Positions 1-64,000 of a stretch of 64,000 nucleotides of DNA are shown here, in pieces (within the stretch, counting starts at the first letter, position 1; every line of letters begins with the position of its first letter). The position numbers and the translations under genes were made by a program. Origin of the DNA: Escherichia phage ECO4; sequence record NC_054911.1; one strand, 5' to 3'. The notes beneath the pieces were generated by a model. The model saw nothing but the letters and a program-made list of their open reading frames with translations, searched no databases and was not told the origin of the DNA.

Positions 1-1134
1 TAAATCAGCAGCTGATTTACTTTTACTTTCTGGAGATTTAAATTTTTCAACCTTTGAGTTAATCAATTCATCAACTTCAGCTTCAACAATTTCATTACTA
101 TCAATAGCACCTAACTGATAAGCACGTTTAATAGCATCACGGAATGGTTGATGCTTAAATAAAGGACCCCAGAATGTAGTGCAGTTGGTATCTTTTGCGC
201 GCCAAGATTTTTCTTCGCGAATCATCTCACCAGTTTCTTCATCAAGAAATTCACGAGCATACCAACCATTTTTAGGTTTTACCACGAATCCTAATTCTAG
301 AGCCATATCTAACAATCCAGAATAAGGATCGATACCGCCGTCAAATTTAACATCAATAAAGAATTTACTTTTTTCTTTAACGGTACGAGATTTTTCTACA
401 TTTAGAACAAATTGATACCCTTGAAGATCAGAACCATCTTTAATCTGACGTTTACCGATAATAAATACGGTATCAGCCGAATACATTACGCCTGTACCAC
501 CTGTCATCACGGTTTTACTAAACATTTCAATTGTTTCAATTGTATGGTTAACCGCAACACATGGAATATTTTTAATGCTAAAGTAAGGAGTAACAATACG
601 GAATAATGACTTCAGTGATTTAGCACGAGTCATATCTGCCACAGATTTTTCATTCAAGGCATCTTCAGTTTCTTTCTTAGAAGCCATATTACCGATTGAG
701 TCGATGAATACAATAACTTTTTCACCGCGCTCAATAGCTTCAAGCTGATTCACCATATCAATTTTTAGCTGTTCAACTGACTGAATCGGCGTATGAATTA
801 CTCGTTCTGGGTCAACCCCCATGGATCGCAAATAAGCTGGAGTAATACCAAATTCGCTATCATAGAATAGACAAACCGCGTCAGGATATTTGTTCAAATA
901 TGCCGCAACCATAGTCAAAGACATATTTGATTTAAAGTGTTTAGAAGGCCCTGCGAAAATAGTTAAACCAGACTGCATACCGCCATCAATCGCACCAGAA
1001 ATAGCAATATTAAGCATTGGAATTTTTGTACGGATTACATCCTTTTCATTAAAGAATTTAGATGTAGTCAGTTCAGCAGTCATTTTAGAAGTGGAAGCTT
1101 TAATCAAACGGGATTTTAAATCTGCAATAGACAT
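1..1134 (-). CDS. uvsX: UvsX RecA-like recombinase (3' end cut by window edge)
   Basis: Reverse-strand translation starts MSIADLKSRLIKASTSK at 1134 and contains GAIDGGMQSGLTIFAG; matches recalled T4 UvsX; frame open to position 1. Confidence 0.95.
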   Translation of the reverse strand, partial: MSIADLKSRLIKASTSKMTAELTTSKFFNEKDVIRTKIPMLNIAISGAIDGGMQSGLTIFAGPSKHFKSNMSLTMVAAYLNKYPDAVCLFYDSEFGITPAYLRSMGVDPERVIHTPIQSVEQLKIDMVNQLEAIERGEKVIVFIDSIGNMASKKETEDALNEKSVADMTRAKSLKSLFRIVTPYFSIKNIPCVAVNHTIETIEMFSKTVMTGGTGVMYSADTVFIIGKRQIKDGSDLQGYQFVLNVEKSRTVKEKSKFFIDVKFDGGIDPYSGLLDMALELGFVVKPKNGWYAREFLDEETGEMIREEKSWRAKDTNCTTFWGPLFKHQPFRDAIKRAYQLGAIDSNEIVEAEVDELINSKVEKFKSPESKSKSAADL

Positions 1135-1211
1135 TCATTTTTTCCATAGGCATCATTATATTTTCCTCACTGGTTAAAGATAGGGTAATTATAACACAAT
1201 AAATTTAGGCA

Positions 1212-2054
1212 TTAATCAACTGCTATTGGATGAATAGCATTAAACTTATGAAATGCTTCTGATTTTTCTTTACGCGAAACACACATGCGAAGAACCTTTA
1301 ATGGTTCATCTTCTTCACCCAACGATTTTCGTTTTTCAATATTAGAAGTTTTCCAACGAGCTTGCTCTGGAAACTCTCTATTGATTTGCTCAAGCGCTCT
1401 ATTATGTTTAGAATTACTACGAATTGAACTGCACCCGCCAGGAGCTTGTGCTTTTCCGGATACAACCAGATATTTGAACAAGGCCAAATGTGGATAACCT
1501 TGATTAATTAAATTGAGAAATGCATACATATCTTCGCATAAATCAATTTTTCCATACCCAATTTGTTCTGTCGTAAGTTTTCCGAGGTCATACCATGTAT
1601 TCGTGAATCCATATGAATTTTCACGATAATTACCCCAAGATGAAGTAATTTTAAAAATAGGTAGACGAGCATGGCCATGATAATACCCACAATCCATGGC
1701 ATCCTCAACATATTGAATCAATTCATAGAACTGTTCACGAGTTAATTGATTGACTTTATCTACGCAGCGTCGATCATCTCTTTTTCGCATTGAACTCATA
1801 CGAATAGTAGTATCATCGTCAATCATCCAGATTCGTTGACCTGCATACATATCAGTAATTGCTTTACGAGTACCGGCAATTCCGTTTACATCATCAGGAA
1901 TAGTTATAATTTTAGCTTTAGACCCATAGGCATCATAATAAGCTTTTTCTTCATGTTCACGCACTACAATATGGGGTTCATAATCAGTCGGAAACATATC
2001 AAGGGCAGAAACTGCCCCGACACGCTGATAACTTGGAATTACGAATTGAATCAT
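1212..2054 (-). CDS. putative GT-A fold glycosyltransferase at the beta-gt locus (possible HMC-DNA beta-alpha-glucosyltransferase)
   Basis: ORF between uvsX and gene 42; DXD-like motif RIWMIDDDTTI; does not match recalled T4 beta-gt; ATG at 2054 overlaps gene 42 stop (ATGA); track start 2060 is a GTG artefact. Confidence 0.6.
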   Translation of the reverse strand: MIQFVIPSYQRVGAVSALDMFPTDYEPHIVVREHEEKAYYDAYGSKAKIITIPDDVNGIAGTRKAITDMYAGQRIWMIDDDTTIRMSSMRKRDDRRCVDKVNQLTREQFYELIQYVEDAMDCGYYHGHARLPIFKITSSWGNYRENSYGFTNTWYDLGKLTTEQIGYGKIDLCEDMYAFLNLINQGYPHLALFKYLVVSGKAQAPGGCSSIRSNSKHNRALEQINREFPEQARWKTSNIEKRKSLGEEDEPLKVLRMCVSRKEKSEAFHKFNAIHPIAVD

Positions 2055-2791
2055 TTCCACTCACCTTTATAGTCTTTTTTCACAATATGAGTTTCGCCAG
2101 TATTCCACCAATGATCAACCAAGTAAAAATGACGAGAATATACATGAAGACTTCCAACATTCCATATAATAGAACCTGCTTTATACTGACGAGTTGAATC
2201 GCCTGCATTCAAATCAGATACTAATTTATCTAATACGTATTTTTGCCATGCATAATCATTACGGAATCCGAAGACCACGTCATTTGAGCGCATGCTTACT
2301 ACTGCATTGACTTTCTTATCACGAATCAGGTACTGTACTGTATTAGTACACATGAAATCTGACATACCATCTTTATTGTAGTCAAATTGCATAGATGGAC
2401 GAGTATAAATCATGATACCACGTCGAGAATCAGGATTTTGACCAAGTTCAGCTAAACACATATCATACTGAGCATAGTTATCTTCTGACCAGATAGCCCA
2501 ACCATAATTCGAGTTAATTTCACCTTTAGAAGATGCTACTTGTTGCCAAATCTTCGGTGTTTCACCTGGAATATCTTTAACAAACAAGCTTTTAGATTTA
2601 TACCATTCAAGTTCACGCTGAATGTATTCATCATTAAGAGCGCCAAAAATAAACGGTTCATCTGCTACAAATGATGCGCCAATAATTTCAATAGTTTTAA
2701 CACCAGTTTTATCAACTACGAAATCTTTTTCTTTTAATGCAAGCCCCAAATGAAGACGGATTTCTTCAACTGTCATAGAGTCACTAATCAT
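2051..2791 (-). CDS. 42: dCMP hydroxymethylase
   Basis: 246 aa, MISDSMTVEEIRLHLGLALKEKDF..., matches recalled T4 gp42. Confidence 0.95.
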   Translation of the reverse strand: MISDSMTVEEIRLHLGLALKEKDFVVDKTGVKTIEIIGASFVADEPFIFGALNDEYIQRELEWYKSKSLFVKDIPGETPKIWQQVASSKGEINSNYGWAIWSEDNYAQYDMCLAELGQNPDSRRGIMIYTRPSMQFDYNKDGMSDFMCTNTVQYLIRDKKVNAVVSMRSNDVVFGFRNDYAWQKYVLDKLVSDLNAGDSTRQYKAGSIIWNVGSLHVYSRHFYLVDHWWNTGETHIVKKDYKGEWK

Positions 2792-2944
2792 TTAAACCTC
2801 AATTGATACATTCATATTTAACTTGTAACAGTAATAAACTCCAACCTAAAATAATAGTTGGAATCATAAGAGGAACCGTTACACTATAGTATATACTTAT
2901 TATAATCATCAAGATTAAAAGCAATGCTGCTATAATTTTGCTTT

Positions 2945-3196
2945 TCATTCCTTCTCTCTGATGATAATTACCTGATTTGGCTGCGCAGACTTTTTAGTTT
3001 CACCAGCAATTGACCAAATAAATGTAATAAACCAACCAATAATTGACCAGTTAAACAGTAAAGATGTGAAAAAGATTCCTACTGTCGATTTTGACCCACG
3101 CATCAAGGCGATAAACCATGGAAGCATGTATATAATAATAGCCAACACGCCTGAAACTAAAACCATAAAAATTGAACCTGCTACTAAAGTTTCCAT
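2945..3196 (-). CDS. imm: Imm superinfection immunity membrane protein
   Basis: 83 aa, two hydrophobic helices, position after gene 43 and before 42, RBS GAGGAAA. Confidence 0.85.
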   Translation of the reverse strand: METLVAGSIFMVLVSGVLAIIIYMLPWFIALMRGSKSTVGIFFTSLLFNWSIIGWFITFIWSIAGETKKSAQPNQVIIIREKE

Positions 3197-3203
3197 GTTT
3201 TCC

Positions 3204-3584
3204 TCACTTAGTCAAATTTTTTACACATGAATTATAAGAATTCACTACATACTCCATCGGAGCATTTTTACCAGTACGCCATTGGTAATTATTAGCCCAA
3301 TTTGCCCAAAGCATGGCGCAGTAGTTTTCAATTTTTTCTTCGCGTGTAATTACATCTGAATTACGATATGCTTGAGCAGATTCATCTGGACGAATAGCTT
3401 CGTCAAAATTCGCCTGCATTTGTTCTACTGTTTGCTTTGGAGCTTCTTTATAACACTTGATATTAGGATTATAAAATTTGCTTGAACAGTTTACAATTTT
3501 TCCTGCATCAGACTGATTTACTACCGGTCCTTGAGCTACACAACCAGTAAGACCTAATGCAATAACCAAAATAGCGATTTTCAT
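3204..3584 (-). CDS. predicted lipoprotein
   Basis: N-terminal signal peptide MKIAILVIALGLTGC with lipobox LTGC; RBS GAGGAAA. Confidence 0.6.
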   Translation of the reverse strand: MKIAILVIALGLTGCVAQGPVVNQSDAGKIVNCSSKFYNPNIKCYKEAPKQTVEQMQANFDEAIRPDESAQAYRNSDVITREEKIENYCAMLWANWANNYQWRTGKNAPMEYVVNSYNSCVKNLTK

Positions 3585-3594
3585 AATAATTTCC

Positions 3595-3831
3595 TCAAAT
3601 GCAAGTAGTAATTACTCCAGTAGTGCTTATGCAGGTATTACCCATTTGCACACCTAAAGATCCATTTGTATTCACATGAAGATTATCGTCAATTTTAACT
3701 GATATTTTACCATTAGTGTGAATAACGGTGCTAGATTCAATCACAGGTTGAGTATCATTTTCAACACTAACAAATGGAACTGCTGCTAATGCAACTAAAC
3801 AAACTGCTAAGCATCCCATAACAATTTTCAT
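3595..3831 (-). CDS. small exported protein with signal peptide
   Basis: MKIVMGCLAVCLVALAAVPFVSV signal-like N-terminus; ATG at 3831 with GGAG 7 nt upstream; track start 3843 is TTG artefact; directly downstream of early promoter. Confidence 0.5.
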   Translation of the reverse strand: MKIVMGCLAVCLVALAAVPFVSVENDTQPVIESSTVIHTNGKISVKIDDNLHVNTNGSLGVQMGNTCISTTGVITTCI

Positions 3832-3868
3832 TTCATTCTCCAAATCCGTATCAGTAGTTGATAGTTGT

Positions 3869-3898
3869 ATAGTACCATAGAAGAACAGGGATGTAAAC
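3869..3898 (-). promoter_or_regulatory. early (sigma70) promoter, GTTTAC-18nt-TACTAT
   Basis: Minus-strand GTTTAC (3898-3893) and TACTAT (3874-3869), A-rich upstream element. Confidence 0.7.
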
Positions 3899-3980
3899 AG
3901 TTTTGTGAAAAAATTTTTAGGGAATCCAAAGGGTCCAGAATCATCTCTTTTTCATAAGTATAGATTTATATTACTTGTAT

Positions 3981-4003
3981 GAAAAAGGGACCCGGAGGTC
4001 CCT
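3981..4003 (-). terminator. intrinsic terminator after gene 43
   Basis: Hairpin AGGGACC-UCCG-GGUCCCU followed by U-run on minus strand. Confidence 0.6.
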
Positions 4004-4015
4004 AGATTTATTCTA

Positions 4016-6712
4016 TCAGCCAAACAGGAAGTCTAACGAAGCTTTTTCTTCATAGTCCATGCCAGCCGATTCACACATACCCGCAAGCGGTTTAACAAAC
4101 GATTTTTGGAACAAAGTTGAGTAGTCAATCCAAGACAGTACGTCAGAACGAATTTCTTTTGGAAGTTCTGTACCCGACGGCCAAGCAATGCATTTGTCAC
4201 CAAATGGATTTCCTTCACGCAATGGAAGAACCATTACTTTATTTCCATCCAAAATTGGAGCTACACCTAAACCGCTAACAGCTCGACGATAAGTTAGCAC
4301 ACCGCGAATATGGAACGGGCATTTAAATCCTGGCCAACCTTTATCATCATATTTCGCTATATCGTTCGCAGTTTTTACTTCAGCAATAACTTTATAGTCA
4401 AGTTGACGATATTCTTTCTCGAAGTTCTTGTAGTATTCTTGGACAGACTCTTCACCTTCTTGAAGAATACGACGAATACTTTCTTCGAGAGCTTCTTGCA
4501 CTGCTTTTGGTGTTGAACTCTGCTGAGTTTCCATACCCATGATTTTTAGATGCGGTTCAGCAAATCGTTTATCTTCCATATCATAAACGTTCAGAGCATA
4601 ACGCTTTTTCGCTTTCCAAAATCCACCAACACCCTTTGAACCAAGTGGAGGGCAAGAAATAGCTTCACGGTCCATATGCATCAGATGCTCGCGGTTATTC
4701 ATATAATCACATAACTCACGATATGCAACATCAATCATAGGTTCCATCTTTTTCTTACCGAACTGATTCATGAATTCAACTAAATCGTTCTGCTCTTTGA
4801 ATCGGTCAAGACCAACTTTTTCAATAACTTTATCTACACAAACATATACCGAATCAGTATCACCTGCTGCGATGAAATCTTCACCATTAGTTCCGCATAC
4901 TTTATTCAGATATTCATTAATTTTACGAGCAATCCACTGAATACCAACTTGGCCGAAAATTGTGATAGCAGTAGCATTTCGCAAATCATAGTAACGAAAA
5001 TGAATATTACCAAGAGCACCGTAAAGACTGTTAATAAGAATTTTACGGTTCAGCTGATTTGTGTTAGCAAGTGTAGCTGCTTTTTCACATTCTTCAATCA
5101 AACTATTGAGAACAGATTCGGTGTAATTCGATAGTTCATTTAAGAAATCATCACTGAACTTAACATATCGTTCAACTTCAGGTTTAGTTGAACAAGACCC
5201 TGCGCCTTTCATAATAATCTTTTTAATAGCTTCGGCATTCATTTCTTCAGCGAACATTTTCTTTTTCCAATCTTTACGCTGGAAAAATACTTTAGCGATT
5301 TCCTTTGGAATGATACCTTCTTGATGCTTATCATACATCCATCCATTCGGAGAACAAGAATATTCATCACTCGGTTTAGGAGCTGTTCCTGCAATATATT
5401 CATGAATTGGATGAACTTTAAACTGCCCACGAATAGTCTCAGGACTAATGTTAACCTGACGAATAATGCTCGGATACAGAGACGTCAAGTCAAAACTCAT
5501 AATATATCGACGAGCAATTGGTTTAGGTTCAAACACAAATGCACCCGGAAAACTCTGTTTAACGTGCGAACCCTGTTGAGGAATAACCTTATGTTCACCT
5601 TTCAATGAGTTAAAAATAATGGCATCCCAGGTTTTAATAGGACTCATTACACCAGAAAAAGGCATTTTAGCGTAATAAGACATACTTAAAACTAGATCGA
5701 TAAACCCGCGAATTTTATCAATTGCTTGAACTGATTCTACGTCAATGATGTTATAACTAATGTATCGTTGATGATTAGTCTCACGAAGTTTATTAATAGG
5801 ACCGTCGTATGGTAATTTACCTTTTTTGGTTTCATGCTGAGCAACTGATTCCAAAGAGAATGACGGCAAATTAGTAAATGCGAATTTCTTATACAAATCT
5901 AAATAATCAAGAATAGATACGCCATCAATAGAATAAATTTCTTTGCTACCGTACATATTTTGGATAAGTTTAGATTTTACTCGACCGATTGGAGAGAAGC
6001 GTTTCATACTACGTTCACCGAGAACCATTTTAACGCGATTCATGATATACGGAACGTCAAATCCCTCAATATTCCAACCAGTAAAAATAGCAGGTCGTTT
6101 CTGTTCCCAAAGATTAATATATTCCATGAGCATATCACGCTCATTATCGAATGGCATATAAATTACTCGGTCAAGAATTTCTTGAGGAACTTCATCACCA
6201 CCTTCACAGTCAAGCTTAGCAGCTAACTTTGCATCCCATTTTGATACTGAACCATACATTGAATTCAAAAGGTCGAAAACATAAAAACGATCGTCAATTG
6301 AATCATAATGAGTGATAGCATCAATTTCATATTCTGCTTTCATTGGGTCAGGAAATTTATCACCAGTAACCTCAATGTCACAGTTAGCTACACGAACAAA
6401 TTTTCGGTCATAAACAATTTCTGAACCATATGTATCACTGATATAAGCGAGTTTAAAATCGTTCATACCGAGAGCTTCGAGACCGATGTCTTCCATTCTC
6501 TTCATCCAATCTCGAGCATCTTTCATTGATGGAAATTTTTGAGGAGCGCAGTTTTTACCATAGATGTCTTTGTACTTTGACTCTTCCTTACAATGCCTAA
6601 ACATAGTTGGAAGATATTCTACTTCACGAGTACGTTCCTTTCCGTTTTCATCAATATAACGTTCAACAATGTTATTTCCGACTGTTTCGATAGAGATATA
6701 AAATTCTTTCAT
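4016..6712 (-). CDS. 43: DNA polymerase
   Basis: 898 aa, MKEFYISIETVGNNIVERYIDENGKERT..., exonuclease and polymerase motifs (FDIE, YGDTDS); matches recalled T4 gp43. Confidence 0.97.
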   Translation of the reverse strand: MKEFYISIETVGNNIVERYIDENGKERTREVEYLPTMFRHCKEESKYKDIYGKNCAPQKFPSMKDARDWMKRMEDIGLEALGMNDFKLAYISDTYGSEIVYDRKFVRVANCDIEVTGDKFPDPMKAEYEIDAITHYDSIDDRFYVFDLLNSMYGSVSKWDAKLAAKLDCEGGDEVPQEILDRVIYMPFDNERDMLMEYINLWEQKRPAIFTGWNIEGFDVPYIMNRVKMVLGERSMKRFSPIGRVKSKLIQNMYGSKEIYSIDGVSILDYLDLYKKFAFTNLPSFSLESVAQHETKKGKLPYDGPINKLRETNHQRYISYNIIDVESVQAIDKIRGFIDLVLSMSYYAKMPFSGVMSPIKTWDAIIFNSLKGEHKVIPQQGSHVKQSFPGAFVFEPKPIARRYIMSFDLTSLYPSIIRQVNISPETIRGQFKVHPIHEYIAGTAPKPSDEYSCSPNGWMYDKHQEGIIPKEIAKVFFQRKDWKKKMFAEEMNAEAIKKIIMKGAGSCSTKPEVERYVKFSDDFLNELSNYTESVLNSLIEECEKAATLANTNQLNRKILINSLYGALGNIHFRYYDLRNATAITIFGQVGIQWIARKINEYLNKVCGTNGEDFIAAGDTDSVYVCVDKVIEKVGLDRFKEQNDLVEFMNQFGKKKMEPMIDVAYRELCDYMNNREHLMHMDREAISCPPLGSKGVGGFWKAKKRYALNVYDMEDKRFAEPHLKIMGMETQQSSTPKAVQEALEESIRRILQEGEESVQEYYKNFEKEYRQLDYKVIAEVKTANDIAKYDDKGWPGFKCPFHIRGVLTYRRAVSGLGVAPILDGNKVMVLPLREGNPFGDKCIAWPSGTELPKEIRSDVLSWIDYSTLFQKSFVKPLAGMCESAGMDYEEKASLDFLFG

Positions 6713-6750
6713 AGATATTCCTTAGTTTATAGCCCGAGTTATTAGGCTCT
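6713..6750 (-). promoter_or_regulatory. gp43 translational operator (hairpin with AAUAACUC loop plus Shine-Dalgarno)
   Basis: mRNA reads AGAGCCUAAUAACUCGGGCUAUAAACUAAGGAAUAUCUAUG; loop AAUAACUC matches the known gp43 autoregulatory hairpin. Confidence 0.8.
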
Positions 6751-6770
6751 TGATATATTATACTCCAAAT

Positions 6771-6788
6771 AAGGGGCCGAAGCCCCTT
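6771..6788 (-). other. UUCG-tetraloop RNA hairpin (regA-43 intergenic)
   Basis: mRNA AAGGGGC-UUCG-GCCCCUU. Confidence 0.6.
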
Positions 6789-6790
6789 GC

Positions 6791-7159
6791 TTAATTACCA
6801 ATCGTATATTTAGGAACGAGTTTCCATTCATGTTTTTGTTTAAAAGAAATAACTCGGAAGTTATTAGTTAAATCTTTCATAAAAGTTCTTTGACCAGGGA
6901 CGATTTCAATCAGTCCCCAATCTTCTAACAGCCATGCAATCGAATCACGACGAACTTCATCTTCTTCTGTCATTTCAACTTGACGGCCATCCATACGAAG
7001 CATTTCTTTAAAATGAACGATATAGTATAGTCCTTTTTTCTGAAGAATATGACAGGACTGATACAGAACTTTATCTTTATTATTAGCAATTCCCATACGA
7101 GTCAAAGTTTCTTTTACTTTCAGAAAATCTTCAGGTTTTTTAAGAGTAATTTCAATCAT
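6791..7159 (-). CDS. regA: RegA translational repressor
   Basis: 122 aa MIEITLKKPEDFLKVKETLTRMGIANN..., matches recalled T4 RegA. Confidence 0.95.
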   Translation of the reverse strand: MIEITLKKPEDFLKVKETLTRMGIANNKDKVLYQSCHILQKKGLYYIVHFKEMLRMDGRQVEMTEEDEVRRDSIAWLLEDWGLIEIVPGQRTFMKDLTNNFRVISFKQKHEWKLVPKYTIGN

Positions 7160-7160
7160 T

Positions 7161-7724
7161 TTACCATTCCAATGCTAGTTTTTTGAGTTGTTTCTGTTCT
7201 TTTACGTTCTTAGTCACTTCTTTCAAAAAATCATCCGTGACTAATCCTTTAAGTTCTTTTAATACTAAAGGTAGTTTTCCATTTTTAGTAAGAATTGATT
7301 TATAGTTAATTGCATCATTTGTATTAACTTGATAACGCTTAGCAAGTAACTTAATAATCAATACTTCGGTGGAATCTTCAACTAGTTTTGCCCATTTACC
7401 ATATCTTTTACCACGAGGAACTGCAGCCATTAGATAATTAAAATGGGCTTCATCACTTAAGCCTGATCCAATTAAATTCATAGCATATACAGCCGGCATG
7501 CACTCTGGAAATTGTGATAATGCATTTTCAACCATGAATTTTGAATAATCTTTTTGAGCAATAGAGCATTTAGTTTTATTATTAATAGCTCCAATTATTT
7601 CAAAAAACTCATTTTCAGCTTTTTCTTTAAAAGAATCAGCAGCGGATTGGACAGCTGTCCAATCTTTTGAATACCAAGCAACTTGATGCTCGTTTAATTG
7701 AATATCATCTTCAAATAAGCTCAT
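7161..7724 (-). CDS. 62: clamp-loader small subunit
   Basis: 187 aa from [22 protein letters not shown]; ATG 7724 adjacent to gene 44 stop; track start is GTG artefact. Confidence 0.93.
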
Positions 7725-7725
7725 A

Positions 7726-8685
7726 TCACTTCCACTGCATTTCACATGCTAACTGAATGAAAAGATAAGCTAAATGCAATTCAGTATTAGCTGCAATACC
7801 ATGATACTGATTATTTTCACCAACAATTTCATACATACGAATAATACTTTGCGGAGTTACGCGTGTATAGATTTCTTCGGCAAGTTTACCTACGAACCAC
7901 GAATAATCAGCTGCATATTTTGGTGCTAAAGCTCTGAGCTGTTTAACATCTTTATTTTTGAGAGACTCAAGAACATCATCAATAGCACCACGATCGTTAG
8001 TAACCAGTGATAAAATACCAGCATCCAAAACACCTTTAGATGAATAACTATCGAGCTCGCCAATAGTTTTACGAAAATCAGGAAAATTCTTTTTAACCAA
8101 AGCTGCTACAACTTTCATATCAGCTATAGCAATTCCTTCATGCTTGCAGATTTCAGTCAATCGACGAATCATCTGCTTCATCATTTCAATTTTATCTTCA
8201 TCGGTCGGTTGACCGAATGTAATAACTCGGCAGCGTGACTGAAGTGGTTTAATAATACCATCAATATTGTTAGCAGTAATAATAATACTACAGTTTGAAC
8301 TATAAGCTTCCATAAAGGAACGAAGATGTCGCTGAGACTCTGCTAACCCTGAGCGGTCAAATTCATCAATAACGATTACTTTTTGACGACCATCAAATGA
8401 AGCGGCGCTGGCAAAATTAGTCAAAGGACCGCGAACGAAATCAATTTTACAATCTGATCCATTCACAAACATCATATCAGCATTTACATCATGACACAAT
8501 GCTTTTGCTACAGTTGTTTTACCTGTTCCTGGAGAAGGAGAATGAAGAATAATATGTGGAATCTTACCTTTACTTGTAATAGATTTAAAGGTTTCTTTAT
8601 CAAAGGCGGGAAGAATACATTCATCGATAGTAGATGGACGATATTTCTGTTCAAGAATGTGTTCTTTTTCATTTACGGTAATCAT
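7726..8685 (-). CDS. 44: clamp-loader ATPase subunit
   Basis: 319 aa from [17 protein letters not shown]; Walker A GTGKTT, DEFD Walker B; RBS GAGGAAA; track start is TTG artefact. Confidence 0.95.
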
Positions 8686-8717
8686 AATTTCCTCATTCAA
8701 GTTTTAGTGTAAATTAT

Positions 8718-8735
8718 AAAGGGCCGAAGCCCTCT
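8718..8735 (-). other. UUCG-tetraloop RNA hairpin (after gene 45)
   Basis: mRNA AGAGGGC-UUCG-GCCCUUU. Confidence 0.6.
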
Positions 8736-8736
8736 A

Positions 8737-9423
8737 TTAAAAATCGTGGGTAGAATCAGCTTCAAGAGCTACTACATAATTCGCGTGTTCACCTTCAAAT
8801 TTAGCAGCACCTTGTTTACCTTTTGCCCAGAGCAGAAGTTTATAATTTCCTGGTTGCATTTTCATATTTGCCATATTGATAATAAAATTAAATGTATTTT
8901 CACCATCATAATCACCAAGAGTCAAAGAATATTTAACACGGGTCAGAGCAGAATCTTCTACTTTATTAAAACCGTTAATTACGATTTTACCTTCTTTTAC
9001 CGTGATAGCAATTGTATCAATTTGCAGACCACGAGATACACGCAACAGTTGTTGAAGGTCTTCAGCTTTAATTTCAGTAACAACAGATGCTACCGGGAAT
9101 GGAATTGGTTTATTAGGAGCAACTACTGTACTCGGATCGGCTGCTGGCCAAAAAATTGTTGAACGAGCATCAGCAATTTTAATATTACCATCTTCTGACT
9201 GGGAAATTTCTGCATCATCATTAACTAGAGACAGAATACCGAGAAAACCGTTCAAATCGTAAATTGCTACATCAAAATCAATAACGTCAGAAATATTCGC
9301 TTCTGCATAAGTTGTACCATTAACCGCACGAGTCATAATAAATTGACCGGATTTAAGCATAATACCAGAGTTAATAGTAGCGAAATTTTTCAGCAGAGCA
9401 GTAGTATCTTTAGACAGTTTCAT
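8737..9423 (-). CDS. 45: sliding clamp
   Basis: 228 aa MKLSKDTTALLKNFATINSGIML..., matches recalled T4 gp45. Confidence 0.95.
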   Translation of the reverse strand: MKLSKDTTALLKNFATINSGIMLKSGQFIMTRAVNGTTYAEANISDVIDFDVAIYDLNGFLGILSLVNDDAEISQSEDGNIKIADARSTIFWPAADPSTVVAPNKPIPFPVASVVTEIKAEDLQQLLRVSRGLQIDTIAITVKEGKIVINGFNKVEDSALTRVKYSLTLGDYDGENTFNFIINMANMKMQPGNYKLLLWAKGKQGAAKFEGEHANYVVALEADSTHDF

Positions 9424-9452
9424 GTAATTTCCTTCAATTCAAATGAGATTTA

Positions 9453-9477
9453 ATTTTATAACTAATTTAATAAAGCA
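9453..9477 (-). promoter_or_regulatory. MotA-dependent middle promoter for gene 45
   Basis: Minus-strand TGCTTTA MotA box, 12 nt spacer, TAAAAT -10 element. Confidence 0.6.
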
Positions 9478-9478
9478 A

Positions 9479-9868
9479 TTAACGATTAAAATCAGCCGCA
9501 ATTGTTTCCGCAACAATTTGTGCAGCAACAATTAGACGTTCATCTGCATTACCACAATAATCGTCTTCAAGGCGTTCACCACATGAAGTCATAATAAATT
9601 TAGCACCGGCGTTTAGGGATTCTGCAGTATGTTTGCGCATTAGTTCAATCCATTTATCACTCACTTCGCGATCGATGGCTTCATAATACGCATGGCGAGC
9701 AGGTGCAGATTTAATTTTGCTCTGAATAACTTCCATTGCGTTATCAGAAAGAGACAAAACCCATGCTCGACGAATTTTATTTTGGTTTTGTGGATTTGAT
9801 TCAGAACGCACGTGTTTTGGCTGAATATCTTTTACATCAACAGTATAATTCACAGTAATTTTAGTCAT
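9479..9868 (-). CDS. rpbA: RNA polymerase-binding protein RpbA
   Basis: 129 aa ORF immediately upstream of gene 45, as in T4. Confidence 0.8.
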
Positions 9869-9877
9869 AATACACCT

Positions 9878-10066
9878 TTAGTCATAATAATCAGTAACAG
9901 TCCAAGCTTCATTTCTATTGGACATTATTTTTGTATATTCTGCTTTAAATGCATTCCTAAGCATAGATTCAGTAACTATATGCTCTTCATTAGAAAAATT
10001 ATTTCTCAGAATATATCGTTTTATTTCAGGAAAAGTTAATAAATGCTGTCCAGTTGAATATTCCAT
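9878..10066 (-). CDS. 45.2: hypothetical protein (45.2 position)
   Basis: 62 aa ORF, RBS GGAGGAA, downstream of MotA-type middle promoter. Confidence 0.6.
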   Translation of the reverse strand: MEYSTGQHLLTFPEIKRYILRNNFSNEEHIVTESMLRNAFKAEYTKIMSNRNEAWTVTDYYD

Positions 10067-10083
10067 GTTTTTCCTCCATAGAG

Positions 10084-10109
10084 ATTATACTCTAATAAAT
10101 TAAAGCATA
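10084..10109 (-). promoter_or_regulatory. MotA-dependent middle promoter upstream of 45.2
   Basis: Minus-strand TATGCTTTA MotA box, about 12 nt spacer, TATAAT. Confidence 0.6.
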
Positions 10110-10121
10110 ATCTCTTATAAA

Positions 10122-11804
10122 TTAAACCATTACAGTAAATCGACCAACTTTCTTCATTTGAAGATGCTGACCATATTCTTGCGGGTCATGGTCTTTATGC
10201 GAAATTATAAAAACATTAGTGTTTTTCATTGAATTTATAATATTAGCTACACCTTTAATACCTTCGGCATCAAATGACCCATCAAACACTTCATCAAGAA
10301 TTAATGTATTAATACTAACACCAGATACGATAGAAGCAATATCACGCCAAGTAAATAAAAGAGCAATATCAATTCGTGCCTTTTCACCTTCACTAAATGA
10401 AGCATAACTAAAATCTTCACGACCACGGGATTTAATTGTCTCATTAAATTCTTCATCTAATGTAAACACATAATCCGCTTCCATTATTTTAAGATAATGG
10501 TTAATCTGCTTATTAAATAATGGAATGTACTTTTTAATAATAGCACCTTTAATACCAGAATCTTTGAGCATATCAGTCAAAATTCCTCGGTGGTATTTTT
10601 CCATTACTAAATTAGTTTTTGTCTTAACAATTTTATCAAGTTCTTCTTGAAGCAATGCTATTTCATCAGCATGGTCAATAAACTCGGATGATGCTTTTTC
10701 TATAGCTGCTTTAACTTTTTTAGCTTTATCTACTGTCGTGATTAGAGATTGCTTTTTATTGCGAATATCATTTGCCAACGACTGCTGGGTTTTAATATTA
10801 TCTCGGTATTCATCAACAAGAACTTTTAAATTATCACGGTGCGTTGAAAGCTGTTCAAACGAATGCGTACATTCAGAAACTTTATCTTTAATTTTAGAAA
10901 CAACTTTATCACCGGAACTTAATTGTGACAAACAGGTTGGACATAATCCACCTTCGTGATACATATTAATGACTTTATTATACGAGTCAATTTTTGATTT
11001 AATTAAAAATGCTTCTTGACCGATTTTATTAAATGCATCAGTCGGGTCTTCATCCAAAACAATATTAACTAATCTTTCATTAGCTTCTTCTATTTCCGAT
11101 TTTAACGTTCTAGCTTCTTTTGCCAAATCATCATACATATTTTGCAGACGAGTAAGGTTGTCACCCGTTAATTTTTTCTGGCGTTCAACGTTATCATTAT
11201 ATATTTTAATTTGTTGGATAATACTATCTTTTTTAACATCAAGCACTTGGTTTTGTGAATTTAATTCACGTATTAGTGCTTTATTAAGCTTATCCATTTC
11301 AGCTAATGTTCCTACCTCAAGCAGGTCTTCCACAAGCTTTCTTCGCGCAGGGGTCGACAAACCCATGAAAGGGGTATACCCTGCTGTACCAAGGACAACA
11401 ATCTGCTTGAAACTGGCATATGACATTCCGATAAGCTGTTCAAATTCTGCTTGGAAATCTTTACTGCTGGCAGATTCATTAAGACGTGTACCGTTAACGG
11501 TGATTTCGAAAACGTTTGGTTTTTGTCCTCTTTTGATATAGTACTTTTTCTCATCATATTCCATCCACAGTTCAACTAAAAGTTCTTTCTTATTTGTGCT
11601 GTTTATTAATTGACCTTTCTTTACATCACGGAATGGCTTGCCAAAAAGCCCAAATGTGATGGCTTCTAACATAGTAGACTTACCACCGCCATTTCGGCCA
11701 GTAATAAGAGTTTTTTGAACCTTATCTAATTGAATGTCAATAGGATTTCCACCTACTGACATTATATTTTGATACCTAACTCGGTTTAGTTTAAAATTCT
11801 TCAC
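10122..11804 (-). CDS. 46: recombination nuclease ATPase subunit (Rad50/SbcC-like)
   Basis: 560 aa; Walker A GRNGGGKST, coiled-coil middle, signature/Walker B LILDEVFDGSFD; GTG start overlapping upstream stop. Confidence 0.93.
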   Translation of the reverse strand: MKNFKLNRVRYQNIMSVGGNPIDIQLDKVQKTLITGRNGGGKSTMLEAITFGLFGKPFRDVKKGQLINSTNKKELLVELWMEYDEKKYYIKRGQKPNVFEITVNGTRLNESASSKDFQAEFEQLIGMSYASFKQIVVLGTAGYTPFMGLSTPARRKLVEDLLEVGTLAEMDKLNKALIRELNSQNQVLDVKKDSIIQQIKIYNDNVERQKKLTGDNLTRLQNMYDDLAKEARTLKSEIEEANERLVNIVLDEDPTDAFNKIGQEAFLIKSKIDSYNKVINMYHEGGLCPTCLSQLSSGDKVVSKIKDKVSECTHSFEQLSTHRDNLKVLVDEYRDNIKTQQSLANDIRNKKQSLITTVDKAKKVKAAIEKASSEFIDHADEIALLQEELDKIVKTKTNLVMEKYHRGILTDMLKDSGIKGAIIKKYIPLFNKQINHYLKIMEADYVFTLDEEFNETIKSRGREDFSYASFSEGEKARIDIALLFTWRDIASIVSGVSINTLILDEVFDGSFDAEGIKGVANIINSMKNTNVFIISHKDHDPQEYGQHLQMKKVGRFTVMV

Positions 11805-12064
11805 AAAAGATTCCTTTTAATGTATCTTTTAGACCATTCTATCATATCATCATAATCTAAAAAGTATTCATCAAATTCAGCCATGCAAACAACGCCTTGT
11901 GCTGTTTTTGATGTAATATAAATTATTCCAACATATCTAGAATCTTCTTCGGTATAATCAATGTTTGCTATGAATTCATCATTAATGTCAAATGTCGAAA
12001 ACTTCACAGTATGCATCCTTAATACAAGATACGGCCATATCTCGCAATGATTTAGGTGTGTCAT
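11801..12064 (-). CDS. hypothetical protein (46.1 position)
   Basis: ORF between 46.2 and 46; start uncertain (overlaps 46.2 if full length). Confidence 0.4.
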   Translation of the reverse strand: MTHLNHCEIWPYLVLRMHTVKFSTFDINDEFIANIDYTEEDSRYVGIIYITSKTAQGVVCMAEFDEYFLDYDDMIEWSKRYIKRNLL

Positions 12065-12251
12065 TATCTAAAATGTTGAAGTTAAAAGATACAGCCCAGT
12101 CAGTGCAGACCGTGACCTTTTTAATACAATTATCTTCAACCTCTAGCGGTTCAAACCAATATTCAATAATTTCTTTATGCCCAATATCATCTTTTACTTC
12201 GCATTCAAAATGCTGACTCATCATAACATTTTTAAATTCATCAAAAGTCAT
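11988..12251 (-). CDS. hypothetical protein (46.2 position)
   Basis: 87 aa ORF directly downstream of gene 47. Confidence 0.5.
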   Translation of the reverse strand: MTFDEFKNVMMSQHFECEVKDDIGHKEIIEYWFEPLEVEDNCIKKVTVCTDWAVSFNFNILDNDTPKSLRDMAVSCIKDAYCEVFDI

Positions 12252-13267
12252 TGTGTTGCCTCTACATATAACTGATTTGCATATTGAATAAGTGCTTCAC
12301 GGTCAGAATCAGTGATGTCTGGAATTGCATTAATGTATTCTTCCATCAACGTCTGAAGAGATTGAACTTCAACTTCTTCACTGTCATCTGACTCGACAGA
12401 GTTATCAATCTTTGACACAACTCGTAATGAATGCACAACTTTTTCTAGTTCAGATTCGAACTTCGTTAGATTTTTGTCTACTTCAGTTACTATAACACGT
12501 ACTGATAGATTTGTAAAATCTTTATAGTCAATTTTTCCTTTAAATGGATAATGAATTCTACGATGCCAGGTAGTGTTGTTTGGAATAAATTCCATTCGTT
12601 CTGTTTCTGTATCAAACATCCAGAACCCACGAGGGTCATTCTCGTCACCTGCAGTTAGTGTCCATGGTGTCCCAATATATCTGACGTTAGCAGCCTCAGA
12701 GATAGTATGGAAGTGACCAGACCACACCTCTTTATAAGTCTTAAGGAAATCAGGTTCAAGACCGTGAGATTTCATTCCTTTATAAAAATAAAATCCATTC
12801 AGTTCCCAGTGACCAACACAAAAAGAAGCAGATGAAGTTTTGATGTGCTCAAGAATTTCACCAGTATTTTCTTCGCACATCCAAGGAATTAAATCAATCA
12901 AACATCCGTCAAAATCTACTGTAGTAGGCTTATCATATACTTTAACATTAGGATATTTAGCCAAAAGCTCAGTAGAGGCATTTGGATGCATTACATTTTT
13001 GTAGTGGAGATCGTGATTTCCTACAATAGTATGTAATGTGATTCCAGCGTCATCAAGCATTTGAACTATTTCACGGGCAAACTCCATAGTTTTATGTGTG
13101 ATTGCTTTTCGCACATCAAAAATATCACCATATTGAATCCATACAGTAATTCCATTTTTCTTAGAATATTCTATCGCTTGCTTAATTCCATCAATTTGAA
13201 TACCGCGAATCCACTCATCATCAGCTTTAACGCCTAAATGCCAATCACCCAAGTTTAGTATTTTCAT
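12248..13267 (-). CDS. 47: recombination nuclease subunit (Mre11/SbcD-like phosphoesterase)
   Basis: 339 aa; phosphoesterase motifs GDWH, GDIFD, GNHD; matches recalled T4 gp47. Confidence 0.93.
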   Translation of the reverse strand: MKILNLGDWHLGVKADDEWIRGIQIDGIKQAIEYSKKNGITVWIQYGDIFDVRKAITHKTMEFAREIVQMLDDAGITLHTIVGNHDLHYKNVMHPNASTELLAKYPNVKVYDKPTTVDFDGCLIDLIPWMCEENTGEILEHIKTSSASFCVGHWELNGFYFYKGMKSHGLEPDFLKTYKEVWSGHFHTISEAANVRYIGTPWTLTAGDENDPRGFWMFDTETERMEFIPNNTTWHRRIHYPFKGKIDYKDFTNLSVRVIVTEVDKNLTKFESELEKVVHSLRVVSKIDNSVESDDSEEVEVQSLQTLMEEYINAIPDITDSDREALIQYANQLYVEATQ

Positions 13268-13868
13268 GGTGTCTTTTCCATCCTAATTTAGCTGCTTTTG
13301 AAACCAGTTCTTTAATTTTTCCTTTTGTCCATTCAGGACCAGGAGGTTCATGACATAACATTTGCTTAACTCCGTTATTATACCATTTTTTACCTTTATT
13401 ATGTGATGAAGCTTTAAATTTATTTGACCTTCCTTTTACATAACCTTCTGGAATATAAGGCAAAAAGGCAGATTTTCCTGTTAATGGATCATGTGAATGT
13501 ATATTTCCTTTACAATTATGAGAACCATATAATGGATGATTTTGTCCTTTATTATCTCTTCCAAATGAACCTTTTGGAGCAGCATATGACATATTAAAGA
13601 ATAATGGATTTTTAACTGCATCATGCAATCGTTGATAATATAACTCGCATTTAATAGCTTCTTCACGCGTATCAAATTCAGCTAAAATGCATGAATCAAA
13701 TAAGTGAGGATTATCTGAAAGCTCTTTATTATAAATTTTCTTATACTTTTTAGATAAAACTGAACCATGATATCCAGCTAAATGCCTATCTAAAGACGTA
13801 GATCCAATATAAAAAGGAGGAAGTTTATCTCCACTATATATTGTTAAATAAGTTATATATTTTTTCAT
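13245..13868 (-). CDS. putative GIY-YIG-like homing endonuclease
   Basis: N-terminus KKYITYLTIYSGDKLPPFYIGSTSLDRH resembles GIY-(10-12 aa)-YIG; basic C-terminal region with NHPLYG/HS repeats resembling Seg-type DNA-binding modules; overlaps gene 47 start. Confidence 0.5.
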   Translation of the reverse strand: MKKYITYLTIYSGDKLPPFYIGSTSLDRHLAGYHGSVLSKKYKKIYNKELSDNPHLFDSCILAEFDTREEAIKCELYYQRLHDAVKNPLFFNMSYAAPKGSFGRDNKGQNHPLYGSHNCKGNIHSHDPLTGKSAFLPYIPEGYVKGRSNKFKASSHNKGKKWYNNGVKQMLCHEPPGPEWTKGKIKELVSKAAKLGWKRHHENTKLG

Positions 13869-14028
13869 ATATCAAGAACCGTCATTGAAATGCAAAATAA
13901 AATTATTGAAATAAACCCATCTGGTGTGCTAAAGAAACCAATCCAGCATGCTCTAGTGAATAGATAAAATGCAAGAAAAAGTATCACATATCCAAGAAAT
14001 ATCATTATATCAAACTCCGTATAAAGCT

Positions 14029-14046
14029 AAAGGGCCGAAGCCCTTT
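14029..14046 (-). other. UUCG-tetraloop RNA hairpin at a-gt stop codon
   Basis: mRNA AAAGGGC-UUCG-GCCCUUU. Confidence 0.6.
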
Positions 14047-15247
14047 ATTTTGTAATAATGTCAAACTGTTCTTTAAAGCAGAAGCTTGAATCTTGATGCT
14101 GATACAAAAATTCATATGCTTTTTCTCGCTCACGGTCATAAAGAGCTCGGTCAGATGACAGTTCTTTAATACGTTCAAACGTTGATTCCATATCATTTTC
14201 ATCAAACCAAATGATACCGCTATCATGCGAGGTCAAAGGAGTATTATCAACACGGAATTTTAAATTTTCGCCAGTAGATTTCCAAAATACCGGAATTGTT
14301 CCACATGCACCAAGCTCGAGATGAGTATATTCTAAAGAACGTTGTAGATATTTTTTATCCAACTTACTCAGCTGATAACCAAATCCGGATTTACTCATGC
14401 GTTCAAGCATTTCGCTATTTACATAACGGTCAAGAATTTGCGTTGGCAAATTAGGAGCAATTTTAATTTGGTCTACTTGATGAAGACGATAATACTCGTA
14501 TGGAATTCCTTTTTCTTTAATAGGAATGAACGCTGGAGAACGTTCCAGACCTTCCATAATAGTACTTAGTCCTGCAGGTTTAAGATGTTTTTCATGAAAA
14601 TCAAACATCTGATAAAAACCTTTCCATGTAGTCGTACGACCAATCCAACGGTTGATATTCATGTTAATTTCAGAAACATCTTTCCAGTAGGTTGATCTAA
14701 CCTTCGCAATATCCATAGGAGGCTGAAAGTTATATACTGTCGGTGCTTCTTCAATATCATCAAACAGAGAAACTGTTTCAGGATACCATTCTTTCATCAG
14801 AACTTTATTAAAATCACCATTATCAGAATGGCTAAAAATAACATCAGCTCGACGAACAGTTTCTTCTAATCCCAAATTTCGACGCAAAGAAAGAGAAGAA
14901 TGGTCATGTTGATAAACTACAACACGAACAGAAGGTTTAATGTTATCAATAATTTTTTTATAGTTATTAATAGTGTCTTCTTCAACCGAAGTAGCAGGAA
15001 CTGAATTAATAATTAGAATATCACAATCATTTACCAGCTTAAGTGTTTTATCATATTCTTTTGCCAATAAAACCGGAATTGAAAATGATTTATAATCATG
15101 CGCGCAATTACGAGTAAATGATTTATCTTTAGCATAAACCAAAGTTACTTCATGACCATTTTTAATAAACCAATCACGCTGCTCAAGAGAAAATTTAGTT
15201 ACACCGCAACCTTCAAGACCCCGAGCCAGAAAAATGCATACTTTCAT
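14045..15247 (-). CDS. a-gt: alpha-glucosyltransferase (HMC-DNA)
   Basis: 400 aa MKVCIFLARGLEGCGVTKFSLEQRDWFIKNGHEV..., matches recalled T4 alpha-gt. Confidence 0.93.
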   Translation of the reverse strand: MKVCIFLARGLEGCGVTKFSLEQRDWFIKNGHEVTLVYAKDKSFTRNCAHDYKSFSIPVLLAKEYDKTLKLVNDCDILIINSVPATSVEEDTINNYKKIIDNIKPSVRVVVYQHDHSSLSLRRNLGLEETVRRADVIFSHSDNGDFNKVLMKEWYPETVSLFDDIEEAPTVYNFQPPMDIAKVRSTYWKDVSEINMNINRWIGRTTTWKGFYQMFDFHEKHLKPAGLSTIMEGLERSPAFIPIKEKGIPYEYYRLHQVDQIKIAPNLPTQILDRYVNSEMLERMSKSGFGYQLSKLDKKYLQRSLEYTHLELGACGTIPVFWKSTGENLKFRVDNTPLTSHDSGIIWFDENDMESTFERIKELSSDRALYDREREKAYEFLYQHQDSSFCFKEQFDIITK

Positions 15248-15297
15248 TTAATATCCTCATTGTTTTGGTTTATTTTACCAAAAATTTATAAAGCAAT

Positions 15298-15317
15298 ATA
15301 GGAGCCGAAGCTCCTAT
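15298..15317 (-). other. UUCG-tetraloop RNA hairpin
   Basis: mRNA AUAGGAGC-UUCG-GCUCCUAU. Confidence 0.55.
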
Positions 15318-15490
15318 CCACATAATACGCCATACAAAGGCTCATTAGAGCTTCTAAATTTTCTGCGCCTATATGTTATAGTTCCTTCTGCTTTAGCTTT
15401 ATCGTAAGACTCTTTAAAGCGTCTCATCATTTCTACTTTAGAGGAACGAATTTTATTATAATCTATTTCAGAAGTCTGGGTGTTCATCTT

Positions 15491-15697
15491 TCATAACTGC
15501 CACCATTTTTTGACTTGATAAGAATCAACCCACACTTTCATATTAGGGTCTGCTCTTACAATAGGAGGATTAACTTCTTTAATTGAACTATCATGGTATT
15601 CTTTTTCAGAAATTTTCACACAAAGATGACCATTCAAAGATTCAGTAAATCCTGCATTAATTTTAAGACGCTTGAATTTTACGTGTGTAAGCATCAA
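15491..15697 (-). CDS. hypothetical protein
   Basis: ORF on early strand between a-gt and 55; start approximate. Confidence 0.4.
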   Translation of the reverse strand: MMLTHVKFKRLKINAGFTESLNGHLCVKISEKEYHDSSIKEVNPPIVRADPNMKVWVDSYQVKKWWQL

Positions 15698-15980
15698 TCA
15701 TATCCTCAATCTGCGATCTAGTAGTCTTCCAAAGAATACTGATGAGTTCATCGTTATATGGCTGTTTCAGAATATCCCGACTTTTCTTGATAGCATATTC
15801 GTATTGAGCAAAATTATTGTTTTCAGCTGCGATCTGAGCGTGCTTATAAAGACGATTCAGTTCGCGTTTGTTTTTAGACAATAACTTATTTGCTTTTCTT
15901 TCTGCTTCAAGACGGTTCTTTTCTTCAATAGAAGAAATAAGCTTTTCCACTTCATCATTAATTTCGGGTTTATCAGTCAT
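15663..15980 (-). CDS. hypothetical protein
   Basis: 105 aa ORF, charged/helical composition. Confidence 0.5.
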   Translation of the reverse strand: MTDKPEINDEVEKLISSIEEKNRLEAERKANKLLSKNKRELNRLYKHAQIAAENNNFAQYEYAIKKSRDILKQPYNDELISILWKTTRSQIEDMIDAYTRKIQAS

Positions 15981-15981
15981 A

Positions 15982-16200
15982 TTATTTCTCTAATATAAAA
16001 TAAAAATCATCATCTGTTAAATGATACCTGTAATTTAATTCTACACCATTAGATTTAAAAGCGGTATCATACGGATTTTCTGGATCAATATCAATGTCAA
16101 GAGCTAAAACTTCCCTGAGATACATTTTAAGTAAATAGGGAATAGCTTCAACTTCAGGTATTTCTTCCAAGAATCCGGAGAGGTTAATCGTTAGCCTCAT
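15982..16200 (-). CDS. hypothetical protein
   Basis: 72 aa ORF immediately downstream of gene 55. Confidence 0.5.
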
Positions 16201-16741
16201 ATAAAAAATCCAAACTAGGAGAATCGTCTACAACACTTTTCTTTTCAGCCCCCGGTGTTCTATAGGTTGATTCTTCGTAATGCGTCATTTTATCGTAGAT
16301 GTCTTGAATAAAAGTTTCATCTACTAACGCAACCATATCGTCGTCACGACTGTCATAGACATTGTGAACGAAGTAACTGTATTTCTTTGCAACTTCCTTA
16401 CGTTCTTTTTTAATACGTTGGACGAATGCATTAAAACAAGCTTGAGTTATATATGCATGTGGGTTTTTATATTTCGTTTCATCAAAATTATGAAGCCCCT
16501 TAATAGAAGCTTCTATACCATCTGCAATCATTTCTTGTTTCCAGGACTGGGTGTATCCTGAAAAGTTGAAACGCTTAGATAAGCCTTCTGCAATAAGCAT
16601 AATGGCTAATCCGATAGTATCATTCTGACGAACTACTTTATTTGGGTCTTTATTATTTGCTAATTCTGTTTTCCAATCAATAATAGCTTGTAAAAGCTCT
16701 TTATTGTTTACGTAATTATATTTAGGCTTAGTTTCTGACAT
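16184..16741 (-). CDS. 55: late-transcription sigma factor
   Basis: 185 aa from [23 protein letters not shown]; RBS GAGGTGAAA; track start is GTG artefact. Confidence 0.93.
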
Positions 16742-16819
16742 TTTCACCTCTTAGCTCAATTCATAGATCTATTATATCATAATATTTGAAGATCTATCTT
16801 AAAGCATAGAGGATATCAG

Positions 16820-17089
16820 TTATCTAAGTAAGCAGTATGCTTGGAATACTTTCTCCATCATCTTTTTAAATTCATGAATATCTATATAATGACTAGTTAG
16901 ATCAGCATGATATAAAAAGTCTAAAAACTTTTCATGTGTGCTAACATATTCGCTTTCATTTAATTCAGAAACATGGCTTTCCCAATATCCAACACCAGTC
17001 TTATTTGGGAAAAATGAAATTTTCATGTATTGGTCAACATAGAAAATGCCATAATTTTCAATAGTAATAGAAATATTAATAAATTTCAT
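16820..17089 (-). CDS. hypothetical protein (55.x region)
   Basis: 89 aa ORF on early strand. Confidence 0.45.
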   Translation of the reverse strand: MKFINISITIENYGIFYVDQYMKISFFPNKTGVGYWESHVSELNESEYVSTHEKFLDFLYHADLTSHYIDIHEFKKMMEKVFQAYCLLR

Positions 17090-17301
17090 ACATTCATCAA
17101 CTTAGCCGCTTCAAGAGCTGCATCTAGTGAATCAAATTGGTCAACATATTCAATCAATTCGCCGTAATTGGCATATAACCACCATTGGCTAAATTCATAC
17201 TCAAGGATGAATCCGTTTCCTTCAATTTGAGTTAAACCAATGCCATTTATATTTACTTCATATCCAGCAAGACGCAAATCGTTAATAAGAGCTTCGTTCA
17301 T
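17086..17301 (-). CDS. hypothetical protein (55.x region)
   Basis: 71 aa acidic ORF, stop/start overlap with neighbours. Confidence 0.5.
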   Translation of the reverse strand: MNEALINDLRLAGYEVNINGIGLTQIEGNGFILEYEFSQWWLYANYGELIEYVDQFDSLDAALEAAKLMNV

Positions 17302-17303
17302 AA

Positions 17304-17630
17304 TTATACCTTAGTAATTTTCAGGTCTGCAAATTTTTTCTTGCGTTGATTTTTCATACGACGAATAGTTTTATCGGAAATTTCATGCTTTTGATAAGCT
17401 TTAGATTCTACACCAAAAGCTTTAACATCAAATTCTGACAAGATATATTGAACCAGCAATTCACGGACAGTATTGCGTCCAATCTTCTGATCATTCTGTT
17501 TCATCATCTGATGAAGCTCTTTTTCCCATTTATCCAAAATTTGAGGAGTTACAATATCGCCTTTTTCTAGCAAAGAAACTACTTTATCATATGCGTAAGA
17601 ATTAATGACGTTTTTAATTTGAATAGTCAT
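17304..17630 (-). CDS. hypothetical protein (55.x region)
   Basis: 108 aa ORF. Confidence 0.5.
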   Translation of the reverse strand: MTIQIKNVINSYAYDKVVSLLEKGDIVTPQILDKWEKELHQMMKQNDQKIGRNTVRELLVQYILSEFDVKAFGVESKAYQKHEISDKTIRRMKNQRKKKFADLKITKV

Positions 17631-17668
17631 ACATTATCCTCAATTACGTTAAAATTTTATTATCCAAA

Positions 17669-17684
17669 AAGGGCCGAAGCCCTT
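17669..17684 (-). other. UUCG-tetraloop RNA hairpin
   Basis: mRNA AAGGGC-UUCG-GCCCUU overlapping stop codon of ORF 17683-17883. Confidence 0.55.
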
Positions 17685-17883
17685 AGCTAAACTTTTTGGC
17701 ACCCTTCCAGCCTTCGTACATCATTGCGACTGACAATGACAAAGCTCCTTCACATGCTGCATACTTATTATTCCAGAACCAATTTAGAAAAACTTCATCC
17801 TCAATACCATTGTGTTTCATGTTCTGGAAAAAATTGGCGCGTTCTTCACGAAGCTTTTGCGATAATTTAGATTCAGGATTCAT
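17683..17883 (-). CDS. hypothetical protein
   Basis: 66 aa ORF; UUCG hairpin at its stop codon. Confidence 0.45.
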   Translation of the reverse strand: MNPESKLSQKLREERANFFQNMKHNGIEDEVFLNWFWNNKYAACEGALSLSVAMMYEGWKGAKKFS

Positions 17884-18099
17884 TTAAATTTCCCAATTAC
17901 CATTTTCATCAATAAATTTAATCCAGTCATTTACTGACCACTTGGTCGTATCGCCTTTTGGAGCAACATTTAAAGTGTATAATCCTTGTTTAAAAAGCAT
18001 TCGTTTGATATTCATATTTTCCTCAGCTGTAACGATAGCACTCGTTTGATTTGCGCTTAGCAACTCGTTGAGAAGTATTGTAATCAAAATCATCGTCAA
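17884..18099 (-). CDS. hypothetical protein
   Basis: 71 aa ORF. Confidence 0.45.
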   Translation of the reverse strand: MTMILITILLNELLSANQTSAIVTAEENMNIKRMLFKQGLYTLNVAPKGDTTKWSVNDWIKFIDENGNWEI

Positions 18100-18128
18100 T
18101 GTAAACTGATTTTTTCAACTTTCTTACT

Positions 18129-18356
18129 TCACCACGTAATTGGCGGATTTAGCTCATCTTTAACTTCTGAATCAATACCTTTCATTCTACGCCATTTATC
18201 AGAGCGAAAAATGTTTTCAACCATATCTTTATGACTTACACCATCAGGAGCTTTACGCTTTCCGAAATAGTCATAATCACGCACTTTTAAGTCTTTACGA
18301 CGATACGTTTTACCCATGGAGTTTAATTTCCTTAGCAACTGAACTAAATACAGCAC
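18129..18356 (-). CDS. hypothetical protein
   Basis: 75 aa basic ORF. Confidence 0.45.
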   Translation of the reverse strand: MLYLVQLLRKLNSMGKTYRRKDLKVRDYDYFGKRKAPDGVSHKDMVENIFRSDKWRRMKGIDSEVKDELNPPITW

Positions 18357-18492
18357 GATCGCAAATCATGCGTTTATGTAACTTGAGTATAATATAGCAA
18401 ACTTCAAAACTATTTACATGAGTAACACGAACAGCATTACCATTAATGAGATAATACTGTCCCTTTTTAATTTCTTTATCAACCATAACCAT
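18310..18492 (-). CDS. hypothetical protein
   Basis: 60 aa ORF directly downstream of an early promoter. Confidence 0.4.
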   Translation of the reverse strand: MVMVDKEIKKGQYYLINGNAVRVTHVNSFEVCYIILKLHKRMICDRAVFSSVAKEIKLHG

Positions 18493-18522
18493 ATCAATTC
18501 CTCAAAGGCAATTCATATGTTA

Positions 18523-18552
18523 ATAATACCACAGTTTGAGCTTGTTGTAAAC
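18523..18552 (-). promoter_or_regulatory. early promoter, GTTTAC-18nt-TATTAT
   Basis: Same architecture upstream of ORF 18310-18492. Confidence 0.65.
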
Positions 18553-18620
18553 AACTTTGTGAAAATTATTTTAGGGAATGATAAGAAGGGAACGATAGCT
18601 TAGAATGGTAATATACAGAA

Positions 18621-18647
18621 TGTGAGAAAGAAAGGCCCAGAGGGCCC
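18621..18647 (-). terminator. intrinsic terminator after nrdH
   Basis: GC-rich hairpin GGCCC-AGA-GGGCC followed by U-rich tract. Confidence 0.55.
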
Positions 18648-18650
18648 GTC

Positions 18651-18974
18651 TTAGTCTTCTATGATATCTCTATCATATCCAAGTGAAATGAGAGTTTCTT
18701 TGAAGTGTTTAATGTTCTTTTGTCTAGAATCATTAATGAAAATGACTGGATAACGAATGTTAAGAGATGTGAATCCAGCGCGTTTAGCAAGAGATACAAT
18801 CAGCGGACGATCATACTCAATCTTACCGTTATTTGTAAGAACTTTATAGAAAGTAAAAGGAGCATTAAGCTCCTTTAGAAGTTTTGTAACTGATTGACAT
18901 CCAGGACAACGACCTACTTCTTCGGGGATGCCATAGATTTCAATCTTATTCTTTAAATTCGAGTTTTGTTCCAC
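18651..18974 (-). CDS. nrdH: glutaredoxin-like protein
   Basis: CPGC redox motif, KIEIYGIPEEVGRCPGCQSV; no in-frame ATG, probable GTG start at 18974 (uncertain); terminator hairpin just downstream. Confidence 0.55.
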   Translation of the reverse strand: MEQNSNLKNKIEIYGIPEEVGRCPGCQSVTKLLKELNAPFTFYKVLTNNGKIEYDRPLIVSLAKRAGFTSLNIRYPVIFINDSRQKNIKHFKETLISLGYDRDIIED

Positions 18975-19257
18975 GAGAAATAATTCCTTGATAAGCCCAG
19001 TATGGCGGGTTAACAGAATCCTCACCAGAGTTTTCTTCAGGAAAATAAACCTGGATAACGAAGCCGGATTCATCAAAGGTGAAATAAGTAGTAGGCAGTT
19101 CACCTAACAAATCGGCACGAGCGTTGATTTCTTCGAGGTCTTGTTCACGTCCAGCCCAGAAGCTTGGGTTCAGACTACATTCATAGAAATAATAGTCATT
19201 ACCGAACATATCAAAACCATTCCAACTCTCTACTACATACCGCTCAAAACTAATCAT
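18946..19257 (-). CDS. hypothetical protein
   Basis: 103 aa ORF. Confidence 0.45.
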   Translation of the reverse strand: MISFERYVVESWNGFDMFGNDYYFYECSLNPSFWAGREQDLEEINARADLLGELPTTYFTFDESGFVIQVYFPEENSGEDSVNPPYWAYQGIISRGTKLEFKE

Positions 19258-19259
19258 AA

Positions 19260-19475
19260 TTAAGCCTTTTTATCAAGAACAGCATTCAGCTTGTTAGTAA
19301 TTTTATCCAGACGCTCATTGAACTCGCTAGAAGATAAGCCTTTTTCTGGAGAAATTAAGCTAATCACGAAAAATATAGCAATAAAAGGAATAAGAAAAAT
19401 AGCACCAACTGCCATAAACAGAAAGAATGTTACAGTTGTAAGAAAATCAGCTAAACCTTTACGAAATTTATACAT
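19260..19475 (-). CDS. small membrane protein
   Basis: 71 aa with one long hydrophobic segment. Confidence 0.5.
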   Translation of the reverse strand: MYKFRKGLADFLTTVTFFLFMAVGAIFLIPFIAIFFVISLISPEKGLSSSEFNERLDKITNKLNAVLDKKA

Positions 19476-19590
19476 ATTTTACCCTTAATTGATTAACCAA
19501 GCATTGATAAGCACTAAACTATATTGGGAATAAAATTCTGGACCAAAATGAAAAATCATATCATTTATAGTATCCATAATGTAATTCAAT

Positions 19591-20061
19591 TTAATCATGT
19601 TTCCACACCCCATCGGTATTTGACCAAAGTCGCTGATTATCTGATCCTCGCCACAGCTTTTTGGTCGGAAGATTTTTCTCATACTTCCCATCAATAATAA
19701 CATCAACATATTTAAGCATTTCTAGTTGTTTAATATCTTCAAACTTATATCCTGTCCACAACCAAATGCTTTTATTGGGATAAAGATTTTTAACTGTTTG
19801 AACGATGCAATGAATCACGTCTCTGTTATCAGGATAAAGAGGGTCACCTCCGGTTATAGTTAATCCTTCTATATAATCATTATTCAAACATTCAATTAAT
19901 TGTTCTAGTGTTTCACCAGTGAATGGAATACCATTTCTAGCATTCCATGTTGATTTATTATAACACCCTTCGCATTTATGCAAACAACCTGTAACGAAAA
20001 GAACGACCCTGCATCCAGGGCCATTAACAAAGCAGCACGGGTATATTCTGTCATAATTCAT
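19591..20061 (-). CDS. nrdG: anaerobic ribonucleotide reductase activase (radical SAM)
   Basis: MNYDRIYPCCFVNGPGCRVVLFVTGCLHKCEGC cysteine cluster; ATG 20061 overlaps upstream stop (ATGA); track start is TTG artefact. Confidence 0.9.
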   Translation of the reverse strand: MNYDRIYPCCFVNGPGCRVVLFVTGCLHKCEGCYNKSTWNARNGIPFTGETLEQLIECLNNDYIEGLTITGGDPLYPDNRDVIHCIVQTVKNLYPNKSIWLWTGYKFEDIKQLEMLKYVDVIIDGKYEKNLPTKKLWRGSDNQRLWSNTDGVWKHD

Positions 20062-20888
20062 AATAATATCCAATTTTTCCAAGCTTCATCAGTAGAATTA
20101 CAGCGTTTTAGTATAAGATGTCTAGAAACTTTTATGGCATTTGAGCACTTTTTAATTGAATCATATTTAATACCGTCAACTGAAACGGTTTTGCTAATTG
20201 GAGAAATTTTTCCATACATTGGATTTTTTGAACCAACTTGAAGTCCTTTTAAAGCTTTTGAAAGCTTTTGTCTAGATTCCAATGACATGGGAGAATTCTT
20301 TTTACCTTCAATAATTCGCTTGCGATGAAGTTCGCGTTCTTCTTCACTCAAAGAATTGTAATATTTTTTAACACCGTTTGATATAGATAATTTATCTTTC
20401 TCAGACCGCTCTCCAGCTAATTTACTTCTAACATCTTTTCGCTTCATAGCTATGCTTACGGCTTTATTTAAATTTGCTTGATGCTCTGGCGTACGTTTAT
20501 ATTTCTTTAAAGCACGTGAAATAGCTATTTTAGTTTCTTCTGTTCTCTTTTTACCTTTATTTGCTAAACTATTTTTGCGGCGATGTTCAAGTGTCTGTTC
20601 ATAGGCAGTTCCACCTTTTCCACCAGGTTTAATATTATATGTATTTTCTTTTAGACAATACTCTTCGGTTACAAGTTCAGCTTCTTTATCATACATCTGT
20701 TTTTCATTATCAAAAACATGTAAAATTTCTTTATTAAAATTTTTTCTACCATATTTTAATAAAGCGGCACGAATCAATGTTCCTGACCCCATATAACCGT
20801 CATTTATGTTATCGGTGCTATGCGCACCGATATATTCCTTTGAATTAATTATATTTGTTATTTTATAAATTATATAATACCTATGCAT
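20058..20888 (-). CDS. GIY-YIG family homing endonuclease (free-standing)
   Basis: N-terminus YYIIYKITNIINSKEYIGAHS = GIY-(10 aa)-YIG; lysine-rich C-terminal DNA-binding-like region; inserted between nrdD stop and nrdG start with overlaps at both ends. Confidence 0.75.
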   Translation of the reverse strand: MHRYYIIYKITNIINSKEYIGAHSTDNINDGYMGSGTLIRAALLKYGRKNFNKEILHVFDNEKQMYDKEAELVTEEYCLKENTYNIKPGGKGGTAYEQTLEHRRKNSLANKGKKRTEETKIAISRALKKYKRTPEHQANLNKAVSIAMKRKDVRSKLAGERSEKDKLSISNGVKKYYNSLSEEERELHRKRIIEGKKNSPMSLESRQKLSKALKGLQVGSKNPMYGKISPISKTVSVDGIKYDSIKKCSNAIKVSRHLILKRCNSTDEAWKNWILL

Positions 20889-22698
20889 GTTTTACTCGTT
20901 TTACCATTTCTTTCATTTTACCTAAATTCCATGGAACAACGCTAGGAGTTCCAAGATATCCGCATGTTCTTCTTATTGTATTCATCTTTTTAGGATCAGT
21001 TTCTCCACAAATAGAACAAATAAATCCGCTTTCAGTAGGAGTCATTTCATGGGTGCTTCCGCATGTAAAACATTTATCTACTGGCATATTAACACCAAAA
21101 TAATCTAAATGTTGTGCAGCATAATCCCATACGGCCTCAAGACCCTTTAAGTTATTTTTCATATCAGGAAGTTCAACATAAGAAATGTGACCACCTGTCG
21201 CAATGAAATGATATGGTGCTTCTCGAGAAATCTTTTCAAACGGAGTAATATTTTCTTCTACTGAAACATGGAAACTGTTAGTGTACCAGCCTTTATCAGT
21301 AACATCCTTTACACTTCCATATTTTTCTGTATCAAGTTTACAGAAGCGATAACAAAGGTTTTCAGCAGGAGTCGAATATAAACTAAAAGCAAATCCAGTT
21401 CTTTCAGTCCACTGTTTAAGATGAGCATTCATTTTAGTTAAAATTTCTTGCCCGATATCACGTCCAACAAGAATATTCAATTCATGAATACCAATGTATC
21501 CTAGGGACACTGAACTTCTACCGTTTTTAAATAACTCAATTATGTCGTCATCAGGTTTAAGACGAACCCCGAATGCACCTTCTTGGTAAAGAATAGGAGC
21601 AACAGTCGCTTTAACTCCTTTTAAGGAACTAATTCTACACATCAAAGCTTCAAAACACAAATCCATACGTTCATTGAATAATTCAACAAATTTCTGTTCG
21701 TTAAATTGTGTTCCAATATAAGAATCTAATGCAATGCGAGGAAGATTCAGTGTTACAACACCAAGATTATTACGTCCATCAAGAATTTCATTACCAGTCG
21801 AATCTTTCCATACGCTCAAGAAACTACGGCAACCCATTGGAGAAACAGGAATAGATGAACCGGTGATAGCTTTATTATTCTTAACTGAAATAATATCAGG
21901 ATACATCCTTTTGCTTGCACACTCTAGAGCAAGCTGCTTAATATCATAGTTCGGATCGTCTTTATAAAGATTAACGCCTTCTTCAACGAACATAACAAGT
22001 TTAGGAAAAATAGGAGTTATCCCATCACGACCAAGACCTTTAATACGATTTTTCAGAATTGCTTTCTGAATCATTCGTTCAGTCCAGTCAGTTCCCGTAC
22101 CAAATGTAATTGTTACAAAGGGAGTCTGTCCGTTTGAACTAAAGAGAGTATTTACTTCATATTCATAAGCTTGGAATGCATCGTATACGTCTTTTTCTGT
22201 TTTAGATTGGGCATAATTCAGTGCATCGGCGATTTGCCATTTTTCTGCGTCCTCGATATGTTTTGCATAGGTGCGTTTAACATAAGGAGAAAGTACTTTA
22301 TCTACATTAGCAAAAGTCGTTCCGCCATATTGATGGGAAGCAACTTGCGCAGTAATTTGTGCCATAATTGCAGTAGCAACGCCAATTGATTTAGGAGTTT
22401 CAATCTGTGCATTACCAAGCTTAAATCCGTTTTCAAGCATTCCTTTTAAATCTACTAAACAACAATTAGTAAATGGAAGAGCAGGGGAATAATCAATATC
22501 ATGGAAATGAATAATTCCGCTTTCATGCGCTTTCATAATAAAAGACGGGACCATATTTTTGGCAATGTGTTTAGACACAATACCAGCCATAAGGTCCCGT
22601 TGAGTTGGAAAAACACGAGAATCTTTATTAGCATTCTCGTTTAAAAGGTCTTTATTAGTTTTATGAATCAATCCTTCAATTTCTTTTTCAATTGTCAT
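20881..22698 (-). CDS. nrdD: anaerobic ribonucleoside-triphosphate reductase (uninterrupted, no intron)
   Basis: 605 aa continuous ORF; C-terminal zinc-ribbon CFTCGSTHEMTPTESGFICSICG and glycyl radical region. Confidence 0.93.
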   Translation of the reverse strand: MTIEKEIEGLIHKTNKDLLNENANKDSRVFPTQRDLMAGIVSKHIAKNMVPSFIMKAHESGIIHFHDIDYSPALPFTNCCLVDLKGMLENGFKLGNAQIETPKSIGVATAIMAQITAQVASHQYGGTTFANVDKVLSPYVKRTYAKHIEDAEKWQIADALNYAQSKTEKDVYDAFQAYEYEVNTLFSSNGQTPFVTITFGTGTDWTERMIQKAILKNRIKGLGRDGITPIFPKLVMFVEEGVNLYKDDPNYDIKQLALECASKRMYPDIISVKNNKAITGSSIPVSPMGCRSFLSVWKDSTGNEILDGRNNLGVVTLNLPRIALDSYIGTQFNEQKFVELFNERMDLCFEALMCRISSLKGVKATVAPILYQEGAFGVRLKPDDDIIELFKNGRSSVSLGYIGIHELNILVGRDIGQEILTKMNAHLKQWTERTGFAFSLYSTPAENLCYRFCKLDTEKYGSVKDVTDKGWYTNSFHVSVEENITPFEKISREAPYHFIATGGHISYVELPDMKNNLKGLEAVWDYAAQHLDYFGVNMPVDKCFTCGSTHEMTPTESGFICSICGETDPKKMNTIRRTCGYLGTPSVVPWNLGKMKEMVKRVKHA

Positions 22699-23168
22699 TT
22701 TAAACTCTTTCTAAGCTGCTTCTTAAATGAAGCTATTAATTGTGTTTTGGTGTCAAATTCATTATATTCAAATCCTCTTTGAAGCATCTCAGCCATCATT
22801 TCCTCTTTTCCTAAACGAGAAAATTCCTTTGATTTATCTCCAACGAAGTTAGGGTGAATATTATTTTGGGTGTAATCGGATTTTAAATAAGTAAGTAAAT
22901 TTTCTAACCATTCAAGATAATCAACACCCTGTCCCTTTAATCCAGAACGATTAAATTTATGCTTCATTTGACCTTCTGCAGCATTGCAGAGATTACAGAG
23001 CAATCCACGTACCTTTCCTGCTTTTGGTCCATTTAATTCATGGTCATGGTCAAGGTGATTAGCTTGAACATCAGGATTTAATTCTCGTTGGCAAATTAAG
23101 CATTTACCGTTTTGTGCATTATAAAATTTCTGTTTTTCTTCTTTATATAATTTGCCAGTCAATAACAT
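22695..23168 (-). CDS. 49: endonuclease VII (Holliday junction resolvase)
   Basis: 157 aa MLLTGKLYKEEKQKFYNAQNGKCLICQREL..., zinc-binding cysteines; matches recalled T4 gp49. Confidence 0.93.
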   Translation of the reverse strand: MLLTGKLYKEEKQKFYNAQNGKCLICQRELNPDVQANHLDHDHELNGPKAGKVRGLLCNLCNAAEGQMKHKFNRSGLKGQGVDYLEWLENLLTYLKSDYTQNNIHPNFVGDKSKEFSRLGKEEMMAEMLQRGFEYNEFDTKTQLIASFKKQLRKSLK

Positions 23169-23204
23169 AATAAAACCCTTACCTTAAATAGATAAGGGTA
23201 TTTA

Positions 23205-23480
23205 TTATTTTCAAGTATTGTAAAACATTCGATGCAATCGCTTATATTGTCGAATCATCTTTTTAGTAGGACGAGAATAGGTTCCTACGCAAGTGGTCAT
23301 ATGAGGGTCCGTAGAATGTCCTTTAATAAAAAGTTTCCAAACCTTACCGCCATTTAACTTTTCAGTATAAACCAATTCGGTTTTCATTAAAATGTCCTGT
23401 CAGAAAAAGAATTTTGAGTTTTTTCAAGTATTGTAAAACATTTGATTCAATCGCTTATATTGCCGAATCTTTTGGTCAGA
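23205..23480. repeat. direct repeat pair (about 50 bp, roughly 92 percent identical, 216 bp apart) duplicating the 3' end of pin
   Basis: ttttcaagtattgtaaaacatt(c/t)gat(g/t)caatcgcttatattg(t/c)cgaatc at 23207 and 23423; a second short repeat gtcagaaaaagaa(t/a)tttgagttt flanks copy B. Confidence 0.6.
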
Positions 23481-23909
23481 AAAAGAAATTTGAGTTTCAA
23501 GCCATTCAATGTACTCTGCGGCAGCTTGCATTAAATTTCCTTCATAACCATCGTTATTTTCTTGTGCAGCTAATTTAGCTAATGCGTATGAAATACGTTC
23601 ACCTTGAAAATCGGCTTTAGGCTTCTGAACAACTTGATTAGTTCGCTCTACAACTTCTTCAATTTCGCCATTTTCGACTGATTCAGTATTCCACAAGCAC
23701 CAATACGTAATTGGCTTATCATAGATGTTAATAATCTTTCCGTCGGAAAGTTCAATTTCAATAATTCCAGTATCAGGCTCTATATCATCTTCACATTCTT
23801 TTGCAAGTTCACGAACTTTAAAGACAGTACCTGCACTAAGTTCCGGCCAGTAATTACATAGCCCTGTATCAACACGATTAATTCTAAACCACTTATCTAC
23901 TGTAATCAT
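23424..23909 (-). CDS. pin: Pin-like protein (inhibitor of host Lon protease)
   Basis: 161 aa from MITVDKWFRINRVDTGLCNYW; position next to gene 49; track start is TTG artefact. Confidence 0.7.
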   Translation of the reverse strand: MITVDKWFRINRVDTGLCNYWPELSAGTVFKVRELAKECEDDIEPDTGIIEIELSDGKIINIYDKPITYWCLWNTESVENGEIEEVVERTNQVVQKPKADFQGERISYALAKLAAQENNDGYEGNLMQAAAEYIEWLETQISFSDQKIRQYKRLNQMFYNT

Positions 23910-23949
23910 GTCCCATCTCCATATCAATTAAGTCATTTATTGTAGGTTC

Positions 23950-23979
23950 ATTATATACTGTTTCTTCATCAGTGTAAAC
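23950..23979 (-). promoter_or_regulatory. early promoter, GTTTAC-18nt-TATAAT
   Basis: Upstream of pin. Confidence 0.6.
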
Positions 23980-24031
23980 CGGTTCTTCCGGCTCTGGCTC
24001 TACAGTTTCCCATCTAACCGCCCACCAAGGT

Positions 24032-24241
24032 TTAACCCCGAAGCTTATTAAGTTCTTCATAATCAATCCAGGATTCTAATCCTGATGGCAAATCAGATTC
24101 AATTTCCCAAAGAAGCTCTTCAATTTTCTGAAGACGATCTAGTTCTTCGGCTGGAATAGTAACCATTGACGGAGTTCTTGATACACTAATATCGTAAATC
24201 ATATTTACCCCAGTTTGACCATGCAATCGCCGTATTTCCAC
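24032..24241 (-). CDS. hypothetical protein
   Basis: 69 aa ORF. Confidence 0.45.
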   Translation of the reverse strand: MEIRRLHGQTGVNMIYDISVSRTPSMVTIPAEELDRLQKIEELLWEIESDLPSGLESWIDYEELNKLRG

Positions 24242-24420
24242 TTAGAAATAGACTTTTCGCCATTAGAATAATAAACTTCGAGTTTAGCACGATTATTTTT
24301 AATTTGAATAACCTTGGCTGTCATCAAAGTTCCATACCCATAATAAACTGCAACCTCATCACCTACATATACCGCGCTTCCGCGGTAGTCATGGATATAA
24401 TCAGTTCCTTCGAGCATCAT
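24205..24420 (-). CDS. hypothetical protein
   Basis: 71 aa ORF. Confidence 0.45.
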   Translation of the reverse strand: MMLEGTDYIHDYRGSAVYVGDEVAVYYGYGTLMTAKVIQIKNNRAKLEVYYSNGEKSISKWKYGDCMVKLG

Positions 24421-24680
24421 TTAAAGTATTCCCGCAATTGGTCAAATCCACCAATATGACTTCCATCAGGAGCAAATACCTGGGGCATTGTCAATCCAAT
24501 TTGAGTATCACGACCTAGTTTAGTCAGAAGCTCAGCGATTTTCTCATCATCAAAAACACCTTTTTCCGGCATAATGTTAATAAATTCAAACGGCTGTTTC
24601 TTCACGGTCAAAAGACGTTTTGCATTATCGCAATACACACATTTATGAATGTTGCTATCATAACCATATACTTTAAACAT
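24417..24680 (-). CDS. nrdC: thioredoxin/glutaredoxin
   Basis: 87 aa MFKVYGYDSNIHKCVYCDNAKRLL with CVYC active site; matches recalled T4 thioredoxin. Confidence 0.93.
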   Translation of the reverse strand: MFKVYGYDSNIHKCVYCDNAKRLLTVKKQPFEFINIMPEKGVFDDEKIAELLTKLGRDTQIGLTMPQVFAPDGSHIGGFDQLREYFK

Positions 24681-24681
24681 A

Positions 24682-24924
24682 TTATTCCTTAATTCCTAGT
24701 ACTTGTTTAAAAGTCTCGTCGTAATCAAGACTTTGGCCTGTTTGTTCTTTATGTTTGTATATAATATCACTTACTTCTGATAGCATATTTTTATATGAAC
24801 GAGTTAAAGCAGATTTAAGTACGCTGTACCTATCAGGAAATTTACCATGTTCATTATAATAAGCTATTGCTAATTCACGGACTGCCTTTTCAGCAGCCTC
24901 CATATATTCTTTACGCTTGGTCAT
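24682..24924 (-). CDS. hypothetical protein
   Basis: 80 aa ORF. Confidence 0.5.
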
Positions 24925-24926
24925 TT

Positions 24927-25316
24927 TTAATCCAAAATATTATTAGGCATTGGTTGAACACTCACAAGTTCTTTAAAGAACTCAGTAGAGTCAGGCAATT
25001 TAACCATTTCCGGAGCATGCTTACTGAATTTATGTTTACATTGACGGCATTTATATTCAAGCTCTGGTTTACGCCAGTTAATCAACTGAACTTGTTCAGT
25101 ACCGCATTCAGGGCAATTAGGAACGTTTTTAGAAGCTCTTTCACGTCGTTCAACCATAGCCATAATAGCATCCCATGCTGGAGGTTTAAAATCTAAATCA
25201 TCGCAGCCGTGAATCTTTCCACGCATTTCCATATCATCTTCCTCACCAGCCATAATAATTTTAATTAGACTAGAATTACTTGAAGCTGCAATGTCTTCTA
25301 ATAAACGCTTTTTCAT
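24927..25316 (-). CDS. hypothetical zinc-ribbon protein
   Basis: CPECG...CRQCKH paired Cys motifs. Confidence 0.5.
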
Positions 25317-26242
25317 TTCAATACCTCAATAGCATTACGTAAACCATTTGCTTTGGCGGTTAAAGCCTTAAGAACTTTAGTATGCTCTTCAATTTGTTTT
25401 TCAACTTCAGTCAAACGGGCATTGAGATATTCACGTTCTTCACCCAGATTATCAACCTTTTCTACTTTAGGCTCTTTTACAACTGTCTTATATGTATTAG
25501 GGTTCTTCAGTTTAATTAGAATGCGTGAACTGTATAACATTGAACCATTATCTTCGGTTTCGTCATACATTTCCACTACGTCCATAATTTTTAACATCAT
25601 GCGGAGTTTATAAGACAACGAACGAATAGTTTTGTTGTGCTTATTAATTTCTTTAGCTGTCATGGTGCCGAGATTACGTGAGTAATAATAAGGAACCTGG
25701 ATATTAATTAATACTGATGAACCACCTGGCTTGTGTGTTACTTCATCAGCAATAACCCAATCCTTAACATGAACTGTATTTGTACGGTCATCGCCCGCGG
25801 TAAATAGTTTGCGAGCATGCTTAAAAAGCATATTCACTTGGTCATTGAATTGACAAGCAAATTTATCAGCAAATTTAGTTTCAGGAATGGTAGATAACCA
25901 ATCAGCCAAATGGGTCTTTTTAACATCGTTAACAATAGTAAATTCAACCAAATCGGTTATAGATGTCGCAGATTTAATGAAGCTCGGCTTCATAAAGTTT
26001 TTAATGTTATCGCGAGCTACGGTAGAAGATAACATACGAGAACGTTTAAACCATTCAAGCAAATTGCCTAACGAATGAGAATAAGCGTTTTGAGTATCTT
26101 TACAGATATGATTTTCCTGGCCAACATATTGAAGGAAATCACGAAGAATATTATTGATTACTGCTCTGTGCCCGATCTGATAATTACGGTGTTTAGTAAT
26201 AAGACTGTCAAAATAATCAATATAATGTTTACGAGTTTTCAT
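25313..26242 (-). CDS. hypothetical protein with C-terminal coiled coil
   Basis: 309 aa; heptad-like C-terminus EEREYLNARLTEVEKQIEEHTKVLKAL. Confidence 0.55.
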   Translation of the reverse strand: MKTRKHYIDYFDSLITKHRNYQIGHRAVINNILRDFLQYVGQENHICKDTQNAYSHSLGNLLEWFKRSRMLSSTVARDNIKNFMKPSFIKSATSITDLVEFTIVNDVKKTHLADWLSTIPETKFADKFACQFNDQVNMLFKHARKLFTAGDDRTNTVHVKDWVIADEVTHKPGGSSVLINIQVPYYYSRNLGTMTAKEINKHNKTIRSLSYKLRMMLKIMDVVEMYDETEDNGSMLYSSRILIKLKNPNTYKTVVKEPKVEKVDNLGEEREYLNARLTEVEKQIEEHTKVLKALTAKANGLRNAIEVLK

Positions 26243-26294
26243 GTTCTTCTCACTTGGTTAATGATTTATACTCCGAGCCATCCTTGGCTTTAAA

Positions 26295-27296
26295 TTACTT
26301 AATTAACTGTAAAGCTTGTTCAAGACGATCCAAGCGATTAACAGATTCTTCCCAAATCTTTTTAGCCTTCTCATATTCTTTCTGCGCTTTATTAGAAATT
26401 TCTAGAACTTCTTTATAAGCTTTTTCTAGTGCAACAACTTCTGGACGAATTTCTACCGGTTCAGGTGAATCATCAAGATTATCCATTAGTTCCTCAAGGG
26501 TAGTTTCTTCTTTAGGAGTATTCACAATTTCATCACATTTTTGTTGATAAATTTCTTTATCAGTAGGTGAGTACGCGCACTTTACTTCACGAAGACTAAT
26601 TACAATTTTATATCCTTCCCAACCGCATATATTCTTAAAAGGATATGTATGAATATTTTCTACTGTTTCCATACAAAGTAATGCGGTCTCTAATTGACGA
26701 GTTATAGTGCTAGCAATTGAGAAAAATTTATTAATATTCTTTTGGTTAGTTTCTGGTGTAAAAAATCCATAATTCACAAAAATAGATACTTTATTTTTAT
26801 CAAGTTCATATTCTTTTATGATAATCATATCAGAAGCCAAAGGATGAATTTGACGATAATCGCCATAACATAATTTAGAAGCTGATTTTAGAATCTGTCC
26901 TTTGAAAAGTCTGAAATTACTAATCCAACGACGAGTAAAAATATTCTCAGGGTCTTCTTTATTATTAAGATGATAAGAATTAACATCACCGAACCAATTA
27001 TATCCTACTACATCTTTGGTTCGTTTAATTTCTTTCCCAAAATTACCAAGAATATCCCGATTAACCAAATATGAAAGAAGACGAGACTCTTTAAAGGTTT
27101 TCTTGATAACATCTTTATCTACACGGCTAGAAATTTTACGAATTTCATGAATAAATTTAGTAGAAGAAACAATACTTGCATCAACACTATTGAGCCATTG
27201 ATTGATAATAGAAAGAACGCTATTCTGACTAGACACAGGTTTAACTTTATCATCAATAACGCTATTGAATGATTTGATATATTCGTTACGAGTCAT
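26295..27296 (-). CDS. hypothetical protein with C-terminal coiled coil
   Basis: ATG 27296 (MTRNEY) with RBS GAGGAG, directly downstream of early promoter; track start extended. Confidence 0.55.
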   Translation of the reverse strand: MTRNEYIKSFNSVIDDKVKPVSSQNSVLSIINQWLNSVDASIVSSTKFIHEIRKISSRVDKDVIKKTFKESRLLSYLVNRDILGNFGKEIKRTKDVVGYNWFGDVNSYHLNNKEDPENIFTRRWISNFRLFKGQILKSASKLCYGDYRQIHPLASDMIIIKEYELDKNKVSIFVNYGFFTPETNQKNINKFFSIASTITRQLETALLCMETVENIHTYPFKNICGWEGYKIVISLREVKCAYSPTDKEIYQQKCDEIVNTPKEETTLEELMDNLDDSPEPVEIRPEVVALEKAYKEVLEISNKAQKEYEKAKKIWEESVNRLDRLEQALQLIK

Positions 27297-27324
27297 AATA
27301 ATCTCCTCAGTAGAAAGTAAGAAC

Positions 27325-27354
27325 ATTATACCACATCCTTGTGGCAAAGTAAAC
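27325..27354 (-). promoter_or_regulatory. early promoter, GTTTAC-18nt-TATAAT
   Basis: Upstream of ORF 26295-27296. Confidence 0.65.
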
Positions 27355-28376
27355 TAGTTCAGTGCATTTAGTGCATTGTTCAGTTTAGAACGTTGCTTCG
27401 TAAGATTTTTGACTTTTTCTTGAGCTTTTTCTAGCATCTTTTCAGCTTCTAGCACTTCATTGGTCACTTTAACGAGTTCATCATCTACTGCCTTAAGAGA
27501 CTTCTCAATCGCATCGGCGTGCCATTTTTCTACAGGTTTAAAATTTGAATTTTCAGTAGGAAGAAAACTCACTTTATTAAGTTTACATGCATCTATATTG
27601 CTTGAGCTATACATCCAAAATTTAGGATCGTTTGATGAGTAATTGGATAAATTTAAGATATCTTGCACTTCCTGCTTTTTCTCTTGCGGGACTTCGTCCT
27701 TTCTCAAAAAATCGTATTTAAATGAAACGATCATATCAAGTTCATATGTTGTTGTGTCTAATTTAAATCGCTCAAAACGAGGTAAAATCTTAGACTGAAC
27801 AGCGGCAACAACATCCATATACTTAAATGCTTCTGTCAACTGCGATTTAAGGCATTCGCAAATTGAAAGAGAATTTTTTGTATTAGGTTTAAAGCTAATT
27901 CGCGCAGTTCTGTTATTTTCTTTTAATGGTCTTACTTCCATCTGAAGAGTATAACCATCAAATTTCAGGTTCTTTAAGTTAATGTCAGAACCTTTTAATC
28001 GACTAGCAGTCGACAAAATTTGCTTTAATTGTCTACGGAACAGAGCAATAAATCTCCATTCAATACGATAATGATTTGGATTGAAAAATCCAGATGATAA
28101 ATCGACCTTACTTTGACCAACGCCTTGAACAAATAGAGGATTTTTATAATCAATAGTTTTACAGAAATCTGTGAGCTGCTCACGAGCAGTCATTTGTGTA
28201 ATATACCCCGCTTTACTAAAATTACTCACCCATTCACTGCTATTTAGATATTTAAAGTGATGAATAGCATGATTAACTTTATCAGGGTCTAAATTATTTT
28301 CACACAAAAATGTCATAACATTACGAGTATCGCTGGCAGTACGAACCATATCTTCAATTTGAGAACGAGTTTTCAT
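27354..28376 (-). CDS. hypothetical protein with C-terminal coiled coil
   Basis: 340 aa ORF, C-terminal heptad-rich segment. Confidence 0.55.
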   Translation of the reverse strand: MKTRSQIEDMVRTASDTRNVMTFLCENNLDPDKVNHAIHHFKYLNSSEWVSNFSKAGYITQMTAREQLTDFCKTIDYKNPLFVQGVGQSKVDLSSGFFNPNHYRIEWRFIALFRRQLKQILSTASRLKGSDINLKNLKFDGYTLQMEVRPLKENNRTARISFKPNTKNSLSICECLKSQLTEAFKYMDVVAAVQSKILPRFERFKLDTTTYELDMIVSFKYDFLRKDEVPQEKKQEVQDILNLSNYSSNDPKFWMYSSSNIDACKLNKVSFLPTENSNFKPVEKWHADAIEKSLKAVDDELVKVTNEVLEAEKMLEKAQEKVKNLTKQRSKLNNALNALN

Positions 28377-28384
28377 GGTATTCC

Positions 28385-29290
28385 TTAAGATTTAAGTAAA
28401 TCGACAATTTTAATTAACTTTTCACGCTCAGATTTAGCTTTACTACTCAATCCAGATAGTCTGAAAATTTCATCATCATATTGTTGAATAGAAACATTCA
28501 GCTCTTCAATCTGTTTATTAAAATAATCAATTTGTTCAAAATGTTTTTCGTTACTATGAACTGGTACAGGTTTTGTAGGCAATGTAGTTGAACTGGATTC
28601 ATCCGGGCGATAAATTAAAATACAACTTGAACCAATAGGGCATTTTGCACCAGATGAATATTCTAATGTTCCAGATTCTTTTAAAACTTCAAAAGCTAAA
28701 CAGAGATGATGCCCCATATTAACATAATCTGTAGAGTGAGCTCTGATGTAATAATCATCGCCACGAGTACTAAATTTAAAGCATTTAAGGTCTTCTGTAT
28801 TATTAGTCTTAAAAATCATTTGTTTATCTAGACCTTTAGCTAATCGAGCGCCTAATGCTAATAATCGTCTTTGATTTTCCCACAAATCCGCAATCATTTG
28901 ATCGAATGATAATTTTGGCATTAGTCGACCATAAAGGTCATATCCTTTATTATAATTACGAAGGATTTCACTCGCGTTAATACGAGACAATGCTCCAATT
29001 TTATTAAGGGCTTTCATAATGCGATTAGATAAACTCATTCCAGACCCATTTGTTCGCTGCAAATGTTTTTCTAATCCAAATCCAATATCAACTTTAAACT
29101 TATCTAAAATTTCTGCATGAACATCTCTGTCAATAACATTCAAATCCAAAGTTGGGTTAAATCTATGAAAAAATTTATCCGGCTCTCCACGGCGAAATAC
29201 AGTCCATTCATTCATCATTTTTTTATTAACTAAAGATTTAATTACTGCATTGACATTATTAATTACTACTGACATATTTTCCTCACTCAA
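28385..29290 (-). CDS. hypothetical protein with C-terminal coiled coil
   Basis: 301 aa ORF. Confidence 0.55.
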   Translation of the reverse strand: MSEENMSVVINNVNAVIKSLVNKKMMNEWTVFRRGEPDKFFHRFNPTLDLNVIDRDVHAEILDKFKVDIGFGLEKHLQRTNGSGMSLSNRIMKALNKIGALSRINASEILRNYNKGYDLYGRLMPKLSFDQMIADLWENQRRLLALGARLAKGLDKQMIFKTNNTEDLKCFKFSTRGDDYYIRAHSTDYVNMGHHLCLAFEVLKESGTLEYSSGAKCPIGSSCILIYRPDESSSTTLPTKPVPVHSNEKHFEQIDYFNKQIEELNVSIQQYDDEIFRLSGLSSKAKSEREKLIKIVDLLKS

Positions 29291-29684
29291 TTTTACTAAT
29301 TACGCGAAATAAGATTGAACAGACTATATAAGTACCGCATATAGACTGAACTAATGCCATTCCAAAGAACCAAATAATATTATCAAACCATGTCTGTTTT
29401 ACGTCGAAAGGACGTAAACTTACAGTAATATTATCACCTTTTTCTATTGAAGAATACATCTCTGGGGAAATATATTCACTAAATCTATAACCGTCTTTGA
29501 GTTCATATACGGCAATAAACGATAAACTAGACCCTTTTCCTTGTGTTCCTGTAATGGTATTAACTACAGTAACATCATAATCTTTATAATGCATATAATC
29601 ATTAATTGCGTAATAACCATATGCAATTACTACACATAAACAACATATCAATAAATTCAATCTTTTAATTATCAACTGTTTCAT
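29283..29684 (-). CDS. membrane protein
   Basis: 133 aa with N- and C-terminal hydrophobic helices. Confidence 0.5.
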   Translation of the reverse strand: MKQLIIKRLNLLICCLCVVIAYGYYAINDYMHYKDYDVTVVNTITGTQGKGSSLSFIAVYELKDGYRFSEYISPEMYSSIEKGDNITVSLRPFDVKQTWFDNIIWFFGMALVQSICGTYIVCSILFRVISKIE

Positions 29685-29739
29685 AATAATCTCAATTAAA
29701 AGGGCTTAGAACCATTATACCATCCTTGGTATAAAGCGG

Positions 29740-30267
29740 TTATGCGAGTACCGTCTTTAACCGTTCTTCAAACTTCCGAAGAGTATTTTGGCGTTCAGCT
29801 CTTTGCTTTTTGTAAGTTTCAATACGCTCTGAAATGAGAGTGTATCGTTCATTTACTGATTCTTTCATAAAATCAGGAATTTGACGAGAAGCTTTAATCT
29901 CGTCAAATTTATCAATAACAGCTTGCTCTTCAGCAATTAAGTTATCATACATTAAAATATCTTTCTTGATGAACTCAATATCTTCTTGAGTTACACGAGA
30001 TAATTTAGATGCTTTATCCTTTTTGTACTGTTCGTTAGTATCACGAGACCAGTGTAATGTACGATTTTTATTCGTATTCTTATAAATTTCTACAATACCA
30101 ATCTCATCAATAATAACGATCCAATTCCAACGGGATTTGTAAATTTGTCCTCCATCAACAGTGATTTCACCTCCGATTGAGATGTCATTAAAGAACTTGC
30201 TTTGTGCTTCAGATTTAAATTTACCATCGTTGTAATTTACCAAGTTGAAAATATCTTTAGCGTTCAT
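29740..30267 (-). CDS. hypothetical protein
   Basis: 175 aa, RBS GGAGGAA, directly downstream of early promoter. Confidence 0.55.
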   Translation of the reverse strand: MNAKDIFNLVNYNDGKFKSEAQSKFFNDISIGGEITVDGGQIYKSRWNWIVIIDEIGIVEIYKNTNKNRTLHWSRDTNEQYKKDKASKLSRVTQEDIEFIKKDILMYDNLIAEEQAVIDKFDEIKASRQIPDFMKESVNERYTLISERIETYKKQRAERQNTLRKFEERLKTVLA

Positions 30268-30295
30268 TTTCTGTTCCTCCGTAGTTGATAGTTGT

Positions 30296-30325
30296 ATAGT
30301 ACCACAGAGGAACAGTCTTGTAAAC
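30296..30325 (-). promoter_or_regulatory. early promoter, GTTTAC-18nt-TACTAT
   Basis: Upstream of ORF 29740-30267. Confidence 0.7.
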
Positions 30326-30327
30326 CA

Positions 30328-30642
30328 CTAAAAGAAACTTCTTTCACAATTTTTTCCACTGAACCAGGCGCTCACTGCTTTCTTGGTCTCAGGAGCAGTG
30401 TTATCCATAAACCATTCAAAGGCAGCCTTTTTATGATTCTGGAGGGCTTCTCGGGCTTTAATCTGCTCACGGTCTATTAACACTAACATATGAGCCTTTC
30501 TTGTCACCATGGGCTTCTTATGATTTTTTGAATACTCCCAGTCATTTGTCCATCGCATTGTTGTTGCGAACTGAAATACTGCTTCTTTAATTTTAGTTTC
30601 GTAAATTTCACGAGCCTTTGAGTATAACATCACTACCTCCAT
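30328..30642 (-). CDS. hypothetical protein
   Basis: 104 aa ORF. Confidence 0.5.
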   Translation of the reverse strand: MEVVMLYSKAREIYETKIKEAVFQFATTMRWTNDWEYSKNHKKPMVTRKAHMLVLIDREQIKAREALQNHKKAAFEWFMDNTAPETKKAVSAWFSGKNCERSFF

Positions 30643-30731
30643 TCATCAGTTTAATTCTAGTCATCTTTTTAATGGCAGTCCATATAATCTATTTCTGAAC
30701 TGCCTTTTTGTCATAGAAGTCCTCTTATGAA

Positions 30732-31700
30732 TTATTTCAAAAGAGTAACCTCAGCAATTTCTTCCCAACCGTTTTTGTCGGTCATAATAAAGTCAGCAAG
30801 ATAAAGAGCAGTACGCAGTGAAACATTGCGTAAACGATTAACATTAACTTTCATCCATGATAATGCTTTATAAGTTTCTTCATCAGAAAGACCGCGCTTT
30901 TGCATCATGTCAGTTGAAAGAATAACATCTTCAACCCTGACCATAATTTCTTCATTAGTGTGAACACCCAAATCTAAATAAACCGAGCGGGACACTAATG
31001 CTTGTAAATGTGGAGCAAGTTTAGTACCACGGTCTAATTCGCGGTCAATGTCAACGTTTGTGATAAAAACAATCGTTCCTTTAAATTCAAACTCACGCTC
31101 AATGCCTTTTTCTTCTAAGTAAGAAGACGCAGTGCTCCAGCAGACTTTACGGGTCTCTCCAGTGTCCAGAGCGGCTTTTAGAAGATTAAGAATGTCCATA
31201 TCAGAGAAAACATCTACATCATCAATCAAAAGGACAGAATTCTCTTCACGATTATTCCAAAGCTGCTCATAAAGACCAATACCAGAGATTTTACCATTAA
31301 TGCTTTTATATTCAATGTATCCAATATCATTTGCTTTATTTAAAGCTTTATCTAAAGAATACGTTTTACCAATACCTGCTGCGCCAGAGATAATTAATGA
31401 ACGAATATTTCCGTTAATAATACCATTCGTCATCATTCCCATAACATTAAATCTTTTATTAATGCGGGTTTTCATATCTTCATATGATTCTTTAACTTCT
31501 TCAACTTTTACACCATCATATGAAATATCTGATTTGTAAACCCAAACACCGCGACGTTTACCGTCAATTTCAACAAAAACTTTACCATCTCCTTGTGCAT
31601 CTACCGGAGCATTATCTGGGAACCATTCGCCTAAGAGCTCAAAAGTTCCAGAGATTTCTTTACCGAAGTAGATACCCTTATTGATAGTTACAGTTTTCAT
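30732..31700 (-). CDS. P-loop ATPase
   Basis: Walker A GAAGIGKT and Walker B LLIDDVDVF; ATG 31700 with GGAG RBS; downstream of early promoter; track start is TTG artefact. Confidence 0.6.
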   Translation of the reverse strand: MKTVTINKGIYFGKEISGTFELLGEWFPDNAPVDAQGDGKVFVEIDGKRRGVWVYKSDISYDGVKVEEVKESYEDMKTRINKRFNVMGMMTNGIINGNIRSLIISGAAGIGKTYSLDKALNKANDIGYIEYKSINGKISGIGLYEQLWNNREENSVLLIDDVDVFSDMDILNLLKAALDTGETRKVCWSTASSYLEEKGIEREFEFKGTIVFITNVDIDRELDRGTKLAPHLQALVSRSVYLDLGVHTNEEIMVRVEDVILSTDMMQKRGLSDEETYKALSWMKVNVNRLRNVSLRTALYLADFIMTDKNGWEEIAEVTLLK

Positions 31701-31734
31701 TTTATTCTCCAAATCCGTATCAGTTGATAGTTGT

Positions 31735-31764
31735 ATAGTACCATAAAGCTTTATGCTTGTAAAC
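31735..31764 (-). promoter_or_regulatory. early promoter, GTTTAC-18nt-TACTAT
   Basis: Upstream of ATPase gene 30732-31700. Confidence 0.7.
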
Positions 31765-31779
31765 CGTTTTGTGAAAAAA

Positions 31780-31812
31780 TTTTGAAATAAAAAAGGGAGC
31801 CCGAAGGCTCCC
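31780..31812 (-). terminator. intrinsic terminator (UUCG-loop hairpin plus U-tract)
   Basis: GGGAGCC-UUCG-GGCUCCC followed by UUUUUUAUUUC. Confidence 0.65.
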
Positions 31813-31814
31813 TA

Positions 31815-32828
31815 TCATTTATAATAACTTCGATGGTTTTCAAGATAAACCCTCTCAAGGAAGTCATCCCAGAAACCCATGTCTACTTTTTGCTGCATAC
31901 CGTTCTTAGAAGCTTCAATGGATGCTGCTTCTACTTGATCGACCACATCTTCCAAAAACTCTTGAACAGTTTTAAATGGATGTTTACCCAACTTCACGTC
32001 GAGAATAAATGGAGCGTCTTGAAGTGGATAGACTAAGTCACCAGTTTTGTAAATTTCCAATAGTTGGAGTCCACCACGGCAAGCATGACTCAGAGCTTTC
32101 CAGTCAATGCCCTCATTCGCTTCAGCCTTACGAGCACGTTCGCCGTATTCAGCATCAAGTTTATTCAAAGACTGCTTAAGCTCAATAAGAGAAAGCGTTG
32201 TTTGATATTTACGACCCAACACAGTGTAGAACGTTTGTGGACCTGTTTTCTCATGATTATGGAATACCCATTCACAGAATTCGTTCTCTGGAAGACGATG
32301 CTTAATATCTTCAACTTTAGTTCGACGCTGCTTAATGGAACCGTCTTCTTGGTAATCAACCCATTGCTCAGGGATTTGATTAACTACTTTCAACACATCA
32401 CGTAATGCGGCCAAACGAGAACCCTTAACACCGTATTTAGAAGCTTGCTTGCGAACATATCCTAAGTAGGATTTCATGTTGGTCGTATAAAAACGAGAAC
32501 GGTTGTCTTGAATAAACTTCCATACATCAGGCAAATCAGATTTAACTACTAGTTCCGGTGGAGTGTGGAGCATATCCAATGCTACAGTTTCACCATCTGC
32601 TGCTAATTTAAAGAAATACTTAAGACTGTATAGTTCATGGTCAATATCATCTTTAGTGTTTTTAGATGATGTGTTGTTAGTGTTTTTACTCATATGCTCT
32701 TTAACATTTCCAATAAGAATATCGCGAGCAGGAGGAACAAAGATTTCTTTAAAATCTACATCAGATTCTGGAGTAGAAGTTCCATAAAGATGACTACCAA
32801 AATAGCTTTTCATTACTGTTTTCATCAT
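31815..32828 (-). CDS. putative Pol-beta-superfamily nucleotidyltransferase-fold protein
   Basis: N-terminal GSHLYGTSTPESDVD (G-S-x10-D-x-D) followed by DIDHE acidic motif. Confidence 0.5.
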   Translation of the reverse strand: MMKTVMKSYFGSHLYGTSTPESDVDFKEIFVPPARDILIGNVKEHMSKNTNNTSSKNTKDDIDHELYSLKYFFKLAADGETVALDMLHTPPELVVKSDLPDVWKFIQDNRSRFYTTNMKSYLGYVRKQASKYGVKGSRLAALRDVLKVVNQIPEQWVDYQEDGSIKQRRTKVEDIKHRLPENEFCEWVFHNHEKTGPQTFYTVLGRKYQTTLSLIELKQSLNKLDAEYGERARKAEANEGIDWKALSHACRGGLQLLEIYKTGDLVYPLQDAPFILDVKLGKHPFKTVQEFLEDVVDQVEAASIEASKNGMQQKVDMGFWDDFLERVYLENHRSYYK

Positions 32829-33286
32829 TCAGCCTTATATTCAATAACAGGACATACTTTAGCTTTACGAGCTTTTAAAAATTCAACGATAATCGATTTC
32901 TTGGGTTGAATAGGAGGTAAACCTTTATACGCTCTATCAATATTTTCTACGTGTAAAGCATAATCCTTTTTCCATTTATAATCTTTATATTTTTCACGCA
33001 AATGTGCAGGAATAACAAATGAACAGATAATAAGTAAAACAACCAAAAGCGCAAGTATAAATGCCGATGGAAGAAGAGTCCATAAACTACCAAAAATAAG
33101 CCAACGTTGTAAACTTTCTGCACAGATAATTGTTAGCCCTACGAGTATAGCACATCCAAAAATAGAAACGAAAAATGTAGGAATGGCAATAGACCAAAAA
33201 TATGCGCATAGTGTCTTAGGTCGTTGCCATTCATCGTTAAACAATTTGAATAATTTATAGTGCCAAGAGTTTTCATTAATAATCAT
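32825..33286 (-). CDS. membrane protein
   Basis: 153 aa with multiple hydrophobic segments. Confidence 0.5.
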   Translation of the reverse strand: MIINENSWHYKLFKLFNDEWQRPKTLCAYFWSIAIPTFFVSIFGCAILVGLTIICAESLQRWLIFGSLWTLLPSAFILALLVVLLIICSFVIPAHLREKYKDYKWKKDYALHVENIDRAYKGLPPIQPKKSIIVEFLKARKAKVCPVIEYKAE

Positions 33287-33288
33287 AA

Positions 33289-33540
33289 TTATCCTTTCAT
33301 TGAAGGCGTAACGGTTGTTAAATACTTAATCATAGCTTCAGCTTCTGATTTTGACAATGAAATTTCTCCATTGTTTTGACGAATAGAAATAAAATCCGGA
33401 TGACGGTCACCACCAGCTTTTAAAACACACATATAAGTATCAGTTTCGCCTTCAATATTTGAAATGATTGAAGCAGTTCCACATGAATGCGGTTTTTGAT
33501 AAATCAATACAGCTTTTCTTCCGCCATTTGGACTGCTCAT
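33289..33540 (-). CDS. hypothetical protein
   Basis: 83 aa ORF; overlaps upstream ORF by 89 nt (possible frame break). Confidence 0.4.
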   Translation of the reverse strand: MSSPNGGRKAVLIYQKPHSCGTASIISNIEGETDTYMCVLKAGGDRHPDFISIRQNNGEISLSKSEAEAMIKYLTTVTPSMKG

Positions 33541-33811
33541 AGGCTTTTAATACATCAAACAAATCAGTTCTTTTATCAATAGCTAAAATGTTATTTTCAT
33601 CTTCAATGTTAAATCCTTCGGATACTTCATAAAGTGTCACCCATAAATCGCCAATATCAATAACAGCGTTCACTTTTCCATGACTTTCAAGAGCATGACA
33701 AATTTTCTTGATTTCGTCATAACTCATTTTAATAATATCATCTCCTTGAATAAGAAAGATGTCATTTTTAAATTCAACACGAATTAAACCACTTCCACTT
33801 GAAATAAACAT
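33452..33811 (-). CDS. hypothetical protein
   Basis: 119 aa, RBS GAGGAAA; C-terminal 25 aa look non-coding. Confidence 0.45.
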   Translation of the reverse strand: MFISSGSGLIRVEFKNDIFLIQGDDIIKMSYDEIKKICHALESHGKVNAVIDIGDLWVTLYEVSEGFNIEDENNILAIDKRTDLFDVLKAYEQSKWRKKSCIDLSKTAFMWNCFNHFKY

Positions 33812-34032
33812 ATTTCCTCACTTTGAAATCATAGTTGGAATGACAGAATCAAGATAAGTCTTTAGCGCAATAGCTTCGTCTTTGGTAAATGTGACAATAT
33901 GTGATCGAAAATCGTCAATTTGGCGAATAGTTAAGACATCTCCCTCTTCATAACATTTTGATACATTTAAAAGAGTTTCATCATTCTGATTGCAAGCGTT
34001 AGTAATAATAGCATTGCAATTTTTGAGCCATT

Positions 34033-34371
34033 TTAAACTATGTTTTCTTTCATTAGAATAATAAAATATTTAATCTTAGCTATAAAACTATCCCAATGGA
34101 TAACTGATAAACACATTGACTCGCTTTTAATATTAAATCCTGGGCATGAAGAATAAAAATGAATTTTATGCTCATCATTAATGCTTACAATTTTATCAGT
34201 GTAAGCATATTCAATTTGAGTTAAACGAACAATTTCACTAGGTGTAAAATACAGCATATCGTCTTCTTGCGTCAAACGATACATATTATTTACTTTTTCT
34301 ATAGCCAATTCACCAAAAAGTGGACTAACTTCTAATACTAATCGTTTCATATTAATCCTTTTTATTGGCAC
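34033..34371 (-). CDS. hypothetical protein (possible frame break near 3' end)
   Basis: 112 aa ORF; a start-less 83-codon open frame continues downstream to 33818. Confidence 0.45.
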   Translation of the reverse strand: MPIKRINMKRLVLEVSPLFGELAIEKVNNMYRLTQEDDMLYFTPSEIVRLTQIEYAYTDKIVSINDEHKIHFYSSCPGFNIKSESMCLSVIHWDSFIAKIKYFIILMKENIV

Positions 34372-34630
34372 GAATTTGTTCTAAAATTTTAGAGTATTCC
34401 TTTGTATCAGATTTACGTACAATCGATACACTATACGGCATACTATCGGTGTCTTTTATAAAGCGTTCCAAATGACATTCTAATAAAATTTCTGGATTAT
34501 AAATCGTGTACATCAAATTACCTGTTGCTCCACGATATTGACAGATTTCTACTGATTGAACACCATTCCATAATTTTGTTAAGACCAAATCACCTACTTC
34601 TAATTTAGGAAAGCCCATGTTATTCACCAA
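34352..34630 (-). CDS. hypothetical protein
   Basis: 92 aa ORF. Confidence 0.45.
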   Translation of the reverse strand: MVNNMGFPKLEVGDLVLTKLWNGVQSVEICQYRGATGNLMYTIYNPEILLECHLERFIKDTDSMPYSVSIVRKSDTKEYSKILEQIRANKKD

Positions 34631-34805
34631 TTAAAGTTTCAATATAAGAATCAAGATTTACTTTAGCTTCTTCCATAAGAGTTTTGTATTTAATCTTGTT
34701 GGCATGTCCGGAGAAAGCTGATTCATCAATAATTGTTGATGTATGAACAGCTTTACTATACGTCTCAATTAATTCTCTTAATTTAAAAGCCTGCTCACTT
34801 GTCAT
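34620..34805 (-). CDS. hypothetical protein
   Basis: 61 aa ORF. Confidence 0.4.
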   Translation of the reverse strand: MTSEQAFKLRELIETYSKAVHTSTIIDESAFSGHANKIKYKTLMEEAKVNLDSYIETLIGE

Positions 34806-34937
34806 TACATACTCCTCTGAATCATATCAATAATGTTGTTCACCAGATTATAAGTAAACATTGGGTAATTATATTGAATCATCACATACACAACAAACAA
34901 AACTTTCATTCTCTTCTCCTTGGCAGTTGACAAGATT

Positions 34938-34967
34938 ACTATACCATAACCTTGTCAACTTGTAAAC
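34938..34967 (-). promoter_or_regulatory. early promoter, GTTTAC-18nt-TATAGT
   Basis: Upstream of small ORFs near 34900. Confidence 0.6.
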
Positions 34968-34969
34968 CA

Positions 34970-35143
34970 TTAAATGACGTTTTCGATAAAATTCTGAAGC
35001 TTTGTATGAGCATCAACCATGATTTTCATTTCTTCTTTGGCAAAAGCTGTGCCTCTTTCACGAGAAGAACATTCATAGTCAGAAACTGCATTAGCATATT
35101 CTTCAATTAGCTTCATTAAAAACATCTGCTTTTCAGTTTTCAT
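34970..35143 (-). CDS. small hypothetical protein (57 aa)
   Basis: ATG with RBS GGTGGAA; below ORF-track size cutoff. Confidence 0.35.
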   Translation of the reverse strand: MKTEKQMFLMKLIEEYANAVSDYECSSRERGTAFAKEEMKIMVDAHTKLQNFIENVI

Positions 35144-35327
35144 TATTCCACCTAATCATTTCAAGATATTGAACTAACTTAGCTTTAGATTTATCCAAAT
35201 CCTTTTTAGCTGTTGCTATACCTTCGTATGAATATCCTTCGCAATGCTCAACTGCTAATTGATATGAATCTATTTCAACATCGCGTGCTAATTTAATGAT
35301 TTTTTCAAACTGTTCGTGTGTTAGCAT
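35133..35327 (-). CDS. hypothetical protein
   Basis: 64 aa ORF. Confidence 0.45.
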   Translation of the reverse strand: MLTHEQFEKIIKLARDVEIDSYQLAVEHCEGYSYEGIATAKKDLDKSKAKLVQYLEMIRWNNEN

Positions 35328-35329
35328 AC

Positions 35330-35569
35330 TTAAACTCTCGTATTATGATCGATAATTTCATCAAGAAACATATCTAACGCTTCTAAAGCATTATCAACTT
35401 TAGCTTCAAAGTCTTTAATGCCTTTATTTGCAATGCCTGACGAAAACCAAGCAAAGTCACTAAGTTCCTCATCTGCTTTACGAATTAAAGCTACCAATTC
35501 CTTAATTTTATCCGCTTGTTCGATACTAATCATTATTCCACCACATATGAAAGAGAGAATATTGCACAT
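35330..35569 (-). CDS. hypothetical protein
   Basis: 79 aa ORF. Confidence 0.45.
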
Positions 35570-35721
35570 GCCATGTGAGTTGCAACTTCATCACACATAT
35601 TATAACGTTTCTTAAGAAGTTCTACAAGTTCTTCACTGGTAACTTCATCCATGTCGACGAAAAAATCACCATTAATGATGACGTAGATATTTCCTTCTTG
35701 ATTAAGTGCTTCAATTTTCAT
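35533..35721 (-). CDS. hypothetical protein
   Basis: 62 aa from MKIEALNQ with RBS GAGGAGAA downstream of early promoter; track ORF over-extended through the promoter. Confidence 0.5.
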
Positions 35722-35749
35722 GATGTTCTCCTCTTTATCCGATGGTTGT

Positions 35750-35779
35750 ATAGTATCACAGCTCAAACGGAAAGTAAAC
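35750..35779 (-). promoter_or_regulatory. early promoter, GTTTAC-18nt-TACTAT
   Basis: Upstream of ORF 35533-35721. Confidence 0.7.
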
Positions 35780-35781
35780 CG

Positions 35782-35810
35782 GTAAAATGAAAAAGTCTCC
35801 CGAAGGAGAC
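35782..35810 (-). terminator. intrinsic terminator (UUCG-loop hairpin plus U-tract)
   Basis: GUCUCC-UUCG-GGAGAC followed by UUUUUCAUUUU. Confidence 0.65.
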
Positions 35811-35815
35811 TAATG

Positions 35816-36202
35816 TTATTCGAGGGAAAGAAGATACTTACTCTGGTAAAACATCCCAGTAATATCATCTATCGTGCTTTGAATGGCTGGAGGCATTTCT
35901 TTATAAATGCTGTTAGATTGGTCTAGTATGCGATCAATCATTTTAATTGTGTCGGTAGGAAGTTTACTGGCATCTGGAATTGAAGGCGTGTATTTTCTAC
36001 CAGAATACCCCAAATATTGCTCACCAAATTTATCAATCAAATCTGGCAATTCGGAGAAAATAAAATCGTATGCTTTGTGTCTAGCATAACTTTTAGTTTC
36101 AAAATGCGCAGAATGAAAATAAGCTTGTGCAGCCATTAATAAACCTAAGTATTCATCTGCCTTTGAAGGTTTTCCACTTTGTGAAAAGTCGCTGAATTTC
36201 AT
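35816..36202 (-). CDS. hypothetical protein (rI.-1 position)
   Basis: 128 aa ORF downstream of rI. Confidence 0.5.
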
Positions 36203-36492
36203 TCAGTCTCCAATTTAATGTTCATAATTCTAGCGTATGATTGTGCCATCTCCGCGCCTCGTTCTATACATTCAAAATCAGAAGAGCACGGGTCATTTTT
36301 ATAGGTCGTTCTCATAAAACTATAGAACTGTTCAGATGATTCTACGCTTTTATTTTCAAAAAGCATATAAACATGTCTAATACCAGATTCCATAAATTTA
36401 TCAAAATGAGGATCGACATTCGCTTCAATTGGTGGAGATAAAGCAAATGACAATCCTAGCATGGCAAATAGTGCCGTTGCTTTTAAGGCCAT
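36199..36492 (-). CDS. rI: lysis-inhibition regulator RI
   Basis: 97 aa MALKATALFAMLGLSFALSPPIEA signal-anchor; RBS AGGAGG; matches recalled T4 RI. Confidence 0.85.
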   Translation of the reverse strand: MALKATALFAMLGLSFALSPPIEANVDPHFDKFMESGIRHVYMLFENKSVESSEQFYSFMRTTYKNDPCSSDFECIERGAEMAQSYARIMNIKLETE

Positions 36493-36504
36493 AAAGGCCT
36501 CCTA

Positions 36505-36717
36505 TCATTTTTGTCCTGTATTTACTTTATGCCGATGCACGGCCTTAACTTTATCAAGGTATTTTTCAAAATTTCGCAATCTAGTATAGTCTGCCGGAGA
36601 TTGGTTGAGTGATACTTCTCGACGCAAAGCTGAAATGATATTTCCAACTTCCCTACGAATTTCATCTAATTGAAGCACAGTAAGATTGCGAAGTTGCTTT
36701 TCAGTTAATTGTAGCAT
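36505..36717 (-). CDS. hypothetical protein (rI.1 position)
   Basis: 70 aa ORF between tk and rI. Confidence 0.5.
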
Positions 36718-36759
36718 ATATACCCCTTTAGTTAGATAAACCTATTTATAACTTTTGCA

Positions 36760-37341
36760 CTAACCGAGCTTTTTAGTTAATTCATTCCAATGTTTTCTAC
36801 ACAAAGAAACATAAATTTCATCACCAATACAGATTTGATTACCTTCTTTAACTGGTGTTCCATCTTCCATTAATCGAGCTGTCATAATCGCTTTTTTGCC
36901 GCAATGACAAACTGCCTTTAGTTCAATAAGTTTATCTGCAATCGCTAAAAGTTCTTTAGAACCTTCAAACAATTTTCCAGCGAAATCAGTCCTTAATCCA
37001 TAAGCCATAACAGGAACATTATATGTATCAACAATTCGACTTAATTGATGCACCTGTTCAGTTTTTAAAAACTGAGCTTCATCTACAAATACGCAATGAA
37101 TATCTTTTTGTGCTTCAGCCCATTTATAGAACTCGAAAATATCCATATCATCTGTAATAATATTCGCTTCCTGTTTAATTCCAATGCGAGAAACAACTTC
37201 ACAGACAGAATCGCGAGTATCAATAGCAGGCTTAAGAACTAATACACTCATTCCACGTTCTTTATAATTATGTGCAGCAGTCAAAAGAGAAGCAGATTTT
37301 CCAGCATTCATTGCTGCATAAGTAAAAATTAAACTCGCCAT
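36760..37341 (-). CDS. tk: thymidine kinase
   Basis: 193 aa, P-loop AMNAGKS, C-terminal zinc cysteines; matches recalled T4 Tk. Confidence 0.93.
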   Translation of the reverse strand: MASLIFTYAAMNAGKSASLLTAAHNYKERGMSVLVLKPAIDTRDSVCEVVSRIGIKQEANIITDDMDIFEFYKWAEAQKDIHCVFVDEAQFLKTEQVHQLSRIVDTYNVPVMAYGLRTDFAGKLFEGSKELLAIADKLIELKAVCHCGKKAIMTARLMEDGTPVKEGNQICIGDEIYVSLCRKHWNELTKKLG

Positions 37342-37350
37342 ATCACCTTC

Positions 37351-37536
37351 TTAAAGCGTATTCACATAAGCTATTAATTCATTTTCTTTCTTATCAAACC
37401 GATCAGCAAATTCTTCCTGCTGTTCGGGAGATAGCGGGCCGTATTCATCATAAAAGGTGTTTGCTTCTGTATGCTCATCTAGAAGTTCATGGATAAGCTC
37501 AAACAATTTATCTTTTTGTTCTTTGCTTAGACTCAC
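37351..37536 (-). CDS. hypothetical protein
   Basis: 61 aa acidic ORF. Confidence 0.45.
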   Translation of the reverse strand: MSLSKEQKDKLFELIHELLDEHTEANTFYDEYGPLSPEQQEEFADRFDKKENELIAYVNTL

Positions 37537-37705
37537 AGTATGTCAATCCCCAAAAGTTTTAAAATGACTCGTTTCTGATTCATAACCGCTACGATTGAAT
37601 GACCGTTGTGGTCTTTTTGACCTGATCCAATTATAAATCCTTTTTGCGCAGAAAGTTCAATCAAAACATCAAGTTCACGTAATAATTGATATTTTAAATC
37701 ATCAT

Positions 37706-37933
37706 TCATTTTGGTTTACCTTCTTTAACGAAATCAGGATAAGGATAAAATCCCGAATAAAATCCTTCACCTTTATGATTGATGCATCCTTTATTAGAAC
37801 AATAGCACCAATAATCGAAATCACAAGCCATTTCATCGTTGCATAAAGCAAAAACAACCGGCCACTTACACTTTTCACAGTGGGCATTTTTAAGAATACT
37901 AGTTTGGCTCATAACCATGTAACCTTTAAGCAA
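37706..37933 (-). CDS. hypothetical Cys-rich protein
   Basis: 75 aa with CEKCKW...CYCSNKGC. Confidence 0.45.
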   Translation of the reverse strand: MLKGYMVMSQTSILKNAHCEKCKWPVVFALCNDEMACDFDYWCYCSNKGCINHKGEGFYSGFYPYPDFVKEGKPK

Positions 37934-38121
37934 TATTCTTCTACATGTTGTTTACGACCTTTCTTATCAATAAAGGTATATTCAACGAATGTTCCAATGT
38001 AGTCTTTATCTACATCATGTGGACTATTAATTGGACATTTAGTACGGCAAATGCGTTCCCATTGACGAATAATTTCCACTTTGTTTTTAGGATCAAACGG
38101 ATGTGGGTAATGTACTTTCAT
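37909..38121 (-). CDS. hypothetical protein
   Basis: 70 aa ORF. Confidence 0.45.
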   Translation of the reverse strand: MKVHYPHPFDPKNKVEIIRQWERICRTKCPINSPHDVDKDYIGTFVEYTFIDKKGRKQHVEEYCLKVTWL

Positions 38122-38572
38122 AATCCACCACTATTAAATCAATATCAGGAGTAAACATGTCGATTAATTTAGAAACCTTATCCCAATCGCCGCCAGCAAT
38201 ACCACAACCTATGCGTGGAATGTAAATTACTGGTTTAAACAAAAGGGTTTCTGCCTGTAGATTTAATTCTATCATGCAGTTTACTAAAGCACCATAATCA
38301 AGATTAGGACCTGGTTCGTATTGCGTGTACAAGTTATAACATATGCCAAAACCATTAGGTTTATGTTTAAAAACAATAGACATATCGCCTAATTTATCAC
38401 GAGAACCGTACTCAGTAGTGGTTTTATCTATTTCTAAAATTTTGGGATAGGCTCTTGCTAATTGACCCGCTACACCTGAACCCATAGTATGAAAACAATT
38501 GCACCCGTGCGCAATAATATTACCTTGAAGAAATAGGGCGACAATATCGCCCTTGATATATTTTACAATCAT
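38093..38572 (-). CDS. macro-domain protein (ADP-ribose binding/processing)
   Basis: GNIIAHGCNCFHTMGSGVAGQLA and IPRIGCGIAGGDW match macro-domain core motifs. Confidence 0.65.
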   Translation of the reverse strand: MIVKYIKGDIVALFLQGNIIAHGCNCFHTMGSGVAGQLARAYPKILEIDKTTTEYGSRDKLGDMSIVFKHKPNGFGICYNLYTQYEPGPNLDYGALVNCMIELNLQAETLLFKPVIYIPRIGCGIAGGDWDKVSKLIDMFTPDIDLIVVDYESTLPTSV

Positions 38573-38910
38573 CTAGTACTCAATCCTCGATTATAAGAAT
38601 CTACCAAACGGTCAACCATTGAATGACAAGCGGCTTTATCTTTCTCCTCCGCAACTGAACATTCTAAGGTATTCCACTTTTTAGCATATCGTTTTAACAA
38701 TGTATCGTTTTTGTATCTGCTTGATTTATCTCTTTCTCCGTCTTTATATGCATATATTAATTTCTGCGCAAATTCAGCTTGGCATGCTTTATTTTTCCCG
38801 CAATAATCCGCTGCAGTACGGTTTACATACTCTCTAATTTCAGTATATGATGTATCTGCTAACGCAGAAAATGAAATTAATCCTATACATAAAACCAAAA
38901 TTTTAGTCAT
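38569..38910 (-). CDS. hypothetical exported protein (vs position)
   Basis: 113 aa with N-terminal signal-like segment; positional equivalent of T4 vs, identity not verified. Confidence 0.45.
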   Translation of the reverse strand: MTKILVLCIGLISFSALADTSYTEIREYVNRTAADYCGKNKACQAEFAQKLIYAYKDGERDKSSRYKNDTLLKRYAKKWNTLECSVAEEKDKAACHSMVDRLVDSYNRGLSTR

Positions 38911-39448
38911 TTACTATTTCCAAAAGTTTATTATTTTTAAGGTAATTAGCCTTTTCTAGGACTTCAGAAGCATATTTAGAACCTGCTTTAACATTCCATC
39001 CCGAATTATAAGAGGATATTGCTTTTCTTATATCGCCCTTATGTATATTTAACCAATAAGAAAGTTCAATGTACGCCCAGGAAGCTGAATTGGACCGTTT
39101 ATTCAACATTCTTTTTATTTCAGCATCGGTCATATTATAACCAAGTTCCTTAACTCTTGCTCGCATAGTAGGCAAATAATTTTGGAACATTCCATAAGCG
39201 TGATGCTTTGGTTTAGATTTTAAATTAACTCCGCCAGAGCTTTCTTGCCATAAAATAGCAGCCATTATATGACCTAATCCGCTCTTGTGGATATTTTTGT
39301 GTGTTTTATATTTTCCATCCTTAGAAAATTGTTCCCCGAATTGATACGCGTAACGCATGTTATCGAGTTGGACATTACTGAAAGTATGCTCGGAGCTATG
39401 TGCCATCATTGAAATGGCCAATAGACCAGCGAGTAGTGCTTTTCTCAT
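38903..39448 (-). CDS. putative lytic transglycosylase-like exported protein
   Basis: Signal peptide MRKALLAGLLAISMMA; ILWQESSGG resembles SLT-domain catalytic motif. Confidence 0.5.
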   Translation of the reverse strand: MRKALLAGLLAISMMAHSSEHTFSNVQLDNMRYAYQFGEQFSKDGKYKTHKNIHKSGLGHIMAAILWQESSGGVNLKSKPKHHAYGMFQNYLPTMRARVKELGYNMTDAEIKRMLNKRSNSASWAYIELSYWLNIHKGDIRKAISSYNSGWNVKAGSKYASEVLEKANYLKNNKLLEIVND

Positions 39449-39455
39449 GCTTACC

Positions 39456-39917
39456 TCATTGAGTTTTAATTACTGCTTTAGAAGCCTTTCCTGGTAAACG
39501 ACGACTGTTGATAATTGCCATCCTACATTGAAGTGACGGGTCTTTGAACTTCGCATTAGGTTTACAAACTGTAAATCCAAGCCAAAGATTTCCATCTGTG
39601 ATTTCTAAACGTCCAGGACGATATTCAACCCCATCAATAAAATCCTCGTCAATGTCAGGACGCGGAGGCATACTCAGGAATTCATTAACTTCTAAAACAT
39701 GGTCTTTTATTTTATGGAATAATTCAAAAACATATGTCTCATCAATCTCCCGTTGAATTGCACGATCAAGAAGATGTTGAGAATATTTTAGATGAAACGA
39801 TGAGACTCCTGCTGCTTTTGATGCCTCACGAATCTCATTGTTAATTTGACGAAACTCCGACTCAAAGTGACGACGAAGCTTATTTCGACGGATAAAAACT
39901 TCTGTATTGATAGTCAT
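39456..39917 (-). CDS. regB: RegB site-specific endoribonuclease
   Basis: 153 aa MTINTEVFIRRNKLRRHFESEFRQ...; downstream of early promoter; matches recalled T4 RegB. Confidence 0.9.
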   Translation of the reverse strand: MTINTEVFIRRNKLRRHFESEFRQINNEIREASKAAGVSSFHLKYSQHLLDRAIQREIDETYVFELFHKIKDHVLEVNEFLSMPPRPDIDEDFIDGVEYRPGRLEITDGNLWLGFTVCKPNAKFKDPSLQCRMAIINSRRLPGKASKAVIKTQ

Positions 39918-39944
39918 GTTATTCTCCTCTTAACTGATAGAAAA

Positions 39945-39974
39945 ATTATACCACAGTCAAGAGGAAAAGTAAAC
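39945..39974 (-). promoter_or_regulatory. early promoter, GTTTAC-18nt-TATAAT
   Basis: Upstream of regB. Confidence 0.7.
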
Positions 39975-39976
39975 AG

Positions 39977-40297
39977 TTATTCTTTAAATCTAATCAATTT
40001 ATTCATAGACTTTGAAACCTCTGCACGAACCTCATGTAGATTTTTGAGCTGTTCAAGACGCTGCTCATAGTAAGCAATTTCATCTTCTTCGAGACAGTCC
40101 TGTGAATCTTCTTTAAGATAACGTGCATAGTCCTGGAAAGCGTTACGAACTACTTCCTGGAAGTCATCAAGACTTTGAATTTTCTTAGGAGCAGCAGATA
40201 CACGACGAGGGGCAGTATAATACTCATAACCAAACCCTGCGCTTAATTGAGCCATTAGTATTTTTCCTCTGGTTGGAACACTGCGCGACAAGCCCAC
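39977..40297 (-). CDS. hypothetical protein
   Basis: 106 aa ORF. Confidence 0.5.
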
Positions 40298-40557
40298 ATA
40301 CTGGCTTCTTTGAGTTTCGTTTTAGCAATAGTTAACTGATCGAGGCTTTCGGCGTAATTCTTCGCGAGTTCATCATCTTCACAGCTATCAAATGCTTCCC
40401 AAAATTCATCGTATAAAGCATCAAAGATAAGTCCTAAACGAACTTCAGCGTCTTTAATAGCATTTACTTTACCGATTTTTTCGTCGGTGTGTGGCTTATA
40501 ACCTTTAATATCTTCAATCATATTTGACTTCCTCACCAGTGCATAAATCATATTCAA
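40255..40557 (-). CDS. hypothetical protein
   Basis: 100 aa acidic ORF. Confidence 0.5.
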
Positions 40558-40735
40558 CTAAACGAATAGGTTCATGAATGCCATATCCCTGAACAGAAAT
40601 TTCTGTCGTAGGATAAATTCCATTAATATCACCCATGTTCCATGCTTCGTTAAATTGCTGTTCGCCTGAATTACTAAACCACTCGGCGAAAGCATTTAGC
40701 ACATCTTCAGAACCTTCAATAATTATCTTTGCCAT
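40514..40735 (-). CDS. hypothetical protein
   Basis: 73 aa ORF. Confidence 0.45.
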   Translation of the reverse strand: MAKIIIEGSEDVLNAFAEWFSNSGEQQFNEAWNMGDINGIYPTTEISVQGYGIHEPIRLVEYDLCTGEEVKYD

Positions 40736-41109
40736 TACAAACTCTCGGTGAAGGTACGAGCGATAACGTCGCGCTGCTGTTCCGGAGTCAGAGAGTTAAA
40801 GCGAACTGCATAACCGGATACACGGATGGTCAGCTGCGGATATTTTTCCGGATGCTTAACTGCATCTTCCAGAGTTTCACGACGCAGAACGTTAACGTTC
40901 AGGTGTTGACCACCTTCAATTTTAACTGTAGGTTGTGTTTCAATTTCAATTTCACGGGCATGCAAACCATAGAAAATTTCTGGGTCTACAAAAGAGTCCT
41001 CTTTAAAGGTTTTAGAAACAATAATTCGCGCTTGAATACCATCTTCAAAATAAATAGTACCTTTATGCGTGCCTTCAAGAATTTGATATGCTTTCATATA
41101 ACCTCTCAA
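40735..41109 (-). CDS. autonomous glycyl-radical cofactor (GrcA/YfiD-like)
   Basis: C-terminus [62 protein letters not shown] carries the glycyl-radical RVSGY motif. Confidence 0.8.
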
Positions 41110-41435
41110 TTAGAAAATAAATTTATCCAAGATTGTTCTTTAATTAAAAATGGCTCAGAATCGTATGCCATTAAACTTTGGGTGATTAGTCCTTTAAAAG
41201 GTCCATCAATAAATTCCATAGTAAAATATGGAATTTTATTCATTAATCTTGCATTAGGAGCAGTACACAAAACTCTGCATCCTTTGAATACGCCTTTTTG
41301 TAATTTGTATTGCTTGGGATAAAATTCGCTCAAAATGTTATTTTTTGCCAAAATTTCAAAATGATTCACCAATTTATTTTTAATAGTTTTTGGCGAAAAA
41401 TAAAGATATTCGAAAAGTTGCGTATCTGTCATCAT
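41106..41435 (-). CDS. hypothetical protein
   Basis: Start trimmed to MMTDTQL to remove overlap with upstream gene. Confidence 0.4.
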
Positions 41436-42019
41436 TGCATTCCGATTACGAAAAACTGTGGACGAGTAATACCACCAATGCAACATTTAATATTACAGCA
41501 GCAGTGTACAGTGTCAATATGGACACTATAAATCTTATCCATATCAGGAGATTTGACAGGCTCATCAATTATATACAAAATTCGCGAAAGCGATAAACCT
41601 CTGAACTTGCTTCCTTTATTACCAATAAAACTGCGCACAGAATCAGTAAATAAACGAAAACGTATATCATCATTAGAATAACGCGAAAATTCCTTTTTAA
41701 TATTATCTGCGGAAATTTTAGCGTAAGCTGAAGTATTAGAAAGAACAATAACTGTTCCGCCATCATACAGCCAATTAGCAGCAAAGTTAGTCACAGCAAT
41801 TGATTTGCCGGATTGACGTCCACCATCTATACGAAGTGTGCAGTACTGTTTAAGTAATTCTTCAAATGGCGGGATATAATCGTTTTTACAAATTTCTTCT
41901 ACTCTAGCATCAGAATGGTGTGTAAAAGCATTCATCAGGGATAGATAAGGACCAGTTAAAAATGTTCTCATTTTATTCTCTCTAGGTTTGGGCCATTCCG
42001 TGGCACATGAATTGTCCAT
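41432..42019 (-). CDS. P-loop NTPase
   Basis: Walker A GGRQSGKS and Walker B-like ILYIIDEP; start approximate. Confidence 0.5.
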   Translation of the reverse strand: MDNSCATEWPKPRENKMRTFLTGPYLSLMNAFTHHSDARVEEICKNDYIPPFEELLKQYCTLRIDGGRQSGKSIAVTNFAANWLYDGGTVIVLSNTSAYAKISADNIKKEFSRYSNDDIRFRLFTDSVRSFIGNKGSKFRGLSLSRILYIIDEPVKSPDMDKIYSVHIDTVHCCCNIKCCIGGITRPQFFVIGMQ

Positions 42020-42124
42020 TTCTGTATTTACCCATTACCGCACTTGGGCTCGACCTTATTACAGGTTGGCGGGAATCCCTCATAGAATCATGAGGTCCAG
42101 CTTGTTCCCATATTTCTTATTTGC

Positions 42125-42598
42125 TTATTTAAATGATTTGACGTACTGAACAGAACCTTTACTATTCACGAAAGCGATTTTACCATTTTTATTATACATG
42201 GTAGCAGTACGCTGATAGCCATAAGTTTGCTTACCAGATTGATAACCAACTAATGCAAAATTATCTTCACCCATTTTATTCTGTTTAGCGCGAATGCGTT
42301 CATGACCATGTGCCATAAGAACCTTAGCATCACCCGTTGCAATGGATCTACGAGTTTTTTCATCTTCAACTGTATTAACAAAATCATCAAATGAATCAAA
42401 TTTAGCATGAGATTTATTATACAGTTTTCCATCTACTGCATAATTATATCCTTGCACATCCATCTCAACTTCTGTACCATCATCCAATACAGCAGTGATT
42501 TTCTGTCCTTTTTTAAATTTCAAAAGATCAGTAAAAGATTCAGCAATAATTTGAGAATTAATAGCTGCTTCAGTGATAAATTCTTGATATGTTTTCAT
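42125..42598 (-). CDS. internal-protein-like head protein with capsid-targeting N-terminus
   Basis: N-terminus MKTYQEFITEA matches the capsid-targeting sequence of T4 internal proteins. Confidence 0.6.
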   Translation of the reverse strand: MKTYQEFITEAAINSQIIAESFTDLLKFKKGQKITAVLDDGTEVEMDVQGYNYAVDGKLYNKSHAKFDSFDDFVNTVEDEKTRRSIATGDAKVLMAHGHERIRAKQNKMGEDNFALVGYQSGKQTYGYQRTATMYNKNGKIAFVNSKGSVQYVKSFK

Positions 42599-42607
42599 AT
42601 GTTTCCT

Positions 42608-43024
42608 TTAAATGTAAATATTTTTGCCGTAATACTTGTACCAGTGTGGCTTCATTAAAATTTTTTCATCGAGTCGTTGTTGACTCAATTTAATAGCTGA
42701 TTTGCATGGATTATAATCATTTTTCCATTCTGCTGGAATATCGCTGATGTCAGGAACTTCAGTATCTTTTATACTAAACCCGCGTTTTAAGCATTCCGTT
42801 ATAATGTCTGATTGACGCTTTCGCAAAAATTCTAACTTATCGTAAAAGAACGTAACATGACCAGAACCTAAAATAAACTCGGAAGATATTTTAAAATCTT
42901 TAACCCGCTTACCATTTGCCACATGTTTACGAACTATACCAAAAACACGTGGCAATTCACGGTATTCTGCGATTAAATGCTGATCAGCAAGTTCAGATAC
43001 TAAAGTCAAATTAATACGAGTCAT
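42608..43024 (-). CDS. denV: endonuclease V (pyrimidine-dimer DNA glycosylase)
   Basis: 138 aa [29 protein letters not shown]...; downstream of early promoter. Confidence 0.93.
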
Positions 43025-43049
43025 TTTATCCCTCCAAGTAACTGTGAAT

Positions 43050-43079
43050 ATACTATCACAGTTCTAGGAGAAAGTAAAC
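43050..43079 (-). promoter_or_regulatory. early promoter, GTTTAC-18nt-TAGTAT
   Basis: Upstream of denV. Confidence 0.7.
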
Positions 43080-43083
43080 AACT

Positions 43084-43614
<531 letters not shown>

Positions 43615-44070
43615 TTAAAAGAGGTTGTTCATTATTCGGTAAAGTGAAGGACCCATCACATATTGCCACTGAGTACGAGGAATAAGAGCAAAAGCGTCCA
43701 TCTCTGGAATCATAACACCATCTTTATTTTCAAAATAAGACTCACAATGGCAATTTCTAAACATCTCATGCTCTACTGGAATCGTATAATAAAATAACTG
43801 TAAGTCTTTATTACTAGAATATTTAAATACACCTAGGTCTTCTAGAAGGTCTGGATTATAATTGCTAAAACCGGTCTCTTCTAAGCATTCTCTTTTTGCA
43901 GCTTCCAGTGCATTCAAATCAGAACTTTCTACACGACCTTTTGGAATATCCCAACGATGTGCCATCATTCCAGGCTTACGAGAACCAGTAACCCGACCCA
44001 TAAATAAATCTTTATCTTCTGTCATGAAGATAATACCAGCTGATAATGTTTTCATTTTAATTTCCTGCAT
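43615..44070 (-). CDS. nudE: Nudix hydrolase
   Basis: Nudix box GRVESSDLNALEAAKRECLEETG; alternative start at 44055. Confidence 0.85.
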   Translation of the reverse strand: MQEIKMKTLSAGIIFMTEDKDLFMGRVTGSRKPGMMAHRWDIPKGRVESSDLNALEAAKRECLEETGFSNYNPDLLEDLGVFKYSSNKDLQLFYYTIPVEHEMFRNCHCESYFENKDGVMIPEMDAFALIPRTQWQYVMGPSLYRIMNNLF

Positions 44071-44540
44071 TCAGTGATAAAGCTATTTAAATTTTGAGCA
44101 TATTTCTTTTCATCATAAATCTTTTGCTGTCTGCGTAAACGCCATGGCATTTCAATGAACGTGTACCATATCCCAGATAATATTGCTGCTGTAAAAATAT
44201 TAACAAGTATGGTTAAAATAATCCAATCTCCCGTTCTGTCTACTGGACTTTCTCCAAAGAAGCAAAATACAAATGATGTCACAGGAAAACTAATAATGTA
44301 CCACAGAATCATAATTTTATCTGTGAACCAATCAGCGTTCGTTAATTTAGCGCGACCATTATGAATACACACGAATTTATCATCTGTTACAGTAGATGGC
44401 TTAACTGCTTGATATCCCATTCTAAACTCCCTAATTAATCGTTTCTTTGTATCTTCAGAACAGCCGCTCCAGTCAACTCTATCGACTGAAATGCCATCGT
44501 CCCCATCATCTAAATCATACCAGCGAGTTTTTAAAATCAT
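44052..44540 (-). CDS. membrane protein
   Basis: 162 aa with hydrophobic helices. Confidence 0.5.
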   Translation of the reverse strand: MILKTRWYDLDDGDDGISVDRVDWSGCSEDTKKRLIREFRMGYQAVKPSTVTDDKFVCIHNGRAKLTNADWFTDKIMILWYIISFPVTSFVFCFFGESPVDRTGDWIILTILVNIFTAAILSGIWYTFIEMPWRLRRQQKIYDEKKYAQNLNSFITECRKLK

Positions 44541-44899
44541 TTGATTTTCCTACAATCATTCACGAATTCTTTCATTGATTCATTTTCAATATAAGACATG
44601 TAGTTATTATATTCTTTTAATTGTATTTTGTAATCCTTTTTTCTTTGCCAATTTATTTTAAAATTATCATAATGAAAATATAAAATGATACTAAAGAATG
44701 AAAATAATGAAATTGCTATAGTATAATGAAGTTCACTCCAAACTTCTATTATATTTACTGTGCCGTCAATGTTTAAAATAATACAGTCAATTAACAATCC
44801 AAAAAGACTACCCGCAAGAGCTGCAGCCAACGCCACAGCAAAAATTAAAAATGACTCAGGAAGAGAATATTTGACTTTATTTAGTTTTGGCTTTTGCAT
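44537..44899 (-). CDS. membrane protein
   Basis: 120 aa with two hydrophobic helices. Confidence 0.5.
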   Translation of the reverse strand: MQKPKLNKVKYSLPESFLIFAVALAAALAGSLFGLLIDCIILNIDGTVNIIEVWSELHYTIAISLFSFFSIILYFHYDNFKINWQRKKDYKIQLKEYNNYMSYIENESMKEFVNDCRKIK

Positions 44900-45273
44900 C
44901 GTGATTCCTTAACAAATTTCATAATTTCATCAAATTCATGTGCAGCAAGTTTAAGCTGATGTTCCTTTTTAATCTTTTTACACTGGGCTTTCCAATCACG
45001 TACACGTTTACGATAGTGTCTTCCTTGATACCAGTATCCCACCCAATTTACAGGTACTAATAAAAATGGAACTATCATTGGAAGAATTAGTGTTGACGCA
45101 AATATTATATTAGATTCAATATCAGTCATAACATCTATAACTATTCCAACCCCCAGTAGAATTACAAATGATACAGCTATTACAGGACCTATTAATACAT
45201 CAGTAGAAATTAGCTGGCGCTTTAATTCATACTTCAACGGTTTACTTGGAAGATACATTGATGGCTTTGACAT
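44881..45273 (-). CDS. membrane protein
   Basis: 130 aa with two hydrophobic helices. Confidence 0.5.
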   Translation of the reverse strand: MSKPSMYLPSKPLKYELKRQLISTDVLIGPVIAVSFVILLGVGIVIDVMTDIESNIIFASTLILPMIVPFLLVPVNWVGYWYQGRHYRKRVRDWKAQCKKIKKEHQLKLAAHEFDEIMKFVKESRCKSQN

Positions 45274-45844
45274 ATTCTCTACATTCCTTCACAAATTTTT
45301 CTAATAATAAATCGCTTTCAAAATTGGGATTTTCTACGAATTTATCAAAAAGATCATCAACAATAGTTAAGATATTCTTTTTACTAAGAATACGCTTATT
45401 TTCATGCTTCGTTTCAGAATCAACTATAAGAGTAAAGAAATATTTCTTGCCCTGAAATTTTACAGTAGTATCAATATAGAATAAATTTGACTTTTGTAAA
45501 TTACGTTTAAACCATGCATCACTTAAACTATAAACGCCAAGATAATCATAATCGTCGTTTAAATAACAGACCGTCCATTCAGGAGAAACAAAATCAGTAA
45601 ATTCAACGTCAAAATCGCATGTTAATGAATGAATTGATTCAATACTGTTAATAAGTATTCCAGGACGTATTAAAGACTTTTTACCTCTAGAAAATCTTCC
45701 AGAAAGATTTTCATCAGTTTCATATGAAGAACCCCAATAATAATTACGTCCTTCTGCCATACGTTTAAGAGCATTTAATAATTGGTCTGGAACATCAACT
45801 TGTCTTTGGAATTCTTCAAACATTGAATTGAAATCACTTTGCAT
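45242..45844 (-). CDS. hypothetical protein
   Basis: 200 aa ORF. Confidence 0.5.
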   Translation of the reverse strand: MQSDFNSMFEEFQRQVDVPDQLLNALKRMAEGRNYYWGSSYETDENLSGRFSRGKKSLIRPGILINSIESIHSLTCDFDVEFTDFVSPEWTVCYLNDDYDYLGVYSLSDAWFKRNLQKSNLFYIDTTVKFQGKKYFFTLIVDSETKHENKRILSKKNILTIVDDLFDKFVENPNFESDLLLEKFVKECREYVKAINVSSK

Positions 45845-45871
45845 TTTTCATTCCTATTTACTCCAAGTAAT

Positions 45872-45887
45872 AGGGGCCGAAGCCCCT
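45872..45887 (-). other. UUCG-tetraloop RNA hairpin
   Basis: mRNA AGGGGC-UUCG-GCCCCU just after stop of ORF 45893-46486. Confidence 0.55.
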
Positions 45888-45892
45888 TATCA

Positions 45893-46486
45893 TTATTTCA
45901 GAGAATTAATATATTCCTGAACATCGGCAGAGGTAGTTTCAACCCCAGAAATATTGCCATTAAAGGTTTCAACTCGGGCAAGAGTATCTTCAATATCAAC
46001 CTTAGTCAGCGCTGCAATTTCAACTACATCATCAGCAGTACTAATTCCGAGGGCATTCGCGGCGCGAGTTTCACGGATATATTCCAATTTAACTGCAAGT
46101 TCTTGGCGAGCATCATCTAACTCAACTACTTTCTTGGCGATTTCAATTCGCATTTCAGCATAACCATCAGCTTTAGTAGTCAGCTGCTCAGCTGTTCGAC
46201 GATATAGTAAACCGAGTTTAGCATGCATTGTTACATCTTGACCTTCAGAAAGGAGCTTGCGAATTTCGCGCTCTTTTGATTCGGCCTGCTTATTCTTTTC
46301 GACAATAAGTTCACGAATACGCTTTTCTTCGTTAATAGATTTAATGGAAGCAGTTTTTAGGTCTTTAATCTTATCAAGTAGTTTTGCTGCTGCAGCAGTA
46401 TACTGTTCTTCAACAGATAGATTTTTAGCCATAACAGAACCAAGTTTAGTGCGAATAAACTCAACAATTTTCTTCAGTGTGTTCAT
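45893..46486 (-). CDS. hypothetical coiled-coil protein
   Basis: 197 aa, long heptad-rich helices; UUCG hairpin after stop. Confidence 0.5.
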
Positions 46487-46528
46487 AGTATTTCCTTAGG
46501 TTGATTAAAATTAAAATCCACAGAAAAA

Positions 46529-47047
46529 TTATATCATGCTATTTAAGAGATGTAAACTATTTTTAATTTTACAAATTCGTTCAGCTTCTTCAACAGCGGC
46601 AGTGATAATGCTTTTAGCTATAGGAGTACTAATACTAGTAGCTTTTACACTTAACACGATTTCTTTATCTTTACCAGGCCAACCCCACGATTTTTCACCA
46701 TGAGTGCCTTTAATTACAGCAGACACCTCAAGTGAGCATCCATTATCACATGTTTTTACATTAACAACCCAAGTGTCACTTTTCTCAACCGGTTTATCCC
46801 AGTAAATATTGAGAATACGCGGGACATCAAATTTAGCAGGGCAAATCTTAACCGTAAGACCTTCGCTTTCTAGCCAATTAATAAGAGGACGTTCATACAT
46901 GCGGCGATGTGGGCTTTGAACTCGACAAGCCTTGTACCCATTGCTTGCGGCTTCACTAAGCTCTTCTAATACCTGCTTTTGCATTATTGATAAGATACCA
47001 TCAAAAGATTTTTCGGAAGTTTCATTCAGTTCGGTATAAAGAGACAT
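46529..47047 (-). CDS. hypothetical protein
   Basis: ATG 47047 (MSLYTE) with RBS GAGGAAA; track start is TTG artefact. Confidence 0.5.
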   Translation of the reverse strand: MSLYTELNETSEKSFDGILSIMQKQVLEELSEAASNGYKACRVQSPHRRMYERPLINWLESEGLTVKICPAKFDVPRILNIYWDKPVEKSDTWVVNVKTCDNGCSLEVSAVIKGTHGEKSWGWPGKDKEIVLSVKATSISTPIAKSIITAAVEEAERICKIKNSLHLLNSMI

Positions 47048-47103
47048 AACAGTTTTCCTCAAATTATAGGCTCATAATATCTCAATCATGAGCCTATGTA
47101 AAC

Positions 47104-47367
47104 TTATTTCATATTATTGAAATATTCTTCTGCAATTTCGTCGTTATCATGATAAACTTTAGAAGACAGTTTAACATAACCTTCAGCAGTGAACATGTTA
47201 ATCACAACCTTTACAGTATACCACTGACCATCTTCATTACCCATTACTGCGTAAGTTTCAAACATCGGATGATCAGGACCGATAACTTTAATATCATTCA
47301 CTGTACGACCAAAATCTTCTGAAACACATTTCATAAAGAAGTTGAACAGTTCGCCGTAATTATCCAT
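47104..47367 (-). CDS. hypothetical protein
   Basis: ATG 47367 with GGAG RBS downstream of early promoter; track start is TTG artefact. Confidence 0.5.
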   Translation of the reverse strand: MDNYGELFNFFMKCVSEDFGRTVNDIKVIGPDHPMFETYAVMGNEDGQWYTVKVVINMFTAEGYVKLSSKVYHDNDEIAEEYFNNMK

Positions 47368-47410
47368 TTCATTCTCCAAGTTGTTTTCTGTATCAGTAGT
47401 TGATAGTTGT

Positions 47411-47440
47411 ATAGTACCATGGAAGAACAGGGATGTAAAC
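47411..47440 (-). promoter_or_regulatory. early promoter, GTTTAC-18nt-TACTAT
   Basis: Upstream of ORF 47104-47367; about 70 bp near-identical to the 3841-3912 copy. Confidence 0.7.
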
Positions 47441-47573
47441 AGTTTTGTGAAAAATTTTTTAAAAAGTTTTGGGGAATTCTAGGGCAAGGAGGGGAAATCA
47501 AAGGATAGGATAATATATTATAAAGGGTAGAAACTAAATGATGCCTAGAGAGGCCTGGAAAGGCCTAGATACC

Positions 47574-47601
47574 AAAAAGCCCCAACCTTTTGGTCGGGGC
47601 T
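47574..47601 (-). terminator. intrinsic terminator (10-bp stem, GNRA loop, U5)
   Basis: AGCCCCGACC-AAAA-GGUUGGGGCU followed by UUUUU. Confidence 0.75.
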
Positions 47602-47608
47602 AAGAATG

Positions 47609-48084
47609 TTATTTGATTTGTTTAGCAGACCAAATGCGGTCTTTAATAATTTTTTGGATGTCTTCAACATACTCTAGGTCATGAGCATGTGGGTTATCTT
47701 TAAAGCTATGAGCACGAGCTAGCTTTTGGCCTTCAGTTTTGATTACTAAAAGCTCTTTAAGGATAGCTTCATATTTGGAGATAATTCCTTTAACGATATT
47801 TTTTTTTCTTGTGCGACTTTAGGATCTGCTTTAGGAGCAGGTTTACCCGAAGCCTTTGCAAAAGCAGCGCCAGTAGCAACTAAACTTTTCCAGGCCATAC
47901 TAACTGCATTTCCCGTAAATCCTTCCGCTTTCATGTCGCGTGCGAACTGAAATCGCGATTCATCAGAAGCATCTTTGTAAGAATATTTACCCGCTGCAAT
48001 GGCTGCTTTTGCGACAGCTTGAATTTCGGTGCTAGATGCTTCATTTAACACCGCTTCATTTAAAAATTGAGTATATGATTTCAT
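47609..48084 (-). CDS. internal-protein-like gene with capsid-targeting N-terminus, broken by a frameshift at an A9 tract
   Basis: N-terminus MKSYTQFLNEA; annotated frame stops at 47746 but a start-less protein-like frame continues to a stop at 47609 next to the terminator; frames meet at the T9/A9 run 47799-47807; late promoter TATAAATA upstream. Confidence 0.5.
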
Positions 48085-48120
48085 CTTATTTCCTGTTTTA
48101 ATTCGTGGATTTAATATACT

Positions 48121-48128
48121 TATTTATA
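48121..48128 (-). promoter_or_regulatory. late promoter TATAAATA for internal-protein-like gene
   Basis: Minus-strand TATAAATA immediately after terminator hairpin, 37 nt upstream of ATG 48084. Confidence 0.6.
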
Positions 48129-48130
48129 CT

Positions 48131-48158
48131 AAAAAGCCCCAACCTTTCGGTCGGGGCT
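48131..48158 (-). terminator. intrinsic terminator (10-bp stem, GAAA loop, U5); near-identical copy of the 47574 element
   Basis: AGCCCCGACC-GAAA-GGUUGGGGCU followed by UUUUU. Confidence 0.75.
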
Positions 48159-48465
48159 AAGCCTTGCGGCAACCTTGTCGGGGTTCCACCTGCTAAGGCA
48201 AGTGTTTGTACGAAACGCCGGGATTCGAACCCGGTTATCAAGCAGTTGACGCTACTCAATATTTTTAAAAGGCCATATCTCGACCATATCCGAACGTTCC
48301 GTCAAAAACGCTACTCGGTTTACGGCAAAGATATTTCCTCGAATCGATAATTCGGTGCGCCGTTTCTGCTGTGATAGTAAAGAGCCAGAACACAGTAAAA
48401 CTGTGGGAGGAAACTATACTCCAGGGAACATCAGTCCGACGACTTACCGGTAGCGACCCGGTTTC
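48159..48465 (-). ncRNA. candidate small stable RNA(s) downstream of tRNA cluster (T4 RNA C/D-like position)
   Basis: No ORF; contains tRNA-like T-arm GGGTTCGAATCCCGG and stem-forming segments; ends at a strong terminator hairpin. Confidence 0.35.
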
Positions 48466-48816
48466 TTAGTATTCTTTTAAAGCATCAACCTGTTCACGAC
48501 GTTTACGCCATAAATCAATTACTTCATACGCAGATTCAGCATTTCGAATTGGACGGCATTTATATAAAGACTTGTGATTTTGATATTGTGTAGATAACGG
48601 AATTTTATCTAAAAGGTCTTTACGTTCAAAATATTCGTAACCATCTAAACCAAATGAACGATTTTTGAGAAATTGCCAATGACCAAATTCGTTTTCGACA
48701 TAAACATAATCTGCGTGTTGATAAAGCAAATTAGTTTCACGAGATGAGATATGGTTTTCATATTCATTGAAGTAAAATGTTAAATCATGAACTACTAAGT
48801 AAACATTACCTTTCAT
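48466..48816 (-). CDS. hypothetical protein
   Basis: 116 aa, strong RBS GAGGAAAATATG, immediately downstream of tRNA-Arg. Confidence 0.55.
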   Translation of the reverse strand: MKGNVYLVVHDLTFYFNEYENHISSRETNLLYQHADYVYVENEFGHWQFLKNRSFGLDGYEYFERKDLLDKIPLSTQYQNHKSLYKCRPIRNAESAYEVIDLWRKRREQVDALKEY

Positions 48817-48834
48817 ATTTTCCTCACTTATAAT

Positions 48835-48910
48835 TGGTCGAGGCAGTAGGGATCGAACCTACGACCCAGGACTTAGAAGGTCCTTGCTCTTCCTTCTGAG
48901 CTATGCCTCG
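48835..48910 (-). tRNA. tRNA-Arg (anticodon UCU), CCA encoded
   Basis: Manual cloverleaf: acceptor CGAGGCA/TGCCTCG, anticodon loop CTTCTAA, T-loop TTCGATC. Confidence 0.8.
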
Positions 48911-48914
48911 TATT

Positions 48915-48989
48915 TGGCGGACGTGATAGGATTCGAACCTATAACCAATCACTTAACAGGCGATCGCTCTGCCATTGAGCTACACATCC
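48915..48989 (-). tRNA. tRNA-Asn (anticodon GUU), CCA encoded
   Basis: Manual cloverleaf: acceptor GGATGTG/CACGTCC, D-stem GCTC/GAGC, anticodon loop CTGTTAA, T-loop TTCGAAT. Confidence 0.75.
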
Positions 48990-48993
48990 AAAT

Positions 48994-49080
48994 TGGTGGG
49001 GAGTGATGGAGTCGAACCACCCGAGTCGCAATGACAATGGATTTACAGTCCACACCGCTACCTCTACGGGATAACTCCCC
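48994..49080 (-). tRNA. tRNA-Tyr (anticodon GUA), class II with long variable arm, CCA encoded
   Basis: Manual fold: acceptor GGGGAGT/ACTCCCC, anticodon loop CTGTAAA, long variable arm, T-loop TTCGACT. Confidence 0.7.
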
Positions 49081-49089
49081 AAATTAATT

Positions 49090-49164
49090 TGGTGGCCCTG
49101 GGTGGAATTGAACCACCATCTGGCGATTATGAGTCGCTTGCTTGAACCTTCCAGCTACAGGGCC
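49090..49164 (-). tRNA. tRNA with CAU anticodon (Ile2 or Met), CCA encoded
   Basis: Acceptor GGCCCTG/CAGGGCC, anticodon loop CTCATAA, T-loop TTCAATT; position of tRNA-Ile in T4. Confidence 0.75.
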
Positions 49165-49165
49165 T

Positions 49166-49241
49166 TGGTGCTGATTGACGGAATCGAACCGCCGACCTTC
49201 TCATTACAAGTGAGTTGCTCTACCTACTGAGCTAAATCAGC
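49166..49241 (-). tRNA. tRNA-Thr (anticodon UGU), CCA encoded
   Basis: Acceptor GCTGATT/AATCAGC, anticodon loop CTTGTAA, T-loop TTCGATT. Confidence 0.8.
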
Positions 49242-49246
49242 AAAAC

Positions 49247-49336
49247 TGGCGGAGGCGATAGGATTTGAACCTATGAGTCGCCGGAGCGACTGCCGGTTTT
49301 CAAGACCGGTGCATTAAACCACTCTGCCACGCCTCC
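49247..49336 (-). tRNA. tRNA-Ser (anticodon UGA), class II
   Basis: Acceptor GGAGGCG/CGCCTCC, anticodon stem CCGGT/ACCGG with loop CTTGAAA, long variable arm. Confidence 0.8.
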
Positions 49337-49338
49337 AG

Positions 49339-49412
49339 TCTCCGCGGCAGGATTTGAACCTACGACATTCTGCTCCCAAAGCAGACGCTCTACCAAACTG
49401 AGCTACACGGAG
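49339..49412 (-). tRNA. tRNA-Pro (anticodon UGG), CCA not encoded
   Basis: Acceptor CTCCGTG/CGCGGAG (C1-G72), anticodon loop TTTGGGA, T-loop TTCAAAT. Confidence 0.8.
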
Positions 49413-49422
49413 TAAATTAAAT

Positions 49423-49496
<74 letters not shown>

Positions 49497-49501
49497 AAAT
49501 T

Positions 49502-49588
49502 TGGTGCGAGAAGTGGGACTCGAACCCACAAGGAAATCATTCCGCAGCATTTTAAGTGCTGTGCCTTTACCAATTTGACCATTCTCGC
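49502..49588 (-). tRNA. tRNA-Leu (anticodon UAA), class II, CCA encoded
   Basis: Acceptor GCGAGAA/TTCTCGC, anticodon stem CAGCA/TGCTG loop CTTAAAA, long variable arm. Confidence 0.8.
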
Positions 49589-49589
49589 G

Positions 49590-49662
49590 CTGGGAATAAA
49601 GGACTCGAACCTTTGCATCCTGGAATCAAAATCCAGTGCCTTACCAACTTGGCTAATTCCCA
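49590..49662 (-). tRNA. tRNA-Gln (anticodon UUG), CCA not encoded
   Basis: Acceptor TGGGAAT/ATTCCCA, anticodon stem CTGGA/TCCAG loop TTTTGAT, T-loop TTCGAGT. Confidence 0.8.
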
Positions 49663-49759
49663 ATTATTAACAAAGGCTCTCTAACAAGAACCCTTGATGA
49701 TAGAGGGTATTAATCAGTGCGGTATGAGTTAATAATAACAAATAATTCTTAAAGCATAT

Positions 49760-50053
49760 TTACCATTTATGATAATACATATTTACGATGCATTCAAGAC
49801 CCAAAGGATTCTTGAAAATATCATATTCAAGAGGACCTTTTTCTGTTTCAATAAAGAAATCAAAATTTACTGTATTAAATTTACGGTCTTCCTTCACTAA
49901 TTTAACTTGTGAAGATGAACGGTCAATGTAAACCTTTTCAACTTCAAAATATGTTAAAATGCCATAATCATCAATCAAGGCTTTAGCCGCGTCTTGATCA
50001 TATTTATATCCATTTTCAATGGATGATACTTTCGCATAAAGAATCATTATCAA
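49760..50053 (-). CDS. hypothetical protein
   Basis: 97 aa ORF between tRNA array and ipI. Confidence 0.5.
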   Translation of the reverse strand: MIMILYAKVSSIENGYKYDQDAAKALIDDYGILTYFEVEKVYIDRSSSQVKLVKEDRKFNTVNFDFFIETEKGPLEYDIFKNPLGLECIVNMYYHKW

Positions 50054-50472
50054 CCTTCATCAACAATAGTGTGCGTATTGGCATTTACAATTTGCCACCA
50101 ATCAAAGCGATTAGAACCATAATCTAGTTTGTTTTCATTTTCTTTGATAATGTCACGGAGTTCATCTTCGGTAGCGGCTTTCGCTATTAAATCAGCATAT
50201 CCACCACGAGGATAATAATTATCACCTGCAAAAAGTAAAAAGTTTGGTTTAATGTTATTGAACTCTTCAAGAGTAATAACTTTTCCTAGTGGTAGTTGAA
50301 CAATCTCTACATATTTATATCCTAATTTTTGAGCAGCATCTACTGCTTCAAGCAAAGTATCATGAGCCCATCCAATTTGACAACCTGGCTTTTCCGATGG
50401 ATTAGCCTGATAATCCGCATACACTTTGTACATTCTATTCACCTTTAGAAATTTTATCCATAACGATAGCAA
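50050..50472 (-). CDS. hypothetical protein
   Basis: 140 aa ORF; start approximate (possible MYKVYADY start). Confidence 0.5.
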   Translation of the reverse strand: MLSLWIKFLKVNRMYKVYADYQANPSEKPGCQIGWAHDTLLEAVDAAQKLGYKYVEIVQLPLGKVITLEEFNNIKPNFLLFAGDNYYPRGGYADLIAKAATEDELRDIIKENENKLDYGSNRFDWWQIVNANTHTIVDEG

Positions 50473-50620
50473 TTAAACCAATTAAAAATGCTACTACAAG
50501 TGAAAACACATTTTCTGCTGTAGTCAATAATCCGCATATAAATCCAACAAACATTGAAAAACTAAAAGCGGAAGCAGAAATTGCAATAGCAACATTTCGA
50601 ATTAATTCACAACGTTTCAT
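50435..50620 (-). CDS. small membrane protein
   Basis: 61 aa, two hydrophobic helices, RBS GGAG, downstream of early promoter. Confidence 0.5.
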   Translation of the reverse strand: MKRCELIRNVAIAISASAFSFSMFVGFICGLLTTAENVFSLVVAFLIGLIAIVMDKISKGE

Positions 50621-50648
50621 TTTATTCTCCTCAGTAGTTGATAGGGTA

Positions 50649-50678
50649 ATAGTATCACAACTAAAACCCTATGTAAAC
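50649..50678 (-). promoter_or_regulatory. early promoter, GTTTAC-18nt-TACTAT
   Basis: Upstream of ORF 50435-50620. Confidence 0.7.
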
Positions 50679-50696
50679 AACTTTGTGAAAAATTTA

Positions 50697-50981
50697 TTAC
50701 AAAAGATTTTTAGCAATAATTTTAAGCTGAGCTACTGAAATATGCTTGGCTTTAAACAAAGCAGTTTCTTCAGCAGGTGAGATAACGATTGTAGCACCAT
50801 CTTTCTTAGCGGACCATCCATCACCCAGGTAAACAGTACCTTTGACTTCTTCGCCATCAACCAGGCTAATCATCGGTTTACCTTCACGTCCTTTGTTTGC
50901 TTTAATAACTTCAGAAGTAAGGGTCGCTTCAGTCAAAGTAGAAGCGTTAGTCGTTGAAGTGAATTCTTGATAAGTTTTCAT
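50697..50981 (-). CDS. ipI: internal protein I-like (capsid-targeted, DNA-co-injected protein)
   Basis: N-terminus MKTYQEF capsid-targeting sequence; position immediately before 57B as in T4; early promoter upstream. Confidence 0.7.
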   Translation of the reverse strand: MKTYQEFTSTTNASTLTEATLTSEVIKANKGREGKPMISLVDGEEVKGTVYLGDGWSAKKDGATIVISPAEETALFKAKHISVAQLKIIAKNLL

Positions 50982-51016
50982 TTTATTTTCCTAAATTAAT
51001 AAATGTGTTGATGGAG

Positions 51017-51046
51017 ATAATATCACTTCTCCATCATCGTGTAAAC
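51017..51046 (-). promoter_or_regulatory. early promoter, GTTTAC-18nt-TATTAT
   Basis: Upstream of ipI. Confidence 0.7.
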
Positions 51047-51063
51047 AACTTTGTGAAATTATT

Positions 51064-51742
<679 letters not shown>

Positions 51743-51743
<1 letters not shown>

Positions 51744-52468
51744 TATAGTACCTTTAGTGTATTTTTAATTTTAGAAAAAAGTTCTTCAAGAGAACCATCG
51801 TTTGTAATTACTAAATCACCATCACGAATTGGCAATCCAGCTTCTGTAATATGTGTATCATTGGATTTTTGACCAGGACGAACTACATGAATTACTGTAG
51901 CACCCATCGCCCTAGCCGCATCCATTTCATGATCTTGACGGGTATCAGGAACGATATAATAATCATAACCTGAGTTAAATTTATCAAGATAATCTAAAGC
52001 AAATAATTTTACCCAGTACATGCGGTCGAAGTTATTAACAATCAAATCCGTACCTAGGGCTTGCATCAGACGACGGACTGACCATTGATCTTCAATATTA
52101 TTTATAACGTCAATAATCTTGTTAAATGCTACGGAATTAACTGATTCTTGTCCTTCGTCATCAAAAACAAACACACCCTTAATTGGGCTTTTACCATTAA
52201 GATAGCAAAATGCTTGTTCCATAATCGTAATTACTTCTAATTTAGTCAGATTTAAATTAGTTTCACGATCATAGTCAATTCCTTCAAACTCTTTACGAGT
52301 TAAACAAGGATAGTCAGTGTTTGCTGCAAATACACCCCATGCATAAGCCAATGCATCCTTAATAGGACCAGCAAGTTGGTATTTAACTGCAGAATAATTG
52401 CTCATGATAAAATCAGCAGTAGTATCTTTTCCACTACGCTTTACACCGCTTAAAAAGATTAGTTTCAT
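51743..52468 (-). CDS. 1: deoxynucleoside monophosphate kinase
   Basis: 241 aa from MKLIFLSGVKRSGKDT (P-loop); RBS GAGGAGAAA; track start extended. Confidence 0.93.
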
Positions 52469-52517
52469 GTGTTTCTCCTCAAATTTAATTAAGATTATAA
52501 CACACAAAACTGAAGCA

Positions 52518-53048
52518 TTAAACTTCCGCTATAATTTTTCCATCTTTTTCTACTTGAAAATAGGTGTAAGGAATCGTTGCAGTACATACTAAAGCCGGGT
52601 CTGAATCTTCTGTGTAGCTAAATTCTACTTCAGATAGGTCAGAAACCCAAGGCTTATAAAAATTTATTGACATCACGATTTCAGTTTTGCTATTATCTAA
52701 GATGTAAAGCGTAATGTACTCAGGACCTGTTTTTTGGGCAGTATTTTCACCTGTAAGATAGTTGCTAGTTCCTAACATCCATTCATACATTCCTATCCAC
52801 GACTTAAGTTCTTCATCAACTATAAATCTCACAATGAGTGGATCATACTCAAATGTAACACCTGGACGTTGTGCTCGGCCCAGTCCAAACGGCCCAGTCA
52901 CGGTATCAGTAACAGGTATCCTAATTCCCGGAATAGGAACTGACTGAGCATTTAAAGTAAAAGCAGATGTAGTATTACTATGCGGTATTGATACTACAAA
53001 GTTAGTTGTATTTGCTTGGTTAAAAATTTGTTGTAGTGCTTGCGACAT
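52518..53048 (-). CDS. 3: tail completion/sheath stabiliser protein
   Basis: 176 aa from MSQALQQIFNQ; RBS GAGGAA. Confidence 0.85.
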   Translation of the reverse strand: MSQALQQIFNQANTTNFVVSIPHSNTTSAFTLNAQSVPIPGIRIPVTDTVTGPFGLGRAQRPGVTFEYDPLIVRFIVDEELKSWIGMYEWMLGTSNYLTGENTAQKTGPEYITLYILDNSKTEIVMSINFYKPWVSDLSEVEFSYTEDSDPALVCTATIPYTYFQVEKDGKIIAEV

Positions 53049-53154
53049 ATATTCCTCATAATGCTTCATAAATGTTGGTGGTATAATGGGTCTAAGTCCC
53101 TTCCATTCAATTCCAATTAGAACAAACAACAGAAAAGAATGGAAGATAATAGAA

Positions 53155-53979
53155 TTAGATATTTGACCAGACTTTGTTTGCAGAGAAACGTTTTCCTTTT
53201 GAAACGAACTGCTGAAGTGGCATCAACACAACGTTCGCCCAGTCTTTCGGGGCGATTTCAACGAGGCTACCCATAATATTACCGGGTATATATGCCTTAA
53301 TCATTTGATCTGCACCCCTAAATCCTTTCACTTGACTCCAATCAATTTTTAATTTCGTTTTATTAGTAATAGTAGGTGTATTTGAATATTGCTTTAAAAG
53401 CTCTTCTAGAAATTGCTGACGAGCTTTAGGTGGAATATAGTGCAAGTTCAATCCGTACATTAAATTATGCTTACCTAAACCAAGGTAAATTATCAAAGGA
53501 AATTTATCCCAGTAAGGAAGAGTTTCCTTGTGTTTAGCATCATAAGCAAAAGCATATATTCGTCCCGGCTGCGGGCGAACAACTTTATGTCCTTTTACTT
53601 GCTTAATAGTTTCAGCAAACCATTTTCTGGTTTTATTATTAATTGCTGCACCTTCATTACGAATTTTATCGCGCAATGTTTGTCTGAATGAATTTATCAT
53701 AAGCAGTTGTCTTTCTTGCTTATTGAGTTTATTCATTGGTTTTGATTCAAGCTTTTGAATCTTTTCAGCTGTTTTAATTCCTGAAGCATATTTTGACATT
53801 GCCGAAGTAAACGTAGAGTATTTGATTCCTCTTTCTTCAGCAAATTGCTTTCCTGTCATTCCTTTTGCTTTGGCCTTTTTGTATTCAAGACCTATCTGAA
53901 TCCATTTCTTTTCGTTTAATGATTGCTTAACCTTTGGAACTTGGGGAGTACTTTCATTAATTATTTGAAAAATAGCCAT
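53155..53979 (-). CDS. 2: DNA end-protector protein
   Basis: 274 aa [19 protein letters not shown]...; length and position as T4 gp2. Confidence 0.88.
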
Positions 53980-54431
53980 TATGCCCCCTTAAAGCCAAGA
54001 GCTCGTAATCCATCTTCTGTTAGAATTCTAAATTTTATTCCACGCTTTTCAGCTAAAGCTTGCGCTGCTTTCCATTTGTCAGTATTAACGGAATATGTAT
54101 AAATTTCATTCATAAATCTTTTCTTCGCTGCAGTTGTTAGATGTGCTGGTTTAACTGGTGGTTGTGTTTCTTTTTTAGGTTTTATTTCAATAAAAAATTC
54201 TTGCCCAGAAGAATCTTTCATCCAAATATCCATGAAGTATCTACGTTTTTTCCCTTCTGCATTACAAAAATAAGGAATTACTGCTGTTTCACTACCCCAT
54301 GCAATAATTTCTGGATTTTTATCTAACCATTCAAAAAAGAATTTTTCCCAATTTGATCTATACGTAATTTTTTTAGGGTCACCTCTATATTTTGATATAT
54401 TTTTAGGAACCCATTTTCCAGAATATGCCAT
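53979..54431 (-). CDS. 4: head completion protein
   Basis: 150 aa [32 protein letters not shown]; late promoter upstream. Confidence 0.9.
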
Positions 54432-54442
54432 TGGATTCTCCT

Positions 54443-54450
54443 TATAAATA
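54443..54450 (+). promoter_or_regulatory. late promoter TATAAATA for gene 53
   Basis: Plus-strand TATAAATA 29 nt upstream of gene 53 ATG. Confidence 0.7.
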
Positions 54451-54457
54451 GATAATA

Positions 54458-54465
54458 TATTTATA
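54458..54465 (-). promoter_or_regulatory. late promoter TATAAATA for gene 4 (divergent with gene 53 promoter)
   Basis: Minus-strand TATAAATA 27 nt upstream of gene 4 ATG. Confidence 0.7.
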
Positions 54466-54478
54466 AACAGGAGGGCCC

Positions 54479-55069
54479 ATGCTCTTTACATTTTTTGATC
54501 CGATTGAATATGCGGCCAAAACGGTGAATAAAAACGCGCCGACTATTCCTATGACAGATATTTTTAGAAACTATAAAGACTATTTCAAACGCGCTCTTGC
54601 GGGATATCGCTTACGCACTTACTATATCAAAGGTTCACCACGCCCGGAAGAATTAGCAAATGCTATATATGGAAATCCACAGCTGTATTGGGTTTTATTG
54701 ATGTGTAATGATAATTATGATCCATATTATGGATGGATTACTTCGCAAGAAGCTGCTTATCAAGCATCTATACAAAAATACAAAAACGTAGGTGGAGACC
54801 AAATAGTATATCATGTGAATGAGAACGGTGAAAAATTTTACAATTTAATATCATACGATGATAATCCATATGTTTGGTATGATAAAGGCGATAAAGCTAG
54901 AAAATATCCTCAATATGAAGGAGCGCTTGCTGCGGTCGATACGTATGAAGCGGCTGTTCTTGAAAATGAAAAACTTCGTCAAATAAAAATAATAGCAAAA
55001 TCAGACATCAATTCATTTATGAACGACCTTATACGTATAATGGAGAAATCTTATGGAAATGATAAGTAA
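54479..55069 (+). CDS. 53: baseplate wedge protein
   Basis: 196 aa; late promoter TATAAATA upstream. Confidence 0.9.
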   Translation: MLFTFFDPIEYAAKTVNKNAPTIPMTDIFRNYKDYFKRALAGYRLRTYYIKGSPRPEELANAIYGNPQLYWVLLMCNDNYDPYYGWITSQEAAYQASIQKYKNVGGDQIVYHVNENGEKFYNLISYDDNPYVWYDKGDKARKYPQYEGALAAVDTYEAAVLENEKLRQIKIIAKSDINSFMNDLIRIMEKSYGNDK

Positions 55070-56780
55070 TAACCTTAATTGGTTTGTTGGTGTTGTTGAA
55101 GATAGAATGGACCCATTAAAATTAGGTCGTGTTCGTGTTCGTGTGGTTGGTCTGCATCCACCTCAAAGAGCACAAGGCGATGTAATGGGTATTCCAACTG
55201 AAAAATTACCATGGATGTCAGTTATTCAACCTATAACTTCTGCAGCAATGTCTGGAATTGGAGGTTCTGTTACTGGACCGGTAGAAGGAACTAGAGTTTA
55301 TGGTCATTTTTTAGACAAATGGAAAACTAACGGAATTGTCCTTGGCACGTATGGTGGAATAGTTCGCGAAAAACCGAATAGACTTGAAGGATTTTCTGAC
55401 CCAACTGGGCAATATCCTAGACGTTTAGGAAATGATACTAATGTATTAAACCAAGGCGGAGAAGTAGGATATGATTCGTCTTCTAACATTATCCAAGATA
55501 GTAACTTAGACACTGCAATAAATCCCGATGATAGACCACTATCAGAGATTCCAACCGATGATAATCCAAATATGTCAATGGCTGACATGCTTCGCCGTGA
55601 TGAAGGATTAAGACTAAAAGTTTATTGGGATACTGAAGGATATCCGACAATTGGTATTGGTCATCTTATCATGAAGCAGCCAGTTCGTGATATGGCTCAA
55701 ATTAATAAAGTTTTATCAAAACAAGTTGGTCGTGAAATTACTGGAAACCCAGGTTCTATTACGATGGAAGAGGCGACGACTTTATTTGAACGTGATTTGG
55801 CTGATATGCAACGGGACATTAAATCACATTCTAAAGTAGGACCAGTCTGGCAAGCTGTCAACCGTTCTCGTCAAATGGCGTTAGAAAATATGGCATTTCA
55901 AATGGGTGTTGGCGGTGTAGCTAAATTTAACACAATGTTAACTGCTATGTTAGCCGGAGATTGGGAAAAAGCATATAAAGCCGGTCGTGATTCATTGTGG
56001 TATCAACAAACAAAAGGCCGTGCATCCCGTGTTACCATGATTATTCTTACGGGGAATTTGGAATCATATGGTGTTGAAGTGAAAACCCCAGCTAGGTCTC
56101 TATCAGCAATGGCTGCTACTGTAGCTAAATCTTCTGACCCGGCTGACCCTCCTATTCCAAATGACTCGAGAATTTTATTCAAAGAACCAGTTTCTTCATA
56201 TAAAGGTGAATATCCTTATGTGCATACAATGGAAACTGAAAGCGGACATATTCAGGAATTTGATGATACTCCTGGACAAGAACGATACAGATTAGTTCAT
56301 CCGACTGGAACTTATGAAGAAGTATCACCGTCAGGAAGAAGAACAAGAAAAACTGTCGATAATTTGTATGATATAACCAACGCTGATGGTAATTTTTTGG
56401 TAGCCGGTGATAAAAAGACTAACGTCGGTGGATCAGAAATTTATTACAACATGGATAATCGTCTTCACCAGATAGATGGAAGCAATACAATATTTGTACG
56501 TGGCGACGAAACGAAAACTGTTGAAGGAAATGGAACTATCCTAGTTAAAGGTAATGTTACTATTGTAGTTGAAGGTAATGCTGACATTACAGTTAAAGGA
56601 GATGCTACCACTTTAGTTGAAGGAAATCAAACTAACACAGTAAATGGAAATCTTTCTTGGAAAGTTGCTGGGACAGTTGATTGGGACGTTGGTGGTGATT
56701 GGACAGAAAAAATGGCATCTATGAGTTCTATTTCATCTGGTCAATACACAATTGATGGATCGAGGATTGACATTGGCTAA
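55053..56780 (+). CDS. 5: baseplate hub/cell-puncturing protein with lysozyme domain
   Basis: 575 aa; OB-fold N-term, lysozyme domain MLRRDEGLRLKVYWDTEGYPTIGIGHLI, C-terminal beta-helix VxGxxxxx repeats. Confidence 0.95.
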   Translation: MEMISNNLNWFVGVVEDRMDPLKLGRVRVRVVGLHPPQRAQGDVMGIPTEKLPWMSVIQPITSAAMSGIGGSVTGPVEGTRVYGHFLDKWKTNGIVLGTYGGIVREKPNRLEGFSDPTGQYPRRLGNDTNVLNQGGEVGYDSSSNIIQDSNLDTAINPDDRPLSEIPTDDNPNMSMADMLRRDEGLRLKVYWDTEGYPTIGIGHLIMKQPVRDMAQINKVLSKQVGREITGNPGSITMEEATTLFERDLADMQRDIKSHSKVGPVWQAVNRSRQMALENMAFQMGVGGVAKFNTMLTAMLAGDWEKAYKAGRDSLWYQQTKGRASRVTMIILTGNLESYGVEVKTPARSLSAMAATVAKSSDPADPPIPNDSRILFKEPVSSYKGEYPYVHTMETESGHIQEFDDTPGQERYRLVHPTGTYEEVSPSGRRTRKTVDNLYDITNADGNFLVAGDKKTNVGGSEIYYNMDNRLHQIDGSNTIFVRGDETKTVEGNGTILVKGNVTIVVEGNADITVKGDATTLVEGNQTNTVNGNLSWKVAGTVDWDVGGDWTEKMASMSSISSGQYTIDGSRIDIG

Positions 56781-57309
56781 TATACTTCCAATGAGCGCTG
56801 ATTTAGGAGAATCCATGGAAGGTTCTTCTATCGACGTCACCTTTACCGCTCAATTAGAAACAGGTGAAACGTTAGTATCTATAAATATAACTAGTTACGA
56901 AGAAACTCCTGGGGTTTTAGTAGAAGAAAATCGCTTATACGGAACATATGAATCTGTGTTTGGATTTGGAAATGACGCGTTGAAATATCGTTTAGGCGAT
57001 GAATTTAAAACTGCTGCTTCATGGGAAGAACTTCCTACTGATTCTGATACTCAGTTGTATTTATGGAAAGCTCCTCAAAACCTCCAGAAGACATTCACTT
57101 ACGAAGTAACATTAATATATGACTACCAAGAACAAAGTGAATCTGGAGGTTCTGGCAGTAATTCTAGGTCATCTTCTGATACTACTGAACCGACAGATCC
57201 TCCTGCTCCAGTAAGAAAAACTCTCGTTAAAAATTATACTAAAACTATAGTTGGAAATTGGAGTCGTTGGGCTAATAAATTAAGAAGCTATGTGTATGAG
57301 AGGTCATAG
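56752..57309 (+). CDS. 5.1: hypothetical protein 5.1
   Basis: 185 aa ORF between 5 and 5.4; start approximate. Confidence 0.6.
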   Translation: MMDRGLTLANILPMSADLGESMEGSSIDVTFTAQLETGETLVSINITSYEETPGVLVEENRLYGTYESVFGFGNDALKYRLGDEFKTAASWEELPTDSDTQLYLWKAPQNLQKTFTYEVTLIYDYQEQSESGGSGSNSRSSSDTTEPTDPPAPVRKTLVKNYTKTIVGNWSRWANKLRSYVYERS

Positions 57310-57603
57310 ATGTCAGGATTAAGTTATGATAAGTGTGTTACTGCCGGCCATGAAGCATGGCCTCCAACAGTTGTGAATGCTACACAAAGTAAAGTATTCA
57401 CTGGAGGAATTGCTGTTCTCGTAGCAGGTGATCCAATTACAGAACATACAGAAATTAAAAAGCCATATGAAACACATGGCGGAGTGACACAACCTAGAAC
57501 TTCTAAGGTATATGTCACTGGAAAGAAAGCGGTTCAAATGGCTGATCAAATATCATGCGGTGATACTGTGGCTCAGGCATCATCTAAAGTATTCATTAAA
57601 TAG
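57310..57603 (+). CDS. 5.4: PAAR-like spike-tip protein
   Basis: 97 aa ORF directly upstream of gene 6. Confidence 0.75.
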
Positions 57604-57611
57604 GATTTAAA

Positions 57612-59594
57612 ATGGCAAATACCCCTGTAAATTATCAATTAACAAGAACAGCAAATGCTATTCCCGAGATATTCGTCGGGGGTACGTTTGCTGAAATAAA
57701 ACAAAACCTCATTGAATGGCTTAATGGCCAAAATGAATTTTTGGATTATGATTTTGAAGGCTCAAGATTAAACGTTCTGTGTGACCTTTTAGCTTATAAT
57801 ACATTGTACATTCAACAGTTTGGTAATGCTGCTGTGTATGAAAGCTTTATGCGTACTGCTAACTTACGAAGTTCAGTTGTTCAAGCTGCACAAGATAACG
57901 GATATTTACCTACTTCAAAATCCGCTGCGCAGACCGAAATTATGTTAACATGCACCGACGCATTGAATAGGAATTACATTACTATTCCTCGCGGAACTCG
58001 CTTTTTAGCATATGCAAAAGATACTTCTGTTAATCCATATAACTTCGTTTCTACCGAAGACGTTATTGCTATTCGTGATAAAAATAACCAATATTTTCCG
58101 CGTTTAAAATTGGCCCAGGGACGTATAGTAAGAACTGAAATCATTTATGATAAATTAACACCTATTATCATTTATGATAAAAATATTGATAGAAACCAGG
58201 TTAAATTATACGTTGATGGAGCAGAATGGATTAACTGGACAAGAAAGTCAATGGTTCATGCTGGTTCTACATCAACAATTTACTACATGCGTGAAACTAT
58301 TGATGGAAATACTGAATTCTATTTTGGTGAAGGTGAAATTTCTGTTAATGCTTCTGAAGGAGCTTTGACCGCTAATTATATCGGAGGTCTTAAACCTACT
58401 CAGAACTCTACGATTGTTATTGAGTACATCAGTACTAATGGTGCTGACGCGAACGGAGCAGTCGGATTTTCATACGCAGATACATTAACAAATATAACTG
58501 TCATCAATATTAATGAAAATCCAAACGATGACCCAGATTTTGTTGGGGCAGATGGCGGCGGTGATCCAGAAGATATTGAGCGTATTCGCGAATTGGGTAC
58601 TATTAAACGCGAAACCCAGCAACGCTGCGTAACTGCAACCGACTATGATACATTCGTCTCAGAAAGATTCGGTTCTATTATTCAAGCGGTTCAGACTTTC
58701 ACTGATTCTACTAAACCTGGTTATGCATTTATTGCTGCTAAACCTAAATCAGGACTATATTTAACTACTGTACAACGTGAAGATATTAAAAATTATCTCA
58801 AAGATTATAATTTAGCTCCTATTACACCATCAATTATTTCTCCTAATTATCTTTTTGTTAAGACTAATTTAAAAGTCACATATGCTTTAAATAAGCTGCA
58901 AGAATCAGAACAGTGGCTAGAAGGTCAAATAATTGATAAAATTGATCGTTATTATACCGAAGACGTAGAAATTTTTAATTCATCTTTCGCTAAATCTAAG
59001 ATGTTGACATATGTAGATGATGCAGATCATTCTATTATTGGCTCATCGGCGACAATTCAGATGGTACGTGAAGTACAAAACTTCTATAAAACGCCTGAAG
59101 CGGGTATTAAATACAATAATCAAATAAAAGATCGTTCTATGGAATCTAATACGTTTTCATTTAATTCTGGACGAAAGGTTGTAAATCCTGATACTGGTTT
59201 AGAAGAAGATGTATTATATGACGTTCGTATAGTATCAACAGACCGAGATTCTAAAGGAATTGGTAAAGTTATTATTGGTCCATTTGCTTCTGGCGATGTT
59301 ACAGAAAATGAAAACATTCAGCCGTATACAGGCAACGATTTTAATAAATTAGCAAATTCTGATGGACGCGACAAATACTATGCTATCGGTGAAATAAATT
59401 ATCCAGCTGACATGATTTATTGGAATATCGCTAAAATTAATTTAACATCCGATAAATTTGAGGTTCAGACTATTGAGCTATATTCTGATCCAATAGACGA
59501 TGTTATCTTTACTCGCGATGGTTCACTGATTGTATTTGAAAATGATTTACGTCCACAATACTTAACTATCGATTTGGAGCCTATATCACAATGA
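57612..59594 (+). CDS. 6: baseplate wedge protein
   Basis: 660 aa; length and order as T4 gp6. Confidence 0.93.
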   Translation: MANTPVNYQLTRTANAIPEIFVGGTFAEIKQNLIEWLNGQNEFLDYDFEGSRLNVLCDLLAYNTLYIQQFGNAAVYESFMRTANLRSSVVQAAQDNGYLPTSKSAAQTEIMLTCTDALNRNYITIPRGTRFLAYAKDTSVNPYNFVSTEDVIAIRDKNNQYFPRLKLAQGRIVRTEIIYDKLTPIIIYDKNIDRNQVKLYVDGAEWINWTRKSMVHAGSTSTIYYMRETIDGNTEFYFGEGEISVNASEGALTANYIGGLKPTQNSTIVIEYISTNGADANGAVGFSYADTLTNITVININENPNDDPDFVGADGGGDPEDIERIRELGTIKRETQQRCVTATDYDTFVSERFGSIIQAVQTFTDSTKPGYAFIAAKPKSGLYLTTVQREDIKNYLKDYNLAPITPSIISPNYLFVKTNLKVTYALNKLQESEQWLEGQIIDKIDRYYTEDVEIFNSSFAKSKMLTYVDDADHSIIGSSATIQMVREVQNFYKTPEAGIKYNNQIKDRSMESNTFSFNSGRKVVNPDTGLEEDVLYDVRIVSTDRDSKGIGKVIIGPFASGDVTENENIQPYTGNDFNKLANSDGRDKYYAIGEINYPADMIYWNIAKINLTSDKFEVQTIELYSDPIDDVIFTRDGSLIVFENDLRPQYLTIDLEPISQ

Positions 59595-62500
59595 CAGTAA
59601 AAGCACCTTCAGTCACTAGTCTCAGAATTTCCAAGTTATCCGCAAATCAGGTGCAAGTACGCTGGGATGACGTTGGTGCTAATTTCTACTATTTTGTAGA
59701 AATCGCTGAGACAAAAACAAACTCGGGAGAAAATCTCCCGAGTAATCAATATCGTTGGATTAATTTAGGATATACAGCAAATAATAGTTTCTTTTTTGAT
59801 GATGCTGATCCACTGACATCATATGTTATTAGAGTAGCTACAGCTGCGCAAGATTTTGAGCAGTCTGATTGGATTTATACCGAAGAGTTTGAAACTTTTG
59901 CTACGAATGCTTACACATTTCAAAATATGATTGAAATGCAATTAGCTAATAAATTCATTCAGGAAAAGTTCACTCTTAATAATTCTAATTATGTCAATTT
60001 CAATAATGACACAATAATGGCTGCGTTGATGAATGAATCATTTCAGTTCAGCCCATCGTATGCTGATGTTTCATCAATAAGTAATTTTATTATTGGTGAA
60101 AATGAGTATCATGAAATACAAGGTTCTATTCAACAAGTATGTAAGGATATTAACCGAGTTTATTTGATGGAATCAGAAGGGATTCTATATCTTTTTGAGC
60201 GTTATCAACCTGTAGTTAAAGTATCTAATGATAAAGGACAAACCTGGAAAGCTGTGAAGCTCTTCAATGACCGTGTAGGATATCCTTTATCTAAGACAGT
60301 ATATTACCAATCTGCGAACACAACATACGTTCTAGGATACGACAAGATTTTCTACGGCCGTAAATCAACTGATGTTAGATGGTCAGCTGATGATGTCAGA
60401 TTTAGTTCACATGATATAACATTTGCTAAACTTGGCGACCAATTACATCTAGGATTTGATGTAGAAATTTTTGCCACTTACGCGACTTTACCAGCGAATG
60501 TATACCGCATTGCAGAAGCTATTACTTGCACCGATGATTACATTTACGTTGTCGCCAGAGACAAAGTTAGATACATAAAAACGAGTAATGCACCTATAGA
60601 TTCTGATCCATTATCTCCAACATATTCGGAAAGACTTTTTGAACCTGATACCATGACTATAACCGGAAATCCTAAAGCAGTATGCTATAAAATGGATTCT
60701 ATCGGTGATAAAGTTTTTGCTCTTATTATTGGTGAAGTTGAAACATTAAATGCTAATCCTAGAACATCAAAAATAATTGATTCCGCTGATAAAGGAATAT
60801 ATGTTTTAAATCATGGCACGAAAACATGGAAAAGAGTTTTTGGCAACACTGAAGAAGAAAGAAGACGTATTCAACCTGGATATGCGAATATGTCAACTGA
60901 TGGTAAATTAGTTTCTCTATCTTCGAGTAATTTTAAATTTTTAAGTGATAATATTGTTAATGACCCTGAAACTGTGGTGAAGTATCAGTTAATCGGTGCT
61001 GTTAAATATGAATTTCCTCGTGAATGGCTAGCTGATAAGCATTATCATATGATGGCATTTATAGCAGATGAAAAATCTGATTGGGAAACTTTTACACCTC
61101 AGCCAATGAAATACTACGCAGAGCCGTTCTTTAACTGGTCTAAAAAATCTAACACACGCTGTTGGATAAACAACTCTGATAGAGCTGTAGTAGTTTATGC
61201 TGATTTAAAATACACTAAAGTTATAGAAAATATTCCGGAAACATCACCAGATAGATTAGTTCATGAATACTGGGATGATGGTGATTGTACGATAGTAATG
61301 CCAAATGTTAAATTCACTGGATTTAAAAAATATGCGTCTGGGATGCTTTTCTATAAATCCTCCGGTGAAATAATTTCTTACTATGATTTTAACTATCGAG
61401 TGAGAGACACGGTTGAAATAATTTGGAAGCCAACTGGAATATTTTTAAAAGCATTTTTACAAAACCAAGAGCATGAGACTCCTTGGTCACCAGAAGAAGA
61501 GCATGGATTAGCTGATCCCGATTTAAGACCATTGATTGGCACAATGATGCCTGATTCTTATTTGCTACAGGATTCGAATTTTGAGGCATTTTGCGAAGCA
61601 TATATTCAGTATCTTTCTGATGGATATGGAACTCAGTATAATAATTTACGAAATTTAATTCGTAACCAATATCCGCGAGAAGAGCACGCGTGGGAATATT
61701 TGTGGTCAGAGATATATAAAAGAAACATTTATTTAAATGCTGATAAACGTGATGCTGTTGCAAGATTTTTTGAATCACGTAGCTATGATTTTTATTCTAC
61801 TAAAGGAATTGAAGCATCATACAAATTTCTTTTTAAAGTTCTTTATAATGAAGAAGTTGAAATTGAAATTGAATCTGGGGCTGGTACTGAATATGATATA
61901 ATCGTTCAATCTGATTCTTTGACTGAAGACTTAGTAGGACAAACGATTTATACAGCTACAGGAAGATGTAATGTTACTTATATAGAAAGAAGCTATTCTA
62001 ATGGTAAATTGCAATGGACCGTAACTATTCATAATCTTTTGGGAAGATTAATTGCCGGTCAAGAAGTTAAAGCAGAAAGACTCCCTAGTTTTGAAGGCGA
62101 AATTATTCGTGGGGTTAAAGGAAAGGATTTGCTTCAAAATAATATAGACTATATTAATAGAAGTCGATCATATTATGTAATGAAAATTAAATCCAACTTA
62201 CCTTCTTCCCGCTGGAAATCTGACGTTATTCGTTTTGTTCATCCAGTAGGATTTGGATTTATAGCAATTACTCTTTTAACTATGTTTATTAATGTTGGTT
62301 TAACTCTTAAACATACAGAGACCATAATTAATAAATACAAAAACTATAAATGGGATTCTGGATTGCCTACTGAATATGCTGATAGAGTAGCTAAATTAAC
62401 TCCGACTGGTGAAATTGAGCATGATTCGGTAACAGGCGAAGCAATTTATGAGCCTGGCCCAATGGCTGGTGTAGAATATCCTCTTCCTGATGACTATAAT

Positions 62501-62689
62501 GCTGAAAATAACAATTCAATATTTCAAGGTCAATTGCCGTCTGAACGACGTAAATTAATGAGTCCTCTATTTGACGCATCTGGAACAACATTTGCGCAAT
62601 TTAGAGATTTAGTTAATAAACGTCTAAAAGATAATATAGGAAATCCAAGAGACCCTGAAAATCCAACACAGGTTAAAATAGATGAATGA
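59591..62689 (+). CDS. 7: baseplate wedge protein
   Basis: 1032 aa; length and order as T4 gp7. Confidence 0.93.
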   Translation: MTVKAPSVTSLRISKLSANQVQVRWDDVGANFYYFVEIAETKTNSGENLPSNQYRWINLGYTANNSFFFDDADPLTSYVIRVATAAQDFEQSDWIYTEEFETFATNAYTFQNMIEMQLANKFIQEKFTLNNSNYVNFNNDTIMAALMNESFQFSPSYADVSSISNFIIGENEYHEIQGSIQQVCKDINRVYLMESEGILYLFERYQPVVKVSNDKGQTWKAVKLFNDRVGYPLSKTVYYQSANTTYVLGYDKIFYGRKSTDVRWSADDVRFSSHDITFAKLGDQLHLGFDVEIFATYATLPANVYRIAEAITCTDDYIYVVARDKVRYIKTSNAPIDSDPLSPTYSERLFEPDTMTITGNPKAVCYKMDSIGDKVFALIIGEVETLNANPRTSKIIDSADKGIYVLNHGTKTWKRVFGNTEEERRRIQPGYANMSTDGKLVSLSSSNFKFLSDNIVNDPETVVKYQLIGAVKYEFPREWLADKHYHMMAFIADEKSDWETFTPQPMKYYAEPFFNWSKKSNTRCWINNSDRAVVVYADLKYTKVIENIPETSPDRLVHEYWDDGDCTIVMPNVKFTGFKKYASGMLFYKSSGEIISYYDFNYRVRDTVEIIWKPTGIFLKAFLQNQEHETPWSPEEEHGLADPDLRPLIGTMMPDSYLLQDSNFEAFCEAYIQYLSDGYGTQYNNLRNLIRNQYPREEHAWEYLWSEIYKRNIYLNADKRDAVARFFESRSYDFYSTKGIEASYKFLFKVLYNEEVEIEIESGAGTEYDIIVQSDSLTEDLVGQTIYTATGRCNVTYIERSYSNGKLQWTVTIHNLLGRLIAGQEVKAERLPSFEGEIIRGVKGKDLLQNNIDYINRSRSYYVMKIKSNLPSSRWKSDVIRFVHPVGFGFIAITLLTMFINVGLTLKHTETIINKYKNYKWDSGLPTEYADRVAKLTPTGEIEHDSVTGEAIYEPGPMAGVEYPLPDDYNAENNNSIFQGQLPSERRKLMSPLFDASGTTFAQFRDLVNKRLKDNIGNPRDPENPTQVKIDE

Positions 62690-63686
62690 TTCAAGTGTTA
62701 TCTATCGTGCGATAGTTACTTCAAAATTTAGAACAGAAAAAATGTTGAATTTTTATAATTCAATTGGAAGTGGTCCGGATAAAAACACTATCTTTATCAC
62801 ATTTGGAAGATCAGAACCGTGGTCATCAAATGAAAATGAGGTGGGCTTTGCTCCACCTTATCCAACTGATTCTGTATTAGGCGTAACTGACATGTGGACG
62901 CATATGATGGGAACCGTAAAGGTTCTTCCATCTATGCTTGATGCAGTTATTCCTCGTAGAGATTGGGGAGATACTAGATATCCGGATCCATATACATTTA
63001 GAATTAACGATATTGTAGTATGTAACTCAGCTCCTTACAATGCTACCGAATCAGGCGCAGGCTGGTTAGTATATCGCTGTTTAGATGTTCCTGACACAGG
63101 AATGTGTTCAATTGAGTCTTTAACTAATAAGGATGAATGCCTTAAGTTAGGTGGAAAATGGACTCCTTCTGCTAGGTCAATGACTCCTCCTGAAGGTCGA
63201 GGAGACGCGGAAGGAACAATCGAACCTGGAGACGGGTATGTATGGGAATATCTTTTTGAGATTCCGCCTGATGTATCTATAAATAGATGTACGAATGAAT
63301 ATATCGTGGTTCCTTGGCCCGAGGAATTAAAAGAAGACCCGACTAGATGGGGGTATGAAGATAACCTCACTTGGCAGCAAGATGATTTTGGGTTAATTTA
63401 TCGTGTTAAAGCTAATACAATTCGTTTTAAAGCATATTTAGATTCAGTTTATTTTCCTGAAGCTGCATTGCCGGGAAATAAAGGATTTAGACAAATATCG
63501 ATAATTACAAATCCTCTTGAAGCTAAAGTTCATCCAAATGATCCAAACGTTAAAGCTGAAAAGGATTATTATGATCCTGAAGATTTAATGAGGCATTCGG
63601 GTGAAATGATTTATATGGAAAATAGGCCACCTATTATTATGGCAATGGATCAGACAGAAGAAATCAATATTCTGTTTACATTTTAA
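62682..63686 (+). CDS. 8: baseplate wedge protein
   Basis: 334 aa; length and order as T4 gp8. Confidence 0.93.
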   Translation: MNDSSVIYRAIVTSKFRTEKMLNFYNSIGSGPDKNTIFITFGRSEPWSSNENEVGFAPPYPTDSVLGVTDMWTHMMGTVKVLPSMLDAVIPRRDWGDTRYPDPYTFRINDIVVCNSAPYNATESGAGWLVYRCLDVPDTGMCSIESLTNKDECLKLGGKWTPSARSMTPPEGRGDAEGTIEPGDGYVWEYLFEIPPDVSINRCTNEYIVVPWPEELKEDPTRWGYEDNLTWQQDDFGLIYRVKANTIRFKAYLDSVYFPEAALPGNKGFRQISIITNPLEAKVHPNDPNVKAEKDYYDPEDLMRHSGEMIYMENRPPIIMAMDQTEEINILFTF

Positions 63687-63691
63687 ATTAA

Positions 63692-63716
63692 GGGAGCCCA
63701 TGGGCTCCCTTTTTCT
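63692..63716 (+). terminator. intrinsic terminator after gene 8
   Basis: GGGAGCCCAUGGGCUCCC palindrome followed by UUUUUCUUU. Confidence 0.7.
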
Positions 63717-63717
63717 T

Positions 63718-63725
63718 TATAAATA
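63718..63725 (+). promoter_or_regulatory. late promoter TATAAATA for gene 9
   Basis: TATAAATA 25 nt upstream of gene 9 ATG, just after gene 8 terminator. Confidence 0.7.
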
Positions 63726-63749
63726 CTATAAACTCATAAGGAAACCGCT

Positions 63750-64000
63750 ATGTTCATTCAAGAACCAAAGAAATTGATTGATACCGGCGAAATTGGTAAC
63801 GCTTCTACTGGTGATATCTTATTCGACGGTGGTAATAAAATTAATAGTGATTTTAACGCAATTTATAATGCGTTTGGCGATCAACGTAAAATGGCAGTAG
63901 CAAATGGCACTGGAGCTGATGGTCAAATTATCCATGCTACTGGATATTATCAAAAACACTCTATCGCGGAGTACGCAACTCCAGTAAAAGTTGGCACTAG
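63750..64000 (+). CDS. 9: baseplate wedge tail-fibre connector (5' part, continues beyond window)
   Basis: ATG 63750 with RBS AAGGAAA; MFIQEPKKLIDTGEIGNASTGDILFDGG; late promoter upstream. Confidence 0.85.
   Translation, partial: MFIQEPKKLIDTGEIGNASTGDILFDGGNKINSDFNAIYNAFGDQRKMAVANGTGADGQIIHATGYYQKHSIAEYATPVKVGT

What the first reader, a model, noticed from the sequence alone, without database searches (positions are those of the whole stretch)
42125..42598. Internal-protein-like genes with capsid-targeting N-termini at three separate loci
Three ORFs begin with the MK(T/S)Y(Q/T)(E/Q)F motif that targets T4 internal proteins into the prohead: 42125-42598 (MKTYQEFITEA, between the P-loop gene and denV), 47609-48084 (MKSYTQFLNEA, frameshifted) and 50697-50981 (MKTYQEF, ipI position). 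denV is followed directly by e, so the T4 ipII/ipIII positions are empty and the genes sit elsewhere. Internal proteins are injected with the DNA, and IPI of T4 inhibits a type IV restriction enzyme, so these variable genes are candidate anti-restriction factors.
Basis: partly seen in the sequence, partly recalled or inferred. Interest (0 to 1): 0.5.

Follow-up and report, generated by a model that had tools for sequence, protein, structure and literature searches.

The report
Three T4-type injected internal-protein genes
The three genes are real members of the variable set of small proteins that T4-like phages pack into the head and inject with their DNA; two are already named (IPI and Ip4), and the third is a widespread unannotated family that looks like a further internal protein and is frameshifted in this phage.

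Summary
MK[TS]Y[QT][EQ]F occurs exactly three times in the six-frame translation, each at the start of a minus-strand ORF, against 0.0003 expected. The window is a Tequatrovirus; exact protein look-ups point to Escherichia phage ECO4.

- **42125-42598** is Ip4: Pfam DUF7412, 98% identical to phage K3 Ip4, and named Ip4/IpIV in RB14, RB32, PST and T2.
- **50697-50981** is a true IPI orthologue. Residues 19-94 match 73 of 76 residues of the solved GmrSD inhibitor IPI* (PDB 2JUB).
- **47609-48084** belongs to a family found in 510 phage records and almost always labelled hypothetical. It has a conserved targeting-type N-terminus, L-x-E cleavage sites and a basic mature part. A hairpin plus TATAAATA upstream context is conserved in three genera. 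In this window a 9-A run, against 7 in intact relatives, truncates it to 112 aa.

Ip4 has not moved to a new locus. It lies in the same variable e-to-vs.8 region as T4 ipII and ipIII.

The anti-restriction idea is established for T4 Ip1-3. Published tests of ip4-10 found no reproducible target. Only the third family adds something modestly new.

The parts
42125..42598 (-). ip4 gene (157 aa). The predicted propeptide is residues 1-10 (ITE|A), with a second invariant site at E20 (IAE|S). The predicted mature protein is about 15.5-16.5 kDa with pI 9.1-9.3.
   Evidence: Pfam DUF7412 at 1e-95 and phrog_3155 'internal virion protein'. It is 98% identical to UniProt Q38388 Ip4 of phage K3. The gene is named Ip4 in RB14 and RB32 and ipIV in PST. 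E10 and E20 are invariant across 13 homologues.
42576..42625 (-). 50-nt ip leader: 27 nt of 5' UTR with the ribosome-binding site, plus the first 23 nt of the targeting-sequence coding region. It overlaps the last codons and stop of denV.
   Evidence: 100% identical to the T4 ipII leader, and 38 nt are identical to the T4 ipIII leader. The flanking genes are only 78-95% identical.
42608..43024 (-). denV, a divergent allele. It occupies the slot directly after e where T4 and PST carry ipIII.
   Evidence: Pfam Pyr_excise and phrog_1183. Only 78% nt identity to T4 denV, with flanks at 94-95%.
43592..43612 (-). Two TATAAATA late-promoter boxes upstream of e. They are the nearest candidate late promoters for read-through into denV and ip4.
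   Evidence: No terminator-like site was predicted on the minus strand between here and ip4.
47609..48084 (-). Third targeting-sequence gene, of the RB32ORF133c / phrog_2280 family. It is frameshifted here: the open reading frame is 47746-48084 (112 aa), and the 3' remainder 47609-47745 is intact in another frame.
   Evidence: The repaired product is 100% identical to the intact BECP11 protein.
47799..47807 (-). Poly-A tract of 9 A, against 7 A in intact alleles. This is the site of the +2 frameshift, at codon 94, just after the linker between the two predicted domains.
   Evidence: Other genomes carry 6-A and 8-A variants at the same site.
48121..48128 (-). TATAAATA late-promoter box 36 nt upstream of the ATG of the third gene.
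   Evidence: The same hairpin-TATAAATA-ATG layout lies upstream of the Jiaodavirus and Tegunavirus homologues.
48126..48161 (-). Upstream copy of a 36-nt direct repeat containing the rnaC-type terminator hairpin (48135-48158).
47569..47604 (-). Downstream copy of the 36-nt direct repeat (hairpin 47578-47601). The two copies bracket a 557-bp cassette that T4 lacks; T4 has a single copy of the repeat.
50697..50981 (-). ipI gene (94 aa). The propeptide is residues 1-18 (LTE|A) and the mature IPI* is residues 19-94 (76 aa, pI about 9.0).
   Evidence: Pfam IPI_T4 at 1e-51, with protein 19-94 matching profile positions 1-76. 73 of 76 residues are identical to PDB 2JUB IPI*.
51017..51045 (-). Early-promoter-like site (TTTACA-17-TATTAT) with an overlapping inverted repeat upstream of ipI. 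This is the promoter/stem-loop type of element reported around Ip genes.
   Evidence: The concept comes from PMC4122927.

Best explanation
The three ORFs are genes for T-even-type internal proteins: IPI, Ip4 and a third, unnamed family.

Inferred mechanism, by analogy with T4 IPI-III:
1. The proteins are made in the late period.
2. Their roughly 10-residue N-terminal capsid-targeting sequence binds them to the scaffolding core while the prohead assembles. An aromatic residue at position 4 and Phe at 7 serve targeting; Ile or Leu at 8 and Glu at 10 serve processing.
3. The gp21 prohead protease cuts after L/I-x-E. This leaves small basic proteins of about 8-16 kDa inside the DNA-filled head.
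4. They are injected with the DNA and act before any phage gene is expressed.

IPI* blocks a GmrSD-type type IV restriction enzyme that cuts glucosyl-hmC DNA. The window's copy is 96% identical in the mature part, so the same activity is expected. Ip4 and the third protein most likely neutralise other host immunity proteins that have not been identified.

Their different positions reflect cassette shuffling in hyperplastic regions. Ip4 was exchanged through the conserved ip leader and promoter/stem-loop elements within the e-to-vs.8 locus. The third gene is a self-contained cassette of terminator, late promoter, ORF and terminator, inserted at the rnaC terminator.

In this phage the third gene carries a +2 change in homopolymer length. 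As written, it yields only the targeting sequence, the N-terminal domain and the linker.
For: Shown here:
- The motif is present 3 times against 0.0003 expected, always at an ORF start.
- Tyr4, Phe7 and an L/I-x-E site within residues 8-20 are present in all three.
- In Ip4, E10 and E20 are invariant over homologues down to 61% identity.
- Members of the third family down to below 40% identity keep M-x-x-[FY]-x-x-F-[LV]-x-E-[AG].
- Profile comparison shows the third family shares only the 10-residue leader with Ip4, IPII and IPIII. That is the hallmark of Ips.
- The predicted mature parts have pI 9.0-9.8, like T4 IPI*, IPII* and IPIII*.
- IPI identity: Pfam IPI_T4 and 73 of 76 residues identical to 2JUB, beginning exactly at the mature N-terminus.
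- Ip4 identity: DUF7412, and 98% to K3 Ip4 Q38388.
- The hairpin + TATAAATA + roughly 35 nt + ATG layout is conserved upstream of the third family in Tequatrovirus, Jiaodavirus and Tegunavirus.
- Indel structure relative to T4.

From the literature:
- Targeting-sequence residues and the gp21 motif (PMC9026906).
- IPI* against GmrSD (PMC3012670).
- Ip1, Ip2 and Ip3 each inhibit a different GmrSD (PMC12373910).
Against: - No virion proteomics or processing data were found for Ip4 or the third family.
- ip4-10 were tested against 15 GmrSD groups without a reproducible inhibitory interaction (PMC12373910), so an anti-restriction role for Ip4 is unproven.
- TATAAATA alone is not enriched in the window: 12 found against 10.6 expected. 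Only its position and its conservation carry weight.
- The third gene is frameshifted here, so in this phage it may be non-functional.
- The structure models have moderate confidence (pLDDT about 75) and gave no informative fold match.
Confidence: 0.8

Rival explanations
1. The third gene (47609-48084) is a decaying pseudogene, or simply a homopolymer sequencing error, and says nothing about function in this phage. Only IPI and Ip4 are working internal proteins here.
For: - The exact 112-aa product occurs in only one record, phage ECO4, among about 15 billion proteins.
- The same window has two other homopolymer-length differences from all close relatives that touch gene ends: -1 G at about 51075 in 57B/acb1, whose 149-aa product is also unique to ECO4, and +1 A at about 45844 at the e.5 start.
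- Downstream of the shift the reading frame has no further damage. That fits an artefact or a very recent event.
Against: - Frameshifts at this same A-tract recur in independent genomes and lineages. The 8-A form QEKKYC* occurs in P0039 (9 contigs and several GenBank phages), P0054 and P0056. The 6-A form QEKISLKEL... occurs in P0006, P0064, P0068, P0071 and P0028.
- About 5 of 56 sampled GenBank records have a +1 length. The site is therefore a genuine indel hot spot, whatever the cause in this record.
- All other genes in the region have normal lengths.
Confidence: 0.45
2. Ip4 and the third protein are mainly structural or physical head components, serving DNA charge neutralisation, packaging rate or head-assembly kinetics, rather than inhibitors of host immunity.
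For: - All predicted mature forms are basic and lysine-rich.
- T4 IPIII mutants assemble heads more slowly with a reduced burst, and internal-protein lysines contact DNA phosphates (PMC9026906, PMC3012670).
- No GmrSD target was found for ip4-10 (PMC12373910).
Against: - All three T4 Ips now have a specific GmrSD target (PMC12373910).
- The mature parts of the different Ip families are unrelated in sequence and predicted fold. The genes are gained, lost and swapped between close relatives; for example wV7 carries IP5 where this phage has IPI. That pattern is typical of arms-race genes, not of a generic polycation.
- Ip4 is highly conserved within its family, with 68 invariant columns. This suggests a specific folded surface.
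Confidence: 0.15
3. The shared N-terminus is only a recombination scar: a conserved DNA leader used for cassette exchange, not a working targeting signal in every gene that carries it.
For: The Ip4 leader is 100% identical over 50 nt to the T4 ipII leader while the neighbouring genes are 78-95% identical. Conserved flanking elements have been proposed to mediate Ip shuffling (PMC4122927).
Against: - The third gene's leader differs from the ip leader at the DNA level and at residues 3, 5, 6, 8 and 9. It keeps M1, K2, Y4, F7, a hydrophobic residue at 8, E10 and A11.
- Distant family members with different codons keep the same pattern.
- That is selection on the peptide, not carry-over of DNA.
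Confidence: 0.05

Closest known systems
T4 internal protein I (IPI / IPI*, PDB 2JUB, Pfam PF11634)
   Same: ORF 50697-50981 has the same locus (between 57B and trna.4) and the same length class. The propeptide ends in L/I-T-E|A, and the mature 76 residues are 73 of 76 identical.
   Different: The propeptide is 18 rather than 19 residues and reads MKTYQEF rather than MKTFKEF. There are three substitutions in the mature part (I to V, A to V, H to Q). Whether these alter GmrSD specificity was not tested.
Ip4 / IpIV of T-even phages (K3 Q38388; RB14, RB32, PST, T2; Pfam DUF7412)
   Same: ORF 42125-42598 is 98-99% identical, has the same length, and sits next to vs.8.
   Different: The upstream neighbour differs: denV here and in RB32/wV7-type phages, ipIII in PST. 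The function of Ip4 is unknown in every phage.
T4 IPII and IPIII (GmrSD-ECOR21 and GmrSD-ECOR17 inhibitors)
   Same: They share the 10-residue targeting sequence, identical in 9 of 10 residues with Ip4. They share the ribosome-binding site and leader DNA, a basic mature part, and the e-to-vs.8 hyperplastic locus.
   Different: The mature parts show no detectable similarity. Both genes are absent from this window.
Promoter/stem-loop (PeSL) cassette shuffling in T4-like hyperplastic regions (Arbiol 2010; Comeau 2014, PMC4122927; Repoila 1994)
   Same: ip4 and ipI are flanked by early-promoter/stem-loop elements and conserved leaders, and they differ between close relatives by whole-gene swaps.
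   Different: The third gene's cassette is bounded by a duplicated intrinsic terminator and carries a late promoter box, not an early promoter/stem-loop.

Membership tests
T4-type internal proteins (Ip family, defined by the capsid-targeting sequence) | N-terminal leader of about 10 residues resembling MKTYQEFIAE, with an aromatic residue at 4 and Phe at 7 (targeting) | tested here: met
   All three ORFs have M1, K2, [T/S]3, Y4 and F7. The role of these residues comes from PMC9026906.
T4-type internal proteins (Ip family, defined by the capsid-targeting sequence) | gp21 prohead-protease site L/I-x-E followed by a small residue within the first 10-20 residues | tested here: met
   Ip4 has ITE10|A and IAE20|S, both Glu invariant in the family. 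The third ORF has LNE10|A and LNE15|A. IPI has LTE18|A.
T4-type internal proteins (Ip family, defined by the capsid-targeting sequence) | Small basic mature protein unrelated in sequence to other Ips apart from the leader | tested here: met
   pI is 9.0-9.8 and mass 8-16 kDa. hhalign finds only the 10-residue leader in common.
T4-type internal proteins (Ip family, defined by the capsid-targeting sequence) | Expression in the late period, needed for incorporation into the prohead core | tested here: inconclusive
   For the third ORF, a TATAAATA box lies 36 nt upstream and is conserved with its hairpin in three genera. For ip4, only the e late promoters upstream, with no predicted terminator between. 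The box alone is not enriched in the window. No transcript data exist.
T4-type internal proteins (Ip family, defined by the capsid-targeting sequence) | Location in one of the two described hyperplastic Ip loci (57B-trna.4 and e-vs.8) | tested here: met
   Met for ipI and ip4. Not met for the third ORF, which lies between rnaC and e.8. The 'two loci' statement is from PMC12373910.
T4-type internal proteins (Ip family, defined by the capsid-targeting sequence) | Physical presence in the virion in processed form, and injection with the DNA | not testable with these tools
   This needs virion mass spectrometry or N-terminal sequencing. No such data were found in the held literature.
IPI (Pfam PF11634, GmrSD-CT596 inhibitor) | Sequence membership above the curated threshold, with the mature domain matching solved IPI* | tested here: met
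   173 bits against a cut-off of 25. 2JUB matches at E 7.5e-43 over residues 19-94.
IPI (Pfam PF11634, GmrSD-CT596 inhibitor) | Inhibition of the GmrSD enzyme | not testable with these tools
   Inferred from 96% identity of the mature part. Requires a plating assay.
Ip4 (Pfam DUF7412 / PF24183) | Full-length match to the family profile and to the original K3 Ip4 | tested here: met
   318.5 bits against a cut-off of 27, over positions 1-157 of 158. 98% identity to Q38388.
Type IV restriction (GmrSD) inhibitors | A demonstrated cognate GmrSD target for Ip4 or for the third protein | not testable with these tools
   Published screens of ip4-10 against 15 GmrSD groups gave no reproducible interaction (PMC12373910). 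No published test of the third family was found.

The most novel reading that the evidence does not exclude
The family at 47609-48084 (RB32ORF133c / phrog_2280) is present in about 510 sequenced phages and almost always labelled 'hypothetical'. It may be a genuine, so far unnamed, packaged and injected internal protein encoded at a third Ip locus (rnaC to e.8). It would be a self-contained late-promoter cassette bracketed by a duplicated terminator. Its internal A-tract is a recurrent indel hot spot that switches the product between a two-domain form and a form truncated just after the inter-domain linker. With 9 A, transcriptional slippage might also restore some full-length product.
Probability: 0.4. 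Interest if true: 0.4.

Novelty: already known. Interest (0 to 1): 0.25.

Why it matters
Injected internal proteins act before any phage gene is expressed. In T4 they are now known to be specific inhibitors of GmrSD-type restriction enzymes, so a phage's Ip set helps determine which wild hosts it can infect. That bears on host-range prediction and on choosing therapeutic T4-like phages.

For this window the practical result is a correct annotation: IPI, Ip4, and a candidate third Ip that is frameshifted. Ip4 and the third family are widespread and have no known target, which makes them reasonable candidates for counter-defence screens. Nothing here changes current understanding.

Tried and rejected
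- **PDB sequence and profile searches.** Nothing was found for Ip4 or the third family. NCBIfam also gave nothing meaningful.
- **Literature.** Repoila et al. 1994, the source of ip4-10, is not held. Its content as used here comes from citing papers and my memory. Searches for locus names and for virion proteomics of Ip4 found nothing. The supplement of PMC12373910 does not give the ip4-10 sequences. I therefore could not check formally that the third family is not among ip6-10. I consider it unlikely, because those come from the two classical loci.
- **A-tract variants in IMG/VR.** Exact-pattern scans gave too few matches to count: 2 for 7 A and 0 for 8 A. I used protein clusters and GenBank interval lengths instead.
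- **TATAAATA as evidence on its own.** Rejected, because its count equals the chance expectation.
- **Rejected idea.** That ip4 occupies a novel third position. PST shows it belongs to the e-to-vs.8 Ip locus.

Full report
**1. What the window is**

The region is a T4-like phage of genus Tequatrovirus. It is 95-97% identical at the nucleotide level to the wV7, HY01, phiD1 and RB32-type phages. Exact look-ups of five encoded proteins all return Escherichia phage ECO4. All genes discussed here are on the minus strand.

In transcription order the genes are:
- gene 1, 57A and 57B
- ORF 50697-50981
- trna.4, trna.3 and trna.2
- ten tRNAs (48835-49662)
- rnaD- and rnaC-like RNAs
- ORF 47609-48084
- e.8 through nudE
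- e (43084-43578) and denV (42608-43024)
- ORF 42125-42598
- vs.8 (41432-42019)

**2. The observation**

Each occurrence is at the start codon of one of the three ORFs. The expectation from residue frequencies is 0.0003, and 200 shuffles gave none.

The second ORF is indeed frameshifted. Aligned with wV7, ECML-363 and phiD1, the window has two extra A in a homopolymer: 9 A at 47799-47807 against 7 A. The open frame stops after 112 codons. Deleting two A gives a 157-aa protein that is 100% identical to the intact protein of phage BECP11.

T4 has e, ipIII, ipII, denV, vs.8.

**3. ORF 50697-50981 is IPI**

- It matches Pfam IPI_T4 at 1e-51. Protein residues 19-94 cover profile positions 1-76.
- It matches PDB 2JUB, the solved mature IPI*, at 7.5e-43. 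73 of 76 residues are identical, and the match begins exactly at the mature N-terminus.
- The propeptide is 18 residues and ends in LTE|A.
- The closest relative wV7 carries a different gene (IP5) at this position. This illustrates how these genes are swapped between close relatives.

**4. ORF 42125-42598 is Ip4**

- It matches Pfam DUF7412 over its full length (1e-95) and PHROG 3155 'internal virion protein'.
- It is 98% identical to UniProt Q38388, 'Ip4' of phage K3.
- It is 99% identical to the genes named Ip4 in RB14 and RB32, and to IpIV of T2 and PST.
- It occurs in 469 phage records, including Klebsiella and Salmonella T4-like phages at about 70% identity.
- In an alignment of 13 homologues reaching down to 61% identity, M1, K2, F7, E10 and E20 are invariant. 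Both Glu residues sit in hydrophobic-x-E|small contexts (ITE|A and IAE|S). Processing may therefore occur at residue 10, residue 20, or both. This is inference.

**5. Ip4 has not left the Ip locus**

The blastn comparison with T4 shows:
- Conserved flanks: e plus its downstream promoter region at 94.6%, and vs.8 at 94.9%.
- A divergent denV allele at 78%.
- A 50-nt stretch (42576-42625) that is 100% identical to the T4 ipII leader. It comprises 27 nt of UTR plus the first 23 coding nt.

This stretch overlaps the last codons and stop of the window's denV. Recombination through the conserved ip leader is the likely origin of the junction (inference).

Yersinia phage PST has e, ipIII, ipIV, vs.8 and no denV. 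T4, PST and this window are therefore three permutations of one hyperplastic e-to-vs.8 locus. The arrangement seen here is common: 415 records cover at least 80% of the 2.7-kb query in one piece.

Conserved leaders and early-promoter/stem-loop elements have been proposed as the shuffling mechanism for Ip genes (PMC4122927, citing Repoila 1994).

**6. ORF 47609-48084 is the least-known part**

*Distribution and annotation.* The family is PHROG 2280 ('unknown function') and RB32ORF133c. It is found in 510 phage records. It is labelled 'hypothetical' in every row I saw. The single exception is a UniRef entry for a Klebsiella phage homologue, called 'Internal head protein'.

*Evidence that it is an internal protein:*
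- (a) The N-terminus MKSYTQFLNE|AVLNE|A keeps M1, K2, Y4, F7, a hydrophobic residue at 8, E10 and A11. The DNA of the leader nevertheless differs from the ip4/ipII leader.
- (b) More distant members keep the same pattern. Examples are MKTYNEFLNES, MKFKEFLAEA, MLEYSEFLKEL, MLKFNEFLAEG, MINFSDFLNEG and MKSFSSFLNEG.
- (c) hhalign finds only the 10-residue leader in common with Ip4, IPII and IPIII. This is the property reported for Ips (PMC12373910).
- (d) The predicted mature protein is basic, with pI 9.5.
- (e) The gene is preceded by an intrinsic-terminator hairpin and then immediately by TATAAATA, 36 nt before the ATG.

The layout in (e) is also found upstream of the Jiaodavirus homologue. It is found again upstream of a tandem pair of leader-bearing paralogues in Yersinia phage fHe-Yen9-01. 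TATAAATA alone is not enriched in the window (12 against 10.6 expected). Only its position and conservation count as evidence.

*Cassette structure.* Relative to T4 the gene is a 557-bp cassette bracketed by a 36-nt direct repeat of the rnaC terminator (47569-47604 and 48126-48161). T4 has one copy of the repeat.

*Predicted structure.* The AlphaFold model of the 96%-identical intact homologue P0001 (pLDDT 74.5) has three parts: a small helical N-domain (18-75), a Lys/Pro-rich linker (76-88) and a C-terminal helical hairpin (88-154). Distant homologues keep the N-domain and swap the C-terminal part.

**7. The frameshift**

The shift is at codon 94, just after the linker. The 112-aa product keeps the leader, the N-domain and the linker.

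The same A-tract is hit repeatedly in other genomes:
- 8-A alleles end in QEKKYC*. They are P0039 (9 contigs and several GenBank phages), P0054 and P0056.
- 6-A alleles end in QEKISLKEL.... They are P0006, P0064, P0068, P0071 and P0028, the last in a divergent lineage.
- About 5 of 56 sampled GenBank records have a +1 length.

The 9-A allele is seen only in ECO4. The same window has two other changes in homopolymer length at gene ends. One is -1 G at about 51075, which alters the last residues of 57B/Acb1 and whose product is also unique to ECO4. The other is +1 A at about 45844, at the e.5 start.

I cannot tell whether the window's allele is a real mutation or an assembly error. Either way the site is an indel hot spot. 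Restoration of the frame by transcriptional slippage on 9 A is a possibility from general knowledge and was not tested.

**8. Mechanism and what is known**

*Targeting and processing.*
- The first 10 residues of IPIII suffice for capsid targeting.
- Residues 4 and 7 matter for targeting, and residues 8 and 10 for processing.
- gp21 cuts after L/I-x-E (PMC9026906).

*Known targets.*
- IPI* inhibits a GmrSD type IV enzyme (PMC3012670).
- In 2025, Ip1, Ip2 and Ip3 of T4 were each shown to inhibit a different GmrSD variant.
- In the same study ip4-10 were tested against 15 GmrSD groups without a reproducible hit, and the authors speak of two Ip loci (PMC12373910).

For Ip4 it has already been tried without result. 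I found no published test of the third family.

The fold searches gave no lead.

**9. Verdict**

IPI and Ip4 are named, annotated genes in a well-described variable locus.

The one modestly new element is that the third gene family has all the sequence hallmarks of an internal protein, lies outside the two classical loci in its own late-promoter cassette, and carries a recurrently frameshifted A-tract.

Noticed in passing
window 51064-51513 (minus), indel at about 51075: 57B, named anti-CBASS protein Acb1 in UniRef, has a 1-nt deletion in a G-run compared with wV7, ECML-363, phiD1 and T4. Its C-terminus becomes ...KLDWQMI* (149 aa instead of 151-152). This exact product is found only in phage ECO4.
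   Followed up: partly
window about 45844 (start of e.5, 45242-45844 minus): One extra A in an A-run just after the upstream ATG used in relatives moves the start two codons downstream (200 aa against 202). Together with the other two cases, this raises the question of homopolymer errors in this assembly.
   Followed up: partly
window 47799-47807 and homologous sites in other phages: The A-tract in the third Ip-like gene varies between 6, 7, 8 and 9 A across independent phage genomes. The variants give three different truncated products. It is either a mutational hot spot or a recurrent sequencing problem.
   Followed up: partly
window 42608-42625 versus T4 ipII 5' UTR (L004 4720-4746): The last six codons of this denV allele, stop included (GKNIYI*), are encoded by sequence identical to the T4 ipII 5' UTR. 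T4 denV ends in the similar GKAIYA*. The T4 ipII leader may contain a fossil of a denV 3' end, or the reverse.
   Followed up: no
window 42608-43024: denV is only about 78% identical in nucleotides to T4 denV, while the flanking e and vs.8 are about 95%. It is a distinct denV allele inside the variable locus. Phage PST lacks denV altogether.
   Followed up: partly
L009 1922-3037 (Yersinia phage fHe-Yen9-01, KY593455): Two tandem genes (189 and 178 aa) both start with ML[QE]Y[NS]EFLKE and share a C-terminal TPDLY motif. They follow a single hairpin + TATAAATA. This looks like a duplicated pair of candidate internal proteins.
   Followed up: partly
window 48835-49662 and 48466-48816: A cluster of 10 tRNA genes, including Asn, Tyr and Met that T4 lacks, with no segB homing endonuclease. 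A 116-aa ORF resembling RB69ORF150c lies between tRNA-Arg and the rnaD/rnaC-like region.
   Followed up: no
window 41432-42019 (vs.8): The P-loop protein next to ip4 has a weak PHROG match to the terminase large-subunit ATPase region (5e-6) and a sub-threshold match to Pfam AAA_14. Its function is unknown.
   Followed up: no

Follow-up and report, generated by a model that had tools for sequence, protein, structure and literature searches.

In Escherichia coli dnaX, a -1 programmed ribosomal frameshift occurs at A_AAA_AAG, and it is the shift that yields the short product. Nine A's on the sense strand join two frames in Thermus thermophilus dnaX, in Shigella mxiE and in IS elements (PMC1088944); in these transcriptional slippage systems (dnaX, mxiE, IS), the long product requires that one A be added to the mRNA. 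With the A9 run of Thermus dnaX, slipped product amounts to about 50% (PMC1088944). For E. coli RNA polymerase, no slippage or rescue is detectable below seven T's or eight A's, while T7/T8 runs allow 5-10% rescue (PMC6260861). Slippage can also rescue an interrupted gene, as in Citrobacter rodentium tssM (PMC4256274). Work on T2 and T4 demonstrates that homopolymers of at least six nucleotides undergo elevated, reversible frameshifting and behave as 'contingency loci'. The loci described in T2, T4 and T6 consist of poly(A) runs within agt and rIIA, which revert up to 10^3-10^4-fold more often than point mutants do (bioRxiv 10.1101/2025.10.21.683753).

Here we analyzed a 64-kb segment of the Tequatrovirus (T4-like) ECO4 phage, with 35% G+C, which we call the window. 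It carries an A9 run in a gene located between the e.8 (or e.8-like) gene and the tRNA cluster at 48835-49662. The first-pass annotation had described this gene as capsid-targeted and internal-protein-like, and split by a frame change at nine A's. According to our analysis, this layout is correct. The ORF starts at ATG 48084 on the minus strand with MKSYTQFLNEA, a capsid-targeting-like N-terminus, and the TATAAATA late promoter proposed upstream of it is present at 48128-48121. The frame ends at 47746 as annotated, giving a 112-aa zero-frame product, and the two frames do meet at A9 (47799-47807) in the minus-strand sequence. The strong terminator expected right after the stop at 47609 corresponds to a hairpin and T-run at 47601-47578. 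The parts of the locus, in the order in which they are transcribed, are as follows.

48135-48158, minus strand: upstream terminator-like hairpin, G+C-rich with a T-run, from the terminator scan; copy 1 of the direct repeat.
48121-48128, minus strand: T4-type late promoter motif TATAAATA, read in the sequence, directly after hairpin 1.
48091-48094, minus strand: Shine-Dalgarno-like AGGA, read in the sequence, 6 nt ahead of the ATG.
47746-48084, minus strand: zero-frame ORF of 112 aa (ATG 48084-48082; stop at 47746 included), made up of a capsid-targeting-like leader (MKSYTQFLNE/A, VLNE/A; the slash marks the putative cut), an N-terminal helical domain, a Lys/Pro/Ala linker and an out-of-frame tail.
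47799-47807, minus strand: A9 homopolymer (T9 on the plus strand), +2 relative to the in-frame A7 of the family.
47609-47806, minus strand: -1 frame continuation, corresponding to the conserved C-terminal helical hairpin (residues about 95-157 of 157); TAA at 47611-47609.
47578-47601, minus strand: downstream intrinsic-terminator-like hairpin and T-run, from the terminator scan, with a 10-bp G+C-rich stem; copy 2 of the direct repeat.

The two flanking hairpins are nearly identical. The site equivalent to TATAAATA is labeled 'predicted late promoter' in the fPS-65 record, and an RBS is annotated in the phage 107 record at the position matching AGGA. On the minus strand, the zero-frame ORF begins with MKSYTQFLNEAVLNEASS and finishes with an out-of-frame tail of 17 aa, ISLKELSPNMKLSLKSF. 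From the A9 run, the -1 frame is open for 65 codons (KKNIVKGIISKYEAIL...IWSAKQIK) up to the TAA at 47611-47609, and reads KKNIVKGIISKYEAILKELLVIKTEGQKLARAHSFKDNPHAHDLEYVEDIQKIIKDRIWSAKQIK before this stop. The downstream frame is thus open and protein-like, as had been reported, with a length of about 63 sense codons past the shift point rather than 62. The family C-terminus, through ...QEKKNIVKG..., would be restored by an additional A (A10) or by a ribosomal slip of -1.

A 701-nt probe from the locus matched 592 phage records. About 500 GenBank relatives carry the gene, and those that we read have a single 157-aa ORF with A7 or GAGAAAAA. In the annotations of BECP11, phage 107, KMB40 and RB51, the locus is a single CDS of 474 nt (157 aa), named RB32ORF132c in the RB51 record; in ECML-363 it is called RB32ORF133c-like. 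The closest relative is BECP11 (99.7% over the 701-nt query). Over the 571 aligned nt at 47560-48130, the sole difference between BECP11 and the window is that two A's are missing in BECP11. As the window differs only by these two extra A's, its downstream frame is the true C-terminal half of the family protein. The comparison with orthologues, which had been proposed as a check, gives the same picture: in the relatives, the downstream frame forms the C-terminal half of a conserved 157-aa protein. The profile of PHROG 2280 (function unknown) is covered end to end by the 157-aa form (E = 4e-60), and the 112-aa product of the window reaches positions 1-101 only. These data identify the gene as an orthologue of a conserved T-even accessory protein of 157 aa (RB32ORF133c/RB51ORF140 type, PHROG 2280), and the locus reads as one gene, not two. 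In Pfam, no family was found at the curated cut-off (two matches reached about 13 bits for cut-offs of 26-27), literature look-ups of RB32ORF133c, RB32ORF132c and RB51ORF140 gave no match, and an exact look-up of the 112-aa product in a large gene-position index returned no record.

The AF2 model of a 96%-identical homologue, obtained from a 7-sequence alignment and of medium confidence (pLDDT 73.5), is all-helical. It presents N-domain helices at residues 19-78, a disordered Lys/Pro/Ala linker at 80-87 and a C-terminal helical hairpin at 88-154. The poly-A tract occupies codons 93-95, just past the linker and at the start of the C-terminal helices. The N-domain is also found in proteins of 177-178 aa from Klebsiella phage KP01 and Yersinia phage fHe-Yen9-01, in which the C-terminal region is different. 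The family can therefore be described as two modules, of which the N-domain is common to Klebsiella and Yersinia phage proteins with another C-terminal region. Foldseek searches against the PDB and BFVD gave nothing significant except the family's own member from OE5505. Given the medium confidence of the model (pLDDT 73.5), assigning a function from the fold was abandoned.

The capsid-targeting sequence of T4 comprises about 10 N-terminal residues, and the prohead protease cuts after L/I-x-E and before A. By inspection only, the N-terminal leader MKSYTQFLNE/A and a second site, VLNE/A, are similar to such a sequence. The N-terminal leader also resembles the MKTYQEF..E/A of the two other ip-like genes of the window, at 50981 and 42598. 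Both of these genes are intact: the Ip4-like gene (42125-42598, minus strand) encodes 157 aa with the leader MKTYQEFITE/A, and the gene at the IPI position (50697-50981, minus strand) encodes 94 aa with the leader MKTYQEFTST...LTE/A.

With IPI/IPII/IPIII and the T-even 'Ip' cassettes, the gene shares a late promoter, the character of a small non-essential gene and a location in the hyperplastic e-tRNA-ipI region. Like the T-even 'Ip' cassettes, it is a presence/absence cassette with bounding repeats (Repoila et al. 1994, cited in PMC12373910, for the wider T-even 'Ip' cassette genes). It differs from the characterized Ips in having no sequence or fold similarity to any of them, and no homology to IPI*, IPII or IPIII was found by Pfam, PHROG 2280 or fold searches. 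The Ips are not known to form one homologous family, so this absence of homology is compatible with an assignment of the gene to the Ip class. By its leader, promoter and position, the gene looks like an Ip cassette that is not homologous to a characterized Ip. Because of the capsid-targeting-like leader and the late promoter, the product is most likely a head-packaged, injected protein. It would be trimmed by the prohead protease gp21, packaged in the head and injected. T4 Ip1, Ip2 and Ip3 are each a specific inhibitor of GmrSD-type restriction enzymes (PMC12373910).

An imperfect direct repeat of about 34-36 nt, which reads TTAGCCCCGACCGAAAGGTTGGGGCTTTTT in the repeat alignment, accounts for the two flanking hairpins; its copies are at 48135-48165 and 47578-47608 in the window. 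The RB51 record carries the remark 'flanked by 34 bp imperfect direct repeat'. A terminator repeat opens the cassette, the late promoter and the gene come next, and the second terminator repeat closes it. In T2 and T6 the whole cassette is missing: a single repeat copy is present instead, and the breakpoints coincide exactly with it. The gene is therefore a presence/absence cassette, and this polymorphism presumably arose by recombination between the repeats. Cassettes of this kind have been described for the hyperplastic regions of T-even phages (PMC4122927).

The gene and the ORF at 48466-48816 are separated by a spacer of about 380 nt (48098-48465, minus strand) which has no convincing ORF and carries hairpin 1 at its end. 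It contains a tRNA T-arm-like GGTTCGAATCCCGG at about 48230-48217, and the phage 107 annotation places there, on the opposite strand, an 81-aa 'transmembrane protein'. A search of 47300-49800 with Rfam at the gathering threshold detected ten tRNAs only, none of them in this spacer, which may be a tRNA remnant or the counterpart of the small stable RNAs that come after the T4 tRNA cluster. The cluster at 48835-49662 holds ten tRNAs. tRNA-His and a spacer of about 115 nt between tRNA-Asn and tRNA-Arg are absent in the window, RB51 and T2, and present in BECP11, KMB40, phage 107 and fPS-65.

We then compared the length of the tract across the relatives. A7 was found in BECP11, phage 107, KMB40, ECML-363, OE5505 and three IMG/VR contigs. 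In RB51 the run is interrupted by a synonymous G (GAGAAAAA), and 41 records have the exact RB51 type. All the A7 and RB51-type records examined have the 474-nt ORF, except OE5505, which carries a separate T insertion. The ancestral in-frame state is A7 or the interrupted GAGAAAAA. An 81-nt probe centered on the run matched 196 records, none of which has A9 in these flanks. Among the matches listed, the spans are mostly of 79 nt (A7 or equivalent) and two are of 78 nt. These two, SfPhi01 and 235Ecol030PP, carry A6 on the window's own haplotype, and the A6 of SfPhi01 is reproduced in the Logan re-assembly of run DRR175055. A6 is also present in F26, and the protein database contains further A6-type truncations in other backgrounds (P0014, P0018, P0021 and P0023). 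A8 was found in bov10K1, in FJ1 and in a 174-kb megahit contig of ERZ27280638 (an Illumina metagenome); bov9_1, a near-twin of bov10K1, has a span one base shorter with the same probe. In Pu-Krd-SF4, a C has been added right after A7 (L025 437-446).

When the 112-aa product was compared with 510 records by tblastn, the only contiguous matches among those listed were SfPhi01, 235Ecol030PP and F26 (333 nt) and fPS-65 (336 nt), and OE5505 matched in three pieces. Beyond the window, A9 is present in one other record of the 510 (2 accessions) among the matches listed, that of Yersinia phage fPS-65. Its haplotype is not that of the window: SNPs separate the two 8-10 nt upstream of the run and 20 nt downstream, and there are about 25 over the whole gene. 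OE5505, the sister of fPS-65, has A7 and an unrelated T insertion early in the gene, GGTAAA(T)TATTCC (L013 ~700-710). Illumina MiSeq reads with >200x coverage underlie the fPS-65 assembly (PMC7917993), so A9 can be a true genotype. In IMG/VR, an exact search with a 31-mer containing A9 gave no match; a conserved 26-mer of the gene occurs there in three contigs only, all A7, which is too few Tequatroviruses for allele frequencies.

The tract is thus found as A6, A7, A8 and A9 on at least four local haplotypes, and about 2% of the deposited genomes are out of frame at this position. All the frameshifted alleles that we read are on uninterrupted-run backgrounds. The A6 and A8 alleles of other isolates mark the tract as a likely mutational hotspot. 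Each of these two lengths occurs in more genomes than A9, which is what slippage in single steps would give at a hotspot within a dispensable gene. The gene itself seems to have been disrupted repeatedly in the deposited genomes, the lesions of OE5505 and Pu-Krd-SF4 being independent.

Long homopolymers are scarce in the window. A9 is its sole A/T run of at least nine nucleotides, for 12.2 +/- 4.5 expected from dinucleotide-preserving shuffles, which makes such runs about 12-fold rarer than in the shuffles. The counts of A/T runs are 349 for a length of five, 65 for six, 3 for seven, 0 for eight and 1 for nine. The three runs of seven are at 14953, 29218 and 54368. Such a distribution points to strong selection in the ECO4 phage against runs of seven nucleotides or longer. 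As the shuffles predict about 12 runs of nine or more and one is seen, A9 is not a chance product of AT-richness. In many bacteria, selection against A/T runs is evident from about nine nucleotides (PMC1088944).

On balance, we lean toward A9 being a genuine and recent +2 replication-slippage allele at a hypermutable tract. The poly(A) tract past the linker would have expanded from the in-frame A7 to A9, most likely by DNA-polymerase slippage at this homopolymer, and the same process would be behind the A6, A8 and A9 found elsewhere. The absence of further substitutions in the downstream frame indicates that the change is recent. The outcome would be an 'off' or truncated allele, whose 112-aa product has the leader and the N-domain and is devoid of the C-terminal helical hairpin. 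Some full-length protein, a minority of the total, is probably still produced when RNA polymerase or the ribosome slips, since A9 is at the onset length of E. coli RNA polymerase slippage and A_AAA_AAA is slippery. In support of a genuine allele, the window has 12 private non-3n indels, mostly intergenic, for 6-10 in three relatives. Three points speak against it: a +2 step is rarer than a +/-1 step for a single slippage event, the exact 112-aa product and the A9 31-mer gave no match in the gene-position index and in IMG/VR, respectively, and the two further private insertions that break otherwise conserved genes in the window could point to an error-prone assembly. The first-pass annotation had left three causes side by side, a sequencing error, an inactivating mutation and slippage. 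The first two still stand. Functional slippage as a programmed feature is unsupported, because the ancestral A7 (or GAGAAAAA) is in frame, A9 occurs in 1 other of about 500 records and there are no stimulators.

A sequencing or assembly artefact is the less probable but still substantial possibility: the consensus would have over-called the homopolymer, and the phage would really have A7 (or A10) and an intact gene of 157/158 aa. The difference from BECP11 is indeed confined to the homopolymer, the downstream frame shows no decay, and A9 is private on the haplotype of the window, with no GenBank record having these flanks and A9. Moreover, two other private +1 insertions, each doubling the adjacent base, break conserved genes, and isolated private single-base indels are somewhat more numerous in the window than in the three relatives. 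However, A9 is present in fPS-65, an Illumina genome at >200x, and A8 and A6 occur in Illumina-type assemblies, which documents real length variation at the tract. Of the 69 A/T runs of at least six nucleotides, only two have a length change private to the window (the tract itself and an intergenic A-run at about 3908), unlike what a homopolymer-error-prone platform would give, and +2 is an unusual size for an error. The broader idea that the window is a generally error-ridden assembly is weakly disfavored by the counts of private indels; the two gene-breaking insertions keep some doubt.

These two insertions were characterized as follows. The one at about 18145, in a minus-strand ORF (18129-18356), changes GGCGA to GGCGGA on the plus strand and cuts a gp55.5-like ORF to 75 aa, compared to 112 aa in KMB40. 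It is shared by none of the 491 matching phage records, the best match being 80/81 with an 80-nt span. The one at about 33530 (33289-33811, minus strand) changes TTTGAC to TTTGGAC on the plus strand and is shared by none of the 304 matching records. It splits an RB32ORF097c-like gene, of 173 aa in KMB40, ECML-363 and phage 107, into overlapping ORFs of 119 aa and 83 aa.

If A9 is a genuine slippage allele, one sub-case is that the tract is an adaptive contingency switch. It would be kept for on/off bet-hedging against host defenses, the window representing an 'off' or N-domain-only phase. The closest mechanistic precedent is that of T2 agt and T4 rIIA (Gomez, Barrick, Waters): here too a homopolymer of at least six nucleotides lies in a dispensable T-even gene and has +/- frameshift alleles attributed to polymerase slippage. 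The evidence differs in being comparative across isolates rather than within populations. As T2 and T6 lack the gene at this position, the locus is outside those measured in the T2/T4/T6 study. A simple sequence repeat of at least six units inside a gene, with several length alleles among close relatives, is what we found (A6, A7, A8 and A9). The tract may thus be described as a further locus of the known contingency kind, documented by between-isolate comparison only. That it is adaptive is a stronger claim. In its favor are the length states, at least four over several haplotypes, the T-even homopolymers in agt and rIIA which act as reversible contingency loci, and the fact that even A7 is unusual in this genome. 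The inhibition of GmrSD-type enzymes by T4 Ip1, Ip2 and Ip3 offers a plausible trade-off setting (PMC12373910). Nevertheless, the run is interrupted by a synonymous G in many relatives (41 exact RB51-type records), so that the tract is not universally kept, the out-of-frame share is only about 2% of the records, and the data are accounted for equally well if a dispensable gene is decaying neutrally. We therefore regard the adaptive switch as quite unlikely.

The last alternative is that A9 is a selected shift site, for transcriptional slippage or -1 ribosomal frameshifting, which sets a fixed ratio of the 112-aa to the 158-aa product. Nine A's are a slippage-prone length (PMC1088944; PMC6260861) and agree with the figure of about nine or more given for A/T runs (PMC1088944). 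In the zero frame, the A_AAA_AAA of GA A_AAA_AAA TA fits X_XXY_YYZ. In the structural model, the shift site falls just past the disordered linker (80-87), where the C-terminal helices are predicted to start, and A9 is found on two different haplotypes. As in E. coli dnaX, a Lys-Lys slippery heptamer is in the zero frame and the -1 frame gives an alternative C-terminus, but here no SD-like element, no nearby 3' stem-loop and no conservation are found, and the effect is opposite, the shift yielding the short product in dnaX. Concerning transcriptional slippage, the long product would also need one extra A in the mRNA; the described systems, though, have a run and a two-frame layout that are either conserved or demonstrably functional, whereas here we have a rare allele of a single-frame gene. 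Almost all the relatives examined have one continuous frame across A7 or an interrupted run, so neither the shift site nor the two-frame layout is conserved, and the A6 and A8 alleles, which could not work in this way, are at least as frequent as A9. A 3' stimulatory structure is missing: the first 25 nt or so past the run hold a 3-bp hairpin only, and the 89-nt region 3' of the run folds with a z of -1.8, 10 of 200 shuffles being as good. No SD-like (GGAGG-like) element was found upstream. With no frameshift stimulators and no conservation of A9, programmed recoding is unsupported and highly improbable, and a dnaX-like programmed site was rejected on the same grounds.

Returning to the slippage allele, the tract acts like a hypermutable simple sequence repeat, and the gene is outside the programmed-frameshift families. 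For annotation, a single disrupted gene (a pseudogene or 'frameshifted' allele) should be recorded in place of the two ORFs, and neither a short novel protein with an orphan ORF nor a recoding site. We see the finding mainly as a flag for annotation and sequence quality; the chance that it reveals a natural on/off/dimmer switch in an injected protein is small. In its most specific form, which we consider unlikely, the tract would be a contingency locus toggling a head-packaged, injected (anti-defense?) protein between two-domain and N-domain-only forms, with A9 as a 'dimmer' through slippage and A6/A8 as 'off'. If true, this could account for the recurrence of +2 alleles on independent haplotypes.

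The A6/A7/A8/A9 series in independent Tequatrovirus isolates provides field-level comparative support for T-even homopolymers as hypermutable switches, and makes a family of apparently capsid-targeted proteins a candidate for on/off variation. If the family does not act as an anti-defense effector, the case would be an ordinary homopolymer frameshift; if it does so, like Ip1-3, the tract would be a handy natural test of bet-hedging.

Follow-up and report, generated by a model that had tools for sequence, protein, structure and literature searches.

The distal end of the tRNA operon of Escherichia phage ECO4 very probably carries the orthologues of the phage T4 genes rnaD and rnaC, followed by a conserved trailer and the operon terminator. 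The window, by which we mean the whole stretch of 64,000 nucleotides analysed here (sequence record NC_054911.1), comes from a T4-like phage of the genus Tequatrovirus. On its minus strand, positions 48469-48130 hold rnaD, a short spacer, rnaC, the trailer and the terminator, in this order. A blastn search of phage records gave 812 matching records, including T4 (MT984581) at 91% identity. In T4 and in phage Aplg8, rnaC ('species 1 RNA') and rnaD ('species 2 RNA') are annotated exactly under the match. The suggestion of a preliminary description, that the region could be the counterpart of the T4 species 1/2 RNAs, was thus borne out by the match and by the same synteny. The two RNAs at this locus are a real feature that is already known; their genes being annotated in T4, they have little weight as a discovery. 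The T4 species 1 and 2 RNAs have been known since the 1970s, when they were sequenced as RNAs. Transcription of the T4 cluster yields a single precursor and stops behind the species I gene (PMC2330249). Late in infection both RNAs build up as discrete species that northern blots reveal (PMC9697503), and their function is given as unknown (PMC3014915). The comparison offers a concrete, testable anatomy for this question of about 50 years: a tRNA-shaped and apparently unchargeable rnaC with complementary loops, an rnaD with a swappable hairpin, and the conserved trailer as a third element.

The gene order is that of T4, namely tRNA array, tRNA-Arg, rnaD, rnaC, terminator and e.8. Ten tRNA genes (Gln, Leu, Gly, Pro, Ser, Thr, Met, Tyr, Asn and Arg; 48835..49662, minus strand) were located with ARAGORN and the Rfam model RF00005, and this array is the upstream part of the rnaD/rnaC operon. 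All elements from rnaD to the terminator, which lies directly downstream, share the strand of the ten tRNAs. As in T4, rnaD (about 116 nt, ~48354..48469, minus strand; annotation carried over from T4 and Aplg8) sits between tRNA-Arg and rnaC. However, T4 rnaD abuts tRNA-Arg, whereas here an ORF of 116 aa (phrog_3355; 48466..48816, minus strand) is inserted between them, as seen from the ORF list and the comparison with T4, which has no gene at this position. This ORF ends with a TAA stop codon (48468..48466) that falls on the first bases of rnaD, and therefore the 5′ processing of rnaD cannot match that of T4. In the alignment, a 6-nt spacer, GAAUUA (48348..48353, minus strand), separates rnaD from rnaC (139 nt, 48209..48347, minus strand), which was identified by T4 identity, fold and covariation. 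The AAUUA leader is also found 5′ of rnaC inside the tRNA arrays of other genera. The ends of both RNAs were transferred from the T4 annotation and are predicted here.

The comparison with the T4 RNA C and D sequences that the preliminary description proposed was made. For rnaC, 135 of the 139 bases are identical to T4 rnaC (139 nt) over the full length with no gaps, and the position after rnaD and before the terminator, the strand and the predicted fold are all shared. One of the four substitutions turns a U-A pair of hairpin 2 into U-G. In rnaD, the 5′ 46 nt and the 3′ 24 nt are nearly identical to those of T4 rnaD (118 nt), but the middle ~50 nt cannot be aligned with it and form a different hairpin, of the type shared with L013 and L017. 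The terminal CC is followed by G, whereas in T4 it is followed by A, and consequently no CCA is encoded in rnaD here.

The structure of rnaC was analysed in an alignment of 16 distinct sequences from Tequatrovirus, Karamvirus, Kanagawavirus and IMG/VR contigs. The RNA is predicted to form a tRNA-shaped four-way junction, and this structure is supported by covariation. It comprises an acceptor-like stem of 7 bp, a long, greatly enlarged arm where tRNA has its D arm, a hairpin of 10 bp (hairpin 2) in place of the anticodon arm, and a T arm. Over 46 pairs, 98.6% of the alignment cells were paired, and 20 pairs had changed on both sides; none of 500 shuffles was as good, and slid pairings gave 36-48%. 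The third pair of the acceptor stem is A-U in eight sequences and G-C in the other eight, and the middle pair of the T stem (columns 120/132) is G-C in 10, U-A in five and A-U in one. By itself, rnaC folds better than shuffled sequence (z = -4.28), and the whole interval of 351 nt does so by a wide margin (z = -6.35). The tRNA-like T arm noted in the preliminary description is present as CCGGGTTCGAATCCCGG (minus strand, 48234..48218), a CCGGG/CCCGG stem with the loop UUCGAAU, visible in the sequence and supported by covariation of the middle stem pair.

With tRNA (RF00005), rnaC shares the four-way junction and the terminal stem of 7 bp. Its T stem of 5 bp carries a UUCGAAU loop and directly precedes the 3′ strand of the acceptor stem, and a linker of 4 nt takes the place of the variable loop, again as in tRNA. 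Unlike tRNA, it is 139 nt long, with a long irregular arm in place of the D arm and a 12-nt linker. The 10-bp 'anticodon' stem carries the 6-nt loop CGUCAA instead of a 7-nt anticodon loop, the acceptor-like stem holds two invariant U·U pairs, and the acceptor strand is followed by a conserved UACAA tail rather than by NCCA. In one lineage (Q7622 type) the T-loop is replaced by UGCAUGC, hence the canonical tRNA elbow is not essential to rnaC. Hairpin 2 was also considered as the variable arm of a class-II tRNA. This candidate was rejected on inspection of the sequences, as the acceptor pairing that it implies mismatches just where the terminal stem covaries.

The loop at the tip of the long arm, UUGACG (48300..48305, minus strand), is invariant in 16/16 sequences of the alignment. 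Base for base, it complements the CGUCAA loop of hairpin 2 (48246..48251, minus strand), which is likewise invariant in the alignment, and helix 6 of the model is unchanged in 16/16 sequences. Neither side ever varies, which places the contact beyond the reach of covariation. The two loops may form an internal kissing contact that fixes the shape of rnaC. In the minimum-energy fold of KMB17, the loop regions form a long-range helix instead. A required long-range helix replacing the two hairpins was rejected on the hairpin-2 stem of L055, which is completely different while the CGUCAA loop is kept. This was judged by reading: in our own reading, the L055 stem extends the long-range helix only over the six loop bases and a short GCG/CGC stretch.

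The likeness to tRNA raises the question of whether the region holds decayed tRNA remnants or a neutral spacer, with the T arm as a relic without selected function. The T arm and the acceptor-like stem do adjoin the tRNA array. The best Rfam match over rnaC was a tRNA-Sec hit far below threshold (16.4 bits against 47 bits, E = 5.6), and in Entb_43 ARAGORN miscalls a 'tRNA-Phe' across part of the rnaC homologue. Against this stand the compensatory changes with 98.6% pairing over three genera, the covariation of both rnaC and rnaD, the invariant loops and U·U mismatches, and the near-invariant 70-nt core of rnaD amid diverging neighbours. We regard such a relic as highly improbable. Neither RF00005 nor ARAGORN found a tRNA within 48159-48465. 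Rfam was scanned both at the gathering threshold and with E <= 10; no family was found for rnaC, rnaD or the trailer, and the matches to tRNA-Sec, isrK and anti-hemB were at chance level. An Rfam scan, put forward earlier as a deciding check, cannot decide the identity, because Rfam 15 returns no relevant family; the rnaC and rnaD alignments could seed two new ones. YrlA (RF02553) resembles rnaC in concept only, both being non-coding RNAs with a tRNA-like module. The tRNA-like module of YrlA can be processed by tRNA enzymes, and its terminal stem is the Ro-binding site. In rnaC the acceptor-like stem is itself made of the two ends, and a separate terminal stem as in YrlA is lacking. RF02553 had no significant match over rnaC or rnaD, and the YrlA matches obtained (19 and 28.5 bits against a 69-bit threshold) lay on genuine tRNAs.

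The distribution of the elements among relatives was also compared. In Karamvirus, rnaC lies in the middle of the tRNA array, with a tRNA gene before it, separated by a short A-rich leader, and tRNA-Gly after it. In Kanagawavirus Q7622, too, it comes right after a tRNA gene, with a similar short leader rich in A between them. From this placement directly after a tRNA gene in both genera, rnaC behaves as a tRNA-like processing unit. In the arrays of these two genera rnaC stands alone. It is absent from IME08-type and VR20-type genomes, and in Dhakavirus-type genomes rnaD and the trailer are present and rnaC is absent. The comparison thus shows rnaC and rnaD to be independent modules.

The preliminary description had stated that the interval contains no ORF. 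This holds for long ORFs, but mechanical ORFs of 32-81 aa overlap it, and a protein-coding function could be sought in the plus-strand ORF of 81 aa (48105..48350, GTG start) or in the minus-strand ORFs of 53 and 42 aa. These ORFs exist mechanically, and a 'hypothetical protein' is listed under the match in many GenBank records. In many phage records the rnaD/rnaC region has no annotation, and in some an ORF or a tRNA is annotated there. However, the loss of rnaC from IME08-type and VR20-type genomes removes most of the 81-aa ORF as well, the substitutions track RNA pairing and not codon positions, and the T4 annotation is that of a stable, experimentally observed RNA. Since rnaC is cleanly absent from several relatives, the ORFs over the interval are not conserved as coding, and we give a coding function practically no credence.

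The whole interval had no blastn match in 5,426 complete E. coli genomes, and mimicry of a host RNA was rejected on this result. Homologues outside T4-like phages were sought by scanning metagenomes and GTDB species genomes with sequence patterns, and no match of the right length lay in a bacterial genome; matches of the expected 88-89 nt occurred only on metagenome contigs, several of which are 167-174 kb long, like T4-type genomes. The other pattern-scan matches had the wrong spacing and were taken as chance without inspection. Six G+C-rich IMG/VR matches (L022, L023, L030, L035, L036 and L056) were discarded, as they did not align with the RNAs.

The predicted fold of rnaD consists of a 5′ hairpin and an irregular rod closed by the 3′ end. 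Across genera, its 5′ 46 nt and 3′ 24 nt are near-invariant, giving a core of 70 nt whose neighbours diverge. A variable hairpin lies between the two parts (about 48421..48376), and at least three unrelated sequence versions were seen at this position. In the covariation analysis, 96.6% of cells were paired, six pairs had changed on both sides, and slid controls gave 32-49%. The closing pair of the 5′ hairpin occurs as A-U, G-U and G-C, and one pair of the central helix is U-A in eight sequences and A-U in six. Sixteen of the 24 pairs never vary, and two helices, both invariant, cannot be tested by covariation. Taken by itself, the rnaD sequence folds no better than its shuffles (z = -0.28). 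The preliminary description had looked to covariation or similarity to known phage small RNAs as a test of its proposal, and both were found, with pairs changed on both sides in rnaC as well as in rnaD. When a T4-like phage was evolved on a semi-permissive host, the same single SNP arose in all three lines and was placed in rnaD (PMC12685909).

Downstream of rnaC lies the 3′ trailer of ~50 nt (48159..48208, minus strand), which was recognised by comparing tRNA-operon trailers and carries no annotation in T4. Its 34-nt core (48204..48171) is invariant in the trailers compared and unchanged across Tequatrovirus, Dhakavirus and Gaprivervirus-type genomes, while the flanking content differs. The trailer occurs once per genome and only in phages that bear rnaD, including those without rnaC. 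In the IME08 type, a compensatory change turns its small hairpin from GCC-GCAA-GGC into ACC-CUA-GGU. Two structural candidates were rejected. Pairing of the operon leader (upstream of tRNA-Gln) with the trailer as an rRNA-style processing stem gave a duplex energy of -36.7 kcal/mol, where shuffles averaged -34.4 (sd 4.3), and pairing of rnaD with the trailer was equalled or exceeded by 211/500 and 163/500 shuffles.

Trailer and terminator together (48208..48130) might constitute a small RNA of their own, perhaps an Hfq-binding regulator or sponge. A precedent is E. coli 3′ETS-leuZ, a fragment freed from the 3′ end of a tRNA precursor that acts as a sponge. The core that stays invariant despite differing flanks, the stable hairpin and U tract at the end, the single copy found only with rnaD and the compensatory change in the IME08 type would all suit such an RNA. 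On the other hand, two alternative folds fit the few variable positions of the trailer equally well, and it has no significant complementarity to the operon leader or to rnaD. Moreover, in VR20 the trailer follows an ORF, and for this reason it may be a mere conserved recombination or terminator module. We consider a separate trailer RNA very unlikely.

As rnaC presents an acceptor/T-arm helix, we infer that host tRNA-maturation enzymes cut it out of the operon transcript. The 3′ end of rnaD would be set by the same cuts and then trimmed back to the terminal stem. In the T4 literature of the 1970s-80s, RNase P makes the 5′ cut, and endo- and exonucleases act on the 3′ side. Self-cleavage of the species 1 precursor of T4 has also been reported.

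As to function, we tentatively suggest a reading that we hold to be possible rather than probable, namely that rnaC is an unchargeable tRNA mimic and that rnaD is an RNA apart from it, with an exchangeable hairpin that adjusts an interaction specific to the host. The mimic may occupy or scaffold a tRNA-binding factor. Alternatively, the RNAs and the trailer could act only in cis as signals for processing, stability and termination, with the released fragments as by-products. Such a role fits their place at the operon's 3′ end, immediately ahead of the terminator, the trailer that is kept whichever RNA precedes it, and the decades in which no function of these RNAs has become known. However, the rnaC of Karamvirus is flanked by tRNA genes, with no terminator or trailer adjoining, and there both loops and the U·U-bearing acceptor stem are still invariant. 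The late build-up of the T4 RNAs as discrete species and the SNP placed in rnaD in all three evolved lines during host adaptation also argue against by-products, and we find a purely cis-acting role unlikely. Quite unlikely, in our view, is a more specific proposal in which rnaC is an uncharged tRNA decoy and rnaD bears a counter-defence hairpin, or in which the trailer is a third functional RNA. The decoy would absorb or block a host tRNA-targeting enzyme, e.g., an anticodon nuclease of an anti-phage defence, by means of the GUC-containing invariant loop, the U·U acceptor stem and the internal loop-loop contact. The exchangeable hairpin of rnaD would then be the host-specific counter-defence determinant, which would fit the SNP of the three evolved lines (PMC12685909). 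The trailer, as a third RNA, could be a sponge or regulator of the 3′ETS type or could direct the 3′ cleavage of the upstream RNA.

The operon ends at terminator copy 1 (48130..48158, minus strand), which has, in line with the preliminary description, a 10-bp stem and a loop of the GNRA type, here GAAA; seven of the pairs are G-C, and a U tract follows. The near-exact second copy reported there also exists (47601..47573, minus strand), but its loop is AAAA and not GNRA. The structured region had been placed between twin terminators; this was wrong, as it lies upstream of copy 1, and the two copies flank a separate ORF cassette (47602-48130). Each copy is a G+C-rich hairpin with a U tract, as expected of an intrinsic terminator, and the motif occurs twice in the 64 kb against zero expected by chance. 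Both are part of a direct repeat of 36 nt (47569-47604 and 48126-48161) whose copies are 94% identical and 557 bp apart, and we infer recombination at these repeats. Copy 2 corresponds to the single terminator junction of T4, from which the 557-bp single-gene cassette is absent. A motif scan found the late-promoter-like sequence TATAAATA right after copy 1 and upstream of the cassette ORF (48121..48128, minus strand). We take it to be the T4 late-promoter consensus; it is kept at this position in relatives, and the window as a whole holds 12 such motifs against 10.6 expected, which is no enrichment.

The arrangement resembles the PeSL cassettes of T4-type phages, in which repeated stem-loop terminators likewise flank one variable ORF (PMC2839356, PMC4122927). 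Downstream of copy 2, a TTTACA-N17-TACTAT promoter fits the published PST/T4 consensus, as in PeSL. In contrast, copy 1 is followed by TATAAATA, whereas the published PeSL couples the stem-loop to an early promoter, and the stem sequence here differs from the published PeSL stems. In the cassette gene (phrog_2280; 47602..48084, minus strand), identified from the ORF list and relatives, a frameshift in the A9 run around 47800-47810 splits the reading frame here, and an intact version of 157 aa is present in Aplg8.

The window belongs to a Tequatrovirus. We compared its segment 48100-48500 with phage genomes by blastn, and 812 phage records were matched, with phage NBEco003 at the top (99.8% identity). 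The T4 match showed 91% identity, and the matches in T4 and Aplg8 coincided exactly with the annotated genes rnaC ("small stable RNA; species 1 RNA") and rnaD ("species 2 RNA"). In the alignment of rnaC with its T4 counterpart, 135 of the 139 bases were identical. Since both RNAs also share the strand of all 10 tRNA genes, the preliminary description was correct in proposing a counterpart of the T4 species 1/2 RNAs: the locus is real, but it is already known. By sequence, position and structure, the two RNAs are assigned to the T4 rnaC and rnaD families. An Rfam scan, which had been proposed as a check, returned nothing relevant because neither RNA has a family in Rfam 15. What remains of value is seed alignments for these two families absent from Rfam, a covariation-backed structure for each RNA, and two leads, namely an invariant loop pair in rnaC and an unannotated conserved trailer limited to rnaD-bearing phages. 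Complete E. coli genomes contained no sequence similar to the interval. When metagenomes and GTDB species genomes were scanned by pattern, expected-length matches turned up on metagenome contigs only, several of which are of T4-type genome size.

The genes are arranged on the minus strand. The tRNA array (49662..48835) contains 10 tRNA genes and ends with tRNA-Arg (48910..48835). One of its members, tRNA-Tyr (48994-49080), barely passed the Rfam tRNA model (30.2 bits, threshold 29); its nine neighbours scored 59-73 bits. Between tRNA-Arg and rnaD lies a 116-aa ORF (48816..48466; phrog_3355, E = 9e-53) that T4 does not have. The stop codon of this ORF overlaps the beginning of rnaD, and therefore the 5′ end of rnaD must be produced here by a different route than in T4. 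Aligned to T4, rnaD occupies ~48469..48354 and rnaC 48347..48209, separated by the spacer GAAUUA (48353..48348). The conserved trailer (48208..48159) and the first terminator (48158..48135, followed by a U tract) come next. Compared with shuffled sequence, the interval as a whole folds far better (z = -6.35). It had been described as free of ORFs, and several mechanical ORFs of 32-81 aa do overlap it. The T-arm-like sequence CCGGGTTCGAATCCCGG noted earlier is present at 48234..48218.

The secondary structure of rnaC was examined in an alignment (A4) of 16 distinct sequences. The consensus contains 46 pairs with 98.6% of cells paired, and both sides have changed in 20 pairs; none of 500 shuffles was as good, and controls with slid pairing reached 36-48%. 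The comparison supports a predicted four-way junction arranged like a tRNA. In the 7-bp terminal stem, the third pair is A-U in eight sequences and G-C in eight, and positions 4 and 5 are each an invariant U·U. The D-arm position is taken by an AGG/CCU helix followed by a long irregular arm, which occurs in two unrelated sequence versions of common shape. A 12-nt A-rich linker leads to hairpin 2, which occupies the anticodon-arm position and has a 10-bp stem and an invariant 6-nt CGUCAA loop. After a 4-nt linker comes the T arm, the middle pair of which alternates between G-C, U-A and A-U, and the 3′ tail is a conserved UACAA, not NCCA. UUGACG, present in every case at the tip of the long arm, is the exact complement of the CGUCAA loop, which suggests a candidate internal kissing contact with both sides invariant. 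This complementarity is kept in both versions of the long arm and also in one sequence (L055) whose hairpin-2 stem differs completely. In one Kanagawavirus lineage (L009, L024, L032, L034), the T loop is UGCAUGC instead of UUCGAAU on a retained stem, and the role of rnaC, whatever that is, therefore does not need a canonical T loop.

We rejected the possibility that rnaC is a genuine tRNA. It resembles one in layout, yet it stays below the tRNA model thresholds of ARAGORN and Rfam, and it has neither a 7-nt anticodon loop nor a CCA end. The Rfam scan gave no match of rnaC to YrlA. Public annotation of rnaC is inconsistent; features under the rnaC-region match in GenBank records are "tRNA-Lys", "tRNA-Arg", "hypothetical protein" or none. 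In Entb_43 (L007 1179-1274), ARAGORN wrongly reported a 96-nt "tRNA-Phe" that covers part of the rnaC homologue.

Homologues of rnaC were collected from Tequatrovirus genomes, Karamvirus (KMB17, Entb_43), Kanagawavirus (Kosakonia phage 305, Q7622) and IMG/VR contigs. In Karamvirus, rnaC is flanked within the tRNA array by tRNA-Trp and tRNA-Gly and follows a short A-rich leader, which in KMB17 is AAUUA; rnaD is absent. In Kanagawavirus Q7622, rnaC directly follows tRNA-Met. IME08-type genomes lack rnaC cleanly, and their rnaD adjoins the trailer. The two RNAs are independent modules. A conserved ~130-nt non-coding element was seen directly downstream of rnaC in Q7622 (L009 ~1283-1414) and Kosakonia 305 (L006 ~1406-1540). 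It is closed by an 8-bp terminal stem (UGAUUUGU/ACAAAUCA) and contains a D-arm-like GGUAGA segment as well as a T arm (GGUUCGAGCCC). It was called by neither ARAGORN nor Rfam and is possibly a second tRNA-like RNA that has escaped annotation.

Folded alone, rnaD of the window was no better than shuffled sequence (z = -0.28), and therefore the structural evidence for its predicted five-part fold is purely comparative. In 16 distinct sequences (alignment A7), 96.6% of cells were paired and both sides had changed in 6 pairs; the slid controls showed 32-49% pairing. The closing pair of the 5′ hairpin appears as A-U, G-U or G-C; the 7-bp terminal stem is invariant and incorporates the 3′ end; the internal loop is purine-rich. 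In the short helix UGUU/AGCA, the first pair is U-A in eight and A-U in six sequences, with two exceptions. The base of the variable hairpin covaries, and its body comes in three or more unrelated sequence versions (T4/VR20 type, window/L013/L017 type and IME08 type). The 5′ 46 nt and 3′ 24 nt of rnaD are near-invariant between genera.

The trailer core (48204..48171) was invariant among the trailers compared. Both the IME08-type genomes and VR20 retain it; in VR20 the place of rnaC is taken by an ORF and other sequence. The core occurs once in the window, and in IMG/VR it was found once per genome, restricted to rnaD-carrying phages. Within the trailer, one small hairpin has changed in a compensatory way, from GCC-GCAA-GGC to ACC-CUA-GGU, and two alternative folds are equally compatible with the few variable positions. 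Neither the operon leader nor rnaD showed significant pairing with the trailer.

Host tRNA-maturation enzymes would excise rnaC because it presents an acceptor/T-arm helix. In the older literature, RNase E/III-type cuts and exonucleases are described on the 3′ side of rnaC, with its 5′ end cut by RNase P. The 3′ end of rnaD would be set by the same cut and then trimmed back to the terminal stem. The T4 tRNA cluster is made as one precursor including species I and II, and transcription stops after species I (PMC2330249). The main rival explanation is that rnaC, rnaD and the trailer act solely in cis, as signals for processing and stability. In T4, both RNAs accumulate late in infection and are visible on northern blots (PMC9697503); their roles are stated as unknown (PMC3014915). 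Our best guess, itself rather unlikely, is that rnaC is an unchargeable tRNA mimic that occupies or scaffolds a tRNA-binding factor. As a separate RNA, rnaD would carry an exchangeable hairpin that tunes a host-specific interaction. The sole functional hint found comes from the evolution of a T4-like phage on a semi-permissive strain of E. coli, in which an identical single SNP arose in 3/3 lines and was located by the authors in rnaD (PMC12685909). From their coordinates, we computed that it falls in the 3′ half of the rnaD variable hairpin.

The first terminator has the 10-bp stem and GNRA (GAAA) loop that had been reported. Its near-exact duplicate was also found, at 47601..47578, with a loop that is AAAA, not GNRA. 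The structured region does not lie between the two, as had been described, but upstream of the first. Both copies lie within a 36-nt direct repeat (47569-47604 and 48126-48161; 94% identical, 557 bp apart), and the 64-kb window contains the motif only at these two places (0 expected by chance). In T4 there is just one terminator, whose upstream flank matches that of copy 1 and whose downstream flank matches that of copy 2, so the 557-bp segment with the TATAAATA motif (48128..48121) and the phrog_2280 gene (48084..47602) is a cassette absent from T4. This is compatible with published work on T4-type phages in which modules are shuffled through terminator/promoter elements (PMC4122927). A predicted TG-extended TTTACA-N17-TACTAT promoter is located downstream of copy 2 at 47411-47439 (minus strand), upstream of an e.8-like ORF (47104-47379). 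It fits the PST/T4 PeSL early-promoter consensus TTTACW-N17-TAYWAT (PMC4122927).

The phrog_2280 gene is frameshifted at a run of nine A's near 47800-47810: the first 112 aa and the C-terminal ~63 aa (…KGIISKYEAILKELL…WSAKQIK*) are read in different frames. The Aplg8 version is intact (157 aa). The frameshift may mark a slippery site or a pseudogene, or may stem from a sequencing error. Just upstream of a TATAAATA motif, repeated hairpins of the form GAGCGG-N-CGGUGCG-N-CCGG were observed as pairs in genomes of different genera, namely VR20 (L005 ~2000-2090), Kosakonia phage 305 (L006 ~1650-1715) and Q7622 (L009 ~1530-1600).
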